Source: an uncultured virus (IMG/VR IMGVR_UViG_3300025411_000009)
Taxonomy: Duplodnaviria > Heunggongvirae > Uroviricota > Caudoviricetes
Reading direction: 5' to 3' (one strand)
Virus record (IMG/VR): IMGVR_UViG_3300025411_000009
Length of the DNA stretch: 64,000 bases
Of the stretch, positions 1 through 64,000 are shown in pieces. Made by a program: the position numbers and the translations under genes. A model generated the notes under the pieces. The model was given only the letters and a program-made list of their open reading frames with translations. It did not search any database and had not been told where the DNA came from. How positions within the stretch are numbered: position 1 is the stretch's first letter; the number at the start of each line of letters is the position of its first letter.

Positions 1-403
1 GATTAGGATACAATGTTGCCGAAGCACCAAGATAAGATGGTGATGATGCTAATTCAGCAGATGTTCGTTGGTCAAAGAAACCTGTTCCAGGTGTTGGAGT
101 TACATTTGGTATTCCAGGTATTACACCGAAGTAACCTGGAAACTGTCCAGATGGACCGTCAAAGAATAACCCAATAACATACTCACCTTCGTGTGGTGTT
201 TTATTAGTGTTAGATGCATTAACAGGAAGAATAGGATGTGCCCATGGCAAATCTGCTGATGGTATTAATTGTAGTTTATCTGTATGCCAACCAAATATAC
301 GGACTTGACAACGACCAAGGTTTAATGGGTCTTTTCTGCTTTCAACAACACCCATCCACCATACAAGTCCATCTGCACCTAAAAAGTTATTTTTTGTTAT
401 CAT
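1..403 (-). CDS. gp5: Baseplate hub/spike gp5, N-terminal OB-fold (runs off window edge)
   Basis: Manual translation MITKNNFLGADGLVWWMGVVESRKDPLNLGRCQVRIFGWHT...LPWA matches the gp5 N-terminus; follows hub gene and gp53. Confidence 0.92.
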   Translation of the reverse strand, partial: MITKNNFLGADGLVWWMGVVESRKDPLNLGRCQVRIFGWHTDKLQLIPSADLPWAHPILPVNASNTNKTPHEGEYVIGLFFDGPSGQFPGYFGVIPGIPNVTPTPGTGFFDQRTSAELASSPSYLGASATLYPN

Positions 404-1773
404 AGTTTACCTGCTACAGTATTTTTCCAAATTGTTGAATTTGTGTCTGGTGTGACATATTCATTTGGAACACTTTCTTTTACAATTTCAATAATCATTT
501 TATAACCATCAACCTTAAATGTGTGTTTAAGTGCTGATATGAGATACTTGCCTGAGTAATACTTATCAAGCTCTTTTCCTTGAGTAGCAGGATCCATAGA
601 AACTAAATTAAAATTGATAACACTACCAACAGTAATAGACGGGTCTCCATCCATAAACAATTTAACTTTATTATAGTTTGTTAAAGATAATTGTGATGTT
701 CTTGTTGGAACATATTTTTCTAAAAAGATATCGTGTGAATAAGCATCAGGTTTAGAACCAATATATGGAATATCTTTTTGATTTTTATTTGTTGTTGCCA
801 TTTTAAGAACGGCTTGTGGTGTTTCATATACCTTATCACCAAATCTATTAGTTACTCCGTTAGTGATTGAATATTTGTTTAATTGTGTTGAGTTATTAAA
901 GTAAGTATCGTAATTAAAATCTACAATGTTCCATCTCAATAATAGAGGATCGATTGTGATTAGTCTATTCGCAAATACACCTGTGTTAATAGCATTAAGA
1001 GTATCAAAAGCATCAACAATTTGATATGAATTAACACCATAGAATTTTTGGTCTTGTGTTCCAGTTTTGTTATCTATATTTTTAGGTGCATAAGTGTATG
1101 TTCGTAAAGGGTCTTGCATGAATAGTGTTTGTAGTGAAAAGAAATGAAACCCTTGAGAGTCTTCAAATAACAACATATCTGAACCATAACTACCTGGTGT
1201 TGCTGATTGAGCATATGTTGATACCCAATTAATAGCTTCAAGTGGTTTAAAGTTTGGAACAATAAAACTATAAACACCTTGCGTTTCTTCTATATCTACT
1301 ACTTTATTATTTGGATCAACTTTAAGAAAGTTTGTTAATATATCAGTAATAATATCTGATATTTTTTTATCTTTATAAGATTTACTTACTTTGTATTGTT
1401 CAGAAAGAACTAACTCATCAGAACAAAAATTGATAACATAACCTTCTGTTGTTGAATTGCCTACGAGTTGTCTTGAAGATATTTTGTGAACACGGAATAT
1501 TAAATCATTTATAAAATCATCTTCCGAAGCTTTAGTGAATGATATACGAATATATTCATTACCAATCATATGCAACTTTTCAATAAGACCTTGTGCATCT
1601 GAAATCTGTAAATAACCAGAAACACAATTACTAAAGATGTCTTCAAAGTAAGTTAATTCAACAAGTGAATTTTTTAAATCAAATGAACCGCCTGATGTTA
1701 ATAATACAAGTGTTTTTAGATTATAGTCCTGAGCATACGTTACTCCAGGAGTTACAAGATTTGGATTTGCCAT
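400..1773 (-). CDS. Baseplate hub protein (gp27/GpD-like)
   Basis: 457 aa between gp53 and gp5; YFEDIFS...SG.LQISDA start and C-terminal YSGKYLISALKH motif. Confidence 0.7.
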   Translation of the reverse strand: MANPNLVTPGVTYAQDYNLKTLVLLTSGGSFDLKNSLVELTYFEDIFSNCVSGYLQISDAQGLIEKLHMIGNEYIRISFTKASEDDFINDLIFRVHKISSRQLVGNSTTEGYVINFCSDELVLSEQYKVSKSYKDKKISDIITDILTNFLKVDPNNKVVDIEETQGVYSFIVPNFKPLEAINWVSTYAQSATPGSYGSDMLLFEDSQGFHFFSLQTLFMQDPLRTYTYAPKNIDNKTGTQDQKFYGVNSYQIVDAFDTLNAINTGVFANRLITIDPLLLRWNIVDFNYDTYFNNSTQLNKYSITNGVTNRFGDKVYETPQAVLKMATTNKNQKDIPYIGSKPDAYSHDIFLEKYVPTRTSQLSLTNYNKVKLFMDGDPSITVGSVINFNLVSMDPATQGKELDKYYSGKYLISALKHTFKVDGYKMIIEIVKESVPNEYVTPDTNSTIWKNTVAGKL

Positions 1774-1774
1774 A

Positions 1775-2422
1775 TTAACGACTCATCAATGATTTAAATT
1801 GTTTCTCAAAATCTCCAACAAAGGCAGAGTTTATAAGATTAATTGTTCTATTAGATTCATTTTGTTCCACTTCCCAATCATATATGTAAACAACTTGTGT
1901 TGATACGGTATATGTTGCTGTATCAGTAACATTTCCATTTGTGTCATAGAATTGAACTGTTTCACTACCTTGAACTGTAGAGTTATACGTTGCTAAATCA
2001 ATCACATAATTATTAGATGTTGTGGTTTGAGATGCTGTGTCATATGTTACAACTGTTTTTCTATATTCGTATACTGTTGATTGAGTGTATGCCAAAGGTG
2101 TCACATTAGCCGTATTGGCTGCAGCCGCATATTTGTCATTGATGTAATCTGTAAATTCATTATAGGTTAATGGCCATTGCCATTGTGGGTCTATAATTTG
2201 ATTAGCAAACAATACTAACCAATATCTGTATGGATCATTATAATATTTGTTAGCAATAATTTCTGGTGTATCACCATCTTTGATGTCATACTGATAAAAT
2301 ATAGCAGGATTATTAAGTAAACTTTGAACAATACTTGAACGTGCTAAAAGATTAACTGCAGCTATGTTTTTACCATAAGGGTCTTTAGTTACAATTAATG
2401 GTAATGTTCTAAAGTAATGCAT
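1775..2422 (-). CDS. gp53: Baseplate wedge subunit gp53
   Basis: YDIKDGDTPEIIANKYYNDPYRYWLVLFANQIIDPQWQWPL signature. Confidence 0.92.
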   Translation of the reverse strand: MHYFRTLPLIVTKDPYGKNIAAVNLLARSSIVQSLLNNPAIFYQYDIKDGDTPEIIANKYYNDPYRYWLVLFANQIIDPQWQWPLTYNEFTDYINDKYAAAANTANVTPLAYTQSTVYEYRKTVVTYDTASQTTTSNNYVIDLATYNSTVQGSETVQFYDTNGNVTDTATYTVSTQVVYIYDWEVEQNESNRTINLINSAFVGDFEKQFKSLMSR

Positions 2423-3483
2423 TATCTAACATCCTTATTATAAATGTCACGGTGCATAATATTCATTTCTTTGAATTGTAATGTTAATCGTGTTTGAACA
2501 GGAAAACCATCTTGATAAGCAGCAAAACCATTTGGTGCATAATCTACAGTAATATTAGTTAATACAGAATCACCAACTTTATATAAGTTTAAATTTTCTG
2601 AAGCAGAATCACTTGATAAACTTGGACCTTTAGAACCACCAGATACGGTTGTTCCTGGATTTTGCATGATTGATGATACAATAGATGAAGCTGAACCGTC
2701 AAGATTAATAAATTTAAAACTTAAATTAAAGATTGAAGGCATAACAAAGTATTGACCTTCACCAGCCGCAGCTGCACCTGAAATTTGTGGTAATGAAGCG
2801 TATGTGAATGTGTCAATAATTGATTTGACCATATCTGCTTCTATTGTTGATTTAGGTGTAAATATAAACTCTAATTGGTATTCACGAAGATTGATACCTT
2901 TATACAACAATTGTAATTGTGGATTGACTGCGTAACCTGTAGCTTTTAATAAGATATCACCGCCTTGTTTTGATCCTGTCACAGCATTAAAAGCTGCACC
3001 ACCGGCAGTTTCTACAAGGCCTGGAACTAAATTCTTACCACCTTTATACATATCGTAACCACCTTCAGCTGCACGACCTACTGTTCCTAATTCAGTAGTT
3101 AATTCAAAAGACTCGTAGTTTGATGAATAAGACATATTCAATGTGTCTGGCATGTATAATGTGATTGTTGCTACAATACCTGTTTTAGGCACATCTAGAG
3201 CTGCAACAACACCTTTTTTCTCAATTAGACCTTTAGGATTAACTGAAATTTCGGGTTTTGATTCACCATTCAATGCTGCAACATCTTTTATAGTAAAAAC
3301 AACACAATGTGCTTTAGTTGGATTAGTACCAATATCTTGTGGATACCAATAGTTTTTACTTTGACCTTTTGGTGGTTGGTCTAATGCTTGAAGAGGACCG
3401 TTTGCACCTCTTGGTCTTGGACCAGTTTGTGCTGCCAAAATGTTTGCTTGAGCTATAAGTGGATTATTCGGTGAAGCTGCCAT
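2422..3483 (-). CDS. gp48: Baseplate tail-tube cap gp48
   Basis: ITLYMP, NPQLQLLYKG..LREYQLEFIFTPKS, LTNITVDYAPNG, LTLQFKE motifs. Confidence 0.88.
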   Translation of the reverse strand: MAASPNNPLIAQANILAAQTGPRPRGANGPLQALDQPPKGQSKNYWYPQDIGTNPTKAHCVVFTIKDVAALNGESKPEISVNPKGLIEKKGVVAALDVPKTGIVATITLYMPDTLNMSYSSNYESFELTTELGTVGRAAEGGYDMYKGGKNLVPGLVETAGGAAFNAVTGSKQGGDILLKATGYAVNPQLQLLYKGINLREYQLEFIFTPKSTIEADMVKSIIDTFTYASLPQISGAAAAGEGQYFVMPSIFNLSFKFINLDGSASSIVSSIMQNPGTTVSGGSKGPSLSSDSASENLNLYKVGDSVLTNITVDYAPNGFAAYQDGFPVQTRLTLQFKEMNIMHRDIYNKDVR

Positions 3484-3511
3484 TACATTCTCTGATTGGA
3501 TTGATAATATA

Positions 3512-3519
3512 TATTTATA
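3512..3519 (-). promoter_or_regulatory. T4-type late promoter TATAAATA for gp48 operon
   Basis: Exact TATAAATA about 30 nt upstream of the gp48 start. Confidence 0.75.
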
Positions 3520-3956
3520 TGGCTTATTCAGGACTATTCAAACCAAAGAACCCACAAAAGTATGTGGGCGACCCGACCAATATCGTCTATCGTTCCTCGT
3601 GGGAGTGCAAGTTTATGTCTTGGTTAGATAGAAACCCAAGCATTATCTCTTGGGCATCTGAAGAGCTTATTATACCCTATAAGTCCCCGGTTGACAATAG
3701 AATGCATCGTTATTTTCCTGATTTTGTTGTAAAAGTCCAAAATAAAGAAGGTAAAACTAAAACAATGGTTCTTGAAGTTAAACCTAAAAAACAATCATTA
3801 CCACCTGAACCAAGAAAACGAGTGACTAAACAATATATCAATGAAGTTATGACCTATGGTGTCAATCAAGCTAAATGGCATGCAGCTAATGAATTCTGTT
3901 TAGATAGAGGTTGGGAGTTTAGGGTGCTAACTGAAAAAGATTTAGGAATTGGCTAA
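3519..3956 (+). CDS. gp4: Head completion nuclease gp4
   Basis: MAYSGLFKPKNPQKYVGDPTNIVYRSSWE...HRYFPDF...EVKP; likely ATG at 3519. Confidence 0.93.
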   Translation: MAYSGLFKPKNPQKYVGDPTNIVYRSSWECKFMSWLDRNPSIISWASEELIIPYKSPVDNRMHRYFPDFVVKVQNKEGKTKTMVLEVKPKKQSLPPEPRKRVTKQYINEVMTYGVNQAKWHAANEFCLDRGWEFRVLTEKDLGIG

Positions 3957-4508
3957 ACCAATATATTCGTATAATCTATTCAATTCTATTAAATCTAATT
4001 CAAATTTTTCTGTATAAATTGGTTTAGATGGGCATCTTGTTTTAATCTCATTGACTGTAAATAATTCAAATGATTTACCTGTTGTGTCTTGACATAAAGC
4101 TTGATAGTATCGTAAAGTTGAATCTTTTACTGCATTTTGACCACAAACTACTGCAAACTTAATATCTGAATTAGTTGCTCTTTTGATGTCATTGAAATTA
4201 GCAACTGCTCTAACACAATGTGAGGCGTCAAAGTAACATTTAGCTTCAATAGCAATCTTTAATTCATTATTTGTTCTTACTCTTATGTGCCTATCGACTT
4301 GAACATTATCTCTCTTTTCTGATAGACAATATGAGGTAAGGTAATCATTCTTTAATGATACTAGATTTGGATAGAGTTTAACAATATCATCTATCAGATG
4401 TTCAAATAAATTACCAGATGCAGCTGCTGCTTTTCTAGCACCTACTTCACGATAGATTTGTTCTAATAAATTTAAATTGTGATTATAATTATCTATAATA
4501 TTTTTCAT
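3942..4508 (-). CDS. PD-(D/E)XK restriction-like endonuclease
   Basis: SGNLFE...QVD...IAIEAK pattern; has its own sigma70-like promoter; antisense insertion between gp4 and gp2. Confidence 0.6.
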   Translation of the reverse strand: MKNIIDNYNHNLNLLEQIYREVGARKAAAASGNLFEHLIDDIVKLYPNLVSLKNDYLTSYCLSEKRDNVQVDRHIRVRTNNELKIAIEAKCYFDASHCVRAVANFNDIKRATNSDIKFAVVCGQNAVKDSTLRYYQALCQDTTGKSFELFTVNEIKTRCPSKPIYTEKFELDLIELNRLYEYIGLANS

Positions 4509-4515
4509 ACATATG

Positions 4516-4544
4516 ATTATATATCGAATCAAATAAAAAGTCAA
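4516..4544 (-). promoter_or_regulatory. Sigma70-like promoter TTGACT-17-TATAAT
   Basis: Consensus hexamers directly upstream of ATG 4508. Confidence 0.75.
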
Positions 4545-4566
4545 TGGAAAACGAATAAATACTACA

Positions 4567-5163
4567 ATGGCCTCTTTACTTACAAAATTATCAGCAGAAA
4601 AGTCTGCATCTGAAACACAAATGTTATCTCGTCAATCTATACAATGGTTGACCAATAAGATAGCAACATTAAGAAATATGAGGTCTGTACCTACTGCTAT
4701 TAGTAGAGAACAATTCAGACAAGTAAACCAATTTAAATTGGGTCGTTTATATTTCTTCTATTATGACCCAAAAGGTAAAGATGATTTACCATATTATGAT
4801 AAGTTTCCACTTGTATTAGCATTAGAAAAATACAATGACGGATTTTTAGGGTTGAACCTACATTACTTGCCAATTAGATATAGAGTGGCATTTTTAGGTA
4901 AACTTTTGGATTTTGCGTCCATGAATGATAAAGATGAAATTACAAGGATTCGTATCACTTACGATATTTTGAACGCCACGAAACACCTAAAAGAGTTTAG
5001 GCCATGTATTAAACAATATTTGATGAGTAATGTTAAGTCTAAAATACTTGCCGTTGAACCACATGAGTGGGAAGTGGCAACATTCTTACCTATTCATCAG
5101 TTCAAGAAAGCTAAAGCTGAAAAAGTATGGGAAGATTCAGTTAAAGAAATTAAGGAGCAATAA
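4567..5163 (+). CDS. gp2: DNA end protector gp2
   Basis: YFFYYDPKGKDDLPYYDKFPLV...GFLGLNLHYLP. Confidence 0.92.
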   Translation: MASLLTKLSAEKSASETQMLSRQSIQWLTNKIATLRNMRSVPTAISREQFRQVNQFKLGRLYFFYYDPKGKDDLPYYDKFPLVLALEKYNDGFLGLNLHYLPIRYRVAFLGKLLDFASMNDKDEITRIRITYDILNATKHLKEFRPCIKQYLMSNVKSKILAVEPHEWEVATFLPIHQFKKAKAEKVWEDSVKEIKEQ

Positions 5164-5164
5164 A

Positions 5165-5803
5165 ATGGCATCAAACTTAAACGAGTTTCTATCTACCTTC
5201 ACGTCGGATGTATCAAGGCCAAATAAGTTCTATGTTGTGGTCAATGTACCTCCGTTTTTACTATCACAATATTCTAATATGCCTAGAGCACTTTCATTTC
5301 GTTGTGAAACGGCAGAAATTCCAGGTAGAACAATTAATACGATTGACCAAAAGTTTGGTTCTAATCCTATTGAGAAGTTTCCAAACCAATCATCATATAA
5401 TGATTTAACATTAACATTTATTGTTTCAGATGACATGAGTGAAAAAGCTTTCTTTGATGCCTGGATGGATTTTATTAATCCTACAAGTAACTTTAATTTT
5501 AAATATAAAGTCGATTATGCTGTACCAATATACATCAATCAATATGATGTGACGGATCAATTGTCATTCCAAGTGGAATGTATTGATGCTTATCCTATAG
5601 CAATTAATCAATTAGATTTAGATTGGTCAAGTGATGGCCATCATAAATTAACGGTAGTATTTGCATATACATATTATAATACATACCCACAACAAGCAGG
5701 TGTATCATTACCAACAGATACAGCTCTTGGTATATCTTCACAACTACAAGGTGCGCCTTTCCCACCACCTCCACCACCTAATGGTGTTAATTTTGGGTTA
5801 TAG
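5165..5803 (+). CDS. Tail tube initiator / tube-family protein (gp54/gp19-like)
   Basis: SRPNKFYV, CETAEIPG, FFDAWMD, AYPIAI...LTVVFAY; start MASNL at 5165. Confidence 0.75.
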   Translation: MASNLNEFLSTFTSDVSRPNKFYVVVNVPPFLLSQYSNMPRALSFRCETAEIPGRTINTIDQKFGSNPIEKFPNQSSYNDLTLTFIVSDDMSEKAFFDAWMDFINPTSNFNFKYKVDYAVPIYINQYDVTDQLSFQVECIDAYPIAINQLDLDWSSDGHHKLTVVFAYTYYNTYPQQAGVSLPTDTALGISSQLQGAPFPPPPPPNGVNFGL

Positions 5804-5826
5804 ATTATTAATTAGGAGATAATATT

Positions 5827-6552
5827 ATGGCTTTGCCAAAAATTGATGTGCCGGTCTACCAAATTGATTTGCCTTTATCTAAAAAGCATATTAATTTTAG
5901 ACCATTTTTAGTAAAAGAACAAAAGAATTTATTGATGGCAATGGAATCATCTGATTCTGAAACCATTGAACAAAACATAAAACAAATTCTTACAAATTGC
6001 ACCATATCAGAAAATATAGATATTGATTCATTACCAATTATTGATATTGAATACTACTTCTTGCAATTACGAGCAAGGTCTGTTGGTGAAATTATAGAAA
6101 ACAAATATAAGTGTAATAATGTTGTAGAAGATAAAGAATGTGGTAATTTAATGGATGTAAAATTAAATATCTTTGATGTTAAAGTAGACATGAAAGAAGA
6201 TTTAAAAGATGTCATTCAATTAACAGATAAAATTTCTGTCAAATTAAACTACCCAAAATTCTCAGCAATCAAACGAGCATCAAAGTTTGAAAATTCAGCT
6301 GACATGGCATTTGATATGATTGCTAGTTCTATTGAATATGTTTACGATGGTGAACAATTCTATTACGCTAAAGAAACAGATCCTGGTGAGATGATTGATT
6401 TTATCGAATCACTTAATACTGAACAGTTTAGTAAATTGGAAGAATTCTTTGCTAATTTGCCAAAGATGAAACAAACTGTTGCTATGAAATGTAAGAAGTG
6501 TGGTTTTGGCCACAGCATAGATGTGGAGGGTCTGGAAAGTTTTTTCGGTTAG
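5827..6552 (+). CDS. gp26: Baseplate hub/tail assembly protein gp26
   Basis: MALPKIDVPVY...FRPFLVKEQK...LRARSVGE...CKKCG...GLESFF. Confidence 0.9.
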   Translation: MALPKIDVPVYQIDLPLSKKHINFRPFLVKEQKNLLMAMESSDSETIEQNIKQILTNCTISENIDIDSLPIIDIEYYFLQLRARSVGEIIENKYKCNNVVEDKECGNLMDVKLNIFDVKVDMKEDLKDVIQLTDKISVKLNYPKFSAIKRASKFENSADMAFDMIASSIEYVYDGEQFYYAKETDPGEMIDFIESLNTEQFSKLEEFFANLPKMKQTVAMKCKKCGFGHSIDVEGLESFFG

Positions 6553-6740
6553 TTTTTTGTCATGACAACTTGAGTAATTATTACCGCACTAACTTTTCAT
6601 TGATTCAGCATCACAAATATAGCCTGGCAGAGCTAGAGAATATGCTGCCTTGGGAGCGTGATATCTATGTCACCATGTTAATACAGCATATTGAAGAAGA
6701 AAACGAAAAGATTAAACAACGAAACGCTGCTAACAAATGA
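6547..6740 (+). CDS. gp51: gp51 hub assembly protein, probably made by -1 frameshift from gp26
   Basis: NYYRTNFSLIQHHKYSLAELENMLPWERDIYV signature; in the -1 frame with no convincing start codon of its own. Confidence 0.8.
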
Positions 6741-8311
6741 TAACCAAAAAACTAGGCGAAGAAGTTTATGTTTGGGATCCTTTAGCCTTTATGGGTAAAG
6801 GATATTGGTTCATTCTTGGCAAAAATGGAAAGTATGGGCGTGCTGCTTCTAAAAAAGATGCTACAAAATTAGGTAAGATTAAACCTGAATCCAAAGCAGA
6901 AGTTCCTAAAAAAGATATCATTAAAGCTTCACCAATTTCAAATAATACACCTATACCTGAAGTATCAGAAGAAACCAAAGAATCTGTAGAAAAAACTACC
7001 AAGAAATTTTCTCCTGAAAATATGGCAAAAGGTATTATGAAAGGAAAAAGTTTTTTATCACCTGAAGAACACACCAAACACGAAAAACTAAAAGCAAGAG
7101 CAAAGCCTAGAAAAGAAAATGTATTCAAAAAACATTTAGGTTTAATATATGCTTTAGTTAAAACTAAAATTGAAGAAGATAAGTTGAAAATGGAATTAGC
7201 TAAAGATTTCCATAAACAACAAGAAAATGATGAACAAAAAAGACATGAAGAATTAGTTTCAGCTTTAGGTGGAAAAGGTGTAAGGCCTACATCTAAAGAA
7301 GATAAGAAAAAACAAAAAGAGAAAAAAGAAAGTAATACATTATTAAAAGCAATTATAGGATTTGTTACTGGTGGAATAGTTGGTCTACTTACTGATTCAA
7401 AAAAAAGTGTAGATAAAACAAGCCAAGATATAGATAAGAGTAAAAGTGATGCTGATAAAATGAAAAGTGATTCTGCTGATTTGGATTCAAAAGAAGCGGA
7501 GAAGAAAAAAACAACAGTATCAACAAGAGAAGGTGCACCTGCACCTACAAAAGCGCCTGGCGCAGGTAGACCTCCATCAAGACCTCCATCTGGTGCACCA
7601 GCTGGTAAACCTTTACCACCATCTCAAGCAGAAAAAGCAATTGCAGGTGGTGATCCAGTTAAAGCTATGATTGTTCGACATGAAGGTGTTCGTATGGCAC
7701 CTTATAAAGATAGTTTAGGATTATGGACAGTAGGTGTTGGTCATCTTATTGGTGACGGTAAATCTCTACCATCTGAATGGAATAAAACATTTTCAGCAGA
7801 AGAAGTTAAAGACTTATTTGACCAAGATTATGAGTATCACAAAAAGGCTGCTGAAAAGATACCAGGTTATTCTAATGTTAAGGGGCCAGGACAAGGCGCA
7901 TTGATTGATTTGACTTTTAATATGGGTCCAGTTTGGTATAAAAAATGGCCTACATTCACTAAAAAGTTATCTGGTGGTGACATTCAAGGTGCAGCTGGTG
8001 AATTAGAAAAGAGTAAATGGTACACACAAGTAGGTAAACGTGGTCCTGATATTGTTGCTATGTTACAATCATCAGATAAAGGTGGTTCATCGTCAGCGGA
8101 TGCAACACCAAGCAATAGAAATACAGGCGCACAATTAGCAAGTGCTTCATCCACCAATAAAGATATGAAAGCTGACCAAGCATCATCTGGTCAAAACACA
8201 GTTATTGTAAATAATAATAACACAACAGTAGCAAAGAGCACCACAACAAAAACTAATGTAGTTCCACAAAAAAACGATAATTCAGTATTAACGCAGGCAC
8301 AATATGGATAA
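6737..8311 (+). CDS. Tape-measure/gp29-like tail protein with GH24 lysozyme domain
   Basis: RHEGVRMAPYKDSLGLWTVGVGHL and ALIDLTFNMG lysozyme motifs; directly after gp26/gp51. Confidence 0.75.
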   Translation: MITKKLGEEVYVWDPLAFMGKGYWFILGKNGKYGRAASKKDATKLGKIKPESKAEVPKKDIIKASPISNNTPIPEVSEETKESVEKTTKKFSPENMAKGIMKGKSFLSPEEHTKHEKLKARAKPRKENVFKKHLGLIYALVKTKIEEDKLKMELAKDFHKQQENDEQKRHEELVSALGGKGVRPTSKEDKKKQKEKKESNTLLKAIIGFVTGGIVGLLTDSKKSVDKTSQDIDKSKSDADKMKSDSADLDSKEAEKKKTTVSTREGAPAPTKAPGAGRPPSRPPSGAPAGKPLPPSQAEKAIAGGDPVKAMIVRHEGVRMAPYKDSLGLWTVGVGHLIGDGKSLPSEWNKTFSAEEVKDLFDQDYEYHKKAAEKIPGYSNVKGPGQGALIDLTFNMGPVWYKKWPTFTKKLSGGDIQGAAGELEKSKWYTQVGKRGPDIVAMLQSSDKGGSSSADATPSNRNTGAQLASASSTNKDMKADQASSGQNTVIVNNNNTTVAKSTTTKTNVVPQKNDNSVLTQAQYG

Positions 8312-9989
8312 CCTTATAACTAAAAAATTAGATGGACATACTTGGGTTTGGGATCCTTTAGCCTTTATGGGTAAAGGTTATTGGTTTATGCTTGGTAAAA
8401 ACGGCAACTATGGTCGTGCTGCTTCTAAAAAAGAAGCCGCTTCATTAGGCAAAATTGATAAAACAGAAACCGAACCAGCATCAGAAAAAGTCTATAAACA
8501 AGAAAAGGGTAAACCCGGAAAAGAATCTGAATTTGCTAAAGCAGGAGAAATTAGAAAAAAAGGTTTCTCTAAAATGGTTGCTGAAAAATTAGCATCAGGC
8601 CAATCTTTAGGTAAATCATTAAAATCTACCATATCAGAAAAAACAAAAGCAAAAGCGGTTGGTATGAGAGAGAAGTTTAATCCAATGAATATTGCTAAAG
8701 GTATGTTTGGTGAAGCAGGCGCAATGTATGTTGGCAAAAAAATGGGCGCAAAAAAAGAAGATATTGAATATTTTTCTGATACAAAAATACCAAATAAGTT
8801 AGAAGACGAGAAAGCAAAGAAAAAGAAAAGTAAGGAACCTGAATCTGAACCTACTGCTACTAAAGTTCCATCAGCAGGAAAAAGTAATGCTACTACCGAA
8901 AATATGTCTGACACCAAAACTATGAAAGGTTCAGCAGATACTATTATTGTAAAACTTTATGAATTACTTAAAAAGAATTTTGATGATAAAAAAACTCAAG
9001 ATGAGTTAATGAAAGACTTTGAACAAGAAAGAAAAAATACTCAAGAAAAAAGACACAAAGAATTAATTGAAGCAATTAAAAGTAGAGGTGATGGTAAAGG
9101 TTTAGCTGAAAAAATTGGAGATAAAGTTAAAGAAGCAAAACAAGGATTCATGGAAAAACTTATCTCTGGTTTAGGTAAAATGTTTGAGATATTTGAAGGT
9201 ATTGGTGCATTTATTTCAATGATTGCACCATTATTAGCTGGTCTTGCTGAATTATTTGTACCAATACTTGCTGTTATAGCTGCTGTTATTGCCGTAGTTG
9301 CATTATTTAAACTAGGTAAATGGTTATGGAATAAATTCAAAGGTGCTGACAAGAAAGCTGATGATGTAAAAAAAGATATACCAAAAGAAGTAGCATCAGG
9401 TGATACAGCAACAAAACAATCTTCTGCATCAGGCGGTGAAACACCATCAGCATCACCAACAAATTCAGGCGCAAATGGTGCATCAGGCTCAAACGGAAGT
9501 TCTGGTATGGCCGGAGCTGCAGGTTCAGACGGAAGTTCTGGTACATCTGGAGCTCCAGGTGCTTCACCTTCAGCAAGTTCTGCAGGTGCTCCAGGTTCCG
9601 CAGGAGCAGCTGGATCATCTTCAAGTGGTGCACCAGGATCAGCAGGAGCCGCTGGTTCACCAGGTGCCGCCGGAGCACCAGGTTCAGCGGGATCCGTTGG
9701 TTCTGTTGGTGCTGCTGGCGCAAGTGCAACTGCTTCACCTACATCGGCACCAACGGCTACACCAACTGCATCGCCAAGTTCTTTAGGTTCTAAAATGACG
9801 GCTGCAACAAAAGAAAATAATGATGCTCAATTACAATCATCAGGTTCTTCAACACCTACTATTATTAATAATACATCTTCAAAAGGAATGGATATTGATC
9901 CTCCAGATGTTATGACTGGTAATTTTTCAGTGCGTAATGATGACTCAGCGTTTATGAGAGTGTTACGAATGAACACTCGAGCAGTATAA
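8304..9989 (+). CDS. Tape-measure/gp29-like tail protein, paralog of upstream gene
   Basis: Shared N-terminal module, hydrophobic helices, Gly-X-Y low-complexity tract, TIINN tail. Confidence 0.6.
   Translation: MDNLITKKLDGHTWVWDPLAFMGKGYWFMLGKNGNYGRAASKKEAASLGKIDKTETEPASEKVYKQEKGKPGKESEFAKAGEIRKKGFSKMVAEKLASGQSLGKSLKSTISEKTKAKAVGMREKFNPMNIAKGMFGEAGAMYVGKKMGAKKEDIEYFSDTKIPNKLEDEKAKKKKSKEPESEPTATKVPSAGKSNATTENMSDTKTMKGSADTIIVKLYELLKKNFDDKKTQDELMKDFEQERKNTQEKRHKELIEAIKSRGDGKGLAEKIGDKVKEAKQGFMEKLISGLGKMFEIFEGIGAFISMIAPLLAGLAELFVPILAVIAAVIAVVALFKLGKWLWNKFKGADKKADDVKKDIPKEVASGDTATKQSSASGGETPSASPTNSGANGASGSNGSSGMAGAAGSDGSSGTSGAPGASPSASSAGAPGSAGAAGSSSSGAPGSAGAAGSPGAAGAPGSAGSVGSVGAAGASATASPTSAPTATPTASPSSLGSKMTAATKENNDAQLQSSGSSTPTIINNTSSKGMDIDPPDVMTGNFSVRNDDSAFMRVLRMNTRAV
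9468..9725 (+). repeat. Collagen-like Gly-X-Y coding repeat
   Basis: GANGASGSNGSSGMAGAAGSDG...GAPGSAGAAGSPGAAGAPGSAGSVG. Confidence 0.7.
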
Positions 9990-10014
9990 AAAAAAGGAGG
10001 CCGAAGCCTCCTTC
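9988..10014 (-). terminator. Rho-independent terminator with C(UUCG)G tetraloop after gp32
   Basis: Minus strand AAGGAGGC-TTCG-GCCTCCTT followed by a T run; lies between convergent genes. Confidence 0.9.
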
Positions 10015-10042
10015 TAAAACTTTCCTTCTTTAAGGGAATGTT

Positions 10043-10927
10043 TTAATCTTCCATTGCTAAGTTCTCAAAATACTTCATATCATCATCATCTGAAATATCT
10101 GGTTCAATAGATGGTGCTGGTGTAGATTTAACTTGTTCTTTAATTTGTTCAACGGTTGTTTTAACTGCAACTGTTTCACCATTAAGACCTAACACCTTAT
10201 CTAACCTAGTTTTCAATGCATCATAAGATTTGAATTCAGATTCTTTTACTAAATCTTGTAAAGAATATTCTGATTTCCAGATTGTTTCTAACTTCTCATC
10301 ATTATCTGATAACGGTGATGCTGAATCAAATTCTGATTTATCATAGTTTTGGAAACCATCTACTTTACGAATCTTGAGTTTAAAGTTAGCACCTTTCCAT
10401 AAATCAAAAGGATTAATTGCTGTTTCATCTTCAAAGGCAGGATTCATAGCCTCTGTAATCTTATCAAAGATTTTTTTACCAAATCTGAATAACTTAATTT
10501 GGCCTTCATTCTCTGGATGTTTAGGATCAGATACGATATAAACATTAGCGATATAGTTTAACTTACGCTTTTGTTTACGAACCACATCTTTATTTGCTTC
10601 AATGCCAGAGTTCCATAGTGATGAATTATGTTCACAAACTGGACATTTTTGATTTGTTGTTGTAAGACAGTTATCAATGAACCAACCACCTGGTCCTTGG
10701 AAACCGTGTGAGAATACTTTTACCCAAGGCAAAGCATCTTCACCATCTTTTTCTGATGCAGGTAGAAAACGGATTGTTGCCATGCCGTTGCCTGCTTTAT
10801 CTACTTCAGGACGCCAGAAATTATCTTGCTTTTCTGAACCACCTTCTGTATTTGTATTGATTGCCTCGATAGCTTTTGATAGTTTATCAAGATTGCCTGA
10901 TTGGCGTTTTAGATTTGCAAAACTCAT
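10043..10927 (-). CDS. gp32: Single-stranded DNA binding protein gp32
   Basis: FWRPEVDKAGNGMATIRFLP, HGFQGPGGW, CPVCE, RFGKKIFDKI, acidic tail. Confidence 0.97.
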   Translation of the reverse strand: MSFANLKRQSGNLDKLSKAIEAINTNTEGGSEKQDNFWRPEVDKAGNGMATIRFLPASEKDGEDALPWVKVFSHGFQGPGGWFIDNCLTTTNQKCPVCEHNSSLWNSGIEANKDVVRKQKRKLNYIANVYIVSDPKHPENEGQIKLFRFGKKIFDKITEAMNPAFEDETAINPFDLWKGANFKLKIRKVDGFQNYDKSEFDSASPLSDNDEKLETIWKSEYSLQDLVKESEFKSYDALKTRLDKVLGLNGETVAVKTTVEQIKEQVKSTPAPSIEPDISDDDDMKYFENLAMED

Positions 10928-11001
10928 ATTATTACCTTTCATATAAACGGAATATTAACGGAATATAACTTCTTATCCACAAACTACTCATAACCATACT
11001 T

Positions 11002-11613
11002 CTATTTATCACTACTTCCAATCTTATCTTTCAGAATAGTTTTAAACTTTTTCTTATCATAAGATAGAAACGGTGAATACTTCTCACACTTCATACGGAA
11101 GTTTGGCCATATTATATCATCTTCAATTTTTTCATTCCACATAACAAAGAATTTCATAATATCATTTAATATAACCAAAGTTTCCAATGAAATGTCTTCC
11201 TGCATTGTTGCCTTAAGCAACATTGGATAATCACCAGATGACACAGAAAGAAGTTCATTAGGTGTTTTTACTTTATCCAACAATAACATTATATCATTCT
11301 CAAAGGTATATGTCAAGCTTTGAGTAATCTTTTGCCATCTTTTATAATTGTCTTCTGCTTCAGGTGTAAGCAGTTCTCTAGCCCAATTACCTTTACCTAC
11401 TATAAAATTAGAAACATAAAAGTTTTTCAATTCTTCTATTGAGTATTTTCTAGATAACTTATAGAAAGAAAATCTTTCTTTTTTGGTAGAGAATGTATTT
11501 TTGCTAACACTAGTCTTACCATGATATTTAAAATAATCATAGGAGTTTGATGTAAAGTGCAACTTCAATGCATTATATAGAGCATAGGCTGCAAAGCCGG
11601 TGCCATCGTTCAT
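11002..11613 (-). CDS. gp59: Helicase loader gp59
   Basis: ALKLHFTSNSYDYFKYHGK; ISLETLVIL; upstream of gp32. Confidence 0.9.
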   Translation of the reverse strand: MNDGTGFAAYALYNALKLHFTSNSYDYFKYHGKTSVSKNTFSTKKERFSFYKLSRKYSIEELKNFYVSNFIVGKGNWARELLTPEAEDNYKRWQKITQSLTYTFENDIMLLLDKVKTPNELLSVSSGDYPMLLKATMQEDISLETLVILNDIMKFFVMWNEKIEDDIIWPNFRMKCEKYSPFLSYDKKKFKTILKDKIGSSDK

Positions 11614-11831
11614 ATTGGTAATCTAGCGGTTTTCTTTAATAAGTTTAAATCTTCTGCTTCTGCTTTAATTTTTGCTTTGAGTGGTGGTGAAATGAGTGTT
11701 GCAGCCATTTCAACTTCTAATTGATTTTCTTTACAGTAATGACAGATAGCATCCATAACTGTTAGATTTTTTTCTGATGCAAACTTCTCAATCATAAAAC
11801 TAAATTCTTTTATCTCATCTTTTGTCGGCAT
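11610..11831 (-). CDS. gp33: Late transcription coactivator gp33
   Basis: MDAICHYCKENQLEVE..ATLISPPLKAKIKAEAEDLNLL. Confidence 0.9.
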   Translation of the reverse strand: MPTKDEIKEFSFMIEKFASEKNLTVMDAICHYCKENQLEVEMAATLISPPLKAKIKAEAEDLNLLKKTARLPI

Positions 11832-11988
11832 ATTCTCTCAACTTCATAATTAATGTATCTAATTCACTTTCATGTATACTAAAACCTTTAGTATTTCTTG
11901 GTGGTAAACCAGAGTCAGGCGAATTAAACTCTGTTCTTAAAACTTTTAGGTATTCGCCTGCGTATGGTTTAATTTCAAATTCTATCAT
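11815..11988 (-). CDS. Small hypothetical protein (57 aa)
   Basis: Manual ORF MIEFEIKPYAGEYLKV...; start overlaps the upstream stop. Confidence 0.6.
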   Translation of the reverse strand: MIEFEIKPYAGEYLKVLRTEFNSPDSGLPPRNTKGFSIHESELDTLIMKLREYADKR

Positions 11989-12518
11989 TATATACTTGCA
12001 TAAAATATGTGATGGCCAATCTTTGTAATAATGCCATGTTTATTCCAATGTGGATTAACATAGTCAGCATGATAAAACAAAGCATTTGATTTTTTAATCA
12101 TATCATGTGATGTTGGCTTTGTCAAGGCTATATGAGCAATATACTTCGCTTCTTGCCATGTATATTCATCTAATTTAGTATTTACTTTAAAGCATGTCCA
12201 TGTAAATTGACATACAGTTTCACCATAGGTTGTTTTCTTTTGATAAACAACACCACAGATGCTACTAGGGAATTCAGGTTCTTTGGTTCGGTTTAGCGTC
12301 ACTTGAGCAACTGCTAACTTACCTTCAAACGATTCATGGCCTGCCTCATAATAAATGTTTTTAGCAAGGCAATCCATTTCTTTAGTGTATTCACTTTCAA
12401 CTTGAATTGATTGTATTTCTCTACTTACTGATTTACTAAAACTTGGCATAGTATACATGAATATTGATAAACATAATACTATTACTACTGCTGATACTAC
12501 TGAATTATTCTTTCTCAA
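11988..12518 (-). CDS. Cell wall hydrolase, SleB family
   Basis: CLAKNIYYEAGHE..GKLAVAQVTLNR...ICGVVYQ...QFTW...YHADYVNPHW...IGHHIFY. Confidence 0.9.
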   Translation of the reverse strand: MRKNNSVVSAVVIVLCLSIFMYTMPSFSKSVSREIQSIQVESEYTKEMDCLAKNIYYEAGHESFEGKLAVAQVTLNRTKEPEFPSSICGVVYQKKTTYGETVCQFTWTCFKVNTKLDEYTWQEAKYIAHIALTKPTSHDMIKKSNALFYHADYVNPHWNKHGIITKIGHHIFYASI

Positions 12519-12588
12519 GATATTTCTCCTTTTTGAATAATGTTGGCGCCCATTAAAACAGGCGCCAAGATAATCTCCAATTACGATT

Positions 12589-12852
12589 TTACTTTTTGAT
12601 TTTTACTTCAGGTTGTGGAGTTTGTGAAACGAAATTATTAAGCACTTCTGCTTTTTTAATAATTGCATCTTCGGTTGGAAAATTAGGCAAATCTGGATGA
12701 TTTGGTGATGTTGTGCCGGCAATTTGTGCCGCCGCAACTTCAGTTTGCCATTGTTGTTGTAAGATATCCTTTTGTGAGTGAAAGTCATCTAACAACATAT
12801 CTTTTGCCATTTTTAATAGCTCAAGACGAATTTCATACGGGGTCATGCTCAT
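12589..12852 (-). CDS. Conserved T4-like phage hypothetical protein
   Basis: MSMTPYEIRLELLKMAKDML; AGGAG RBS; late promoter upstream. Confidence 0.75.
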   Translation of the reverse strand: MSMTPYEIRLELLKMAKDMLLDDFHSQKDILQQQWQTEVAAAQIAGTTSPNHPDLPNFPTEDAIIKKAEVLNNFVSQTPQPEVKIKK

Positions 12853-12884
12853 AGTATTTCTCCTTTTGTGTGTGTGTAAAAAAA

Positions 12885-12913
12885 TGGGAGATTTTATAGG
12901 TTCTCCCAAACCT
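12885..12913 (-). ncRNA. Putative H-type pseudoknot in 5' leader
   Basis: AGGTT-TGGGAG-AACCT-ATAAAAT-CTCCCA; two interleaved perfect stems. Confidence 0.6.
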
Positions 12914-12921
12914 TATATCTT

Positions 12922-12929
12922 TATTTATA
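12922..12929 (-). promoter_or_regulatory. Late promoter TATAAATA
   Basis: Exact T4 late consensus in an intergenic position. Confidence 0.7.
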
Positions 12930-13073
12930 TTACTTTGCAGCTTTTGGTGCAGGTTTTGCAGCAGATTTAACCGCGGGTGCTTTTGCAGGTTTAGCAGGAG
13001 CTTTATCAGCTGCTAAAGAAGCGAAAGTAGCGAAACCGAAAGCAATCATTAATGCTAATGCTAACTTTTTCAT
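12930..13073 (-). CDS. Small secreted Ala/Lys/Pro-rich peptide (47 aa)
   Basis: MKKLALALMIAFGFATFASLA-ADKAPAKPAKAPAVKSAAKPAPKAAK; AGGAG RBS; promoter TTGACA-17-TATAAT at 13101-13129. Confidence 0.75.
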   Translation of the reverse strand: MKKLALALMIAFGFATFASLAADKAPAKPAKAPAVKSAAKPAPKAAK

Positions 13074-13207
13074 ACCATTTCTCCTTTTTTATTATGAACC
13101 ATTATATAACACTTTCTCAAGTTTGTCAACCTTAATTTTTAGGTGGTACACCAGTTTTAGAAGGTATGGTTGGTGCAGGTTTTTGTGGTTTATTTGGTGT
13201 TGCCATA

Positions 13208-13672
13208 TTACTTAGCCTTTGGATCTACATATTTTTTATATGCATCAATCCAGTTTGTTGAAATTGCTTTTTGTGCATCTGCTTGTGATATTTTACCAGC
13301 ACACATTAAAGCGTGTAATTGATTTTCTAATTTATCTTTTTGATGAGCATTTTTATCACCATCAAATGGTTGAGGCCATAAATTAGCAACATCATTTGAA
13401 CCACCAAGTTCTAATGAGATAAGATGGTCAACTTCACAACCTTCTTTACCTGAGCAATAGCCTTCATGATTTTTTACATTATAATTAGCATATACTTGTT
13501 TCTTTGTTGCTTCGGTTACATTTCTAACTGTAGTTGTTGTAAATCCTTTAGCACAAATAACTGCTGCTGTTAATTTTGGATCAGGTTTACCTGGTGTTAC
13601 TTTTGCATTTGGTAAAATATCAGCGTGAGCAATGCCTGCTGATAATAATGCTACGAATAATAACTTTTTCAT
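13208..13672 (-). CDS. Secreted HNH-fold protein
   Basis: Signal peptide ending AHA; EVDHLISLELGGSNDVANLWPQ HNH-like motif. Confidence 0.7.
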   Translation of the reverse strand: MKKLLFVALLSAGIAHADILPNAKVTPGKPDPKLTAAVICAKGFTTTTVRNVTEATKKQVYANYNVKNHEGYCSGKEGCEVDHLISLELGGSNDVANLWPQPFDGDKNAHQKDKLENQLHALMCAGKISQADAQKAISTNWIDAYKKYVDPKAK

Positions 13673-14325
13673 ATTTTTCCTTTATAAAAATTAATTGCCT
13701 TCACAAGACCTTCTATATAGTCTTCCGTTTTTTGCTTGTAGATAAAAGGTCCACCATTTTCTACTGCCATGATAATGACCAAATTATTTATTGGTTCACC
13801 TATCAATTCTTCATACATTAAGGCATATGCTGCTGTTTGCCAAAAGTAATCTTGAATTTCTTCTAAATCTTTAACTCGTTTAGATGTTTTAAAGTCAATG
13901 ACTGATAAATCTAATTCAAAGTCAGCAATACAATCAACACGACCTGCTACACCTAACTTCTCTGACCATAATGCCTGTTCTTGATATCTAATGTTATCTA
14001 TACGATTGAGATATGGCTTAATAGATAAAAACATTTCTTGAGCATCAGGCATAATTTCACCTAATGGTTCATTATTAAGATATCTCTCGCATAGTGTATG
14101 AACATTGGTACCACGATTAGATGCTTTCTTTGATATAGCATTAGCAACATCATGACCAACCCTATCACGCCATCTCTGTATAGATTCTTTCTTTAAAGCA
14201 CCTAATACAGTTGTGATTGATGGTAACTTCTGACCATTAGGTGAGATATAAAATCTACCTTTAGATGTGGTTTCAGATTCTAAATTGGGTAATACTTTTG
14301 GCGGACAATAATTAAATGTTACCAT
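13669..14325 (-). CDS. PD-(D/E)XK exonuclease
   Basis: PSITTVL, RGTNVH, AGRVDCIA, IDFKTS, QTAAYA. Confidence 0.88.
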   Translation of the reverse strand: MVTFNYCPPKVLPNLESETTSKGRFYISPNGQKLPSITTVLGALKKESIQRWRDRVGHDVANAISKKASNRGTNVHTLCERYLNNEPLGEIMPDAQEMFLSIKPYLNRIDNIRYQEQALWSEKLGVAGRVDCIADFELDLSVIDFKTSKRVKDLEEIQDYFWQTAAYALMYEELIGEPINNLVIIMAVENGGPFIYKQKTEDYIEGLVKAINFYKGKI

Positions 14326-14594
14326 TCTCTAGGTGCTTTTGTTTTGTGACCATCTTTGATTGTGTTTTGACCAACTTGTTCTTTCATTCTACCAATAACA
14401 TACTTCTCAAATGTAGAATCAGCCTTACCTGTGCCAGGTGTATTTAATCTCATACCGTCAGATAGAATAGGTGTGCCTGAATGATGCCTAATGTGTGTAG
14501 GATTATCAATTAAGTATTGGTCTAATTCTGTATAAGACATTTTCTTTTCAAATATCTCATCTGTTTCTGTATTCTTAAACTCATAGTTGGGCAT
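14319..14594 (-). CDS. FmdB-like small regulatory protein
   Basis: MPNYEFKNTETDEIFEK N-terminus. Confidence 0.6.
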   Translation of the reverse strand: MPNYEFKNTETDEIFEKKMSYTELDQYLIDNPTHIRHHSGTPILSDGMRLNTPGTGKADSTFEKYVIGRMKEQVGQNTIKDGHKTKAPREW

Positions 14595-15144
14595 TATACC
14601 ACTCCGGAATTGGTCTAGAATTAATTTTTCCTTGCCATGAAGCAAGATGTGTTTTATTGTTTATATAGTAATTTCTGTAGGACGCCAAAGAATTTCCTGC
14701 TATCTTCACCGCATCAGGCATAGCTGGTGTTGGTTCGGTAAAGTTAGCATTAGGTATATTCTTTGGTGTGTTCCAAAATAACTTATCAACTAGTCCTATC
14801 TGTTCACACTTATGGACTTTACCATAACGATAGGTATATTCTTTACATAGTTCTTTGAGTAGTTTACTTAACCAGATATAGTTTGAATTACTATGGCGAC
14901 ACCAGATAGCGGATGGATGGTTGATGTGTGTTGCTGAATACAAAATAGTTTCACGGTCATCAGATAGAATCCAACGCTTAACATTACGATTAGTTTTTGA
15001 TTTTACAGTTACTTCTTGGCCATCTAATACACGGTGGGCCGTGGATAAAAGCTGGGAATATTCTAAAATCATTTTTATACAATGTTTATCGTTGTGCATT
15101 TGCGCACAAACGGTTTCGTCTTTATCTAGGTAAAATATATTCAT
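14581..15144 (-). CDS. Pyrimidine dimer DNA glycosylase-like (DenV family)
   Basis: MNIFYLD...DKHCIKMILEYSQLLSTAH...THINHPSAIW; promoter at 15152-15180. Confidence 0.8.
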   Translation of the reverse strand: MNIFYLDKDETVCAQMHNDKHCIKMILEYSQLLSTAHRVLDGQEVTVKSKTNRNVKRWILSDDRETILYSATHINHPSAIWCRHSNSNYIWLSKLLKELCKEYTYRYGKVHKCEQIGLVDKLFWNTPKNIPNANFTEPTPAMPDAVKIAGNSLASYRNYYINNKTHLASWQGKINSRPIPEWYNAQL

Positions 15145-15182
15145 AATGTAAAGGATAACACAATACTGCTGTTATGTCAAGT

Positions 15183-15485
15183 TTATTTTCTAGCAAAAAT
15201 ATGTTTAATCTTTTCCCAAAGTGTTCTTTCTTCAGCAAGTAATTTATCTCCTGCTGTGTTTAATTCACCTTGTAATGTATTAACATTCTTTTTGAGAGCA
15301 TTAACGATGGTAAGCAATTCTTTATGTTTTACTAATTCATTATTAATATAACCAACAATATCATTAGAAACATTAGATAGTCCTGCATGAAATGCTGGTG
15401 CTTCTGGTGCAGCTGGTGCTGGTGTAGCTTCAGGTGCTGGTGTTGCTGTCACTTCAGGTGTTGCTTGTTGAATATCATCTGCCAT
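15183..15485 (-). CDS. Hypothetical protein
   Basis: AGGAG RBS; Pro/Ala-rich N-terminus and coiled coil. Confidence 0.65.
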   Translation of the reverse strand: MADDIQQATPEVTATPAPEATPAPAAPEAPAFHAGLSNVSNDIVGYINNELVKHKELLTIVNALKKNVNTLQGELNTAGDKLLAEERTLWEKIKHIFARK

Positions 15486-15503
15486 AATTTTCTCCTTAAT
15501 TAA

Positions 15504-16823
15504 TTAATATTTCCAATCTTTACAATAACCAAGTTTGTGTAATTTTTTCAATGCATCATCACATTTATCACCGATATCGGTTCTATGATGTTCATCGTTA
15601 CCAAACTTAACTTTATCGACAATATCATAAGCTTTATCTTTTGCCTCTGATACTGTATCACCTACTCCTGTGCAAACAACAATATAACTACCTGCTGTTC
15701 CCCATTCATAGGCTTCTTCATCTAACACACCATCGACCATTTTAACTGTCTTTGATAGTTTCACTTCACAAGGATGAATAAATTTATAATCATCACCTTC
15801 TGCTTTCTCTGTTAAAACAGGGAAGTCTAGGTATGATTCTTCTTCGTTTTTGTTGTGTGGGAAATCTGAATTTGCCATTACAACACCAACACAAGTTTTA
15901 AAATCCACTTCTAATGTGTTTTTACCTTTAACACAATCTAAAATCCATTCTGCTGGGTCACCTTTATGTAAAGGTTGTTGAATATTCCACATAGGATATC
16001 CAGGTCTTGCTGTCCATTCCATTGGCCATGGTGTACCATCTTTCTCATCAATGATACAATTCATATCTAGCATACCAACATAACCAATCTTGTGTAAGGT
16101 GTCTGCCATTGGTTTGAGTAGCATATCTGCTAGTTTAGATTGTTTGGTGTAACGGATAACTGTTCCCATCTCTCCTGTGTTTACACCAAGGTCTTTGTTC
16201 ATATGTTTCTTATGTTCAAAACCTTCTGCAAAGAATGGCATCCAACCTGCTGGGCCAAATATACCAGTCACACATAGTTCAATACCAGGTCTAAATTCTT
16301 GTAGAATAAACTTACCGGTACCGCCACCTTTTTCTTTATGTTTCATTAAGAAACCAATCATATCTGCCTCATCTTTGGCAACATATGATAATGTCTTGTC
16401 TTCTTCTTCACCTATTGGTTTAGAAACCCAACGACCACCATGTTCTTTTACGAATTGAATGGCTGCATCATAATTACTGAATGGGTGTGATGGTATAACT
16501 TTACCACCAAAGTCTTCAATTACTTTTTGACCATACATACGGTCTAATTCTAGTTTAGCTGCTCGTTTACCTGGTCCAAATATAGGATAACCTTTCTTAA
16601 TATACTCATCAATTTCATCCATCATTTCGAGGTTATCTGATGAGAATATCAAATCGGCAACATCCATATACTTGCGCCAATTGGTAATCTTGTCTACAAG
16701 GCCTTCACCTATATGGGAAGACCTTGAGCCTTTGGTATACAATTTGACTGTGTGTCCGGCAGCAACACAGCGTAAGCACCAGTCTAAAGTTAATGCTGGT
16801 GGATCAAGAACGAGAATAAGCAT
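15504..16823 (-). CDS. PurD (GAR synthetase)-like ATP-grasp ligase
   Basis: IFGPGKRAAKLE, FILQEF, EHKK...GVNTGEMG, MEWTARPGYP, HHRTDIG. Confidence 0.8.
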   Translation of the reverse strand: MLILVLDPPALTLDWCLRCVAAGHTVKLYTKGSRSSHIGEGLVDKITNWRKYMDVADLIFSSDNLEMMDEIDEYIKKGYPIFGPGKRAAKLELDRMYGQKVIEDFGGKVIPSHPFSNYDAAIQFVKEHGGRWVSKPIGEEEDKTLSYVAKDEADMIGFLMKHKEKGGGTGKFILQEFRPGIELCVTGIFGPAGWMPFFAEGFEHKKHMNKDLGVNTGEMGTVIRYTKQSKLADMLLKPMADTLHKIGYVGMLDMNCIIDEKDGTPWPMEWTARPGYPMWNIQQPLHKGDPAEWILDCVKGKNTLEVDFKTCVGVVMANSDFPHNKNEEESYLDFPVLTEKAEGDDYKFIHPCEVKLSKTVKMVDGVLDEEAYEWGTAGSYIVVCTGVGDTVSEAKDKAYDIVDKVKFGNDEHHRTDIGDKCDDALKKLHKLGYCKDWKY

Positions 16824-16865
16824 TTAAATTCCTAAGGTATGAGTTAATTTACCTTATTATTTAGT

Positions 16866-19671
16866 TTATTCCAATGTGCCTGCTTGTGCTTTTAAACTCT
16901 TAATTCTCTTTGCAATATCTTCTGATGATACAGTTTGCATTGCGAATTGTTTGAATTGGTCGTAAGAATCTCTGACCTTGATTGATGTTTTGCCGCCTAC
17001 AGCAGCTGAATCAGAAATGAATAATGCACAACCACCATCACGGAGTGGAGCAATCTCAATCACTTCATCTAAATTTAAAATTACTTTACAATTTTTCTCA
17101 ACTGATTCTACTTCAATAAATAACGCCATTTTACTCTCCTTCAGGTTTAATAATATCTTTAAGTTTAACGAATTTCATTTTTGCTGCTGACATCTCAGCT
17201 GACATCATCATCTTTTTCCAAATTGCTCTTTTCTCACCTTTAAGACTTGATAGTAACCTTTTGGTAGATTTTGACATATTATAATTTGAACCCATTATCT
17301 TCCTCTTGTTTCTGTTTTATCACAATCAGATAACCTGACCAATAAAACATCTGTTGTATTTAGTGGCTTGACAAAATAACATTCATTATTGACCGACCAT
17401 ACTAAATGATTTTGAATACCTTTTTCAAAGGTGCCATTGAAACCACCTTTAGGTATTAAATAATAAGCTATATTTAAAAGAATAATTGCAAGAAATATTC
17501 CAATAATTAACAAGTTCGATGCAATCCATCTTGATACATTTTTAACTGTTGTTACCATTATAATACTCCATACTTATATGAACCATACAGTATAACACCA
17601 ATAATAGATAATGTCAATACAATATAACCCAATCTTACCGACTTCATACGATAATATTCAACTTCAAATTCAATCATTTCTTTTTGTGCTTGAAGCATAT
17701 CATTCATTGTGCCTCTTGTATAATCATCAGCATACATTCTAATGGTTTCATTTTGAAGCGCAAGATGTTTTTTCGCCTGTAGATAACGATAAAAAGAAAG
17801 CATTATTTAACCAATTCTGTATGTTTATGCTGTAAACTTTTACGCAAGATTTTGAACCAAAGTTTTTTTTCTTTTTTGGTATTGTGTCTAACACAAGCAC
17901 GATACATTTTTCTAATTAATTTTTTAACTTTCATAGAATAACCTTTTCCAACTTACATGACGGCAAACTTCTTGTTTTGCTTTTGCCAAAGAATCAAACT
18001 TATTACCCATAATATATATCGATTTTGGGCCATAGACCAAAATATCACCAATCATTGTTTCAAATCGATATCTAGTTTTACCTTTGCTATCAACTTCTTT
18101 AGTTTTACAATGATAATTATCTACAATACCACCAAAGATTAAAGTTTCCCTTAACTCGTCTGATACTATCTTGCGCATAAAGGCATTATTCATTAGTGCA
18201 CCACATGAAGATGAGGTTTTTGTTTTCTGATATCAGGTAATGATTGAATAGTTTCAATTGCTTTAGATAAAAGCATTGATGCTTCTTTTTCACAACCTGC
18301 AGCTTCAGCAAACATAACTATTCTTGCTGTAATGATAGCAATAACATTTAAAGCATTATCAATCTCATGTTTATCAATCATATCAGCTATAAAGGTATCG
18401 ATATCAATTGAAATAGTATTCAATTGTTCATCTGTTAAATTATTCAGCATCTTCATCTTCCATTGCTGATACAAAAACCGATACTGCTAATAATAAAGCA
18501 CCTAAGCCTATACGCCAATCAGCTAAAAAGATTAAAATAAATCCAATCAATGCTGCTAATAACGGTAAAAATTTAATTTTGATTACTTCCATAATATTCT
18601 CCTAATAATTTCTTGAGTAACCATTATTGGTTATCATTTTTGCTTCAATAACTGCTTCGTAAATACCATCAGCACACAATGGGATTATTTTATTTTGAAG
18701 TGGTAACATAAAACATTTTACCACATCATCATAATAAATTAAACTTTCTATATCAATATTTTCCATAATTTCCTCACTTTAACATACCATTATAACACAT
18801 CTGGACCAAAAGTCAAGCACTATTTTAGCTCGTGGAATCGTCTAGGACGATTAATTTACCAATACCGACATATTCATCTACGGCATGCTTTAATTGTGTC
18901 TTGGAAGTGCTTGGAAGAACAAATGTATACTCAAATTTTGCGTCCACACCCTTGTCCGTTAGTGTTTCATTGAGATACTTTACCGCTTGGTAAGCATCAT
19001 CAAATTCTTTTCTACCATTATTATTATTCAGGTTCGGTTTAGCGATATATTTCATTATTGTGCTTTCTTATATGCTGCTGCAATTAGTTTATGAACGGTT
19101 GCAATTGGTTCTTTAACCATCCAACCTTGTTGTGTTGTTGAATAGATGTTGGTTACGGTTTCAACTTTCTTTGTGCCAACCACAACATCAGTTTCAAACA
19201 CGGTTAGAATGTGATTCACATTGACCAAAAGAATTTTGCCTTTGTGTTCTGGTGCTGCATTGGTTAATTTAATAATCATTTTTTATCTTTCTTTTGTTGT
19301 TTAAGAATTTCTTTAAGTTCTTTAGGTGATTCTAATCCTGTTGGGACATAAGGAGAATCATAATTGTTTACATCACCTTTTTTTACAAAATCAGTTGGTT
19401 TCATACCTTCAAATGGTTTCCAATCAGATGCTAACCATTCTTTACAACCTTGTTCATACTTACTGAACAACTTTTCAAATCTTATTCGATATGATGTGCT
19501 CAAAGCATACAATGTTGTTATTGCTTGGTCTTCATTGATTTCACCATCATGTAAATTATTGGCAAGCTCTTCAACTTCATCGACCAGATTCCAACATTTT
19601 AAAATGTTTTGTTCTAAATCATACATATCAAACGGTTCTTTACTTTTTGCCATACATTTTCTCCAATTCAA
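16866..19671 (-). other. Run of small co-oriented hypothetical ORFs (16866-17129, 17131-17295, 17295-17558, 17558-17803, 17803-17934, 17924-18193, 18193-18474, 18825-19055, 19055-19279, 19276-19671)
   Basis: Abutting or overlapping starts and stops; several with hydrophobic segments; promoter at 18789-18816. Confidence 0.7.
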
Positions 19672-19939
19672 TTAATCTTTTTGCTTTTGCATAGATGACA
19701 GGGTGTCGGTGATTAAGGTGTGCGCCTGTTGTACCAGACCAATCTCTAAACTCCCAATCAAAGTAACCTATCTTCTTGCAATCTGGATTATCATTCTGTA
19801 ATTTCTCTAACTCATTAGCCCAATCTTGCCATTGATGGTCTGATATTACAGGAGAATCCAATTCATAATAAAGGCAGGAGTGAAGCAACATCTGTCCTCT
19901 CCTGCGTCTAATTAACTCTTTAATGCTATCGCTTGTCAT
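19640..19939 (-). CDS. Stand-alone NAD-dependent DNA ligase N-terminal (domain Ia)-like protein
   Basis: LLHSCLYYELDSPVISDHQWQDWANELEKLQ resembles LigA H..YY..D.P.I.D.EYD. Confidence 0.65.
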   Translation of the reverse strand: MTSDSIKELIRRRRGQMLLHSCLYYELDSPVISDHQWQDWANELEKLQNDNPDCKKIGYFDWEFRDWSGTTGAHLNHRHPVIYAKAKRLIELEKMYGKK

Positions 19940-20005
19940 TGAAATAATCACAATCAATATAAGCTGCAATCAATAGCAATACGATAAAACCGATAAGGAA
20001 AAACA

Positions 20006-21163
20006 TTATAGAGTTTCCTCACCGATTACATCAGATTTTGGTGCTTCAGCATTCAATGGTGATTCTACTTTAGCATCAACTTTAGCATACAAGTCAAGGA
20101 AAGCATTTTTAGTTTCCTCATCAAAGCGGTTCACACATAATGTTATTGCTTTCATTCTATCGTTAAAGATTTCATAAGCCTTAGCGATATGAACCAATCT
20201 ACGGGTTGAAATGATTTCGTCTGTAGCACCTTGGTCAAATGATTGGCGAACCACATCTGCCCATTGGCATAGATTGTCCACAAATTCTGAATCTTTGATT
20301 AAAGGTGTTAAGATTTTCTTTTCTGTTTTAACATCAGGATATTCTTGTTCAACTGTAATTGGGAATCTTTCCAAGAAAGCGTCATCAAGAATTTGTGATA
20401 GATACTTACCTTCATCTGAACCACGACCTTTTGTATTAGCAGTAGCGATGATAGTAAAGCCATCTTTAGGTAAAACTACTTCACCAGATTTTTTATTGTA
20501 ATATGGTTTGCCTTCTAAAATGCCTTGTAAACACATAAGTTTATTTGAACCACGGTCTACTTCGTCAATGAGTAATACAGCACCACGTTTCATAGCAGTC
20601 AAAACTGGACCGTCACGATTAACCACATTACCGTTTACTAAAGTAGGACCGCCAAGTAAGTCTGATTCATCTGTTTCGATTGAGATATTAACACGGATAC
20701 ATTCACGGTTCAATTCAGCACATACTTGTTCAACCATTAATGTTTTACCGTTACCAGAAAGACCGGTAACAAATACAGGATAGAATAATTTTGAATTGAT
20801 AATACCTTTTAAGTCTTTGAAAAAACCAAATGGTACATAATCTTTATATACCACAGGAATAGCTGGTTCAGATTCATCAATCAATTTAGGTTGTCTGAAA
20901 GCTACCACAGCCATATCAACTGTAGCAGGTTCTTGAAAGTTTGGTTGTGGTTCGGCAACTTGTTTCTTAACCACTTTTTCGCCTGATGATGGTAACTTAT
21001 ACTCACCACGACCAGTTCGATATTCTGATTTAGTTACCAACCAGTAAGGATATGGCACATCTGCTTCATCTACCACTTTAGAAATCATATCACGGTCTAA
21101 AACGGCATTTGTACCAAATAAACTTTCTGCTGCCATAATAAATTGTTTTGCGTTTTTGTTCAT
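20006..21163 (-). CDS. cobS: CobS/MoxR-like AAA+ ATPase
   Basis: GLSGNGKT Walker A, LLIDEVD Walker B, ATANTKGRG, LDDAFLERF, ISTRRL. Confidence 0.88.
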   Translation of the reverse strand: MNKNAKQFIMAAESLFGTNAVLDRDMISKVVDEADVPYPYWLVTKSEYRTGRGEYKLPSSGEKVVKKQVAEPQPNFQEPATVDMAVVAFRQPKLIDESEPAIPVVYKDYVPFGFFKDLKGIINSKLFYPVFVTGLSGNGKTLMVEQVCAELNRECIRVNISIETDESDLLGGPTLVNGNVVNRDGPVLTAMKRGAVLLIDEVDRGSNKLMCLQGILEGKPYYNKKSGEVVLPKDGFTIIATANTKGRGSDEGKYLSQILDDAFLERFPITVEQEYPDVKTEKKILTPLIKDSEFVDNLCQWADVVRQSFDQGATDEIISTRRLVHIAKAYEIFNDRMKAITLCVNRFDEETKNAFLDLYAKVDAKVESPLNAEAPKSDVIGEETL

Positions 21164-21235
21164 AATGTTATTTGCCTCTCATATTTAATTGTGAGACCAT
21201 TATAACACAACTGGAGAAAAAATCAATACCAAATG

Positions 21236-22860
21236 CTAATATGTACCATCATTATAATAATCACTACCATCTGGTATTAATGCTCGAATGGTAAACCAAT
21301 ATCGTAGGTAATTGGTAAGTAATTTTGAATAGATAAAGTCCTCTCGAATGATATCGTAGGATTCTTTAAACATTAGACCTTCGTAGGATTGGTCAAACGG
21401 GTCTGGTGGGTATCTAAAGTTCTCGCCTGCGTAGGCAACAAAAACTTCTTCAAGTAATTCTGGTGAAATCATAATATCTCTACATCAATAATTTGTTTTG
21501 CTAACTTAACTGGTCTGTCTTCAAATGACATAACCGATTCTGCCTCTGCTCTACTGTAATACGGACCATCATGATATACAGGTTTGCCATTTTGTTCTGT
21601 CATGATATAATACACATTCATTTTTTCAGGTCTTGCCATATTAGCCATAGTTTTTTCCTTTTCTTTTTTATTTAGCGTATTTTTTATAGTGGTCTAATAC
21701 CTTTTCTAAAGCTGGCACTATTTCAGCGTCTGCTAAAACTGGATGGTCAAAGTCTTCAATACCATTTAACACAGCATGCTTGTATTGTAGAATACTTTCT
21801 TTTTCGTATGCTAATGAATCAATAATGATTTGTTTTAATTCTGGTTTACTCATTTATCCATTTCTCCGCTTCTTCTTCTGCATCTACTTGTTTATAGAAT
21901 AATTCACTTCTTTGAAATTCTTCTTTGATATAATACATTACTTCAATCTCGCCTCCGTATTTTGTTACATTGGCAGTTTTTATTCCCTTACTGAATGTTT
22001 TAAGTATCATATTTTTTTAATAACTTCCTGTAAAATGTTCATTCAACATCATGTCTTGTAGTTTTTCAAACGATTGCATATAGATGCCGTTATTAACAAC
22101 TAAACCACCTAATGGCACATAACCATCTTCCAACTTTTGTGAACATTCGTTTTGAAAATCTTCTAATTGTTCATTCTTTACTACGATATAACGGTTACTC
22201 ATATTTTCTCCTTAATTAATCCCATAATGCTGTATAATATTTACCAAACAATCTTAAACCATTTTGAATACGAGCCCAATGTTTATCGTGGCCTTTTTTA
22301 TCAAATTTAAGTGTATGCTTAGGACCTTTTTTCAATTTAGCACCACCATCAGGCAAATCAATCCATATATGGTCAATATTACCTGACCAAAATTTGTCAG
22401 CCCAATCTTCTTTGTTTAATTCGGTGAAAGCCCAAATCATTTCAGATAAAACATAATCCCAACGCTTAAACCAATTACCATCGCCAGCTTCAGCCAAGAT
22501 ATTCTTTTTAGCCTTTTGTGCGGACTTCGTTGTGCTTCGTAAGTTTGATGGCACATCAACATCATCAATATGAGGCGCACCGTGTTTCGTTTTCTTTAAC
22601 TGAATAAGCATAGGCAGAATGATATGGGTCAAAGTATTATCCATTGACCATGTATCCCATGGATCAATCTTGACATATCGAATATCACGGTTGATAAAGT
22701 TTCTAACAGCAAAAAGGGCATTACAGAATGGTTCTAATACATCATGCCAAAATTTTACCATTGGTTCTTTGTATTCAATCTCTCGCCAGAAGATTATCTT
22801 CTCAACGATAGTGTAAGGTGATAACCAATTGTCTTTTGGTCGATTTTGGTATATAAACAT
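21236..22860 (-). other. Small hypothetical ORFs, including 21236-21472, 21668-21853, 22017-22202, 22216-22860
   Basis: Co-oriented ORFs with RBSs; no recognisable motifs. Confidence 0.6.
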
Positions 22861-22990
22861 TTATTTTTTCTCCTTACAATTATCAAAGTATATCCAAGGA
22901 TAATTGGCAGCAAAAGTTACATCTATGCCTAATTTATTAAGTCTATTTGTAAATGCTTTTATTTGATAATCATTCATTTGTTTTTCTTAA

Positions 22991-23764
22991 TTATACTTCT
23001 ATATATTTCAATTTAAATAGGTCATGTTGATATTCTTTTGGATAAGCTCTTGGGTTACAAATCACTCTTGTTTCACTAATTGTATAATCGAAAGGATCGT
23101 GAGTGTGCCCATGAACCCATAACTTAACATCTTTAAATAAGTTCATAAGATAATCCAGATTACTATGAAAACCACCGTTCATTATGCTGTCATTTTCATA
23201 TCGTGGGTGAACAGAATTACGGCTAGGTGAATGGTGTGTTATAACAACTTTTTTACCTGATAAACTTTCAAGCATTGTTGCAATAAAATCTATACTCTTA
23301 TTATGTTCTTTAACTGATTGTTCAGGTGAATACTTAATATAATTTTCACCATCAAAGTATTTAATAATTCTCCAATCAGGCATTGAAGGCTTAATTAATT
23401 CCATTGTATACTTATCAGAATTATTCATATTAGTCCACATGGTTGAACCAATAAAATTAATATCACCAATTTTGGCCGCTTGATTATTAAGAACACGAAT
23501 ATTATCCAAGTGTTTTAACTTATCTGTGATATCTTTTACCGTGTCATTGTATAGATAATTATAATGCTCGTGATTACCAACCACATATACAATATCTCTA
23601 AACTTTTTTGATATATCTTCAAAAAAATCTATTTTAAAATGCTTTGCTGAACATATATCGCCAGCTAAAATCAATACATCAGCATTCTCATCATTATTTA
23701 ATGTGAGGTCTCTATGTTCTAAATGTAAATCACTTGCAATCGCTAACTTCACAATGTTTTCCAA
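22991..23764 (-). CDS. Metallophosphoesterase (calcineurin-like)
   Basis: SDLHLE, AGDI, GNHEHY, THHSP, HGHTH. Confidence 0.9.
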   Translation of the reverse strand: MENIVKLAIASDLHLEHRDLTLNNDENADVLILAGDICSAKHFKIDFFEDISKKFRDIVYVVGNHEHYNYLYNDTVKDITDKLKHLDNIRVLNNQAAKIGDINFIGSTMWTNMNNSDKYTMELIKPSMPDWRIIKYFDGENYIKYSPEQSVKEHNKSIDFIATMLESLSGKKVVITHHSPSRNSVHPRYENDSIMNGGFHSNLDYLMNLFKDVKLWVHGHTHDPFDYTISETRVICNPRAYPKEYQHDLFKLKYIEV

Positions 23765-23773
23765 TTCTATTAT

Positions 23774-23928
23774 TAGCCAATAAGATATCGGGCAGTATTT
23801 AGCCGCCCTCCTGCCAAGTATCGCAGAGATTGCTTACCAAACTCGGTAGTCCAATTGGCTCGTTACGGTCGATTAACTCGATCCAGTCTGCTCTGGTTAC
23901 AGGCCTTAACCTACCTGTAATTAGGTTA
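23774..23928 (-). ncRNA. Putative structured RNA: pseudoknot plus multi-stem domain
   Basis: GC-rich intergenic; TAACCTA/TAGGTTA and TTACAGG/CCTGTAA interleaved; AGCCAAT/ATTGGCT enclosing hairpins. Confidence 0.55.
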
Positions 23929-24120
23929 TTTTTTGATTGTATAGTTTTTAAATATACTGATTAGAATTGATACTGCTAACCAATTTCGCCATGTATAATC
24001 AATATACAAGGCAGGAAAGATTGTATCCCATGCCCATATAACAACCAATGACCAACATAAGCATAATACTACTAATACTACTGCTGCTGTTATTGCCAAT
24101 GCCCATTCTATATCTTTCAT
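23926..24120 (-). CDS. Small membrane protein
   Basis: MKDIEWALAITAAVVLVVLCLCW...; two hydrophobic segments. Confidence 0.6.
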   Translation of the reverse strand: MKDIEWALAITAAVVLVVLCLCWSLVVIWAWDTIFPALYIDYTWRNWLAVSILISIFKNYTIKK

Positions 24121-24656
24121 TATTGATCCTCCGCCATCATTTCTTTCCAATCCTCAGCTATTTGTTCTAGATTGAAATCTTCAACCAGATGCTGAGGTAT
24201 ATTACTCAAGTCCTCATAATCAAGTTCATACGATGCGTCCTGACCGTCATAGTATTCACCGACAAATGACATACCTTCTTCAATGTATGTAGCAGAAACA
24301 TCCCAGCCATGTTCAAACATCCAATGATATAAGTTCGTTGGTGGTGCCCATGCCGTTTCACAACTAAAGGTTATGGTGTCACCTTCTCTACGCCAATTAT
24401 TAGCATCGGCATTCCATTTTGTTCCCCAATTACTGACTGACCAGCTATACCAATCAGGTGCACCATACTTCTCTTGCATCTCAGCGGCTAATGCCTCATT
24501 ACGGTTAGGTGATTCTACATCAACCAATTCTTGTGGGCATGGCATAAAGAAATCAAACCAATTCTTGCCTTCACCATTCTTTAGAAAAGTTTCTAACCTG
24601 TCCATCTTTTCAGGTGTTGCTGTAATGCTAACACTATTTGAGCACCAATTTGGCAT
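24120..24656 (-). CDS. YubB/DUF1281 ferredoxin-like domain protein
   Basis: MPNWCSN...DWYSWSVSNWGTKWNA...ETAWAPP. Confidence 0.75.
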   Translation of the reverse strand: MPNWCSNSVSITATPEKMDRLETFLKNGEGKNWFDFFMPCPQELVDVESPNRNEALAAEMQEKYGAPDWYSWSVSNWGTKWNADANNWRREGDTITFSCETAWAPPTNLYHWMFEHGWDVSATYIEEGMSFVGEYYDGQDASYELDYEDLSNIPQHLVEDFNLEQIAEDWKEMMAEDQ

Positions 24657-24657
24657 C

Positions 24658-25062
24658 TTAATTGCCCTCCACTAATTTATAAGGTTTCTTCCAATCGCCG
24701 ATATTCACATCAACATAATAGGCAGTATTAAAATAATCTATTTGAGCATTACTTTCATCATACCAATCAGCTGACTTCATCGCTTTGAATACGGTCTCTA
24801 AAAATTCTTTCGCCTTGCCAGAAAAGTGCTGATGATACCAATAAGGGTTCACATCAACATAACCAGCATCCAAATGAAAGCGATAATCGTTGCCTGTATT
24901 TGCTTTAATGTTAGATAGAAAGTCAATCGAGCCTTCTTTAATTGATAGTTTAATCGTGCTATGGTTTCTAACCGATAATGAACCTTTGATGCCATACTTC
25001 TTGAGTATAGGTTTCAAGTTCTCTGCAATTACTTTCTTTTTAGATTGATTCATGTAAGCCAT
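24658..25062 (-). CDS. Conserved phage early hypothetical protein
   Basis: MAYMNQ...KKYGIKGSLSVRNHSTI...DESNAQIDYFNTAYY. Confidence 0.7.
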   Translation of the reverse strand: MAYMNQSKKKVIAENLKPILKKYGIKGSLSVRNHSTIKLSIKEGSIDFLSNIKANTGNDYRFHLDAGYVDVNPYWYHQHFSGKAKEFLETVFKAMKSADWYDESNAQIDYFNTAYYVDVNIGDWKKPYKLVEGN

Positions 25063-25083
25063 TTTACTTCTCCCGTTTAGTTT

Positions 25084-25190
25084 ATTTTTAAAGCACACTC
25101 GGCATTAAGCCTTTGCTACCAAGAAATTGGATTGGAATGTGCTTTAAAAATGGCAGTTTCTTTAATGACTGAGCTGCCAAAAGTCTTAAC
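25084..25190 (-). ncRNA. Pseudoknot plus long stem with branched apex (possible RNase III site)
   Basis: GACT/AGTC interleaved with TGGCAG/CTGCCA; then ATTTTTAAAGCACATTC/GAGTGTGCTTTAAAAAT stem enclosing two hairpins. Confidence 0.55.
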
Positions 25191-25191
25191 A

Positions 25192-25566
25192 TTAAGCAGC
25201 GAGAGCTACTTTTTTGTCTTGTGCTACTGGTTTTACCTTAGCAGGTTCAGCAGCCTTTACCTCAACCTTAGCGGTTGTTGTAACCTTAGCTTTAACTTGC
25301 TTGTAACGACCGTTAGCATCAAAAGCATCTGGATTAACCAATTGATAACCAGTCACCTTACGACCATCTTTTACAACCTTAACAATGCCACCGTCACGGC
25401 GAATATTGTAAATATTGGTTGATAAGCGATATAACACCGCTTCTTGGTCTGTGCCTTTGAATACTGCTTTGATTTCGTCAGGCGATACTACTTTGCCAGA
25501 TAAAAGCACTTGCGTGATTTTCTCGTGGCGATTAGTTTTGCCTTTTCTGATTTTTAATGTTGCCAT
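25192..25566 (-). CDS. Basic, possibly winged-HTH protein
   Basis: Lys-rich; LYRLSTNIYNIRRDGGIV resembles a recognition helix and wing. Confidence 0.5.
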   Translation of the reverse strand: MATLKIRKGKTNRHEKITQVLLSGKVVSPDEIKAVFKGTDQEAVLYRLSTNIYNIRRDGGIVKVVKDGRKVTGYQLVNPDAFDANGRYKQVKAKVTTTAKVEVKAAEPAKVKPVAQDKKVALAA

Positions 25567-25661
25567 AATATAATACTCCTCAAAATTAATAATAAACTAC
25601 TCATACTACAATGTACCATTATACACTTTCCACTATAAAAGTCAAGCATTATTTTGGTACT

Positions 25662-27181
25662 TTACCTCATGTATACCGAAAATCTATCGGCAAACATTCT
25701 TACGCAATCTTGGTACCTTTGGTTAGGCGACCTTCGATCCAACGGGTTAGTTCTGCTACCTCTGAACCTCACCCGAATTTTTTTACCTTGAGATTTGAAA
25801 TAAGCCCTTACCTCATCCAATCGGCGTATTGGTATATTCTTATAACGGGCTTCTTCACCTTCTACTCTAAATGGTTTTAAGTTCATATTCACTCCTATGG
25901 TCTATAATAAGAATTAGTCCAATTGCCTTCGGGTTCTTCCTCGTAAGCAAGCGCCTGTATAATATCGTCAAGCACTTCCAACTTGTCCATTGGCATTCTA
26001 TCACCGTTTAAAAATATCTCACTTCTAACCAGTTCTAAAATAGTCTTTACCTCAACCTCGGTTAGTTCTATCTTACGAAGCGAACCGTCATCCAAGTTTC
26101 TGGTCTCACCAGTTCTAGTATTCAATGAAAACGCTACCATACTTACCTCCCTAATTTCAATACAACCATTATATCACATCCATACCAAAAGTCAAGCATT
26201 ATTTAGCCTATTCGGTATCGATCCATACTCTACCAAAAATCAATTCGCCACCGTTCTTTTTAATAACATAGAAGTCATTAGGAAAATCAATGATATTGCC
26301 TAAGTCCTCACGGATTTCGTCCTGATTGATATCCTCAACCTTGATACAACCGATTGAACCAGAATCCACAGCATATTCACGACCTTCTTGGTCATTGTAA
26401 ACACCATCACCATAAGCTGTACCAAAGATAGCAAACTTACGACCATCTTTTAATGAAAATACACCTTCGCCTGGGTCACCATTGGTTGGATCGAACATTA
26501 TATTACATGCTTCGTCCCATTCATTGTGCATAACATAGCATAGGTCTCCCACATAATACTTACCTGCCGGCATCTTATCAACTATCATAATCAAATAACC
26601 TTCCTATCTTATTAACGATATCCTCATTATAATAATCTGGATCAATGTTCCGTATAGCATAAAACATATACTCCAACTCATCATAATCCAATTGAACCGT
26701 TACCTCTGGTGCATCAGTAGATAACCTCTTTACCTCAAAAATAGTCTTACCAGTCATATTACTTTACCTCACTTATTATTAATGTTACCATTATATCATA
26801 TTTGGATAGAATGTCAAGCATTATTTGGATACTTTTACCTCATTAAAACCTGTATAGTACCTCAATAGTCTTACCTCAAGTACCTCAATGATACCTCACG
26901 GACTTAGCGAGGCGCCTGCGTGTAATACCTCGCCATGGCCTTCGCTGGCCAGTGCTCCTGTATTGGTGTTAGTTTCTCAGCACGATACCGAAAGTTCCAG
27001 AGGTATCCTGAGGAACTTCCGAGCACCTCTGATATTATTTTGTGATAGCCTTTACATATTCCTTGAAGCCTGCTACTGCTGACTTCTTATCACAAAAATA
27101 GAAGCGCATGGATACCAATTGATTATTAATGATATCGGACACCTCTATAACACCCGTATTTGGGTTCCGTGTTATAGTCAT
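25662..27181 (-). other. Early hypothetical ORFs 25662-25892, 25895-26140, 26208-26594, 26578-26757, 27035-27181
   Basis: Each cassette lies downstream of a promoter with an RBS; 26208-26594 has the YYVGDLCYV...GTAYGDG...VDSGSIG motif common in phages. Confidence 0.7.
26731..26898 (-). repeat. TGAGGTA direct-repeat cluster (7 copies)
   Basis: Plus-strand TACCTCA at 26731, 26765, 26836, 26858, 26872, 26881, 26892. Confidence 0.85.
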
Positions 27182-27364
27182 TCTTATCTCCTTATTATTA
27201 AACTGCTATTATACATGAAATGGCAAAAATGTCAAGCACTTTCGAGCGGACTATACTATAAGAATAGCACGCAACCTCTGCTCTCCTCTCCAACCGGTAA
27301 ATACCATTATACACGATCCAATAAAAAAGTCAAGCACTTTTTGGGGTGCCTGACTTCTATTTGA

Positions 27365-28081
27365 TTAAGCAGCTAGTGCGATTGGTATGGTTTTCTTGAC
27401 AAAACCACTGGTGTCCTTCTTAGCCTTGCCCTTCGCCTTGAGACCGGCAATAACACCCTTAGGATCAAGGAAGCGAAGGTCGGTGTCATCAGCATTAATC
27501 ACAGGGAGACCTAGGTACTGCTCTGGTAAGCCCTTATCAAATACTGCTGCTACATTATAACCTTGCTCGATAGCACGGTAAACATCGTGGTCGTTTCCGT
27601 CAGCAGCAGAAAAGGTTAGGTTATAATTGAATGGTACAGTGCGACCGACTATTTTGGTGTAATCATAGAATTGGACAGTAGGAAATGCTTCCATCATGTT
27701 GCGGTATTGTCCTACTCTGATTTTCTCCCATGCGATATCACTGGTGCCGTTTAAACGGAATACAGGGATTAATCCCTTCTTTTCAGCATATTTGATGGTG
27801 CTCTGTATTTCAAGTGCTAGCTCTTCCATGAATTGCTCACGAGCTTCAAAAAAGCGCTTGGTTTTACGGATACGGGCTTGCTGAATTACATTGGTATTTT
27901 CGCCCTTCTTGAATATACCACCACGGCCTGCTGTATTCAAGCAAGCAGCTTTACAGCCTGCGGTTGCCTTAGGACAGGTTTGGTGGCCTGATAAGTCAGC
28001 AGGTGCTAAATGGAGGATACTGGTTAGGTAGCCCTTCTTTTCGCCCTTCATGATTTTTGGATTGCCTCTAGTCAATAACAT
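27365..28081 (-). CDS. Gp88-family Cys-cluster (radical-SAM-like) protein
   Basis: TCPKATAGCKAACL, FRLNGTSD, QFYDYTK, YNLTFS, DDTDLRFLD. Confidence 0.75.
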   Translation of the reverse strand: MLLTRGNPKIMKGEKKGYLTSILHLAPADLSGHQTCPKATAGCKAACLNTAGRGGIFKKGENTNVIQQARIRKTKRFFEAREQFMEELALEIQSTIKYAEKKGLIPVFRLNGTSDIAWEKIRVGQYRNMMEAFPTVQFYDYTKIVGRTVPFNYNLTFSAADGNDHDVYRAIEQGYNVAAVFDKGLPEQYLGLPVINADDTDLRFLDPKGVIAGLKAKGKAKKDTSGFVKKTIPIALAA

Positions 28082-28305
28082 TTATATCTCCTTATTAATT
28101 CAAGTACCATTCTACACTAATTGGCAGGAAAGTCAAGCACTATTTTTGGTCATAAAACGGTCATATTGGAGCTAGCACGCAGGGGCGGTGTGGAACCATT
28201 ATATCATATCCAAGGGGAAAGTCAAGCACTATTTGGGGCTAAAAAATGCTTGACTTTTGGTAGGAATCATGTATAATGGTAACATAATGACAAAGGAGAT
28301 AAAAA

Positions 28306-30802
28306 ATGCAATTATACCACTTTCATGTATTGAATAACATCTATGATGTGGAGGCACCCGATGCTGGCTCAGCCATGCAATGGATGAACCGTCAGGTTAT
28401 GGATGCCTTAAACATGGGGCCATATGCTTGGATGGATATGCCTATGCTTGAAAATTCATACTATTGTAGCCCTGGCGATTATTTCAATTAATGCTTGACT
28501 TTTTTGCCAGTTCTGATATAATGGTAACATAATGAATAAGGAGAAAAATATGACGGTTTTAGGATTTTGTAAGGTTTTAGGTGAGGTTATCGAGGACAAT
28601 TATGCTGCCAAGTGGACTCATAATGTATTGAAGATTGATATCCAAGAAGGCAAGCGCTTTTATAAGCTTGTCCGCCATGACTATGATGTGGAGACAGGCC
28701 AATTGGTTAAGTTTTCAGGCTCTGTCCACTGCTTCGTGGAGAAGGCGACTGGCGATATCTATAAGGCAGCTAGCTTTAAAGCCCCTGCCAAGGGTGTCCG
28801 TTTCAATATCGTTAAGGATCTAGAATTATTGAAGGAAATCGCTGATTGGGCAGGTGGCTATCTATACCGCTAAAATAATGCTTGACTTTTGGTATGGATA
28901 TGTTAGGATGGCTACACTATGAATAATTTAATAACACTTTTAATAGGGCTCTGGATCGGACTAGTAATAATAACCATCGGGCTCTATATTTTGGAGAGAA
29001 AATAAAATGGCTAAGTTTACAGTAAGGCTACCAAAATTGGTAGAGTTTATCGAGACCGAGGTTCATACAATCGAGGCTGACTCTGCTGAAGAGGCAATGG
29101 AAATAGTAATGAATTCTAGTGGAGATCCAAATGTCCTCTATGAGGAAGACGGATGGGAAACTAGGGAAGTGTGGTATCATGATATGGAAGCAGAGGAGAT
29201 TAAAGCATGAGCAAATTATTAGCAGTTCTATTATTATCAGTCTCCATCGGGGCTCAGGCTCACGATGGGTTCAGAGGCGGATATGGCGGTGGGTACCATC
29301 ATGGCGGTGGTAACAATTGGATCGCTCCAGCTATTATAGGGGGCATCGTAGGATATGAGCTTAATCGCTCTTATGGATACAATGCTAATCCCTACGTTGG
29401 CCAGTTCGGTCGAGGTTGCCGCCCCATCTATCAGACCGTATGGGCTCCAAACGGATTCGGTGGAGTGGTTCCGTTTCAGCAGTATTTGGGCTGTAATTAA
29501 GCCCCCTATTATATCACATCTGGCAATAAAGTCAAGCCCCCTAGGCCCCCTAGATTTCGCTTGACTTTTTCATTGGTTTCTGTATAATGGACACCATTGG
29601 TAAGGCAGCAATTAATCTGGTCTTCTAATCCACCCCTGGTCGTCTTCCATAGGGGGCTAAAATTCTGCTTGACATTCCATCCATTTTCTGTATAATGGAA
29701 CATAATTGATAAGGAGATAAAAAAATGAGTATGTTAGTAATCGATACGCAAGACCAAGAAAATTATGCCGCCCACCAAGGTTTCACTGGTGACTACCGCT
29801 GGAAAATGAAGGGTGGTCAATCCTACAAAATCACTAACATTCCACAAGGCGTGGACCCAGCTGAGGTTGTGGAGATGGTTCGCTTGGACATCGAGGAGAA
29901 TAACAATTTCTTCCGCTCAGACATTATCGGATACTCCCTCCAAGCGGATGACTGGATGTCTCCATTTGAAAAGAGCCAGCTCGAATACGAAGGCGAGATC
30001 CGCTATGCCGAACCCACCATTGATTATCGAGATTATTTAGCAGAAATCGCTTAATAATGCTTGACTTTTGGCATGGATGTGTTATCCTAGCCATACAATT
30101 AAAAAGGAGAAAAATATGACTGAAAAAGAAAAATTAGATTGGGAATTACAAGCTTACGGATGCTCTAAAGCGTCCCTTATGAGAATGGTAAAAGAGCAAG
30201 CCTTCCCAGGCACAGAGCTCATGTTCGCAGCTGGTATCCTATCAGATGCACAGGAAATCATCAGCGCTGAATTCAACGAGGACGGCTGGGTATCTCCAGA
30301 CCAAGCGAATCAAGCTAGACAGTTCCTCAATCGTGCTAAATGCATCATGTTCAACTTGATGGAATCCAGAAAGGAGCCTGTATGAGAATCGAAAAGCTAT
30401 CTTCAGCAGGAGGCACTTCCCTCCAAGGCGAAGTCTATACGGACTATGATACACTGGTGGCAGCCTTCGGTGAACCATCCTACGGTCCAGATGAGGACCC
30501 ATCCGATAAGGTGACCTGTGAATGGGTGCTAGAAATCGATGGCACGGTGGTGACCATATACGACTGGAAGGAATACGGTGATACCCCTAGGCACTATTAT
30601 GACTGGCACATTGGCGGGTATGATAGAAGAGCAGTGGACAAGGTTGAATCAATAATTAGGGAGGTAGAAAATGCTTAAAGGACTATTAATTGGTATTGTA
30701 TTAGGATTGGTAATAAAATATGCTGTATCGGACTCTAGGTGGTTTCAGCATGATGAATTCGCTGAGTTCAAATCAACGAGCTCATTCGAGCAGTTCAAAT
30801 AG
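28306..30802 (+). other. Plus-strand early ORF island: 28306-28491, 28550-28873, 28919-29005, 29007-29210, 29207-29500, 29725-30054, 30116-30385, 30382-30678, 30671-30802
   Basis: AGGAG RBSs after promoters; GC-richer codons; includes a secreted Gly-rich protein and single-TM peptides. Confidence 0.75.
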
Positions 30803-30834
30803 TTTTATCGGCGTCTAGTCAGCGCCACTCTCCG

Positions 30835-30864
30835 GAGGTGTCCATTGGGGCACCTCTTTTTTTT
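30835..30864 (+). terminator. Rho-independent terminator closing the plus-strand early island
   Basis: GAGGTGTCC-ATTG-GGGCACCTC followed by 8 T. Confidence 0.85.
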
Positions 30865-30948
30865 GGAGGCGGCTTAAGAATCGCTATGTGTCCTATAAAA
30901 AAAAGCCATCCATGGTCGGACTCTGAATTCAGTAACTTTTTTTCTAGC

Positions 30949-31983
30949 CTATTTTTTTGTGGAATCGAAATTTTTTCCGGAGGGTTTTCGTGTTCCCTTA
31001 ATTTTTTCCTGGAGGTCTATAATCTCCAAGTCTTTATCGGCTAATTGAACCTTGAGCGTTTGAATCACTTCATTAGACATTATCAGTTTAGTTTCTAATT
31101 CATCTACAGACTTTACCACGGAGTCTATTCTAGTCACTTCATCAATATAATTATTATGATATTCTGAGCCATAGTACCAAATCATCGCTATTAATATAAC
31201 GATTAATCCCAATAATACGTCATCTTTACCTATTTTAATTTTGTCCATCTGTATCCTCTTTCAATCTCTTCTTTAGTCCAACCATCATATTTTATCAGAT
31301 TTCTCTTCCATCTCTTATAATCTGATAGTAAGTAAGCAAAAGTACCACCAGGAAACTTAGGAACTTCTTCTTTTATCATAGCATCTTTTTTATCGTGTTC
31401 AAGCCATAAAATATACACAACACATACAATAAAAAAGGCGGATATCAGAGGCCAAGGTAGATTATAATTGAATATATTAAAATTATCCATTTTTATCCTC
31501 TAGAAATTTAAGTCGCTTTCTTAAAAAACTCACATCTTCTTGTAGAGATACCACTTGATTTGTCTTGATATACAGTTCATGACGGACTTCATCATCTATT
31601 TTTTCAAATAATTTCTGCCTATCTTTACTTTTCCAATCATGGGTTACATTAATACCTATCAGGATACCCATGATAAAGAAAACTATGCACATAACAATCA
31701 TATATTCTTCTCCAAATTATCACAAGCCAATCACAAATCTTGATGAATCATACTTATGAATATGCTTACAGTCTAATTTTTTGATATATTTCTTGTAAGC
31801 ATCTGGTTCCATGTAAAATTGTAAGACATCTTTTAAGGACATAGCGAGTTTTATCTCTTCCTTGTCTTCTTTATACTTGAGAGCGACTTCGAGTTGTCTT
31901 TGGAGTTCTCCCACGATGATGCATTCCATCTGGATATCTGTAAGTTGTATAGAAAATGTGTTAGAAATGTGTTTGGAAGTCAT
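30949..31983 (-). other. Small membrane-anchored and hypothetical ORFs 30949-31248, 31230-31490, 31483-31701, 31720-31983
   Basis: N-terminal hydrophobic helices plus coiled coils. Confidence 0.6.
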
Positions 31984-32154
31984 ATTTTTGTCTTTTAAAA
32001 GTCTTTTTTGAATCCCGGAGTGCAACGGACAAATTCTCCAGTCTGAATTTGACTGGAATCCTTTGAGGTTATGCACGTTTTCTCAAGAGATGAGCATCCG
32101 GTAAGTAGGAGGAATAGGAAAATCGTTGGAAACGCTGGAAAAACTGTAAGGAAT

Positions 32155-32343
32155 TTAGATTGAAACATATTTTTTAGTTTTGACTAGTGAATTCTTGTTT
32201 AGTTTATCGATTTCTTCTTTGGTTAGCGTAGAATGAGAGCTATCGCACCATCCATTTGGGTCTTTTGTCTTTCCACAGCCGCATTTTCCGATTTCTGCTA
32301 GTTCAGAAAGTCTTTTTTTGTCCCAATCAGCTATTTTTTTCAT
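32155..32343 (-). CDS. CDGSH iron-sulfur domain protein
   Basis: CGCGKTKDPNGWCDSSH. Confidence 0.75.
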   Translation of the reverse strand: MKKIADWDKKRLSELAEIGKCGCGKTKDPNGWCDSSHSTLTKEEIDKLNKNSLVKTKKYVSI

Positions 32344-32344
32344 A

Positions 32345-32668
32345 TTAGTGTAGTTTAGGGAATGCTCGTAGGTTGTCTTCGTGTCTTACGATATCAGTTT
32401 CTTCAACAAAATCATCAAATATCATAACCACATTTTCTTCGGTGACAATCCAATAGTCTTCGTCTTCAAATTTAGTTTGTGAAGCAGTTTGCCAGTTAGG
32501 AAGAATAGCATCACCTACTCTAACCTCTTTAACAGTATTACCTACAGCAACCACACGGCCTTTTTGTGCCTCGGCTGGGTCATTAGATGATAGGATAATA
32601 CCAGATTGTGTCTTTAAGTTTCTTTCAATCAGTTTTACAATAATTTTATCGCCAATCGGTCTTAACAT
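32345..32668 (-). CDS. groES: GroES-like co-chaperonin (gp31 analog)
   Basis: LRPIGDKIIVK...TQSGIIL...GRVVAVG...VRVGD. Confidence 0.88.
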   Translation of the reverse strand: MLRPIGDKIIVKLIERNLKTQSGIILSSNDPAEAQKGRVVAVGNTVKEVRVGDAILPNWQTASQTKFEDEDYWIVTEENVVMIFDDFVEETDIVRHEDNLRAFPKLH

Positions 32669-32683
32669 AATAATCCTTAAATT

Positions 32684-32986
32684 TTAAAAAAATATATTTC
32701 GTTGTATTAACTTACTTCTACCTTCTGGTGTCTTCTTTAACTTCTTAATGACATGGTGTGTCTTTTTAATCTGTAACTTTAACCATCTTGTATTACTCCA
32801 TTGTCTAGCAGAATAGTCTTTATCTGGTTGTGGTGCAAAACCATACAAAGCCCTATGAATATCCTTGTATTCTTCTTGAAGCGATTCTGTAGTATCTAAA
32901 TTCATCCAAAACATTCGTGCTATCCTAACAAAAATTAAGTAAAAAGTCAATCTAATACGTCTAATTATACCGTAACATTTCTTCAT
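32684..32986 (-). CDS. Hypothetical protein
   Basis: Co-oriented ORF; start uncertain. Confidence 0.5.
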   Translation of the reverse strand: MKKCYGIIRRIRLTFYLIFVRIARMFWMNLDTTESLQEEYKDIHRALYGFAPQPDKDYSARQWSNTRWLKLQIKKTHHVIKKLKKTPEGRSKLIQRNIFF

Positions 32987-33791
32987 ATGTGTAATTCCTT
33001 TCCATATATGTCGATGGATTATCTAGGTAAGATTTTTCTAAATCACCTGGTCGTCTTGGTTGATAGTTTATTTTAAAATCAGTATTATGTATACGTTTAA
33101 ACTCATTAACTATCTCCAAGGTCGTCCTAGTGTCTCCATAGGCAAGGTTTTCTATCTTATTTGATGGTTTATCAATGGCTTTGATGATAGAAAGGCAAAT
33201 ATCCATAACATGGACATACTCTCTCACACAAGTACCGTCTTTAGTATCATAGTCATTACCATAGAGATTAAACTCACCTGTCCTGGTCGCTTGGATGAGA
33301 TTATGGAACAATCCATCGGGATTAGTAGGTTGAATTCCATGTTCTGAACCAATAACATTATAAAATCTAAAAGTGGTATAGTTATCACAATATCCGGCAA
33401 CTATATCTTCTGCCACTCTCTTTGAATAACCATAAGGTGAATTTGGATTTGAAGCGGCACCTGTAGATGCAAAAACAAAATTGTTATAACTCAACTCTTT
33501 AATTATGTTTGTTGTACCATTGATATTAGTATCATAATACAATATAGGTTGTCTTACAGAATCGCCTACACGAACCAATGCAGCTAAATGAACGATTGTG
33601 TCATAGTGTTCTAATCTTGCAGCAGAATGCCTTATCATATCACTTGAACGAATATCAATCAAATATCGTTTACTCTTTGGTACAATTTCTTTATCTAACA
33701 GATGAAGTTCAATATCACCTCTATGGCGCAATAAAGAAACTAAATGTTGTCCAATATAGCCAGATGAACCTGTAATCAAAACTTTCTTCAT
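32961..33791 (-). CDS. NAD-dependent epimerase/dehydratase (GalE-like)
   Basis: ITGSSGYIG, HLAA, YGYSK, RFYNV, DGTCVREYVHV, RRPGD. Confidence 0.9.
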   Translation of the reverse strand: MKKVLITGSSGYIGQHLVSLLRHRGDIELHLLDKEIVPKSKRYLIDIRSSDMIRHSAARLEHYDTIVHLAALVRVGDSVRQPILYYDTNINGTTNIIKELSYNNFVFASTGAASNPNSPYGYSKRVAEDIVAGYCDNYTTFRFYNVIGSEHGIQPTNPDGLFHNLIQATRTGEFNLYGNDYDTKDGTCVREYVHVMDICLSIIKAIDKPSNKIENLAYGDTRTTLEIVNEFKRIHNTDFKINYQPRRPGDLEKSYLDNPSTYMERNYTYEEMLRYN

Positions 33792-33906
33792 TGAAACACT
33801 ACTCTCTTTAGTTCATCAATCTTTTGTTTTATGACCGGCTTAATTGGATTACTTTCAGAAGTAAAACAATATATCGTCTGTAAGAATTTTAATAAATCAT
33901 GTGGGT

Positions 33907-34161
33907 TCATAGGTTCTTAATCTTTGACCAAAGTTTTAATTTTTCTCTTTTTGCTTTTCTTGCTTCATTAATATTAGAATCTGATACAATACAATTCTCT
34001 ACCAATAAATCAATCATACAAAGGACATCACCAATCTCATGTTCTAAATTTTCTTTAGCATTATGTATGTCGAATCCAAATCTATGTATTTTAGATATCG
34101 CTTGAATAACTTCAGCACATTCTTCTTGTGTGATATTTAATATTTCGGTAGTTTGTGTCAT
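33907..34161 (-). CDS. MazG-like NTP pyrophosphohydrolase
   Basis: QEECAEVIQAISK...LEHEIGDV. Confidence 0.75.
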   Translation of the reverse strand: MTQTTEILNITQEECAEVIQAISKIHRFGFDIHNAKENLEHEIGDVLCMIDLLVENCIVSDSNINEARKAKREKLKLWSKIKNL

Positions 34162-34162
34162 A

Positions 34163-34387
34163 TTAACAATCAGCTGGGCCAACTAAATTTTCATTTAATA
34201 AACTAGGGCCAGCTTGACCTAGAACAAAATCTTCAGCAATCATTTCAGCATCGTCTTCTGAATATGTTGTTCGTTTTTGAATTAGTTTCTCATCAAGATA
34301 AAAATTAATAAGAAAACCATTACCTGTATATTCTACCTCTGCTCGGCGTCTTTCGTCATCCGAATAAAATTTTGATAATTCCACCAT
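34163..34387 (-). CDS. Hypothetical protein
   Basis: AGGAG RBS; 74 aa. Confidence 0.6.
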   Translation of the reverse strand: MVELSKFYSDDERRRAEVEYTGNGFLINFYLDEKLIQKRTTYSEDDAEMIAEDFVLGQAGPSLLNENLVGPADC

Positions 34388-34395
34388 TATTTCTC

Positions 34396-36507
34396 CTATG
34401 CAATCATTTCAATAAATCTATTTAGCACTACACGGTTAGATAATCTATTACCAGCATACTTACTAAACGCTGATACTAAACCTCTTGTTGTAGCATTTTC
34501 TTTAACCACAAATTCTACATCATCATCAGTATCCATACCTTCAGCTCGGAGTAAATAATACTCATCATATCCTGCTGATGTCGCTATAGCATACTTATTC
34601 TTACGGAAGTTTAATCTAATCTTATCATGGTCAGCAGCGGCTGAAAAGAAATCATATGAATTGCGATTAAACTCTCTACCATTAAGAATATAGAAACCTA
34701 CGATATTAGAATTTGTTCTAGCTTTAAGCATCTTTATATATGTAGTTGTTAATTCACGACCATATCTATCAGGAGCATATTCTTGATTTTTGGTAACAGG
34801 ATCAACAATCACCATTTTTTGACTTCTGAAATCATCACCGTTTGCAGGATCGTATGCATCTGCTCTGAAACCGCCATGCTCATTCATTTCATTAACCACA
34901 CGATTCAATGCATGGCCATCACCATCTGTTAAGAACACGGTATTCACAATTTGAAGTTTATAATCTTTTTGAAATTGTGGCACTAACTTCATAGCAGCCA
35001 TAATACATTCACTAAATGGTGTACCGCCTAATTCAAAGAATCTAGGTCTATTAGAGAATCTACCAGCTGACATTTTAGCAAGAGCAGCACCAGCATAAGT
35101 AAATTCTGCTGATGACATTTTACTTGATAAGATATTCAATAGGTTCATTCTCTCACAAGCGATATCACCAACTTTAGGTGTAGGACGATAACCGCCATAT
35201 GTTGTATTGGCATCATAATCATCATATTCTGATGTAAAGGTATATACTTCAAAAGGAATACTTACCTTACGGCAGAATAATGCTAGATTAATTACTTGTT
35301 TTACGGTACTTTCTAAATGATTAGCCATTGAACCAGACCAATCAAGGAACATTACAAGACCGTGAGATTTACCATCAGGAACAATAGTTGCCTTTTTGAA
35401 TATATCTTCACTAAACTTATATGAGAAAATTCTACTCATGTTAAGTTCGCCTGTTTTGGCAATAGATGCTCGTTTTAATTGTTCAGCATTCTTTTTAAGT
35501 TCAAATTCTTTAGCAAGATATGATACAACCTTAGCAGCATCTTTACGGATCTTTTGATACTTGTCCATATTGATACCACGACTTTCATATTCCATTTTTT
35601 CTTGGTATTTACGATATCTATCCCATAATGCTTTATGACCAATAATACATTTTGTTAAGTCATAATCAGGAATGTTACCGTAATAGTATGATGAACCATC
35701 AGAAGCAAATAGTTTCTTTTGATTCTTCATATAGTTTTCATCAGTATGTGATGAATATTCAGAACCTGCTGATGTACCTGCTTTATCATCTAAAGGTTTG
35801 CCTGATTGGTCAGGATCGTTTTGGTTCACTTCGTCATTACCTTCACCTTCTAAATCATAATTGGATGCGTCATCAGAATTACCATCTTCATCATTGTCTT
35901 CTTCGTATTCTTCGTTATCATCCATTTCCATTTTAAGTTTATCTTTGGCTTCTTTTTGCATCTTCATGTATTCCATGACTTCTTTAGCCACTTCGATAAC
36001 ATCATCATAAGATTCGGTTGATTCTACTTTTTTAAGTAATGATTGTTCATCATCATTGAATTTGATACCAAGTGTTGGACCGCCTTTTGAAAACATATTG
36101 ATACGGTCAATAAAATTCATTTCATTAACATCAACATCATTGATACCAAAGAAATCTTTTTTAATTAGGTCTTGATAACCTTTTACAAAAGAGCTACGAA
36201 TACCAGGATATTTGTTTTTGATTTTTCTTTCGATACGAACATCTTCAAGGACATTCATAAGTGACATTGGTATTTCAAGTTCATTAGCTTTTAACATACC
36301 TTCGCTAGGTGTGTATAAAGCATGGCCTACTTCGTGACCCATGAAAAGGTCATATAGGTAACCTGATATATTCTTATCAAGCACAGGTACGGTTAAAACA
36401 CGGTTCTTAACATCAAAAGATGCCGTATCAACATTGCGTTGCTCTACGATAAGATTTTCTGTTGCCATTAACTTGGCAAGAAGTGATTTTGACTGCACTA
36501 GTTCCAT
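34396..36507 (-). CDS. CobT-like metallopeptidase-VWA protein (partner of CobS-like ATPase)
   Basis: HEVGH, NVLEDVRIE, acidic linker, LDWSGSM MIDAS, GGTP, LTDGD; promoter at 36535-36563. Confidence 0.85.
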   Translation of the reverse strand: MELVQSKSLLAKLMATENLIVEQRNVDTASFDVKNRVLTVPVLDKNISGYLYDLFMGHEVGHALYTPSEGMLKANELEIPMSLMNVLEDVRIERKIKNKYPGIRSSFVKGYQDLIKKDFFGINDVDVNEMNFIDRINMFSKGGPTLGIKFNDDEQSLLKKVESTESYDDVIEVAKEVMEYMKMQKEAKDKLKMEMDDNEEYEEDNDEDGNSDDASNYDLEGEGNDEVNQNDPDQSGKPLDDKAGTSAGSEYSSHTDENYMKNQKKLFASDGSSYYYGNIPDYDLTKCIIGHKALWDRYRKYQEKMEYESRGINMDKYQKIRKDAAKVVSYLAKEFELKKNAEQLKRASIAKTGELNMSRIFSYKFSEDIFKKATIVPDGKSHGLVMFLDWSGSMANHLESTVKQVINLALFCRKVSIPFEVYTFTSEYDDYDANTTYGGYRPTPKVGDIACERMNLLNILSSKMSSAEFTYAGAALAKMSAGRFSNRPRFFELGGTPFSECIMAAMKLVPQFQKDYKLQIVNTVFLTDGDGHALNRVVNEMNEHGGFRADAYDPANGDDFRSQKMVIVDPVTKNQEYAPDRYGRELTTTYIKMLKARTNSNIVGFYILNGREFNRNSYDFFSAAADHDKIRLNFRKNKYAIATSAGYDEYYLLRAEGMDTDDDVEFVVKENATTRGLVSAFSKYAGNRLSNRVVLNRFIEMIA

Positions 36508-36599
36508 ATAAACCTTTCTAATTAATATGAGACCATTATACTACAAGAATACTTGCCAGTCAAGCACTTTATTTGGCATTTGTTGTTTTTTTACAACAA

Positions 36600-37277
36600 C
36601 TATTGGTATACCTCAAGCTCATATGATTGCTCACGGTATTGTTTGAATGTCTTTTGGTATCTTTTAATAAGTGGTGATAATTCTTCATAATTGATACCAA
36701 ATTCTTCAATTAAAAATTTCTTTGGTTCGGTAGATAGGTATGCTTGAATTTCATCCATAATAACTTTGGTATTATAACCAAGTTTTATTAAATGCTTACG
36801 AATGATTTGGTATTGTTTCTTATGCTTACTCAATAGCCTATGTGTTAAAATGTCCATATCAACCTTATATAAGGTTTCAGTATAATAATGAGCATGCGCC
36901 ATTTCATGCCTATATGCAGTCTTATCCGTCTTTAATGAACCAATGACATAAAACTTTTCATTCCAATTGACCTTCTCTTTGATTTTATCAATTAGTTCTT
37001 TTTCTTTAGGTGTCCATTCTTTTTGTGGATTTAATTTAATCCATTCTTTAAGAATATAATCCGGAAAGTTAAAGCCTGTCCAAAAATTGAAGTAATTTAA
37101 ATTACCCATGTTATCCATAGATTCAATTAAGAAATCATATACCGAAAACTTTTTGCCTACTAGGCCTTCTAATGGTGATTCATAATATTCTTGAATACGG
37201 AAAAAGGTTGTAGTAATCTCTTTGCGAGTATCAAATTCAAAATGAATAATATTACTACTTGGTTTATAGGCTATCAT
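36600..37277 (-). CDS. HExxH zincin-like protein
   Basis: RHEMAHAHYY...DEIQAY. Confidence 0.55.
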   Translation of the reverse strand: MIAYKPSSNIIHFEFDTRKEITTTFFRIQEYYESPLEGLVGKKFSVYDFLIESMDNMGNLNYFNFWTGFNFPDYILKEWIKLNPQKEWTPKEKELIDKIKEKVNWNEKFYVIGSLKTDKTAYRHEMAHAHYYTETLYKVDMDILTHRLLSKHKKQYQIIRKHLIKLGYNTKVIMDEIQAYLSTEPKKFLIEEFGINYEELSPLIKRYQKTFKQYREQSYELEVYQ

Positions 37278-37609
37278 CTTCGCATCCTTGAAATGTCTTC
37301 AGCGTCTTTTTGTTGAAATACAGGAACACTATTACTCTTGTGCATAGTAGCAACACCTAACATGGCATCACCTGTATATTGAACAGGGGCTTTCTTTGTA
37401 GCTACACCAACTTCCATATTTAAAGATGGATAGTGTGGTGTTTCTCTACGAAATGGTGGGATTTTTTTGAGTTCACGAGTGGCAACAATCTGTTTTGGAG
37501 CATGAGATTTTAACCATGCTACATATTGTTCGTGTTTTTGTTTGTTTGGTTTCTTTGGTTTAGACTTGGGTGTTCTCATGTGTATAATCATAGTATAATC
37601 CTTCATCAT
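37274..37609 (-). CDS. Conserved T4-like hypothetical protein
   Basis: YTG..MLGVATMHKSNSVPVF...DISRMRR; promoter at 37622-37650. Confidence 0.7.
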   Translation of the reverse strand: MMKDYTMIIHMRTPKSKPKKPNKQKHEQYVAWLKSHAPKQIVATRELKKIPPFRRETPHYPSLNMEVGVATKKAPVQYTGDAMLGVATMHKSNSVPVFQQKDAEDISRMRR

Positions 37610-37757
37610 TTTTATACTACCATTATATCATAGATTTAGCTCTTTGTCAAGAGCTATTTGGTATTATTATCATCAAAACGGAGCATACCTACTTATACCT
37701 AAAAATAGAGATAAAATCAATAATCTTTTGGTATATTTGGATATTACTCCTTGGCTT

Positions 37758-38180
37758 TCATGGAAGAAGGTTAGGGAATGCCTCTTTTACAAAATCATAA
37801 GTCAAACCTCTTACACCTAAATCTTTTCTAAAGATGCCAATGATAACTTCTGCTTCACGAGGTTCAATAGATTCTAATAATTGTAATAATAATTGTTTTC
37901 TTTTTTCAGGTGTTAGATTAGCAGCACCAGGATCTCCTTTTCTAAAGAGATACATTTTACGAATTTCCGTTGATAATTGATTGCGTGAAATACCAGGTAA
38001 TGTATCAGGTACAATATAATCTTCTGGCATTGAATCGTAATACCATTGATAATCTGGATGATATGCTAATTGGAAGACACCAACTAGAGTTTGTGATAGG
38101 TTCTTTTGTATGACAGCCATTCTTTCTTCTTTGGTGTTGGCTTCTTCAAATTCATCAAGCACTTCATAGATATTTTTCAT
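37758..38180 (-). CDS. Conserved hypothetical protein adjacent to rnh
   Basis: LQLLESIEPREAEV...VKEAFPNLL. Confidence 0.7.
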   Translation of the reverse strand: MKNIYEVLDEFEEANTKEERMAVIQKNLSQTLVGVFQLAYHPDYQWYYDSMPEDYIVPDTLPGISRNQLSTEIRKMYLFRKGDPGAANLTPEKRKQLLLQLLESIEPREAEVIIGIFRKDLGVRGLTYDFVKEAFPNLLP

Positions 38181-39029
38181 TTAAAACTCCTCAATTACTT
38201 CCATTAGATTTTTTAGTTTATGTTCCATAAAATAATTTATCAATTTACTTTTAGGTGCTGGTTTAATTTCATCATATGTATTTATGATACGTTCTTGGAC
38301 ATCTTTAGGTATCATTGTTAAGTCAATCAATGTTCTATTTCTAGCATAGTTGGCTTTATCAGTTTCAGAATAATCTTCCACGTTTTCATTCAAATACTTC
38401 TCCATGACTTTTTGAGTGATAGGTTTTTGTCTTAAATCACGGACAAAACAATCTGATGGAGAAAACATATTAGGAATACCATCACCCTTATCACCACGAA
38501 TAACCTTTTCTTTTAAATCAAGTATGGGGTTATCTGATTTAACATATTTCTTTTGTGATGGATTATATTGTTTAACATTTGCACCATATTGTTGTAATTG
38601 CAAGAAGTCACCATCACTTGATAATATCAATATCTTTTGATGTGGTGCAAATCTAGGTACCAAGGTACCAATGATGTCATCTGCTTCAGCACCTTCAACA
38701 TCAATCACTTTATATGGAAAGTTTGTTTTAAGTTCTTCTTTGAATTTAGATAACATATCAAAGATTAAATGCCAATCTAAATCAGATTTCTCTCTGGTCT
38801 TCTTACGACCTGCCTTGTAGAATGGAAATACTTCTTTACGCCAATACTTTCTATTATCACAGCATAATATGACTTCACCATATTCACCTTTGAAGTTCTT
38901 AACATGAGTTCTGATGATGTTTAATACCATATGCCGAATTAGATTTTCTTCTAACTTGGTATTCTTTTGATTTGCTATTTGTGCCATAAGACCTGCTAAC
39001 AGCACCTGATTTAAGTCCACGAGTATCAT
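38181..39029 (-). CDS. rnh: T4-type RNase H (5'-3' exonuclease)
   Basis: MILVDLNQ, YWRKEVFPFYKAGR, EADDIIG, SSDGDFLQL, GDKGDGIPN. Confidence 0.93.
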   Translation of the reverse strand: MILVDLNQVLLAGLMAQIANQKNTKLEENLIRHMVLNIIRTHVKNFKGEYGEVILCCDNRKYWRKEVFPFYKAGRKKTREKSDLDWHLIFDMLSKFKEELKTNFPYKVIDVEGAEADDIIGTLVPRFAPHQKILILSSDGDFLQLQQYGANVKQYNPSQKKYVKSDNPILDLKEKVIRGDKGDGIPNMFSPSDCFVRDLRQKPITQKVMEKYLNENVEDYSETDKANYARNRTLIDLTMIPKDVQERIINTYDEIKPAPKSKLINYFMEHKLKNLMEVIEEF

Positions 39030-39075
39030 AATATAATCCTATAAGATTCAATATAGCAAGGATACTATACTTTTA

Positions 39076-39498
39076 TTACTTTGTCAACCTGATTTTAGCT
39101 TTACCGGTAAGTTTCTTTCTAAACTTCTTATCTTTTCTTAAAAATTTGCCATCTTCAATTATGCGGTTACAATCTTCAATAATCTTTTCCCACCATGTTA
39201 TACACTTACGCATCTGTGTTTTGGTATAACAACTATACGCTTCTTTAATTTGTTCGTCTTCTGATACCAATGCTTCGTTCCATGCTTTAATTTGTTCTTG
39301 AGCATGATATACAATAGCTTTAGCGTGCATAGGTTTAACGCCTATGTTGTATAGGAAAGAATAATTCTTTATATCAGCCCAATCTTTGATATAATTATCA
39401 AATAGACCTTCAACTTCACCCAATAGTTCGTGGGTCTTGTTGGCAGTCCTTTCTTGTATCGTTGGACCTGAATATTCTTCTTTAATTTCTTCTGTCAT
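39076..39498 (-). CDS. Hypothetical protein
   Basis: PTIQER...EQIKEAYS pattern. Confidence 0.6.
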   Translation of the reverse strand: MTEEIKEEYSGPTIQERTANKTHELLGEVEGLFDNYIKDWADIKNYSFLYNIGVKPMHAKAIVYHAQEQIKAWNEALVSEDEQIKEAYSCYTKTQMRKCITWWEKIIEDCNRIIEDGKFLRKDKKFRKKLTGKAKIRLTK

Positions 39499-39866
39499 TC
39501 TGGTAACTCTGTTTTTTTAAGTGCTGCATACGCTTCATCAACAAATTCGTGTGATGTAGTTGATTTCTTTGCTACTACACCATACCAACCACCTGATAAT
39601 AATTTTGAAACATAATAGTATGGGTCTAATAGTATGCCTTCAAATAAATCTAAATCTTTAGTGAGGCCTTCTTTATCCTCTCTATACAATATAATTTGAT
39701 ACATTTGACCTAATTCATAGGTTTCATACACACCTGGATTATTATACATGAATCCTTCAAAATGAATAGTTGAGCTACCATCCTTTTCTTTAGGTGATGC
39801 TACAAAATAAAAGGCATCATGGTCGCCTTTTTTAAATTCTCTCAATGTTTCTGGTATATCGCTCAA
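39495..39866 (-). CDS. Hypothetical protein
   Basis: Overlapping co-oriented ORF. Confidence 0.55.
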   Translation of the reverse strand: MSDIPETLREFKKGDHDAFYFVASPKEKDGSSTIHFEGFMYNNPGVYETYELGQMYQIILYREDKEGLTKDLDLFEGILLDPYYYVSKLLSGGWYGVVAKKSTTSHEFVDEAYAALKKTELPE

Positions 39867-40272
39867 TGTAATCCTTTATATGTGATTTTCTAACTCGACA
39901 CATTATCCATGTATTATAGTAATCATCACTTAATATTACATCACGAATAAATTGTTCTTTAGTTTCCAGATAACTACATTCACCTTTTGATTTACATAGG
40001 TGAATAATCTCTCTACTAAAATTTTCAAGACCTAATTGTAACACATCTTGCTTCAATATGTCACTACTTCCATAGTAAGTTTGCCAATCGGAAAAAGCTT
40101 TATACTTTTTCTTTTTGCCTTTTACTTGTTTTGTTTTAGCAGAATAGAAGAATTTTTTACCAATGTATTTCTTATTGTTTGTTATATTTGTTATAAGATA
40201 TACAAATCCGTAATTATCTTCTATCTGCTCTTCTGTAAAGTCTTTACCTTTATATTGCCAATTTAGTCCCAT
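39832..40272 (-). CDS. GIY-YIG endonuclease
   Basis: GFVYLITNITNNKKYIGKK...YYGSS...YLE...YYN. Confidence 0.85.
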   Translation of the reverse strand: MGLNWQYKGKDFTEEQIEDNYGFVYLITNITNNKKYIGKKFFYSAKTKQVKGKKKKYKAFSDWQTYYGSSDILKQDVLQLGLENFSREIIHLCKSKGECSYLETKEQFIRDVILSDDYYNTWIMCRVRKSHIKDYIERYTRNIERI

Positions 40273-40451
40273 TGTCCGTCATCATCTTCTGTAGTTTCTT
40301 CATCTATATATTCTTCTTGAATATCTTCGATTACTTCACCACAGAATGGACAATATTCTGGTAGTTCTTTTGATACTAATTCATTTACGAATTGAATGCC
40401 GTAAGATGAATCACAGTTAAGGCATTCGCCTACTAAAGTTTTGTTTGTCAT
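40263..40451 (-). CDS. Zinc-ribbon protein
   Basis: CLNC...CPFCG, acidic tail. Confidence 0.7.
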   Translation of the reverse strand: MTNKTLVGECLNCDSSYGIQFVNELVSKELPEYCPFCGEVIEDIQEEYIDEETTEDDDGQWD

Positions 40452-40460
40452 TTGAGTTCC

Positions 40461-41444
40461 TTAATGAGCCCAAACATCACTCCAATCACCAGACAATGCG
40501 CCTTTTGCGTAATCTGTTGCTCTGTTCTCAAAGAAGTTGGTGTGCGTTGGTGCGTTAATCATCTCCTCTACCCATGGTAAAGGATTCCTTTTCACTTTAA
40601 ACACACCTTTTAAACCTAATGAGATTAATCGGCGGTCTGCTATATAACGAATATACTTCTTAACATCTTCTGATGTTAATTCTTCCATTTGACCCATATC
40701 AAATGCTAGGTCAATAAACTTATCTTCAAGTTCAACCATTCTTTCAGCAATGGTGTAAATTCTGCTCTTTAAATCGTCTGTCCATATTTCACGATTTTCT
40801 TCTATATATGTTCTGAATAATTTAATCATGGATTCACAATGTTGTGTTTCATCTACAATAGACCATGTAACAATTTGGCCCATGCCTTTCATTTTACCAT
40901 GACGTGGAAAGTTCAATAGCATAATGAATGATGAAAACAATTGCATACCTTCTGTAAATGCTGAAAACACAGCAATATGTGTTGCGGTATTTTCTTTTGT
41001 GGTATTCTGTGCTGATATATCTAAAACATAATCATGTTTCTCTTTCATTTCAGCATATTCTAAAAATTCATTGTATGTTGTTTCAGGTAAACCTAAAGTT
41101 TCAATCAGATGTGAGTAAGCTGCAACATGAAGTGCTTCACGAGCTGCAAAGCCCATCAACATCATTCTAACTTCTGGTTGTGGAAAGTATGGCAAATAAT
41201 TCTTAACATAGCCACCTGCAACATCAATGTCACCTTGTGTAAAGAATCTAAAAATATGTGTTAAGAATTGTTTTTCTTCGTTTGTTAATTTCTTTTTCCA
41301 GTCTTTCACGTCTTCCATCATTGGTACTTCTGTATGTAACCAATGTGATTGTTCGTGCTTTAACCATGCGTCATAAGCCCATGGATAATTGAAAGGCTTA
41401 AAATATGTTCTATTTGATGCTAAATCTTTTACTTTGCTATCCAT
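40461..41444 (-). CDS. nrdB: Ribonucleotide reductase class Ia beta subunit
   Basis: FFTQGDIDV, REALHVAAYS, EGMQLFSSF, DETQH, NFFENRATDY. Confidence 0.96.
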   Translation of the reverse strand: MDSKVKDLASNRTYFKPFNYPWAYDAWLKHEQSHWLHTEVPMMEDVKDWKKKLTNEEKQFLTHIFRFFTQGDIDVAGGYVKNYLPYFPQPEVRMMLMGFAAREALHVAAYSHLIETLGLPETTYNEFLEYAEMKEKHDYVLDISAQNTTKENTATHIAVFSAFTEGMQLFSSFIMLLNFPRHGKMKGMGQIVTWSIVDETQHCESMIKLFRTYIEENREIWTDDLKSRIYTIAERMVELEDKFIDLAFDMGQMEELTSEDVKKYIRYIADRRLISLGLKGVFKVKRNPLPWVEEMINAPTHTNFFENRATDYAKGALSGDWSDVWAH

Positions 41445-42196
41445 TAAATTTCCTTTTGCCAAAAAACTATTTCCCATTTACCATCTAAATGTTCAACAAG
41501 TGCTGAACAGCTCTCGACCCAATCACCATCGTTCATGTATACCATATCATTAACTCTTTTAATTTCTGGTTTATGAATATGACCACAAATAACGCCATCA
41601 AATCCTCTTTTCTTGCAATACTGTGCTAAGTTATCTTCAAAATGAAACATAAAGTCCATTGATTTCTTAACTTTATGTTTTAAATACTGACTCAAAGACC
41701 AATAACCAAATCCTAATTTATGTCTAAACCAATTGAATTTATTATTAAGGTCTAATACAAAATCATAGGCTTTATCACCAAGAAAACAAATCCAAGGTGC
41801 TAGTCTTGTAATACCATCAAACATATCACCATGTATAACCAAATAGTGTTTACCGTCAATACCAATGTGTTCTGCTTGATTTACTATATCAATTACACCA
41901 AAGTTTAGACCGTATGGAATCATTGGTCGTAAAAACTCATCATGATTTCCTGTTATGTATGTAACCTTTGTTCCTCTTTTAGCATGACCTAATATTCTAC
42001 GAACAACATTAGAATGGCTTTGTTTCCATCTCCATTTATTCTGTTGTATCTTCCATGCATCAATAATATCACCTATAAGATATAGGTTATCGCATGTGTG
42101 GTGTTTTAGGAAGTTATTAACATATTCGGCTTTACAATCTTTTGTACCTAAATGTATATCAGAAATGAATATGCTTTTGTAATGTTTTTTTTTCAT
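41444..42196 (-). CDS. LpxH-like (UDP-2,3-diacylglucosamine hydrolase family) metallophosphoesterase
   Basis: ISDIHLG, GDIID, GNHD, HGDMFD, CGHIH, NDGDWVES. Confidence 0.8.
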   Translation of the reverse strand: MKKKHYKSIFISDIHLGTKDCKAEYVNNFLKHHTCDNLYLIGDIIDAWKIQQNKWRWKQSHSNVVRRILGHAKRGTKVTYITGNHDEFLRPMIPYGLNFGVIDIVNQAEHIGIDGKHYLVIHGDMFDGITRLAPWICFLGDKAYDFVLDLNNKFNWFRHKLGFGYWSLSQYLKHKVKKSMDFMFHFEDNLAQYCKKRGFDGVICGHIHKPEIKRVNDMVYMNDGDWVESCSALVEHLDGKWEIVFWQKEI

Positions 42197-42423
42197 TTAA
42201 AAAACCAAATATATGTTGCTATTATGTTTACTATAAAGAAATAAGAATTCTGTAATAATAAAGGAAGATTCTTGTGTGTTCTTGCAAAGTCATACACTAA
42301 TATTCCATGAGCAATAACAAAACCAGGAAAAGACCATTTCAACCATGGCATTTTTAATGCTACTGATGTTCCTGCTATGATGAATATTGTTAATGCTATC
42401 CATTTAATATCAAATTTTTTCAT
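42193..42423 (-). CDS. Small multi-pass membrane protein
   Basis: Three hydrophobic segments. Confidence 0.6.
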   Translation of the reverse strand: MKKFDIKWIALTIFIIAGTSVALKMPWLKWSFPGFVIAHGILVYDFARTHKNLPLLLQNSYFFIVNIIATYIWFFK

Positions 42424-42511
42424 TACCAGTGCCACCATATATTCACAATAATATGAATACAGGTTATCATCTCAACTGCTCTCATAATCCACCATACATA
42501 TTTGTTATTCA

Positions 42512-44302
42512 TTAACCTTCACAAGCTATACAATCATTTCCTTGAGCGATTTGCGTCATATCAATTTCTTTAATAACTTGTCTTTCAATTCGTTTAGATA
42601 CTTTATCTGCTTTACCAATCTTTTCTGAACGGCAATAGTATAAAGTCTTTAATCCTTTTTTCCATGCCATGAAATGTATAGCATGAACATATTTAATGTT
42701 AGCATCAGGTCTAAAGAATAAGTTTAGTGATTGAGCTTGGTCAATATATTGTTGTCTATCAGCAGCTAATTCAATAACCCAGCGTTGGTCAATTTCCATT
42801 GCTGTCTTGAATACTGCTTTATCATTCTCCGACATCCATTCTAAATGTTGGACTGAACCATCATTAGCAATAATAGATGACCATGTGTCATCATACCAAT
42901 TTTCTGGTTTATCTTTTGATACTCTGATGAGTAATTCATCTAACCAACGGTTCTTATTTAAGAATGAACCGCTTAAAGTATCTTGTCTATATGCATTAGC
43001 ACGATAAGGCTCAATACTAGGGCTAGTGTTACCCATAATGATTGAACTACTAGCGTTAGGAGCAATAGCCATAAGATGACTAAAGCGGTTACCCGTACCT
43101 TCGGCGTCAGGTGCTTCTCCACGTTCTTTACCCAATTTTTTATTTGCATTATCTAATCCTTCTCTGATATGTTTGAAGATCCTATTGTTAGCAACTTTCG
43201 CCATAACGCCCTCAAAAGCAATACCATTGCGCTGTAAATAAGCATGCCATCCAAGAGCACCAATACCAATACTTCTCTCTCGCTGAGCGGAGTATCTAGC
43301 ACGACTAATAGTGTCAGGAGCGTTATCAATAAAATATGTAAGAACATTATCCAACATTTCAGCAACGTCATGCAAGAAATTGGCATCTTTATTCCACTCA
43401 TCATAGGTCTCCAAATTAAGTGATGATAAACAACATACAGCTGTTCGTTGTTCATTTGTTGGTAATATGATTTCAGAGCAAAGATTTGATTGGTGGACTT
43501 TTAATCCTTTATCTTTTAACCATTGAGGTAAATGTTCATTACTGGTGTCAATATAGTGAATGTATGGTTCACCTGTGTGCATCCGTAATTCAATAATCAT
43601 TTGCCACAGCATCTTTGCTGAAACTACTTCTCTGACTTCACCTGAATGTGGATCTTTTAATTCCCAAGAATCATCTACATTAGGGTCTAACATTGACTTT
43701 TCAACAAGAGTCATGAAGTCATTGGTAATATTTATTCCATGGTGAAGATTCAAACATCTTACGTTTGGATCACCTGTAGGTTTTCTCATCTCCAAGAACG
43801 GAATGATATCAGGATGAGATATGTTTAGATAGGCAGCATAAGAACCTCTTCGTGTTCTTCCTTGACGATAGGCTAGTGAGGACGCATCATAGATTTTAAG
43901 ATGAGGCATAACACCAGTTGATTTATCATCAGCAGAGCGAATACCAAAACCGATACCAACACCGCCACCATACATTGATAACCAATTTGTTTCAGATAGA
44001 TTATCTACTAGACCTTGTGATGTATCTTCAATATAATTTAAGAAACATGAAATTGGCATTCCTTTTTTAGAACGACCAAAAGATAAAATAGGAGTAGCAT
44101 ATGATAACCAATGCTTTGAAGCATAATCATATAATCTTTGTGCGTGTTCTGGATTTGATGCAAATGATTTAGATACAAATGCGAATCTGTGTTGTGGAGA
44201 TTCTTCATCTTCTCTCATGTATGATTCTTTTAATCTTTTTATTCCCAACTCATCAAATAATTTATCTCGTTGTAAATCAATTTCAATTCCTAGATAGTTC
44301 AT
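42512..44302 (-). CDS. nrdA: Ribonucleotide reductase class Ia alpha subunit
   Basis: PISCF, SNLCSEI, VCCLSS, IAPNASSS, IDQAQSLN, KTLYY, CIACEG. Confidence 0.97.
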   Translation of the reverse strand: MNYLGIEIDLQRDKLFDELGIKRLKESYMREDEESPQHRFAFVSKSFASNPEHAQRLYDYASKHWLSYATPILSFGRSKKGMPISCFLNYIEDTSQGLVDNLSETNWLSMYGGGVGIGFGIRSADDKSTGVMPHLKIYDASSLAYRQGRTRRGSYAAYLNISHPDIIPFLEMRKPTGDPNVRCLNLHHGINITNDFMTLVEKSMLDPNVDDSWELKDPHSGEVREVVSAKMLWQMIIELRMHTGEPYIHYIDTSNEHLPQWLKDKGLKVHQSNLCSEIILPTNEQRTAVCCLSSLNLETYDEWNKDANFLHDVAEMLDNVLTYFIDNAPDTISRARYSAQRERSIGIGALGWHAYLQRNGIAFEGVMAKVANNRIFKHIREGLDNANKKLGKERGEAPDAEGTGNRFSHLMAIAPNASSSIIMGNTSPSIEPYRANAYRQDTLSGSFLNKNRWLDELLIRVSKDKPENWYDDTWSSIIANDGSVQHLEWMSENDKAVFKTAMEIDQRWVIELAADRQQYIDQAQSLNLFFRPDANIKYVHAIHFMAWKKGLKTLYYCRSEKIGKADKVSKRIERQVIKEIDMTQIAQGNDCIACEG

Positions 44303-44784
44303 GTATTCGCCTTTTCTCCGTATTTCCAAATTTCGTTTTTGTATTCTTCTGACCAGTAATCGTAATATTTTGTTTTCTTTAAACTCTCACGAGCACTTAA
44401 TAATTTATCTCTTGATTGGGCAAGTATTATTGGATAATGACCATTACCTGTGTTTACTCCATTAATAAAACCAGGATCTGCTGGATGGTCTTTTAAAAAG
44501 ATTAAGTCATCTCTTTTTGCCTGTAGCTTACTTATTAAATCTAATAGCTCATCATTCGTGAATTTATTAATCGTATTAACAAAAATAATTAGCTCAAAAT
44601 CATAAATAGAATTAAAAGTTTTTATGTATGAGAGTATATATGATTCCGGTTCTTCATTAAACTCGGTTACAAAAACTTTTTTATCTTGAAATGCTTTTTT
44701 AGCAAATGGACATATTTGAAATCCACCAAGTTCATCTCTTTTCTCGGAGATTCTTTTTATCCAATTAGCTAGTTCTTTTTCCAA
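44299..44784 (-). CDS. Conserved hypothetical protein
   Basis: LGGFQICPFAKKA...DHP...KTKYYDYW. Confidence 0.65.
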   Translation of the reverse strand: MEKELANWIKRISEKRDELGGFQICPFAKKAFQDKKVFVTEFNEEPESYILSYIKTFNSIYDFELIIFVNTINKFTNDELLDLISKLQAKRDDLIFLKDHPADPGFINGVNTGNGHYPIILAQSRDKLLSARESLKKTKYYDYWSEEYKNEIWKYGEKANT

Positions 44785-45782
44785 TTTACAAACTCCATTT
44801 TTGCTCGTAGGTTTTGGAAAGTATTGTCTTTAATAATATCTAGCAATTCATCTTGTGTAAATCCAGATTTGATAATATCATTAACATCTTTTTCTGTTAT
44901 ATATTTTGGCCAAATAACGACATTGAAATGCTCGTCAATTGATTTCTCCATCTTCTTTACAATTTCTTTATTTCTTGGTTCATTATCATATATCAATACG
45001 ACTTTACTCTTGTCAAATGTGTCCAAAATTGATTCCAGATTAGAATCCGCAGTTGCTACACAGTTGTCTATAAACAATGAATCAATTGGACCTTCTACAA
45101 CATAGATTGGTAGTAAATCATTAATTACTCTATCAAGACCATACACCTTTTTATTATTATCTTGAAGTTTACAAGTAATATATCTTAATTTAGATTCACC
45201 TAATGCTCTTCCTTGGAAAGCAATTAGATTTTTATCTTTATCATAAAATGGAATGACCAATCGTTTATCATTATCAATTAAATCTTTTTCTAAACCCAAA
45301 TCTTTTACAAATGATTTAAAGTCTTCCGCATAATATAGTTGTGTGTGAAAGTGTTTTGGTATTTGTCTGCCAATAACATATTTTTTGGCAAAATGTTCAT
45401 CTGGTAATGAATCGATGGATGGTAAATTGATTGATTTTTTAAATGTTGGTGTTGCCGTTTTGAATTCTTCAAATTGTGGTTTTGGATAATTGTTGTTGCC
45501 TGTTTCTCCATTTTTATATCTTTCCATTGTGTATTCAGCAACAAGAGATGGATCAACTTGCTTTAGAAAATTGTAGAATGTGGTACTAACACCACAATTA
45601 TGGCACATATAGAAATAATCATTCTTCTTTCTAAACACATAGCCACGAGATTTAGTTTTGTTTTTTGTAGAATCGCCACATAGAGGACATCTGAAATTAT
45701 AAAGGTCGTCCTTCTTTTTGGTAAACCTTATTAATTTTGGCGATGCACGAAGCAGGAATTGTCTGTCAATAAAAATACTCAT
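44769..45782 (-). CDS. gp61: DNA primase gp61
   Basis: CPLCGDS...CHNCG zinc finger, QGRAL, VEGPIDSLF, DNEPRN, KDVND; promoter at 45792-45820. Confidence 0.95.
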   Translation of the reverse strand: MSIFIDRQFLLRASPKLIRFTKKKDDLYNFRCPLCGDSTKNKTKSRGYVFRKKNDYFYMCHNCGVSTTFYNFLKQVDPSLVAEYTMERYKNGETGNNNYPKPQFEEFKTATPTFKKSINLPSIDSLPDEHFAKKYVIGRQIPKHFHTQLYYAEDFKSFVKDLGLEKDLIDNDKRLVIPFYDKDKNLIAFQGRALGESKLRYITCKLQDNNKKVYGLDRVINDLLPIYVVEGPIDSLFIDNCVATADSNLESILDTFDKSKVVLIYDNEPRNKEIVKKMEKSIDEHFNVVIWPKYITEKDVNDIIKSGFTQDELLDIIKDNTFQNLRAKMEFVNWKKN

Positions 45783-45821
45783 AATGTAAGGATAATACTA
45801 TAAAACTACTTGGATGTCAAG

Positions 45822-46241
45822 TTATTTTGAAATTTGTGATAGAATTTCTAATCCGTGAGATAATAACCATGATACTACAATGATACCACCAACAATCATC
45901 CATTTCCATTGTAGAAGTTTGTCTAATTGTTCTTTTTCTTTAGATTGATGGTCTTGAATACATTTACGAAGCCCTTTAATTTCTTCCATGATTCTTAATT
46001 CTGTATTTTGTACCTTATCAAGAACAGTATCAATTCTATCATGAATTTCTTTTACATCGGCTTCTGTTTCTAATCTTCTATGTTCCATGTCGGTATAAAC
46101 CTTTGCGATATGTCTGTCGTGTTGTTCGTTTAATCTCGAAATCACGGTATCCATCTTGGAACAAAGTTGAGTAAGTGTGCTTACTTGTTCTTTCAGCACA
46201 CCTACATCTATTTTAGTACCAAGTAAATCGTTGTTATCCAT
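45822..46241 (-). CDS. Coiled-coil protein with C-terminal TM (lysis module)
   Basis: Heptads then WKWMIVGGIIVVSWLL. Confidence 0.6.
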   Translation of the reverse strand: MDNNDLLGTKIDVGVLKEQVSTLTQLCSKMDTVISRLNEQHDRHIAKVYTDMEHRRLETEADVKEIHDRIDTVLDKVQNTELRIMEEIKGLRKCIQDHQSKEKEQLDKLLQWKWMIVGGIIVVSWLLSHGLEILSQISK

Positions 46242-46519
46242 TATTTTTCTGGATCAGGTTCTGCATCTGGTACTGCATCAGGTTCTGGTGCTTCTGGTTC
46301 AGTATCTTTTTTCGCCCATACAGCTGCACCATGAGCACCAGCTAACATACCGATTGCTTGTGCAAAATCTTTTAGACCAAATAGATTTGATGTGTAAGCG
46401 TTATAACCTGCACCAACAATAACAACCAATGTTGTTAATAACCAAGACCAACGAGCAATATCGTGTGTCTTATTGTCTTTACCTGTAACCAAATGTGTAA
46501 TAAAATCTGGCATTGCCAT
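46241..46519 (-). CDS. Putative holin
   Basis: Two hydrophobic segments, charged tail, adjacent to endolysin. Confidence 0.55.
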   Translation of the reverse strand: MAMPDFITHLVTGKDNKTHDIARWSWLLTTLVVIVGAGYNAYTSNLFGLKDFAQAIGMLAGAHGAAVWAKKDTEPEAPEPDAVPDAEPDPEK

Positions 46520-46520
46520 A

Positions 46521-47129
46521 TTAACCTCCTAATATATTCAAAGCATGTTGATAGTTTGTTCGTCTTTCTTCTAATCCTAAAGTACCACCATTGATAACTT
46601 TTGATATTTTATCAATGTCACCGGTATCAGCTAAAGCATTTAAATTGTGTGTCTTCCAAAACCAGCAAGCCGATTCTGTAGCACCATCAAATGTCAATAA
46701 GTATTCTGGTAATTCTTCAATATCTTTACCTATTGATTCAGCAAATTTTTCATAATTAACTTTGCCTGTAATTTGAATTAAACCTTTACCTGCAAATTTC
46801 CAACCATCACCACTAGATTCGTCACCATTACCCATACGACCAGCGTAAGCACGATTAGCAATCTTTTCTTGATTGTGTTCGTATTGTTTAGCAATATCTA
46901 ATGTAGCAAAATGTGAAGGCCACACTTTAACTAATGATTCTGCTTTGTAATTTAAATTCTCTTTAATTCTTGTAAAATTAGCAGATTCAACTGAACATTC
47001 ACCAATAAAGGCTGCAATTCTTTTATTTGTATTAATTCCGTATTGTGGTAAAAATTTGTTGAGTGATTCAAACCATCCATCAACTGAAGTATTTCCCACT
47101 AGTATTTTTTTTAATTGCTCAAGTGTCAT
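46521..47129 (-). CDS. GH19 endolysin
   Basis: RIAAFIG...VES...ENLNY...GDGWKFAGKGLIQITGKVNY...INGGTLGLEER. Confidence 0.9.
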   Translation of the reverse strand: MTLEQLKKILVGNTSVDGWFESLNKFLPQYGINTNKRIAAFIGECSVESANFTRIKENLNYKAESLVKVWPSHFATLDIAKQYEHNQEKIANRAYAGRMGNGDESSGDGWKFAGKGLIQITGKVNYEKFAESIGKDIEELPEYLLTFDGATESACWFWKTHNLNALADTGDIDKISKVINGGTLGLEERRTNYQHALNILGG

Positions 47130-47710
47130 TAGTGTAATTTCCTTTGTTCATCTACCCAATATTGTAAAGCTTTTAATTGTTCTGCTATTTGATTATATAA
47201 ACTATAATTTTCTACTACTGTTTGTTCTGCTGTAGAGAGTGCAACTCCGGAGGAGGTACCATCAATTCTTTTGGAGGTGTCGGGAACGGTGCCTTTAGCA
47301 GCGCTGTCGTGCAACTCGACAAAAGACTTAGGCAAATCACACATAGTATCGTCTTTGGTATTAATAGTTTTTTTAAGTGCTTCATTTTTAGCTCTCACAT
47401 CATTAAGTTGTCTAGTAAAATCTTGTTGTACCTTATTAGTTACATCTTTTTGTTCAGCTACAGTTTTCTTCAATTCTTCTTCAGCATGAACAATTGCATC
47501 TTGGCGTCCTTTTATATAGATACCGTGAGCAAGAATCACAATAGTGATTATTCTTAAAGGCAACCTATAACCGTAAGGAATAAGTTGCAACATTTCAAAA
47601 GTCATTTCTAGAATAGCTAGAAAGACACCAAAACAAATAATTGCTATAGGAACCCAAGTAGGTATGTAACCTAATATCCAATTATATGATAGAAACTCAG
47701 GAAAGAACAT
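47129..47710 (-). CDS. Putative spanin (Rz-like)
   Basis: N-terminal TM segments, coiled coil, next to endolysin. Confidence 0.55.
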   Translation of the reverse strand: MFFPEFLSYNWILGYIPTWVPIAIICFGVFLAILEMTFEMLQLIPYGYRLPLRIITIVILAHGIYIKGRQDAIVHAEEELKKTVAEQKDVTNKVQQDFTRQLNDVRAKNEALKKTINTKDDTMCDLPKSFVELHDSAAKGTVPDTSKRIDGTSSGVALSTAEQTVVENYSLYNQIAEQLKALQYWVDEQRKLH

Positions 47711-47712
47711 AA

Positions 47713-47904
47713 TTATTTCCTTCTACCAATACCCATCATAACTGGATTATGTGTATTTCTTTTCCTTTTTCTTAAATCAACGCCAGGTTCTCCGCCTTTA
47801 CCGCCTGTACCTGCAATTGCACCACCGCCAACTACATTAGTTGGACCAGCACTACCTACAGCACCTGCACCCATTTCTTTGATATATTCTTTAAATGATT
47901 TCAT
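47713..47904 (-). CDS. Small probable internal head protein
   Basis: MKSFKEYIKE leader resembles the T4 IP capsid-targeting sequence. Confidence 0.6.
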   Translation of the reverse strand: MKSFKEYIKEMGAGAVGSAGPTNVVGGGAIAGTGGKGGEPGVDLRKRKRNTHNPVMMGIGRRK

Positions 47905-48287
47905 AGATTCCTTAATTTTTCAGCAACAGTCATGTCTACAGGTATTTCAGATGTATTAATTGATTTGCCATTAATACCTTCTATTAAGTCTGGTAATATA
48001 TTTACATACAATAAAAATGTTTTCAATATATCATAATCTCGTTCATCTATCTTGTAGAATAATATTCTTGCGGTCACTTTTGGACCAAAAACATTATTCA
48101 ACAAAATAATATGATTTAGAATTAATCGTTCTTTAAGAGATTTATTGGTTTTATATCTACGAAATAATCGTTTAAGATATTTTGTTCTCTTAATATCTCC
48201 TTCAAATTCTGACATAATGTAATTAGGTGCATTATAGCACTTCATAGCATATATCAAAAAGTTTTCTTCTGTCAAATTATCAATCAT
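47901..48287 (-). CDS. Conserved T4-like hypothetical protein
   Basis: LTEENFLIYAMKCY...LKERLILNHIILLNNVFG. Confidence 0.75.
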   Translation of the reverse strand: MIDNLTEENFLIYAMKCYNAPNYIMSEFEGDIKRTKYLKRLFRRYKTNKSLKERLILNHIILLNNVFGPKVTARILFYKIDERDYDILKTFLLYVNILPDLIEGINGKSINTSEIPVDMTVAEKLRNL

Positions 48288-48299
48288 AATATAATTTAA

Positions 48300-48782
48300 C
48301 TATTTTCTATAATCTAATTCGCTTTTAGGTCCTAAAACGTCAATGTCATCATCATCTTCGTCATCAGCTTCAAGCATATTTTCTAATTCATCACCGTTTA
48401 CAATAACAGCATAAGCTTCATATAAACCAGATTCAACAACTTCATAACTATAATACAAATAATATTCTTCTTCATAAGGCAATTGTGGTGCAGATTCCTT
48501 ACCCGAAAGGTCTGCACCAAATTGTGTTATAGCAACAACTTCTTCGCCTTCTATATCATTTTTAAATATTACCTTAGGTAATGTAATGTTATAGAGTGTT
48601 AATACTTTTCCAACTTTTAACCAGCCAGCATAAGGATTAATAAAATTAGTAACTAATTCAGATGATAGGTTTCTATTGATTTCGTTGCGAGTAGATTCCT
48701 TATCAAGGTCTACTTTCTCTTTATCAAGAGTTATTACAGGAAAATTTAATTCCTCAACAACGAAATCATGAAACTTAATCAT
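48300..48782 (-). CDS. Hypothetical protein, possible internal protein
   Basis: MIKFHDFVVEE leader. Confidence 0.55.
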   Translation of the reverse strand: MIKFHDFVVEELNFPVITLDKEKVDLDKESTRNEINRNLSSELVTNFINPYAGWLKVGKVLTLYNITLPKVIFKNDIEGEEVVAITQFGADLSGKESAPQLPYEEEYYLYYSYEVVESGLYEAYAVIVNGDELENMLEADDEDDDDIDVLGPKSELDYRK

Positions 48783-49405
48783 TATAAACCAGTTACAATA
48801 GAACCAAAGCTTGTGTTACCTGAACTTGTATTTGAAGCAGTAGCATTCGCTAAAGCAACTAATGTTTCTTTTAAGTAACGAACTGTACCGTCGCTGTTCA
48901 CTTTCTTTTGAATATGAACCCAACCAGCAGTCATATTACCTACGTTTGCAATTGCGTTATTACCATTTGCTGTGCGAGATGCTGTAACTAAAATAGTATC
49001 TAGGAAATAAGTATTTGCACCTGCTGTTGTTCCATAATTGATAGCATTGTCAAATTCAACACCAAAACCTACGTTTACTGTATTGAATAAGTTTTGTGTT
49101 AATGTAATTGTGTTACCACTAACTGATGCTACTGTTGTATTTGATGCAAAGAAACCTGGATAACCATTACCTGCTGTGCCGCCAGGTAGTGCAAATCCGT
49201 TTGCCATGAAATAAACATATTGACCTGAAGTTACACCAGCATTGGCTACATTGTTTTGTGCGCCATCGTTGTAACTAACTCTAATTACGTTATTTCCTGC
49301 TGTATTACCAGATGAAACTATAAATTGTAAAACTTCTCTTGTTTGACGTAAATAGTCAAACTTTGGTTTTTGATTACCAGTATCGGTATTTCCCCATGTT
49401 GGCAT
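48782..49405 (-). CDS. Probable virion structural protein
   Basis: MPTWGNTD...AGWV...ETLVAL; Asn/Thr-rich; GATAAATA late-like motif upstream. Confidence 0.6.
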   Translation of the reverse strand: MPTWGNTDTGNQKPKFDYLRQTREVLQFIVSSGNTAGNNVIRVSYNDGAQNNVANAGVTSGQYVYFMANGFALPGGTAGNGYPGFFASNTTVASVSGNTITLTQNLFNTVNVGFGVEFDNAINYGTTAGANTYFLDTILVTASRTANGNNAIANVGNMTAGWVHIQKKVNSDGTVRYLKETLVALANATASNTSSGNTSFGSIVTGL

Positions 49406-49455
49406 TTCTTTTCTCCTTTTAACCTCGGGTTAGTTATGTTAAGTATTTATCTAAT

Positions 49456-50655
49456 CTAGCCTCTTGGTGCTTCTTTAGGCTTGTCTTTCTTGTCATCTTT
49501 TTTGTCGTCTTTCTTCTTTGTTGGATCTGGTTGATTAGGACGACTTCTCATCAATGGATCAAGTTCTACTGTATCTCTTTTCTCACCTGTTAGTGTAGTA
49601 CCGCCAGATAATGTGCCTGCAGCTTCAGATTTCTTTTCACCATTATTATTTTCTGCATTCTTATCTTCTTGCTTTTCAAATTTAGGTTTTTTACCATAAG
49701 ATGCTACAGATTTATCTTCTTTTTCCCAATCATGCATATCTTCTTTCATAGCTCTTTTTTTAACTACACCTAAAATTAATTGAGCTTTTCTAGATAATTT
49801 TTTTGTAACAGATTCTGCGCCACCGTTTGCTCCATCTGCTGGTGAAATTGTTGCTGATTTTGTATCACCTATTAAGTCTTCTTGTATTTCAAACTGTTCT
49901 CTGTGTGGAAAACTAGAATCTTCTGGTTCTTTTGTTACATCTAAAGTATCAGCATCTTCACCTTTAGCATGAGATAATCTAATTTTATATGATAATACAG
50001 CATTAGCTTTACCGCCTTTAACTCTACCAGCTAAAGTGTCTGTAGTCAATTCTTCAGCATCAATGCTAGTGCGATTTTCATCTGCGTCTTTATTTAATTT
50101 TGAAGCCATTACTGAAGCTGCTATTTCTGTAGTGTATTCAACTTCTTCTTTAGAAATTCTAATCTTATAACTCTTAAACTCGTTTGGTTTACCACCTTTG
50201 ACACGACCACGAAGCATATCTGTGGTCTTTTCATCAGGATGAGCTGCTTCACTTGTTGGTTTTTTCATAGTAACAACCTTTGATGAATTTGTATGAACAG
50301 GTTTAATTTCGTGATGTTTACTAACCTTTTCTAAATCTTTTTCTCTTTGTGCTGTAGGTGAATGAACATCTTTAGAACGAGCATCACCAGCATATCGGCT
50401 AGTTGTCATATCTTCCATTTGAGTGCCTGATTGATGGTCTCTTAACCATTTCTTAAATTCATTAGATTTAGCATAAGCATCTTTTGTATCAACGGCAGCA
50501 AATTTAGGATTAATTCCTCTAGATGATAAGAATTTATCTAGCATAGCTGTTTCATTGATATTAGATTTTACTGACCAAGGATCAGATGGATTTTTTCCAA
50601 ATCTGCTTGCTGGTGCAATATTCTTTTTAATTACATCTTTTAGTGTTTTAGCCAT
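49456..50655 (-). CDS. Probable internal head/core protein
   Basis: Highly charged; repeated hydrophobic-x-E sites; internal TTD.L.GRVKGGK repeat. Confidence 0.55.
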   Translation of the reverse strand: MAKTLKDVIKKNIAPASRFGKNPSDPWSVKSNINETAMLDKFLSSRGINPKFAAVDTKDAYAKSNEFKKWLRDHQSGTQMEDMTTSRYAGDARSKDVHSPTAQREKDLEKVSKHHEIKPVHTNSSKVVTMKKPTSEAAHPDEKTTDMLRGRVKGGKPNEFKSYKIRISKEEVEYTTEIAASVMASKLNKDADENRTSIDAEELTTDTLAGRVKGGKANAVLSYKIRLSHAKGEDADTLDVTKEPEDSSFPHREQFEIQEDLIGDTKSATISPADGANGGAESVTKKLSRKAQLILGVVKKRAMKEDMHDWEKEDKSVASYGKKPKFEKQEDKNAENNNGEKKSEAAGTLSGGTTLTGEKRDTVELDPLMRSRPNQPDPTKKKDDKKDDKKDKPKEAPRG

Positions 50656-50665
50656 GTTGTTCTCT

Positions 50666-52687
50666 TTAGTTAGAAATTTTACCCATCATTGTTTCTTGTT
50701 TTACTTTTTTTAGTGCTTGTTTAGCAATATCTTTAACTCTAGACATTGGTGTATGTTTAGCACCAGACTTATCTGTTACAGTACCAGGTGATTTTTTCCA
50801 TGGTGATTCTTTTTGCCATGAACCTTCTGCTTCTTCTTTAGCAACTTGTGATGCTGTTTTATGACCAGCAATAACTGCTAAATCTTTACCTGAAATGCCA
50901 TGTTCTTTGCCTACTGCATTGTAGTCTGCTGAAGTAAATTCTTTATGACTTTTGTATCCTTTTTTATCAGCATGGTTCATCATTGAAGTGTAGATATCTT
51001 TCATTTTGCCTTCATTGATTTCAACTTCAGTTTCTTCTTTAGCAACTTGTGATGCTGTTTTATGACCAGCAATTACTGCTAAATCTTTACCTGAAATACC
51101 ATGTTCTTTACCTACAGCAGTATAATCAGCTGGTGTAAATTCTTTATGGCTCTTATAACCTTTTTTATCAGCATGCATCATCATTGAAGTGTAGATATCT
51201 TTCATCTTGCCTTCATCAATATATTCTACATCTTCTTTAGCTAACTTATCAATAGCTAAATCATGGCCTTTTTCTCTTTTCCATGCACCACTTTGGTACT
51301 TTTTAGAAAGACTAGACCATGTTTCTTTTTTTCTTGGACTTCTAGCTGTATTAGATTTAGCAAGAAAATCTCTAGCTACTGTTTGTTTAATACGAGCATC
51401 ATGAGAGGCTTTCTTAGCATATGATGCTAAAGTTTTTGGATCCAACTCATCAAGTTGTTCTACTTCTTCTTGCATTCTACCGTCATGAACTTTCATTACT
51501 CGTTCAATCTTACGAACTCTTAAACCAGCAAATGGACCTTTACCCATAGCTTTGTTTGCTGTTTCAATAGCATGACCGTCATGTTCAGCATCGATTAATA
51601 ATTTAGCCATCCAGTTACCATCATTGTCTTCGTAGTGAGCAACATGAGTATAATCACCATCATCTTTACCTTCATCGATTAAATCAAATTCAATATCTTC
51701 TTGATAATGGTCACATCCATCATCTACTTGATGTTTGTCGTGATGTTTTTTAAAATCAGACACTCTCTTTTTATGCTCTCCTTTTTCTTTATGGCGTAAA
51801 TGTTTTAATTCACCCATAACTTCTTCTTGTGTTACTTGCTCTAATTCTTTAGATGTGAAATAAGCTTGTGGAGTAGGTTTACCTAATTTGTCATCTGTTT
51901 TGATATCTACAGGACCTGGATTAGTAGTAATCTTTTGTCTTTCTTTTGTTTCACCTTTATTTTCTGTATTAGGTTTAGTAATGTCTGCATCTTCTTTCAT
52001 CGCTTGCTTAGTAGCAGTAGCATACATTACATTTTTCCAATTTTTACCATACTTTGCTTTAAACTGAGCAGTTTTATCTTTCATGCTCATTACAATTTTT
52101 TCTCTTTTCTTCATTTGAGCATCAGACATTTCTTCTTCACCAAGATTGTTATCGGTGAATACGTCAGGAGCACCTGCTAAAGGACCTTTTGCTTCTAACA
52201 TTGATTTTAATTTCTTAGCAAAAGATAATTCTTCTTTATGCATTGATTTTTCATGACCCTTAACTTCTTTTCTAGCAATATCTTTAACTTTAGCATAGTC
52301 ACAATCAACTTTACCATCTTCTGTAACCTTAACTGGATATTTTTTGCCTTTGAATTCAAAATGTGATTGGCCTGCTTTGTGAGCAGCATGTGCAGCCATG
52401 CGTAAGCCAGATTCATCCATTTCAGCTTCATCTAATTTAACTTCTTCATCCATTTCATCATCTTTTTGTTTAGCACCACCGTAAGCATGACCAGCAACCT
52501 TACGGGTAGCAGATGGAGAATGTCCTTTTTCTGCCTTTTCAGCATCTTGTTTATCTCGTAATGCGTCTAGTTTCTTTTTACGAGCAATAGCCTCTGGATC
52601 AGGTTTAGCTGGTTCAACTTTAGCCTCTCCTAATACTTGGTTAACGGCATCAATCATTGATTGGGTTACTTTATCTTTTTGAAACAT
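50666..52687 (-). CDS. Modular internal head/prohead core-like protein
   Basis: Charged; many (L/I/V/M)-x-E sites; YGKNWKNVMYATATKQA motif; tandem duplication. Confidence 0.6.
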   Translation of the reverse strand: MFQKDKVTQSMIDAVNQVLGEAKVEPAKPDPEAIARKKKLDALRDKQDAEKAEKGHSPSATRKVAGHAYGGAKQKDDEMDEEVKLDEAEMDESGLRMAAHAAHKAGQSHFEFKGKKYPVKVTEDGKVDCDYAKVKDIARKEVKGHEKSMHKEELSFAKKLKSMLEAKGPLAGAPDVFTDNNLGEEEMSDAQMKKREKIVMSMKDKTAQFKAKYGKNWKNVMYATATKQAMKEDADITKPNTENKGETKERQKITTNPGPVDIKTDDKLGKPTPQAYFTSKELEQVTQEEVMGELKHLRHKEKGEHKKRVSDFKKHHDKHQVDDGCDHYQEDIEFDLIDEGKDDGDYTHVAHYEDNDGNWMAKLLIDAEHDGHAIETANKAMGKGPFAGLRVRKIERVMKVHDGRMQEEVEQLDELDPKTLASYAKKASHDARIKQTVARDFLAKSNTARSPRKKETWSSLSKKYQSGAWKREKGHDLAIDKLAKEDVEYIDEGKMKDIYTSMMMHADKKGYKSHKEFTPADYTAVGKEHGISGKDLAVIAGHKTASQVAKEETEVEINEGKMKDIYTSMMNHADKKGYKSHKEFTSADYNAVGKEHGISGKDLAVIAGHKTASQVAKEEAEGSWQKESPWKKSPGTVTDKSGAKHTPMSRVKDIAKQALKKVKQETMMGKISN
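50831..51216 (-). repeat. Tandem coding duplication with 201-nt period
   Basis: EGKMKDIYTSMM.HADKKGYKSHKEFT...HKTASQVAKEE at 51032-51216 and 50831-51015. Confidence 0.9.
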
Positions 52688-52700
52688 TTTTATTTCTCCT

Positions 52701-53396
52701 TTATCTGCATTTCCACTTGCGTAATGCGAGTGCTTTTCTTGTTGGTTTACCATCTGGTTTTTTCATTGGTCCAGGCATTCCACCCATTCTAGCACAGAAT
52801 GATTTTCTGCGTTTAGCGGCTTTACTTCCTGGTTTTACTTTGCCTGTAACGGCCTTTTTTAATTTAGATCCTGGATTCTCTCTACGATAAGAAGCAATTC
52901 CTTTTGCATTTAAACCACCTGTAGGACTTTTACCTTCTTTTCTGCGCCAAGCGGCAGTTTCGTATAGTTCTTCATCTGAAACATCTTCAAGATTTTCCCA
53001 AAGAATATCTGGATCAATATTACTTTCTTCTGCGATGCCATCAACTACTTCTTCTAAAATATCAAACAATTCTTCAAGTTCTTCTGTTGTAGGCTTAACT
53101 TGTAATCTCTTAAATGCGTTATCAACACCTTTTTGTCTTTTTGGTACTAATTTACCATACATATCAGGTTGATAGCCAGTCTTTTTTAATTGGTCTGTTG
53201 TAACTTTATCCAAATATCTCTTAACTGTTTCTTTGTCTATTTCATTTACTTGTTCTACTTCTTCAGGTACACAGTTTGGTACTGTTCTACCATTCTTTTG
53301 TTTAGTACCAATTGCTGTATAACCTTTCCAACAAGCCTTTTTTAAGGCACCTGTAGGTTTCTTAACTTCGTCAAGATATTGTTTAAATTTTAGCAT
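52701..53396 (-). CDS. Probable internal protein with DUF6321-like basic C-terminal domain
   Basis: MLKFKQYLDE leader; CWKGY...VPNCVPEE; AWRRKEGKSPTGGLN...SFCARM...LRKWKC. Confidence 0.65.
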   Translation of the reverse strand: MLKFKQYLDEVKKPTGALKKACWKGYTAIGTKQKNGRTVPNCVPEEVEQVNEIDKETVKRYLDKVTTDQLKKTGYQPDMYGKLVPKRQKGVDNAFKRLQVKPTTEELEELFDILEEVVDGIAEESNIDPDILWENLEDVSDEELYETAAWRRKEGKSPTGGLNAKGIASYRRENPGSKLKKAVTGKVKPGSKAAKRRKSFCARMGGMPGPMKKPDGKPTRKALALRKWKCR

Positions 53397-55299
53397 TTTT
53401 CTTCTTCTTCTTTAATGAATAGTCATTTTGTATATGTCTAATAGGGTCTTTATAACTGTCCATACGTTCTTTATTGTCTGAACCGCCCAAGACACCACCA
53501 ACACCAGATTCTACATCATTTTGAAAGCCATTAAACTCTTTAATGCTTTTTCTAAATTTATTAAACGGTTTCTTTTCTGCTAATGGATTAGGTTCTAATT
53601 TAGCACCTAGCATTGCTGTACCGTTCTGACTTGCGTTACTATATTCTCTATCTTCGCTATATGTTTGGTCGCCAAGTCCGGCACCTGCTGCGGCACCTTG
53701 ACCACCTGCTCTTGTATCGTATGTTCTTCCTAAGCCTGGTGGTTGAGTCACTCGACCAGCACTTAATGAACTATTACCTCTTTTTAACTTCTTGTTCTTA
53801 TCATTGTCATAATTAAAGTTTGGTTCTTTTGGTGGTTTATTCCAAGTTAATGTTGGTGCTGCTTCATTATAAGCACCAGACCAAGAACCACCCGAATGAC
53901 CTTGACCGTTTGGGTCTTTTCTAGGTAATACATTACCTTTAATTTGGTCACCTTTTAGTGTATTGTCACTTGTAACACTAAATCTACTTGTGCGATTATC
54001 TCTTTTAATATCTGCAGGACCTTTTGCTTTATAGAAAGCATTATATTTACCTACAGTTTTAAGTTGAATACCTTTGGCATCTTTTTCATTGAATAATTCA
54101 TTAACTTTTTCATTCAAGTTAATGTTTCTCAAATACCAATCATCAACTGTTTCGTTTATCGCCTTAGCATCTAAAAATATCTTTGTTGATTGATAGATGT
54201 CATTGATATCTTCTTCTTTTGTATCAATATAACCTGTATTATCAAAGGCAACAAAGTTGTTAAATGCCTCAATGAAATATTTAGTATTTTCTTGAGATTT
54301 ACTCCACTTATCCTGTCTAATAGATTCAACCATCATTCTGGATAGTAAAGTATTTCTTTCTTTAGATACTTCGTTAGTTGTATTGACAAAAATCATCATG
54401 GTTTCGTAACCAAGTTCTTCTAATTCTTCTTTGATATGATTGATTTTTTCTAAATCATCAGCTGGACCGTTGATAATTAATGGACCTCTTGTTCTGACTG
54501 CTTCATTTCTAGGATTCATTGATTTCATAGCAAGTTTTTGTTTATCGTTAAGAATATCTACCACTTGTGTAAAGTTTAATTCAGTAATCTTTGATTCAGC
54601 AATAGCTTCACGAATAACAATATCTTTACCTGAACCTGGACCACCAGTCACAAATATTGCTTTAAACATACCTCTATCGAATTGTTCATTAAGACCCATG
54701 CCTCTACGAACATCTTTCATTAATTCTCTAGCGTGATGGTCAGGAACATGAGATGGAACACCTTGTCTAAATGATGAGAAATCATTGTTCTTAGCGTGTT
54801 CTCTCATCTTTGTACCAGACATACCTTCTGCACCTTCCGAATCTGGATCACGATGGCCTGCTGACTTAACTTCTATCTTTTTGAAATTGAAGTAACCGTG
54901 TTGTCCTTCTTTACCATTGTATTTGTGTAATAAGTCCTGATATTCTTTAACTCTATCAGAACCAGCAACCATAATCAAATGGTCGTGTCCTTGAGCATGC
55001 AATTTAGCAGCATGATGTAATATAGTTGGATGGTCTTTTGAAGATGTTTCAAAATTAGTACCAGGTGAATATCTTTTTAAATGTTTAAGTTTTTGTTGGC
55101 CTGATAATGGATTTCTTTTTGAATCTTGTGTATGAGTAACAATAACTTTATGTTTAGCTTTGTTTTTATCTGCTATTTCTCTAACCTTATCAATAAGTTT
55201 TAGATGACCTGATGTAGGAGGATTCATACGACCAAAACCTACCACCACAGGTTTATGTGTCGATTGTTTTTCTTCTACTAATTCTAAAAAGGTCTTCAT
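53383..55299 (-). CDS. HxGH-type nucleotidyltransferase fused to P-loop kinase-like domain
   Basis: GRMNPPTSGH, VAGSDRV, SGTKMR, then AIFVTGGPGSGKD. Confidence 0.8.
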   Translation of the reverse strand: MKTFLELVEEKQSTHKPVVVGFGRMNPPTSGHLKLIDKVREIADKNKAKHKVIVTHTQDSKRNPLSGQQKLKHLKRYSPGTNFETSSKDHPTILHHAAKLHAQGHDHLIMVAGSDRVKEYQDLLHKYNGKEGQHGYFNFKKIEVKSAGHRDPDSEGAEGMSGTKMREHAKNNDFSSFRQGVPSHVPDHHARELMKDVRRGMGLNEQFDRGMFKAIFVTGGPGSGKDIVIREAIAESKITELNFTQVVDILNDKQKLAMKSMNPRNEAVRTRGPLIINGPADDLEKINHIKEELEELGYETMMIFVNTTNEVSKERNTLLSRMMVESIRQDKWSKSQENTKYFIEAFNNFVAFDNTGYIDTKEEDINDIYQSTKIFLDAKAINETVDDWYLRNINLNEKVNELFNEKDAKGIQLKTVGKYNAFYKAKGPADIKRDNRTSRFSVTSDNTLKGDQIKGNVLPRKDPNGQGHSGGSWSGAYNEAAPTLTWNKPPKEPNFNYDNDKNKKLKRGNSSLSAGRVTQPPGLGRTYDTRAGGQGAAAGAGLGDQTYSEDREYSNASQNGTAMLGAKLEPNPLAEKKPFNKFRKSIKEFNGFQNDVESGVGGVLGGSDNKERMDSYKDPIRHIQNDYSLKKKKKNAKI

Positions 55300-56477
55300 T
55301 TTCTCACTTTTAAAAGGTTGGCTTTACTAAATTCTGCTCTATTAACTAATTTTGTTGGTTCACCAGCATGATTGATAACAAACCCTTCTGGATTTGTTCT
55401 CTTTTTACCAATATGGTGTTCTAAACCGCCCTCATGTTGGTTTAAATTATTAACTAATATATCTTTTGCTTGCTGTAAATGATGATGCATTTTCAACAAA
55501 TTATTATAGTGTTCTTTATTGTTATCTATATGGTCTGCATGCTTATTAGCTTCACTTGCTTTACGAGATTGTGCTGCTGGTGTTTTTAACTTATCAATCT
55601 CTTTTTTATACTTACTAGCTATATGCTTTTTAAGTCCTTCAGCAGATGGAGTTTCACCTGTTCTGACTGTATGATTTATATATGTTGCTAAATGCCCAGC
55701 ATCTCCTTGATGTGGTTGTGTAGCTTTATACATTGTTGATTTATGTTCATCATGTATTGCTTTTGCTGCGGCCATATGAGAATTAAATTCTTTTTGGTCA
55801 TTTTCTGAATAATGGACTTGTTTAGTATCGTGATTGGCTGATTTGTGCCATACATCTGGATGTTGTGCGAAGTTATGTAAATCTGGATGTGGGTCTGCTT
55901 TCATTGAAGCAATATTGTCACCATGATATTGTGTGTGAACAATAACACCCATTTTAGATTTTCTAATCTTATTTGCTTCTTCACCTTTTCCTGTATATGT
56001 AATGGTATTAGGAGTGAAAGAAACACCGTTTTTAGTTTCTTTTTTATCAGTTGAACCAAACATCATATCACCTTGATAAACGCCTGTTTTAGGTGATACT
56101 TTTTTGAGATGATTTAAAGCGTCATGGAGTTTGTCCATAAGACCAGGCGCATGGCCGTGATTCTTTTCTATATCCTTATGGGTATAATTCAACTTTGGAT
56201 TTTTATTGAATGCTGATTTGGATGCTACAAAGAATTTACCTGTTTCTGGATGATGACCAAAAACAACAGCAGGCGAACCATCATATTTCATTGTTAATGC
56301 TGAACTGTGACCGCCAGATTTTATGTGTTCGTGCGCTTGATTTAATGCATTGAAGGCGTGAGTAAAACCTTTGCCACCATGTAATAAAGGCCTGTCTTCA
56401 GCATGATGAATGTGCTTAAGTTTGCCTTCTGGTGATGGCTCGTATTCTTCTTTTAAAAACGTCTTGAATGTTATCAT
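55296..56477 (-). CDS. DUF6267-like protein with ATP-dependent ligase-type motifs
   Basis: KYDGSP, YQGDMMF, EGFVI, KLVNR; late promoter TATAAATA at 56525-56532. Confidence 0.65.
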   Translation of the reverse strand: MITFKTFLKEEYEPSPEGKLKHIHHAEDRPLLHGGKGFTHAFNALNQAHEHIKSGGHSSALTMKYDGSPAVVFGHHPETGKFFVASKSAFNKNPKLNYTHKDIEKNHGHAPGLMDKLHDALNHLKKVSPKTGVYQGDMMFGSTDKKETKNGVSFTPNTITYTGKGEEANKIRKSKMGVIVHTQYHGDNIASMKADPHPDLHNFAQHPDVWHKSANHDTKQVHYSENDQKEFNSHMAAAKAIHDEHKSTMYKATQPHQGDAGHLATYINHTVRTGETPSAEGLKKHIASKYKKEIDKLKTPAAQSRKASEANKHADHIDNNKEHYNNLLKMHHHLQQAKDILVNNLNQHEGGLEHHIGKKRTNPEGFVINHAGEPTKLVNRAEFSKANLLKVRK

Positions 56478-56573
56478 TAAATCTTTCTGACTGCAACACA
56501 CTATGGTTGCCTGTAACGATTACCTATTTATACAACTTTGATGCTTTTGCTTTTGGAACGCTAGAATTGTTGG

Positions 56574-57044
56574 CTATGATATATAGATATCGGAAAATTG
56601 AGTTTTGGTAATAATAGATACAAAATCCGAACAAATTCCATAACAATCAGGATTATATCCTTTAGAGATATCATTGTTCCATTCAGGTAAAACACAAATA
56701 CTATTCTTGGTTAATGGTTTATCTGGATAAGTCCAAATATAACCTTTAGAAGTTAAAGTGAAGTTATCTTCTTGATGCCAAAAGAAATTTAATTTTGAAT
56801 CGGCACCCAATACATATAGAGCATCTAAATTTTTTGCGTGAATCCAAAATCTAGAATCTTCTAAAAAACTATATTCAACTTTGTATGTTGGACTATCATG
56901 GCCAAGATACCATTGATTATCTACAAACCAAACATCAACTTCAACATCAAATCCTTTAATTAAAGCTTGATTGATTTGAGTAGGACTATTTTCTTTATCT
57001 TTATCTGGACCATCAAAAAGACCACGATGTGCAATATATTTCAT
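56574..57044 (-). CDS. Glycerophosphodiester phosphodiesterase-like protein
   Basis: IAHRG, EN, DVEVDVW, LGHD, WIHAKN, GICSD. Confidence 0.78.
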   Translation of the reverse strand: MKYIAHRGLFDGPDKDKENSPTQINQALIKGFDVEVDVWFVDNQWYLGHDSPTYKVEYSFLEDSRFWIHAKNLDALYVLGADSKLNFFWHQEDNFTLTSKGYIWTYPDKPLTKNSICVLPEWNNDISKGYNPDCYGICSDFVSIITKTQFSDIYIS

Positions 57045-57742
57045 TTTATAATATAAGCGGTTGGCGCTTTAATACCGGTTGTATGTAATGTTAGACCCAT
57101 TTCTTTAATAAAATCATCTGCACCATTCGATTCACTCCAACTATGATAAGCATATTCATCAAATACAATTACTCCGCCAGTTACAATATTATTCCAAAAT
57201 GTTTTGAGTGCTGCATATGTTGGTTTATCTAGGTCCATATCCAAATACAATATACTGATTCTTAAACCTGGTTTTTCTTCTACTGTATTTTGTGAGGTTT
57301 CAATGATATCACCTTTAATCAACTCAAACTTTGATGAATCAAAACCAGCATTAATAATTTTATTTTGAATTCCTTCATACGAAACATCATCTACAATTAA
57401 ATTTTTATCTCTTGTAAAAACTTGCTTCATTGTATCTTTATCTACACCAGTTTTCATATCATCAACAAAACTTGGATCAAAAAAATCATAACCCATTACT
57501 TTCTTGATACTATTAGGTTCGTTCATGGCCAATATTTTTAACCATGCCAAGATTCCTGAACCTTTGAAAACTCCACACTCAACAATATCGCCAGGTAGAT
57601 GTTTTGTCATTTCATAGAAATACATTTTACTGTATAACTTATTAAACACAACTCTATCATTACTAAACATAAAGTTATTGTAACTGTCATACATATTTTG
57701 ATTTTTTTGGATATCGGAATTGTCGTTGTATAGATTTGTCAT
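57041..57742 (-). CDS. TylF-like sugar O-methyltransferase
   Basis: GDIVECGVFKG, LYLDMDL, GGVIVFDEY. Confidence 0.85.
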   Translation of the reverse strand: MTNLYNDNSDIQKNQNMYDSYNNFMFSNDRVVFNKLYSKMYFYEMTKHLPGDIVECGVFKGSGILAWLKILAMNEPNSIKKVMGYDFFDPSFVDDMKTGVDKDTMKQVFTRDKNLIVDDVSYEGIQNKIINAGFDSSKFELIKGDIIETSQNTVEEKPGLRISILYLDMDLDKPTYAALKTFWNNIVTGGVIVFDEYAYHSWSESNGADDFIKEMGLTLHTTGIKAPTAYIIK

Positions 57743-58452
57743 AGCACTAGTTCTGTTCCATTCTTTCTTAATAGATGTTTAATTGAATTACGGACCAATT
57801 TGGTTATATTATTATGTTTAAGTGCGTTTTGTAATATGCCATGTGGAGGACATAGATGACTATCTTCGTAGATAGGATTATAAAACTCATTAAACATAAA
57901 ATCGGACATCTTAATCATGTTATCTCTTGAAGTGAAAAAGAATTGGTCACCAGGTAAAGCATCAGCTGGGCTAGTACCGTGATGATAACCCATTTCATTT
58001 TCTTGAATATCTAATATAATAGGTTCGTCTTGATACACCAAATCAAATCGAGTGCGGACTAAAATATCATACTTAAAATTGTTTTGGTTCTCGTAATGTT
58101 GAACCATTTCTGTTGCAATTTTAAACTTACGATATTGACCATACGACTGATAAGCATTTTCTGGTATGTTCAATTTAATTTCTCGCAGTTCATTCTTAAT
58201 TATTTCGTCTACTTGAGAAAATTGTTCAATGTTTGCCAATTTAACATTTACGTCAGATAATCCTTCAATCCATGTCTGTTCGGTAATAAGTTCATCTTGT
58301 GTATCAGTCACACCCCATCCTCTAGGATGATATCCATATCGTAAATCGTATGAACAAATAAATGTATCAATATCTCCAAATTGTTTTAGAAAACTTGGCT
58401 TTGTTTCGTTCCAAGTTCTATAATTTCCAACAATCATTACCGCTGTTTTCAT
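57739..58452 (-). CDS. Glycosyltransferase-like protein
   Basis: TAVMIVGNYR...YDILVRTRFD...DQFF. Confidence 0.6.
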   Translation of the reverse strand: MKTAVMIVGNYRTWNETKPSFLKQFGDIDTFICSYDLRYGYHPRGWGVTDTQDELITEQTWIEGLSDVNVKLANIEQFSQVDEIIKNELREIKLNIPENAYQSYGQYRKFKIATEMVQHYENQNNFKYDILVRTRFDLVYQDEPIILDIQENEMGYHHGTSPADALPGDQFFFTSRDNMIKMSDFMFNEFYNPIYEDSHLCPPHGILQNALKHNNITKLVRNSIKHLLRKNGTELVL

Positions 58453-59828
58453 TTGTAATGCTCCAAAAAGTAATTTAAATCTTCTGGAGTACCAATACCC
58501 CACATTTTCTTAATATTTTTAACACGAATCTTTTTGCCATCACCAATAGCTTCATTGAATACAGGACAAACATAAAATTCATTATTAGTGCGAATATTCT
58601 TTTCAATCATCTGTTCTGCATACTTAACATAGTCAGAACCTTTTTTCCAATAATAGATACCAACTGTTGCCATATTAGAAATAGGTTTCTTCTCTGCAAC
58701 TTCAGATACAAAACCATCTTCACCTAACTTAGCATAAGACCATTTAGGATGAGTGGCTTCAAAAGTAATAATGCCTCCATCGATAGAATCAGCAGTAAAG
58801 GCATATAAACATTCATTTGAATTCCATTCAACAAACTGGTCAGAGTTTGCCATCAATAGAGGTTCGTCACTATTAATTAATTCTTTAGCTAGTAACGTGG
58901 TACATGCAGCGCCTTCGGTCAAACCATCAACTTGTATAATATCACAACCGGGCGCAATCAAATTTAAAACTGATTGTAAATTATATTTCTCGTAATGTTC
59001 TTTTTGGCAAATAAAAATAAAATGTGCATCTACATTTAGATTATCCACTACAACTTGAATCATTGGTTTACCTTTGACTTCAATCAATGGTTTAGGGAAA
59101 GTATAACCTGCTGAAGCAAATCTACTACCGGCACCTGCCATAGGAATCAATACATTCATCTTCTTATTTCTCCAAGGTATGGATTTTATACGACCACTAT
59201 CTTCAAATTCTTCAATATAGCTTAAAAAATCTTCCACATTCAAATCATAAGCATCTTTTACTGGATACAAATGTGCACCAGAGTTAAATGCGCCTTCACG
59301 GCCAATATGTGAATCTTCCACAATGATAGTATCTTTAGGTAGAGCTTTCATCATTGTCATACATTTCCAATACATTTCAGGAAATGGTTTTGGATTAAAC
59401 ACATCTTCGTTGCTTACATAATAATCAACATAATTTAAAATATCCATACATAATAAAGATGTCTTTACTGTTTCACGAATACTGTTGGACGCTACTGCAA
59501 TCTTCCATCCTTTAGAATTCAGATTATGCATTATTTTAAGAATATCAGGATTCTTTGGTGCTGTATGAATTAAATCAAATGTTTGTTTTTGTTTTTCTTT
59601 CCAAATTTCATCATACCAATCAATATGCAAACCTTTTTCTTGAGTAAGCATCTGTAATTTTTTTGTAGTGTTTAGTCCGTCATATTTTGATAAATGTTCT
59701 TCACGGGTAATAATATAGTTGTATGAATCGGTTACTGTATGTATAGCACGATTGAGAGCTTCATAATGTAGCTCTCTACTGTCCATTAAAACACCATCAA
59801 GGTCAAATATAACTAACTTTACTGCCAT
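58449..59828 (-). CDS. HAD phosphatase fused to sugar nucleotidyltransferase
   Basis: FDLDGVL, KPFPE, VEDS; then IPMAGAGSRF...PKPLI...GIGTPEDL. Confidence 0.88.
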   Translation of the reverse strand: MAVKLVIFDLDGVLMDSRELHYEALNRAIHTVTDSYNYIITREEHLSKYDGLNTTKKLQMLTQEKGLHIDWYDEIWKEKQKQTFDLIHTAPKNPDILKIMHNLNSKGWKIAVASNSIRETVKTSLLCMDILNYVDYYVSNEDVFNPKPFPEMYWKCMTMMKALPKDTIIVEDSHIGREGAFNSGAHLYPVKDAYDLNVEDFLSYIEEFEDSGRIKSIPWRNKKMNVLIPMAGAGSRFASAGYTFPKPLIEVKGKPMIQVVVDNLNVDAHFIFICQKEHYEKYNLQSVLNLIAPGCDIIQVDGLTEGAACTTLLAKELINSDEPLLMANSDQFVEWNSNECLYAFTADSIDGGIITFEATHPKWSYAKLGEDGFVSEVAEKKPISNMATVGIYYWKKGSDYVKYAEQMIEKNIRTNNEFYVCPVFNEAIGDGKKIRVKNIKKMWGIGTPEDLNYFLEHYK

Positions 59829-60529
59829 GTTGTTCCTTCTAAATCTAGCCAATACTTAACTATTTTACCTTTGCCTTCTAAAAGATAGAATGGTAAACAA
59901 TGCATTAAACCCCGACCAGAATTATAGTATAACAGATTTGCTGGTGCTCTGTCAAGCGACCAAGCAAAATGGCTAGTACCTGTGTCACCACCAATGAATG
60001 TTTCGGCAGTCATAATGTGGTATAAATTTTGGTCAAAATTGGTAGAGTATCTCCAGCCTTCAAACTCACAGGCTTTGGCAAAATGGTCATGCACACAAAT
60101 TACCTTTTCATAATCCTTATATTCATTCGTTGAATACTTTGCAATAATTTCCTCAAAGACGTGGCGAGGCCAATTACGATATACATTATATGGAGCATCA
60201 AAGATTGGACAAACTACAATCTTCTTTTGCATAGGTTCATTATTTGGTATAATAACATTGTCACCAATGATATCACGGAAATCCCAAAGATTGACTCTTC
60301 GCCACGCTAATTCTTTATCACCAGGTTCAGTAGAAAAATAATCTGTATTCTTTAACATAAACTGGTAAAACTTCTGCACATAATCGGCAGAATTAACTGA
60401 GCCTTGTTTCATATGAAACTTAATTTCTGGTGTTTGTTTTCTTAAATGTGCTATAACATTTGCAACACCAATTAAATCACCATTACGAAGTGGACCACCA
60501 AACACTCCTTCAATAATATTGATAATCAC
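59819..60529 (-). CDS. GT9-like glycosyltransferase
   Basis: GD near N-terminus; FIGGDTGTSHFA. Confidence 0.6.
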   Translation of the reverse strand: MIINIIEGVFGGPLRNGDLIGVANVIAHLRKQTPEIKFHMKQGSVNSADYVQKFYQFMLKNTDYFSTEPGDKELAWRRVNLWDFRDIIGDNVIIPNNEPMQKKIVVCPIFDAPYNVYRNWPRHVFEEIIAKYSTNEYKDYEKVICVHDHFAKACEFEGWRYSTNFDQNLYHIMTAETFIGGDTGTSHFAWSLDRAPANLLYYNSGRGLMHCLPFYLLEGKGKIVKYWLDLEGTTWQ

Positions 60530-61269
60530 AATAAACTTTCTAATTCATTATTATGCACTAGTTTAGATTTACGGTCCAAATAGAAATGTTTTTTAAATAC
60601 TTGATTAATATCTTTACCATTATCCCAATAACAATTATCACCTTTTCTGAATTCAGGATTCCAATCTTCTGCTTTCCATACAACATAAGAGGAAACATTT
60701 AATAAGTCTGCAAGAACGGCCACACCAGTAAAATTAGTAATGAAAGGTTTCTTTAGATTTTTAATGATGTATGCGTTAGTCAATAATGAATTTTCATACG
60801 ATAAGAATTTAAAATCTTTTAAATGAGATAGAACAGCAGTTGCTCTTCTATCATCTGTGCCTGGTGCATCCCATCGGTCACCACAGTAATAAGCATCTTC
60901 AATTTCAATATCTAATTCAGGTACTTTAATTTCTACATCATCATCAACTTCAAATTCTAAATTAGGATAGTTATCTCTCAACCAGTTTTCATAACGACAA
61001 GTTTCAATTGGTCGATTTGGATTACTTTGTTCTTCTCTAGTCCAAGAACTGAGGTTAATGATACTGCCATACACAAAAACATCACTATCAAACTCAACTG
61101 AAGAAAAGATATCTTGATAATTCAAAAACTCTTTGATACCTTTAAATTTATTCAAATCTCTTTTAACAATGAGGTCAAATTTTCCATATTGTTTATAAAG
61201 ACCAGACAAAACAGGAAAGCCATTTAAAAAATCACCTAAGTTGGCAGTTGAGCTAAGATATACTTGCAT
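60526..61269 (-). CDS. GT9-like glycosyltransferase
   Basis: NLGDFL...FITNFTGVAVLA. Confidence 0.55.
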   Translation of the reverse strand: MQVYLSSTANLGDFLNGFPVLSGLYKQYGKFDLIVKRDLNKFKGIKEFLNYQDIFSSVEFDSDVFVYGSIINLSSWTREEQSNPNRPIETCRYENWLRDNYPNLEFEVDDDVEIKVPELDIEIEDAYYCGDRWDAPGTDDRRATAVLSHLKDFKFLSYENSLLTNAYIIKNLKKPFITNFTGVAVLADLLNVSSYVVWKAEDWNPEFRKGDNCYWDNGKDINQVFKKHFYLDRKSKLVHNNELESLL

Positions 61270-61271
61270 GA

Positions 61272-61895
61272 TTATCTCTTTTTTGCAATAATAGTTAAAA
61301 TGTTTGGAAGGTATGAAACCGGTTTACGAATTTCATCCTCATGATTACAGATATACATTGGTATGAATCCTGCTTTGTCTATCAATGTAATTAATCCATG
61401 AGAATCAAAATGATGGAAGTGTTCATTTTCTTTACGGTGTTTCCATGTTCTAAACCATTCAGCACCCATTCTTTCGTGCATCCATGGTAATGATATCATA
61501 ACATATTTTGTGTTAATTGAACCGAGAAACTCATGGATATTTGGAGAAGGAATATGTTCAATAGAATCAAAGAATGTAATGACATCAACTTCAACATCTT
61601 TGACATTAGCCACAAACTCCACATCATTTGGGAGAGGATAGTTTGATATATCATGTCCAAAACATTTCTTACCATTCATGTGAGCATACTTCAGAAATGC
61701 TCCATCACCATAACCAAAGTCACATATAGAATCAAACTTAACATATTTTGAAAGTAAATCAAAACGTAATTTGGACATACTAAAGTCCATTTTAGTATAA
61801 TACTGCATATAGTTAGTATCATACTTCATAATTTCACCGGTAGGTTTACTTTGAAACCAATGTCCAGGTTCTATCAATTCATAATTATCAATCAT
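61272..61895 (-). CDS. Class I SAM-dependent methyltransferase
   Basis: ICDFGYGDG, DVITFFDSIEHI. Confidence 0.8.
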   Translation of the reverse strand: MIDNYELIEPGHWFQSKPTGEIMKYDTNYMQYYTKMDFSMSKLRFDLLSKYVKFDSICDFGYGDGAFLKYAHMNGKKCFGHDISNYPLPNDVEFVANVKDVEVDVITFFDSIEHIPSPNIHEFLGSINTKYVMISLPWMHERMGAEWFRTWKHRKENEHFHHFDSHGLITLIDKAGFIPMYICNHEDEIRKPVSYLPNILTIIAKKR

Positions 61896-61896
61896 A

Positions 61897-62712
61897 TTAA
61901 ACTTTATTATTAAATTTATTAAACAATACAAATGGATCGTGACCAAGCTGATGGTCAGGAATCTGATGCAATTCAAATACCTTAGGTTCATTTATATATG
62001 ACTGTAGCCATAGACCTTGGTCATCATCAACTAAACCTTTTTCTTGTAAATCAACAAAAGATTGTGTCATTAGGTCGGACATTTTTTGCCACATATCTTT
62101 ATGAGCCACCACTTTTGCACCCAAGATATAAACATCATTATTAAGAACAGCGTGGTCTATTGGTTTATCATCATATGGTTTGTAATTGAATAGGTGAATT
62201 TTTGTTTCATCAAAATCATATTCCCATATTTTACTAGCAGGAATATTATTTTCACTACGGCAATAACCAAAATCAATCCATGCAACCATATCATTTTGTG
62301 TATAATTATATTTGACAGCCATATTTGCAAAGTATGCTTTCAGATTAGTCACAAGAACATAATCAGGATTCCAATATTCTGGATTTCTTACTTGTTGAGG
62401 ATTAACTTTCTTTTGGAATTCAGGATCTTTTTGAACATTAATGATTAAATCTCTCATATTAGAAAAATGACTATTCACATCAATTGGAATAATTTTTGTT
62501 GTGTCTAAACGGTCTTTACATATATCAATTACCTTATGTTTTAAATCATCTGACGTGAAAACAGTAATGTCATTTTCCAATTTGCATAGATTACTAAATC
62601 TTTCTAGATAAGTATCAGTTGTTCTATGCAAATAATGCGGTAGTCCTTTATCTGGTGTCCATTCACCACGACCAATATCAAAGAAAGCCGTTACTATTGA
62701 AATTTTACTCAT
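61897..62712 (-). CDS. HtrL/YibB (WlaTC) family protein
   Basis: IVTAFFDIGRG, PEYWNPDY, AWIDFGY, VDDDQ. Confidence 0.8.
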   Translation of the reverse strand: MSKISIVTAFFDIGRGEWTPDKGLPHYLHRTTDTYLERFSNLCKLENDITVFTSDDLKHKVIDICKDRLDTTKIIPIDVNSHFSNMRDLIINVQKDPEFQKKVNPQQVRNPEYWNPDYVLVTNLKAYFANMAVKYNYTQNDMVAWIDFGYCRSENNIPASKIWEYDFDETKIHLFNYKPYDDKPIDHAVLNNDVYILGAKVVAHKDMWQKMSDLMTQSFVDLQEKGLVDDDQGLWLQSYINEPKVFELHQIPDHQLGHDPFVLFNKFNNKV

Positions 62713-63554
62713 TATGCAGTCCTGTAAACAAACATCTGTGATTCATCATCTTGTCCATATGTTACACGAACAAACTCTTTCCATTGTGGAACTCTATCAT
62801 ATTGATGAACAATAGCAAATGGTTTATCTTTGTAATACACGATACCATCTTTTACTGTTGGTTCATCACATAATAAATTTGGTCTAAATCTGTTAATCTT
62901 TGAAGGGTCAGCAACTGTGCCGGCTTCACAAGCCCAATCGACTGTCTTAAAAACTATATCTTTAAATGGTTGTGTATTGATTAACACATTGAATACTGCT
63001 TGGTCGACAATTGGAATAGGTCTATTAACTCCGTTGGTGAAAATATGAAACACCATATCTTTTACATATTCTGCTTGACCACCAAATGTTCCAACATTAA
63101 AGATTTCTTTATCTTTGAATAATTCATAAACATATGGACCGTATGCTTGTTTGAGATTTTCATCACCCCAAGATTCATCTTCATATTTTAATCCTTCTGA
63201 AGCAATAACAAGTTTATGGTTTCCACTTTCAATAAAATCAATTGGGTTTGTTTGAAAGTAAACATCTTTGACATCTGTTGTTACGACATATCTATAATTC
63301 GTCCATGTTGCTTGTAGATAATCATAGATGGCTAAAAATCTTGCTACATGAATAGGAACATTATCTAAATCCGGCATAGGGATTAATATAAAGTTTCTTT
63401 TTTCTAATTCTATTATTGTATTATTATCAGTTTTACCAACAACTAAAATTTTATCGCCTGTAAAACCACACTTATCAATTGATTCACACCAAGGTTTTAA
63501 TTGATTGTAGTTATAGTTTGTAAATGCACCAATGATTAAATCTTTTTGCGCCAT
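62712..63554 (-). CDS. GT-A glycosyltransferase-like protein
   Basis: TDVKDVYFQ, NVGTFGG, DQAVFN, VHQYDR. Confidence 0.7.
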   Translation of the reverse strand: MAQKDLIIGAFTNYNYNQLKPWCESIDKCGFTGDKILVVGKTDNNTIIELEKRNFILIPMPDLDNVPIHVARFLAIYDYLQATWTNYRYVVTTDVKDVYFQTNPIDFIESGNHKLVIASEGLKYEDESWGDENLKQAYGPYVYELFKDKEIFNVGTFGGQAEYVKDMVFHIFTNGVNRPIPIVDQAVFNVLINTQPFKDIVFKTVDWACEAGTVADPSKINRFRPNLLCDEPTVKDGIVYYKDKPFAIVHQYDRVPQWKEFVRVTYGQDDESQMFVYRTA

Positions 63555-64000
63555 GGGAAATCTCCATTATATTTGTTTGTCATAATATTATTACCGTATT
63601 CAAAGAATTCTTTCTTTACTGAACCTGCATTACCATCAACTTGATATTTTACTGTATACTCACCTGTGCAATCAAATTTAGGAAAGTGTTGTGCCATAGC
63701 TTGAAAGAATATTCTATCTTGACCCCAACCGCCATGCCATGCTGATGCTATTTTTGTTGCTACACTTGTTTTGATACAATAACAATTAGTATCTATGTGA
63801 TTATAATCTCCACTAAAAACAGGCCATTTACCTAGTGATTCACAATCATCTCGACATGAATAATTTCCATCTTTGTCATAGATTTCTCGTAATGAGTATG
63901 ACCAGTCTAGGTCTTTTTCTTTAATAGTATCGATACAAGATTTAACGTGATTAGGTTTTAATGATACATCTTGGTCAAGATATAATACATATTCTGTATC
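63536..64000 (-). CDS. GT2 glycosyltransferase, C-terminal part (runs off window edge)
   Basis: Manual translation DTEYVLYLDQD...IDTNCY...GGWGQDR...FPWRKKI. Confidence 0.75.
   Translation of the reverse strand, partial: DTEYVLYLDQDVSLKPNHVKSCIDTIKEKDLDWSYSLREIYDKDGNYSCRDDCESLGKWPVFSGDYNHIDTNCYCIKTSVATKIASAWHGGWGQDRIFFQAMAQHFPKFDCTGEYTVKYQVDGNAGSVKKEFFEYGNNIMTNKYNGDFPWRKKI

Follow-up and report, generated by a model that had tools for sequence, protein, structure and literature searches.

The locus and its neighbors

The window analyzed here is the first 64 kb (64,000 nt) of a 124.9-kb linear virus record that is 74% complete. It carries T4-like core genes, named from their translations, including a presumably gp32-like ORF (10043–10942) with a leader of its own. 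The capsid protein of the phage is 83–89% identical to those of uncultured phages, with at most 66% identity to those of cultured ones, and the listed sequencing runs that contain the phage sequence (24, none of them an RNA run) are freshwater and lake metagenomes.

The element of interest is an RNA of ~160 nt on the minus strand (23770–23928; index 1 of the RNA corresponds to position 23928), flanked by genes on the same strand. Upstream, an ORF encodes a hydrophobic 64-aa protein (23926–24120) for which a search found its own cluster alone; the TAA stop codon of this ORF constitutes the first 3 nt of the RNA. Downstream, a calcineurin-like metallophosphoesterase (22991–23752; PF00149, phrog_1649) most likely starts at the GTG at 23752, the residue at which its homologs also begin, and the RNA ends ~18 nt ahead of this codon. 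A −10-like hexamer, TACAAT (23936–23941, minus strand), is located within the upstream gene, 7 nt ahead of the start of the RNA, but is not accompanied by a −35 box and may be due to chance. The nearest strong promoters lie ~1.7–2.3 kb upstream and, because no full promoter directly precedes the RNA in the window, it may remain part of an mRNA there. On the same strand, several near-identical strong promoters (TTGAC-16/17-TATAAT) precede small early genes at 25618–27340, and at 25100–25180 a hairpin with a 17-nt loop and a U run follows a 124-aa gene, with a GC-richer spacer leading to a 146-aa gene.

A sequence-only reading of this DNA had proposed a structured RNA of about 155 nt at this site and had suggested comparison with Rfam and covariation among homologs as checks. 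All the complementary words that it quoted are present on the minus strand. The element extends ~4–7 nt further in the 3′ direction than it had stated, through a weak last hairpin, to ~23770. Whole-strand folding energies do not discriminate between the two strands of the element; the G.U-forming changes in strain alleles favor the minus strand. The minimum free energy of the 155-mer has a z-score of −1.97 (6 of 200 shuffled sequences fold equally well), and the GC content of the element is 47% against 34% contig-wide, a level reached by 2% of windows. The RNA is a single-copy element, with no similar unit elsewhere in the contig.

In the Rfam comparison, nothing in the window reached the gathering score and sub-threshold matches appeared only at E ≤ 10; searches over the RNA in its three homologs (L030, L036 and L353, described below) likewise yielded no family, tRNAs being the only matches, with sub-threshold matches for L030 and L353 only at E ≤ 10. 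ARAGORN detects no tRNA or tmRNA at the element, which has neither an acceptor stem with a T arm nor a conserved tag frame, the frame within it not being conserved.

Homologs in distant phages

The window and the strain variant L001 served to build a covariance model, R1, which included stem 2 of the 5′ pseudoknot, hairpins H1–H3 and two 3′ hairpins, and left out stem 1. Among 77 loci fetched via the upstream 178-aa protein, R1 detected one homolog (L353, 717–875; E = 5e-8), and among 83 loci fetched via the phosphoesterase, two at E < 0.01, namely L030 (983–1154; E = 5e-5) and L036 (2083–2250; E = 1e-3), the next match having an E-value of 3.3. The identity of the core is 49–68% between lineages and 96% between L030 and L036. 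The size and completeness of the records suggest phages of ~350 kb in the case of L030 and L036 and ~200 kb in the case of L353.

In the covariation set, which consists of five sequences from three lineages in an alignment that, stem 1 aside, was fitted to the model, 97.8% of the 135 cells pair, and 17 of the 27 core pairs are changed on both sides, including pairs of stem 1. None of the 500 shuffles reached the observed covariation, and controls with slid partners gave 24–45%. The earlier claim of a novel structured ncRNA is borne out by this covariation in distant phages together with the absence of an Rfam match, and there is very little doubt that the element is a real structured ncRNA. 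Its conservation is shown in T4-like and jumbo phages, in three unrelated gene contexts.

The distribution of the RNA is patchy. A model designated R2 matched 3 of 179 other viral records (3/80, 0/49 and 0/50), none of 9 cultured phages (with the positive control recovered) and none of 151 cellular genomes; the whole-record negatives are soft because a whole-record R1 search missed two known homologs, and most of the records are fragments. A search of eight tRNA-rich loci with filters off gave nothing under an E-value of 1, and a blastn comparison of the window, L030 and L353 elements with 50,697 cultured phage records gave no meaningful match. DNA pattern scans of viral contigs returned near-identical copies only (3/3, 3/22, 3/14 and 3/10 matches), and a scan of metagenome contigs returned a near-identical copy in 1 of 118 matches, with 37 of the 64 parts scanned. 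Among the loci retrieved, six (L135, L138, L171, L180, L222 and L223) contain hammerhead-like cores on the strand opposite to the pattern match, unrelated to the RNA described here. Another locus (L095/L096, 1501–1526) shows compact interleaved stems of 5 + 5 bp followed by a purine-rich tract, with no model match in that record. No description of the present RNA was found in the literature. A catalog of 10,006 viral candidate RNAs has been compiled (Fremin et al. 2023, PMC10690425); six short motifs of the RNA were not found in the searched part of its supplement, so the RNA may still be among these candidates.

The 5′ pseudoknot

The RNA begins with an H-type pseudoknot, PK1 (23897–23928, minus strand; index 1–32), that belongs to the CPK1 type and shows covariation in both stems. 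Stem 1 pairs 23926–23922 with 23913–23909, loop 1 is the single residue A23921, and stem 2 pairs 23920–23914 with 23903–23897. The sequence-only reading had described two interleaved complementarities of 7 bp each. The homologs confirm stem 2, which is 6–7 bp long across them, and the single-A loop 1 (index 8, invariant), but stem 1 is conserved at only 4–5 bp, which would be easier to reconcile with the short loop 3 than a stem of 7 bp. The 124.9-kb contig contains no second 7 + 7 complementarity of this kind, and none of six block-shuffled genomes contains one; the expectation under a loose geometry is ~0.27 per genome before restriction to intergenic regions. Other compact pseudoknot geometries with 5–6-bp stems are found in the contig at 81451–81479, 32032–32056 and 12538–12570, at about the shuffle level.

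In the five-sequence alignment, three of the five stem 1 pairs and three of the seven stem 2 pairs are changed on both sides, and a strain allele adds a U-A to C-G change. Because stem 1 was absent from R1, its covariation is an independent check of the knot. Members of the CPK1 family have a loop 1 of 1–2 nt, a stem 2 of 6–7 bp and no nucleotide between the stems (PMC11262651); loop 1 and stem 2 of PK1 are within these limits and both stems covary, so the gene 32-type geometry recognized in the initial reading is upheld.

A revised fold downstream of PK1

Downstream of PK1, the order of the helices is H1 (index 33–46), H2 (48–60), the outer stem of H3 (70–74 with 89–93), an A-rich linker, H5 (121–139) and H6 (~146–159), all on the minus strand. 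The two inner hairpins that had been read after the 5′ knot are confirmed by the homologs: H1 (23883–23896), supported by covariation and by the strain allele, the loop of which (23891–23887) is the 5′ strand of a predicted second pseudoknot, PK2, and H2 (23869–23881), which has a variable loop and all four pairs changed on both sides. In H3 (23836–23859; outer stem 23859–23855 with 23840–23836), six of the eight outer and inner pairs are changed on both sides, and the strain allele replaces A-U with C-G. The GC-rich H5 (23790–23808) shows a G.U to G-C change in both L001 and the strain allele, with a hairpin at the same place in L030 and L036. The terminal hairpin H6 (23770–23783) is weak and AU-rich in the window, and has 6 bp with a 5-nt loop in the homologs.

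The rest of the originally proposed 3′ domain fared less well. Its outer stem, AGCCAAT/ATTGGCT, loses two internal pairs in the strain allele, where two bases are altered with no change of partner, and only 70% of its cells are paired, in a 3′ region where the alignment is poor; of the hairpins that this stem would enclose, TACC/GGTA is broken in L001 and GCA/TGC in the strain allele. Across the three 3′ helices of that proposal, 70–80% of the cells are paired, compared with 61.5% in shuffles, in the less reliable part of the alignment. In the present model, the multibranch domain is replaced by one hairpin and two predicted pseudoknots, giving a predicted fold of three knots.

The putative PK2 joins index 38–42, in the H1 loop, to 102–106 (23823–23827). 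The window and L353 each have five pairs here, for the most part of different sequence (shuffle p = 0.02 and 0.008, respectively). Non-cognate pairing is weaker, at +0.4 and −5.1 kcal/mol compared with −6.9 and −7.2 kcal/mol for the cognate strands, and the strain allele contains two compensatory changes, by hand realignment. In L030 and L036, PK2 is reduced to a G-rich loop opposite a C run (shuffle p = 0.93). The predicted PK3 joins index 80–88 (23849–23841) to 110–118 (23811–23819) and would stack coaxially, with no spacer, on the outer stem of H3; each of the four lineages has 8–10 such pairs (shuffle p = 0.03–0.08 per lineage), interrupted by a single A.C mismatch in the window and by bulges in the homologs. 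The strand 23849–23841, which H3 encloses, can form either the 5′ strand of PK3 or part of a short, 3-bp inner hairpin (75–77 with 84–86) that also covaries and excludes part of PK3; this hairpin may be an intermediate of folding or serve as a switch. A number of bases in loops and junctions do not vary between lineages, and such invariant unpaired bases fit a catalytic or ligand-binding core as well as a protein-binding site. Overall, the element represents a family of phage ncRNAs, so far uncatalogued, in which the 5′ pseudoknot is well supported and the three-knot core is predicted.

Strain alleles

Between the L001 contig and the window, 5 of 3024 nt differ, and three of these five differences are inside the element (p ~0.001). 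A second allele in lake contigs carries 21 substitutions and five single-base indels, all within 23794–23919, with ~24 changes in 2037 nt of its flanks, a count that assumes that run X12 carries the same allele. By hand reading, the changes touch 10 helix pairs, of which eight remain paired: five are changed on both sides (10–31, 51–57, 74–89, 39–105 and 40–104, three of them dependent on a hand realignment of the gaps placed by the tool) and three on one side with pairing kept (9–32, 33–46 and 125–135). The two pairs that break, 48–60 and 42–102, are at helix ends. Both alleles are present in one run (X13, records 4 and 5).

Strain differences also cluster at 23077–23099 (8 in 23 nt) and 24150–24204 (6 in 55 nt) of the window. 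These two clusters show mosaic recombination in the phage population, and the divergent tract in the element could be a neutral recombination patch.

Genomic contexts of the family

The homologs reside in settings that differ from each other and from the window. In L353, which has no tRNA nearby, the RNA begins 6 nt after TTGACA-17-TACAAT, a sigma70 promoter with 11 of 12 matches, and heads a predicted transcript with genes behind it. In L036, it begins 3 nt after the CCA of a tRNA-Pro and ends ~15 nt before a tRNA-Tyr. In L030, it is located ~100 nt after a tRNA-Pro, within a cluster of 25 tRNAs. The intervening segment in L030 (885–982, plus strand) is a GC-rich spacer with two hairpins (−30.8 kcal/mol) that is absent in L036 and possibly represents another small RNA module. 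Directly behind the L030 homolog (1156–1209, plus strand), still inside this jumbo-phage tRNA cluster, there is a SAM-II-like riboswitch match (RF01726; 17.9 bits, E = 0.6, below the gathering score) that covers the ribosome site of an ORF of ~20 codons.

No gene downstream of the RNA is common to the lineages: the window has the phosphoesterase, another lineage an ORF of unknown function, and L036 the tRNA-Tyr. Conversely, phosphoesterase homologs in the related loci checked have no such RNA directly upstream, so the phosphoesterase is a neighbor rather than a conserved partner. These two observations make it unlikely that the RNA acts in cis on one particular gene, and the earlier suggestion of a riboswitch, if taken as a leader of the phosphoesterase, is not supported. 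The simplest reading common to all contexts would be release as a free RNA, by a transcription start or by tRNA processing. Since the homologs sit within a tRNA cluster, between tRNAs or at a sigma70-type transcript start, the RNA is probably a stand-alone molecule rather than a cis-acting one.

Possible functions of the RNA

Our preferred, albeit tentative, reading, to which we assign clearly less than an even chance, is that the RNA is a trans-acting, stable decoy that would engage a host RNA-binding protein, for example an anti-phage nuclease, by its shape. It would be made from its own promoter, as in L353, or cut from tRNA or early polycistronic transcripts, as in L036, L030 and the window; the 5′-terminal pseudoknot would shield it from decay; and the host protein would be tied up by the compact fold much as ToxN is by pseudo-ToxI. 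Four considerations favor this role: sequence turnover in the element greatly exceeds that in the adjacent genes, yet the fold persists; both alleles are found together in a single run; the distribution of the RNA is patchy; and phage-encoded pseudoknot RNAs that act as decoys have a precedent (PMC3475682). For each of these arguments there is also a more mundane explanation, for instance mosaic recombination or records that are incomplete, which is why our confidence stays at this level. A further point against the decoy role is that type III antitoxins and the RNAs that mimic them are tandem repeats, whereas this RNA is not.

Two other possibilities are each roughly half as probable as the decoy. 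The first is a ribozyme of a new class, self-cleaving or processing, that would cut polycistronic phage transcripts, similarly to theta ribozymes at tRNA 3′ ends. The L036 RNA starts 3 nt after the tRNA CCA, inside the ±5 nt of the tRNA end by which tRNA-associated theta ribozymes are defined (PMC10879173), the window RNA starts at a stop codon, and a compact fold of multiple pseudoknots with invariant unpaired bases is compatible with such activity. However, the L353 RNA begins at a predicted transcription start, where cleavage at the 5′ end would be of little use, and the L030 RNA is ~100 nt away from the tRNA. Furthermore, the window, L030 and L353 have no match to an Rfam ribozyme at E ≤ 10, and the core words of known classes are absent.

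The second is a portable cis element, either a 5′ stabilizer or a translational operator bound by a protein, like the leader pseudoknot of T4 gene 32. The CPK1 geometry of PK1 agrees with this possibility, as do the location of the window RNA ~18 nt before the GTG and that of the L353 RNA at the head of a transcript with genes. Against it, the L036 RNA is followed by a tRNA-Tyr rather than a gene, the downstream genes are unrelated, and the other phosphoesterase genes checked lack the RNA upstream. The gene 32 operator also needs an unstructured A+U-rich run 3′ of the knot (PMC3014915), whereas here the sequence 3′ of the knot is 42–50% AU and structured.

A metabolite-sensing riboswitch that toggles between PK3 and the inner hairpin of H3 is distinctly improbable. 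The two mutually exclusive pairings are both supported and the loop bases are invariant, but the lineages share no regulated gene, neither a terminator nor a platform sequestering the Shine–Dalgarno sequence is conserved, and the L036 RNA is followed by a tRNA.

The chance that the RNA is antisense to the 5′ end of a phage tRNA-Leu is very slight. The segment 23842–23859 (index 70–87) is the exact reverse complement of positions 3–20 of several short-arm phage tRNA-Leu genes, and such tRNAs account for five of the seven non-self pattern matches. The match is nevertheless lost in L353, L030 and L036 (the best match against 184 tRNAs is only 9–11 nt), the bases involved are engaged in conserved intramolecular helices, and a tRNA is found in only 1 of 11 GTDB matches. 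The homologs thus essentially refute this reading for the family, and the complementarity in the window is treated as a coincidence. Phage-type tRNA-Leu genes in L247, L249, L250, L252, L254 and L261 are only 75–78 nt long, with no long variable arm and with near-identical 5′ ends.

A small protein, a frameshift extension of the upstream gene (a 41–42-codon frame from AAA AAA UAA) or a tmRNA-like message domain is practically excluded, since the open frame that spans the element in the window, which the sequence-only reading had named as the potential refutation of an ncRNA should it prove to be a conserved protein, has no ATG, GTG or TTG start, is shifted (+2, then −3) in the strain allele and is interrupted by stops in the equivalent frames of homologs, two of which have no gene directly upstream, so that the protein is refuted and the ncRNA stands.

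In its broadest form, the proposal is that the element is the founding member of a new functional class of RNAs in large phages: a triple-pseudoknot RNA that moves among tRNA arrays, promoters of its own and gene junctions, swaps alleles within one lake population, and either jams a host anti-phage nuclease by its shape or represents a new self-cleaving ribozyme fold. The odds of this composite statement appear slightly below even. If true, a shape-based RNA decoy against bacterial defense or a new ribozyme fold would be a rare find. The family offers a small example that can be synthesized, with a fold defined by covariation, naturally occurring pairs of alleles and three different contexts.

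Comparison with known systems

The closest parallels by location are RNAC (species 1, 139 nt) and RNAD (species 2, 119 nt) of T4, stable small non-tRNA RNAs in the phage tRNA region, the roles of which are unknown (PMC3014915, PMC9697503). The RNA described here is in a tRNA region in L030 and L036, but in the window and L353 it is found outside tRNA clusters, and searches with R2 of the T4 tRNA region (L430) and of the whole T4 genome (NC_000866) gave no match, that is, no homology to RNAC or RNAD.

By the geometry of the 5′ knot, the RNA resembles the pseudoknot of the T2 and T4 gene 32 mRNA, with a 1-nt loop 1, a stem 2 of 6–7 bp and abutting stems (PMC11262651). It is not located upstream of gene 32, though, and its knot is followed by a conserved folded domain of 130 nt in place of an A+U-rich run. 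The absence of that run and the identity of what lies downstream (phosphoesterase, unknown ORF and tRNA-Tyr) rule out a gene 32 translational operator.

Theta (HDV-like) ribozymes share with the L036 RNA the position directly behind a phage tRNA 3′ end; in one of the four contexts, no more than 5 nt separate the 5′ end of the RNA from a tRNA 3′ end. The order of the helices and the size of ~160 nt differ, and the theta/HDV-like fold, a nested double pseudoknot with a catalytic C in J4/2, was rejected given this helix order and the lack of such an Rfam match at E ≤ 10 for the window, L030 and L353. The intergenic IRES of dicistroviruses is a triple-pseudoknot RNA of similar size (10.1101/2021.01.28.428736), a likeness that concerns the knot count only; the RNA described here is not followed by a conserved reading frame, and in L036 the next feature is a tRNA.

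With respect to the proposed mechanism, the model is provided by type III antitoxins and, specifically, pseudo-ToxI of phage phiTE, a phage-encoded pseudoknot RNA that acts by its shape on a host defense protein (PMC3475682). Those RNAs consist of tandem 36-nt repeats, whereas the present RNA, with no Rfam match, contains three dissimilar knots within a single unit that is not repeated.

Follow-up and report, generated by a model that had tools for sequence, protein, structure and literature searches.

Short tandem repeats of variable number are a known class of sequence in prokaryotes, and the non-coding RNAs of the CsrB/RsmZ type, which serve as protein sponges, carry many copies of a short purine-rich word that presents GGA in hairpin loops. 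A sequence that resembles a Shine-Dalgarno (SD) site and is termed STAB-SD is found in the cry3A RNA of Bacillus thuringiensis, where it lies untranslated, pairs with the 3′ end of 16S rRNA and starts no real protein; as set out in that work, STAB-SD is suggested to keep a 30S subunit bound and to protect the RNA, and it is a single site near the 5′ end that acts against the 5′–3′ exonuclease RNase J1 of Gram-positive bacteria (PMC4113751). In T4-type phages, the "promoter-early stem-loop" (PeSL) cassettes are described as repeated near-consensus σ70 early promoters, with a stem-loop just upstream and with a ribosome site and start codon at the 3′ end of the cassette, that flank small variable genes (PMC2839356, PMC4122927). 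Direct repeats also occur at the T4 origin oriE, for which a review reports that no link has been established between the repeats and origin activity (PMC3016281).

The array that we describe here lies in the promoter-rich early region of the genome of an uncultivated freshwater T4-like myophage, ~22 kb (by coordinate arithmetic) from the end of a 280-kb contig. A 64-kb stretch of this DNA (hereafter the window) was analyzed, and the motif statistics given below cover that window; features are on the minus strand unless indicated otherwise. The coding strand switches at 28225/28250, 1.3 kb from the array, as an earlier note on this DNA had indicated when it placed the array near the strand switch. 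Promoter matches number 18 in the window, 11 of them within 25.6–29.7 kb, and their flanks are shared. Two of the early promoters match the σ70 consensus at 12 of 12 positions, P26817 (26790–26817), which has a TG extension as well and lies directly downstream of the array, and P27235 (27208–27235). A tract free of open reading frames (ORFs; 26822–27034) forms both the 3′ untranslated region of a 48-aa gene and the upstream region of P26817. No terminator-like site was predicted on the minus strand from P27235 to the array, and transcripts from P27235 and from promoters further upstream are expected to span the 48-aa gene, then the structured tract and finally the array. By analogy, this setting looks like a PeSL cassette region: there are hairpins (26905–27027) upstream of P26817, a ribosome site with an ATG (26757–26771) at the 3′ end of the cassette and, in close strains, a replacement at 27242–27343 and insertions at 25632–25646 and 26766. 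The locus thus shares with PeSL regions the repeated early promoters, the upstream stem-loops and the indels between close strains, and it is unlike the cassettes as described in PMC4122927 in having a heptamer array, placed between stem-loops and promoter, and copies of the motif inside genes. Neither the whole window at Rfam gathering scores nor 26700–27300 at E ≤ 10 matched any Rfam family, and a tRNA scan found no genes.

The word that makes up the array is TGAGGTA. All 11 copies reported in the earlier note (as TACCTCA on the plus strand) are present, at exactly 25258, 25663, 25809, 26048, 26731, 26765, 26836, 26858, 26872, 26881 and 26892, as are the near-matches AGAGGTA (26701–26707) and CGAGGTA (at 26926), and five of the copies do sit inside 63 nt (26836–26898). 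Counted on both strands, the 64-kb window holds 15 matches compared with 6.97 ± 2.38 in shuffled sequence, and 0 of 100 shuffles reached 15. Eleven of the 12 minus-strand copies fall within 25258–26898 (1.65 kb), with the twelfth at 36609; the region contains no copy in the opposite sense, and 15 of the 20 minus-sense copies of the shorter word GAGGTA fall in 25200–27050. A scan of all 7-mers in the window ranked TGAGGTA as the most clustered, ahead of the promoter word GCTTGAC (naive Poisson value 6e-14), and the possibility raised in the earlier note, that the motif is similarly frequent elsewhere, does not hold within the window. An exact 10-mer, TGAGGTAAAG, is common to five copies (25258, 25663, 26048, 26731 and 26765) and occurs nowhere else in the 64 kb. 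The motif occupies seven independent places, the array and six dispersed copies, all of them sense to early transcripts (two-sided binomial p ~0.016). The motif pattern is real, and it looks to be under selection.

The six dispersed copies lie in and around small genes. Copy 26765–26771 is the ribosome-binding site of a 59-aa gene, 8 nt before the ATG, and is split by a 14-nt hairpin insertion in the close strains L157 and L158. Within genes, copy 26731–26737 falls in Phe-Glu-Val-Lys of the 59-aa gene, copy 26048–26054 in Val-Glu-Val-Lys of an 81-aa gene that is preceded by GGGAGGTAAGT, copy 25809–25815 in Asp-Glu-Val-Arg of a 74-aa gene, where the Glu varies among homologues, and copy 25258–25264 in the variable Lys/Ala-rich tail of a conserved early 124-aa protein (25192–25566) with a predicted winged-helix fold. 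The remaining copy (25663–25669) closes the 74-aa gene, supplying its final codons and its stop (ATG AGG TAA). The Glu-Val-Lys of the 81-aa family is invariant in 7 of 7 members, and in L157 copy 26048 is retained within a patch of five nearby substitutions; both motif copies of the 74-aa gene are at residues that are variable among 15 homologues. The earlier note had drawn attention to the reading of the motif as GAG GTA (Glu-Val) codons in a phage whose core genes tend to use GAA and GTT. The motif in genes does read GAG GTA, but this choice is largely forced by stops in the other frames, because the other two frames of TGAGGTAA yield TGA and TAA. Likewise, core genes do prefer GAA (88%) and GTT (46%), but the contrast is partly one of regional codon usage, because the early genes as a group use GAG at 39%, GTA at 42% and AAG at 56%. 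By our own estimate ~0.5 in-gene copies are expected (8 Glu-Val dipeptides × 0.39 × 0.42 × ~0.4 for the preceding T), and four are seen (Poisson p ~0.002).

The array itself (26836–26898) consists of five TGAGGTA cores with start-to-start spacings of 11, 9, 14 and 22 nt. Strains L157 and L158, which are 92–94% identical, have eight tandem copies rather than five, via three extra 11-nt units, and the X15 contig has 33 additional nt at the array position. Across the 5 and 8 units of the three near-identical alleles compared (those of the window, L157 and L158) the 7-mer cores show no changes, and the spacers, of 2 to 15 nt, differ (TCAT, ACAT, CT and others). Head-to-tail units of 7–11 nt whose number differs between close strains are what is seen in prokaryotic variable-number tandem repeats, and it is conceivable, if somewhat doubtful, that the array is a functionless, fast-evolving tandem repeat that arose through slippage or through recombination among the repeated promoter cassettes, with the dispersed copies arising from cassette flanks, codon usage, protein constraint, chance or short gene conversion. 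The difference of 5 versus 8 copies among close strains is consistent with such an origin, as is the fact that the region is an indel mosaic at repeated promoters, in the way described for PeSL regions (PMC4122927). Over 29 nt, the array matches the start of the 59-aa gene at 72% identity (repeat D9), and copy 25663 is homologous to copy 26836 (repeats D14 and D18), the two forming one promoter-flank repeat. Codon preferences in early genes (GAG, GTA and AAG), the conservation of Glu-Val-Lys at the protein level in the 81-aa family and the absence of the array from relatives beyond ~92% identity point the same way. In a neutral repeat, however, changes should be spread evenly over the unit, whereas here every core, in the 5 and the 8 units alike, is perfect despite spacers that have diverged in length and sequence; an invariant core with divergent spacers, and the presence of the same word in one orientation in adjacent genes, set the locus apart from variable-number tandem repeats. 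The excess of in-gene copies also argues against a neutral repeat, as do the use of five exact 10-mers across three different coding roles, the position of the motif at variable residues of the 74-aa gene and the lack of detectable paralogy among the small genes, for which no alignment was found at E ≤ 100.

More distant relatives have neither the array nor the tract nor the in-gene copies, and the tract is confined to strains that are at least 92% identical. The array is in none of the 27 non-self loci that have the 124-aa gene, nor in loci L159–L169, and the loci of 14 relatives (77.7 kb) contain no sense copy. In five relatives' loci (L159, L160, L161, L166 and L167), TGAGGTAAA stands at a stop-start junction as a real stop and ribosome site. 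Near and distant DNA searches of phage records with the region and the tract returned nothing beyond two unrelated 60–85-nt matches, and searches of IMG/VR with the 59-aa gene, the 81-aa gene and a tract-specific pattern returned identical contigs only. A pattern scan of IMG/VR for three close copies of TGAGGTA gave at least 119 stretches, a count that has no control word and is no measure of enrichment; among the matches listed, many lie in coding repeats by an open-frame check, and none shares a protein with the array region. On the conservation test proposed in the earlier note, the more distant relatives have no oriented array at the syntenic place, an outcome that it had named beforehand as refuting.

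The absence of a syntenic array speaks against the suggestion in the earlier note that the repeats form a DNA loading site close to the strand switch, be it the iterons of an origin that resembles T4 oriE or a signal for packaging or entry. As at oriE (PMC3016281), there are short, evenly spaced direct repeats near an early promoter and a point of transcription divergence, here beside early promoters and 1.3 kb from that point. As in iterons, which comprise at least three evenly spaced direct repeats, there are 5 or 8 cores, with an 11-nt period for the extra units and spacings of 9, 14 and 22 nt for the others. The repeats of T4 oriE, however, are 12-nt units within a 24-nt coding repeat of gene 5 that are present in syntenic regions of close relatives, whereas the core of the array is 7 nt, non-coding and absent from relatives, and because the oriE repeats coincide with that coding repeat the model case is itself weak. 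Iterons have an adjacent cognate initiator, whereas the only candidate binder here is the winged-helix protein, which is present in repeat-less relatives too, and searches of the neighbours against Pfam and PHROGs turned up no family of initiator-like, primase or terminase type. For an adjacent AT-rich unwinding block the picture is mixed: the downstream flank of the array is AT-rich and is P26817 itself, and the upstream flank is 59% GC. GC skew, which the earlier note had suggested as a check, simply tracks the direction of transcription, and the distance of ~22 kb between the array and the contig end also counts against an origin or packaging site. The origin reading is without positive support, and we regard it as very unlikely; the 11-bp period and the proximity of a promoter still allow binding of a protein to the DNA.

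A protein that binds the heptamers as operator sites would represent such a case. Specifically, a phage or host protein, for example the winged-helix neighbour, could bind the repeats upstream of P26817 and single sites near other early promoters, and in this way tune or shut off early transcription. The 11-bp period of the extra units is close to one helical turn, and the centres of the array lie at approximately −56 to −112 from the predicted P26817 start. Copy 26836 lies 18 nt upstream of the −35 box of P26817, and the homologous copy 25663 lies at the same distance from that of P25645; the one sense copy elsewhere in the window (36609) is 46 nt upstream of promoter P36563, and there is a partial inverted copy of the motif at 27000–27005. 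The 124-aa protein is a candidate nucleic-acid binder on the basis of its structural model, which has winged-helix topology and whose best fold matches are all DNA-binding winged-helix regulators, albeit weak ones (no match at E ≤ 0.001, and weak winged-helix rows only, at E 0.09–0.3). Nothing links this protein to the motif, though, and it is retained in the 27 non-self loci that have no such array. Arrays of TTGAGGTA in unrelated viral contigs flank AT-rich spacers as inverted pairs, a layout of DNA type, but these contigs share no protein with the array region and are not independent support, because they were found by searching for the same word. Against operator sites, moreover, all copies have a single orientation and five are deep in genes, far from promoters, the phase is broken by the 9- and 14-nt spacings, and the inverted DNA copy is destroyed by a substitution in the eight-copy strains (see below). 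We regard a DNA operator as unlikely.

Upstream of the array the tract reaches 59% GC, compared with 34% for the window, and the three hairpins that the earlier note had pointed out are present in its predicted fold (−66.7 kcal/mol, z = −2.69, with 2 of 200 shuffles as good). Two GC-rich hairpins occupy 26905–26951, with GGCC/GGCC at 26936–26951 and GCGAGG/CCUCGC at 26905–26935; the near-match CGAGGTA sits in the stem of the latter, and no U-tract follows the pair. Hairpin 1 (26984–27027, inverted repeat I17) has in its predicted loop GAUACCUCU, a sequence complementary to the motif and similar to the anti-SD tail of the ribosome. All 42 nt of the hairpin 1 region are complementary to the start of the array, and the duplex has a predicted energy of −36.4 kcal/mol, compared with −20.7 ± 3.8 in shuffles that keep base composition only (0 of 500 as good). 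The sole substitution in the structured part among the three strains is a C to U change in the anti-motif loop, which keeps a G·U pair in RNA and would break the motif in DNA. The tract might also be thought a decayed or unrecognized small protein gene, either a sense 40-aa ORF with a GTG start (26904–27026) or an antisense 64-aa ORF (26888–27082, plus strand), a possibility that the earlier note had named as one that would undo its reading. Each frame is uninterrupted in the window, and the antisense one also in L157 and L158, but where an AT-rich genome has a stretch of 59% GC, open frames are to be expected. Furthermore, no Pfam or PHROG family matched at E ≤ 1 save for one chance-level row (E = 0.11), the sense ORF lacks a spaced ribosome site and in L158 has ACG in place of its GTG start, the antisense ORF has neither promoter nor ribosome site and is frameshifted at its C-terminus in L158, and none of the three sense frames is open through the array. 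We therefore consider a small protein gene extremely improbable.

The explanation that we put forward as the best, and only tentatively, is that the heptamer is an RNA-level element, a word of ribosome-binding-site type that acts in early RNA rather than in DNA. In the heptamer, a UGA stop overlaps the SD core GAGGU. Pairing with the 16S 3′ tail, computed with a generic tail sequence from which that of the host may differ, has a predicted energy of −7.0 kcal/mol in the dispersed form and of −9.4 kcal/mol in the tandem unit, compared with −9.3 kcal/mol for the usual AAGGAG site of this phage. The word is also used as a real ribosome site, by the 59-aa gene (copy 26765), before the 81-aa gene (GGGAGGTAAGT) and, as TGAGGTAAA, in the five loci of relatives. 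Units are followed 4 nt downstream by UUG, giving ORFs of 2–5 codons, and there is one additional ORF of 14 codons with 7-nt spacing. Of the alternatives offered in the earlier note, that of tandem SD mimics on an early RNA fits the anatomy best, given the transcribed strand, the 16S pairing, the stop and ribosome-site junctions of relatives and the lack of a predicted terminator; the action that it proposed, as a sponge for ribosomes or an RNA-binding protein, is hypothetical. The motif copies are predicted to be unpaired at 0.26–0.44, compared with 0.41 for the rest of the RNA, and so are no more accessible than the average base.

In several respects the array is reminiscent of STAB-SD as described in PMC4113751: it is predicted to be complementary to the 16S 3′ end, it lies in an untranslated part of an mRNA, and its units lead only to ORFs of 2–14 codons that differ between alleles. 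Unlike STAB-SD, it comprises 5–8 tandem units together with dispersed copies and is associated with promoters that look proteobacterial. It also lies ~300 nt or more downstream of the predicted P27235 start and upstream of the P26817 start, rather than near a 5′ end, although a processed 5′ end is possible. CsrB/RsmZ-type sponges likewise have many copies of a short purine-rich word, but the units of the array have no GGA and are not predicted to lie in loops; the four GGA that occur are all within the 5′ structured part of the tract. Several other classes of site were considered and set aside, namely RegB-type nuclease sites (whose core differs), CsrA sites (no GGA), a Rho loading site (the sequence is G-rich and C-poor), a type III antitoxin mimic (the unit is too short), and RfaH-type pause sites, BREX-type sites and frameshift signals.

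Certain features of the locus sit uneasily with an element that acts in RNA. Pairing with the 16S tail does not account for the conserved U and A at the flanks, the phage normally has AAGGAG rather than the TGAGGTA word as its ribosome site, the 4-nt spacing to UUG is short, and the peptides of the mini-ORFs differ between alleles. The 11-nt period suits the DNA helix equally well, the tract is unconserved beyond the strains of at least 92% identity, and the duplex energy was judged against shuffles matched in composition alone. The alleles compared number only three and are near-identical. In addition, P26817 separates the array from the next gene, and therefore many transcripts of that gene would be without the array.

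If the heptamers do act in RNA, strong upstream early promoters would produce transcripts that run through the 48-aa gene into the untranslated structured tract, at the 3′ end of which stand five to eight SD-like units, each with a UUG 4 nt on and a stop soon after. These units might attract 30S subunits or ribosomes, leading to abortive start-stop events on mini-ORFs of 2–14 codons, and the resulting occupancy could protect otherwise naked early mRNA from nucleases or Rho. The units might also deliver ribosomes to the next gene. The 5′ hairpin, with its anti-SD-like complement, could pair with the units instead and so provide a possible on/off switch, and the isolated copies in the genes downstream would offer the same partner additional sites. 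A bolder proposal, which we think improbable as a whole, is that hairpin, array and in-gene copies make up a self-contained SD/anti-SD RNA module, in which a hairpin bearing an anti-SD mimic is combined with an expandable run of SD mimics and the word is written into variable positions of the neighbouring early genes as well; such a module, or its partner, would control ribosome access to a single block of early genes, or the decay of its RNA, with the copy number of 5 or 8 serving as an evolutionary tuning knob.

The early regions of T4-type phages are rich in small genes whose function is unknown, and the post-transcriptional control of these genes is poorly understood. Should the heptamer prove to act in RNA, the locus would be a compact cis-acting element in which ribosome-site mimics are joined with their own complement and tuned through repeat expansion in close strains, and it would provide a testable case of a phage managing the untranslated stretches of its early mRNA. 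If it is instead a DNA operator or a neutral repeat, it would still illustrate cleanly how a word specific to one lineage has spread into coding sequence where the proteins tolerate it.

The heptamer TGAGGTA, read on the transcribed minus strand, is present at each of the 11 positions listed in the earlier note. It occurs 15 times on both strands of the 64-kb window (6.97 ± 2.38 in shuffles), with 11 of the 12 minus-strand copies lying in 25258–26898, and a scan of all 7-mers in the 64 kb ranked it the most clustered, ahead of the repeated promoter word. Five heptamers form an array (26898–26836, minus strand) 3′ of two GC hairpins; the dispersed copies on the same strand are found at 26765 (ribosome site of the 59-aa gene), as in-frame GAG GTA in the 59-, 81-, 74- and 124-aa genes (26731, 26048, 25809 and 25258, respectively), and at 25663, in the final codons and stop of the 74-aa gene. 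An exact 10-mer, TGAGGTAAAG, is common to five heptamer copies and occurs nowhere else in the window. The array is real, lineage-specific and variable in copy number; its core is invariant, and adjacent genes hold satellite copies.

The phage, a T4-type myophage from fresh water, is uncultivated. Its genes in the window include those for a gp32-like single-strand binding protein, a gp59-like helicase loader, a gp33-like late regulator and a primase, as well as for ribonucleotide reductase, baseplate proteins and CobS/CobT-like proteins; the GC content of the window is 34%, and a 280-kb metagenome contig carries a stretch identical to a region of it. Elsewhere in the window, a 695-aa gene (50666–52753) with no PHROG match contains two repeats of a 201-nt unit at 90% identity (50824–51216). 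Between 25.6 and 29.7 kb lie 11 near-consensus sigma-70 promoters whose flanks are shared (seven minus, four plus, diverging at 28225/28250), each followed by one to a few small genes, and indels and replacements between close strains fall at these early promoters. This architecture is known from T4-type phages, in whose hyperplastic regions it has been described under the name of promoter-early stem-loop (PeSL) cassettes (PMC4122927; PMC2839356), and the array belongs to a PeSL-type early region. The early block (24000–31000) has a GC content of 0.38–0.445 versus 0.30–0.36 farther away in the window, and a distinct codon usage (GAG 39% versus 12%, and AAG 56% versus 23%, in core genes). Two of the early promoters, P27333 and P27235, lie within ~100 nt of each other with no gene between (27245–27333, minus strand); the leader separating them is purine-rich, holds several SD-like words, and is swapped for 117–169 other letters in contigs from sequencing runs X12, X13 and X15 and in the close strain L158.

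The ORF-less tract (26822–27034, minus strand) and its three hairpins are as first described. Transcription starting at P27235, or at a promoter further upstream, should according to the predictions run through the 48-aa gene (27035–27181), hairpin 1 (26984–27027), a weak helix, the two GC hairpins (26905–26951) and, after these, the five heptamers, all on the minus strand, and should then enter the early promoter P26817 and continue into the 59-aa gene; the minus strand of this stretch has no predicted terminator-like site. Tentatively, the most likely reading is that the array works at the RNA level, as a cluster of ribosome-site mimics accompanied by a hairpin complementary to them. The strand bias of the heptamer speaks for this, as does the SD core inside it. 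The pairing energy of a unit with the 16S tail, calculated with a generic tail sequence rather than that of the host, equals that of the phage's usual site; the same word is used as a real stop/ribosome-site junction in five relatives' loci, and a UUG 4 nt past each array unit creates start-stop ORFs of 2–5 codons. Moreover, hairpin 1, a 42-nt 5′ region with a loop complementary to a unit, is predicted to be able to pair with the array (−36.4 kcal/mol versus −20.7 ± 3.8 for shuffled sequences, none of 500 being as good), and the lone loop substitution, C to U, retains pairing. The nearest described mechanism is STAB-SD (PMC4113751). Nothing computed here supports the ribosome or protein sponge that the earlier note had suggested.

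The predicted accessibility of the array units is average, which counts against the RNA reading and against a DNA operator. The latter is unlikely, yet a serious rival: the array has an 11-bp period and lies immediately upstream of P26817, a homologous copy is found at equal distance from the early promoter P25645, a protein with a predicted winged-helix fold is encoded next door, and the sole sense heptamer outside the cluster within the window (36609–36615, minus strand), at the end of a 225-aa gene where it again reads Glu-Val, is 46 nt upstream of the −35 box of the early-type promoter P36563.

A replication origin or packaging site, as also proposed earlier, is very unlikely. According to a review (PMC3016281), T4 oriE depends on an early promoter, is close to a strand switch and has evenly spaced 12-nt repeats, and a link between these repeats and origin activity is stated there as not established; the repeats close to oriE as annotated coincide with a coding repeat of 24 nt (48 nt) in gene 5 (L171:7427–7558, T4 record 79426–79557). 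Nothing that we computed for the array favours such a site. The neighbours searched include no initiator-like gene, the array has neither a separate AT-rich block nor syntenic conservation in relatives, and GC skew was uninformative. Separately, the low-GC viral contigs L009 (2990–3200), L086 (200–470), L018 and L047, which are unrelated to the window and have no protein in common with it, carry on both strands TTGAGGTA arrays that have a 9–11-nt period and face an AT-rich spacer, in an origin- or operator-like layout.

The 124-aa gene (25192–25566, minus strand) has relatives at 29 IMG/VR loci, two of them from the same phage; in the others the array, the tract and any comparable oriented word cluster are absent. 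Its product is conserved and early, with a predicted winged-helix fold (pLDDT 74, core > 85) and a tail that is Lys/Ala-rich in this phage alone and acidic and Thr/Val-rich in relatives. The metagenome contigs of two close strains, L157 and L158, are 92–94% identical over the region and have eight tandem heptamers each versus five in the window, the extra ones being three 11-nt units inserted at the array 5′ end. Every covered dispersed copy is kept in them except the ribosome-site copy (window 26757–26771). That copy is interrupted, between its GAGG and the ATG that starts the 59-aa gene, by 14 inserted, self-complementary nt amounting to a small GC hairpin (L157:300–345; L158:3790–3830); with the hairpin unfolded, the SD core is ~22 nt away from the start codon. 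The X15 contig has an additional 33 nt at the array insertion point, and the 47 and 36 gap letters over the array span in the X12 and X13 contigs are compatible with the long allele. The 7-nt core is unchanged in all units, and spacers of 2, 4, 7 and 15 nt differ in sequence. L157 diverges from the window in a few patches and otherwise largely matches it, so finding the structured tract almost unchanged, with a single substitution, is no evidence of constraint. That the array is a repeat without function is somewhat unlikely and a serious rival.

The in-gene copies do read as GAG GTA, as had been noticed, but this mostly follows from the word itself: TGAGGTAA has stop codons in two frames, so that Glu-Val is the sole possible in-gene reading. 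GAG GTA spells five of the eight Glu-Val dipeptides of the early genes, and four in-gene heptamers are seen versus ~0.5 expected by our own estimate from early-gene codon counts. The small genes are real; database matches number seven for the 81-aa product and three for the 59-aa product (both including the window's own protein) and 18 for the 74-aa product, and paralogy among the small genes was not detectable. Glu-Val-Lys is invariant across the 81-aa family, where protein constraint may explain the word. The 74-aa protein (25662–25886, minus strand) is arginine-rich and matched no Pfam or PHROG family; its own family has at least 18 members, some on 264- and 342-kb contigs. Both heptamer copies in its gene fall at residues that vary among 15 homologues, and of the 21 non-self loci that carry the gene, the 14 examined (77.7 kb in total, leaving out L182, L183, L184, L188, L189, L192 and L194, whose match statistics equal those of listed loci) contain no sense and one antisense heptamer. 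Gained in this lineage, in places that the proteins tolerate and on one strand, the word points to selection or a directed copying process rather than chance.
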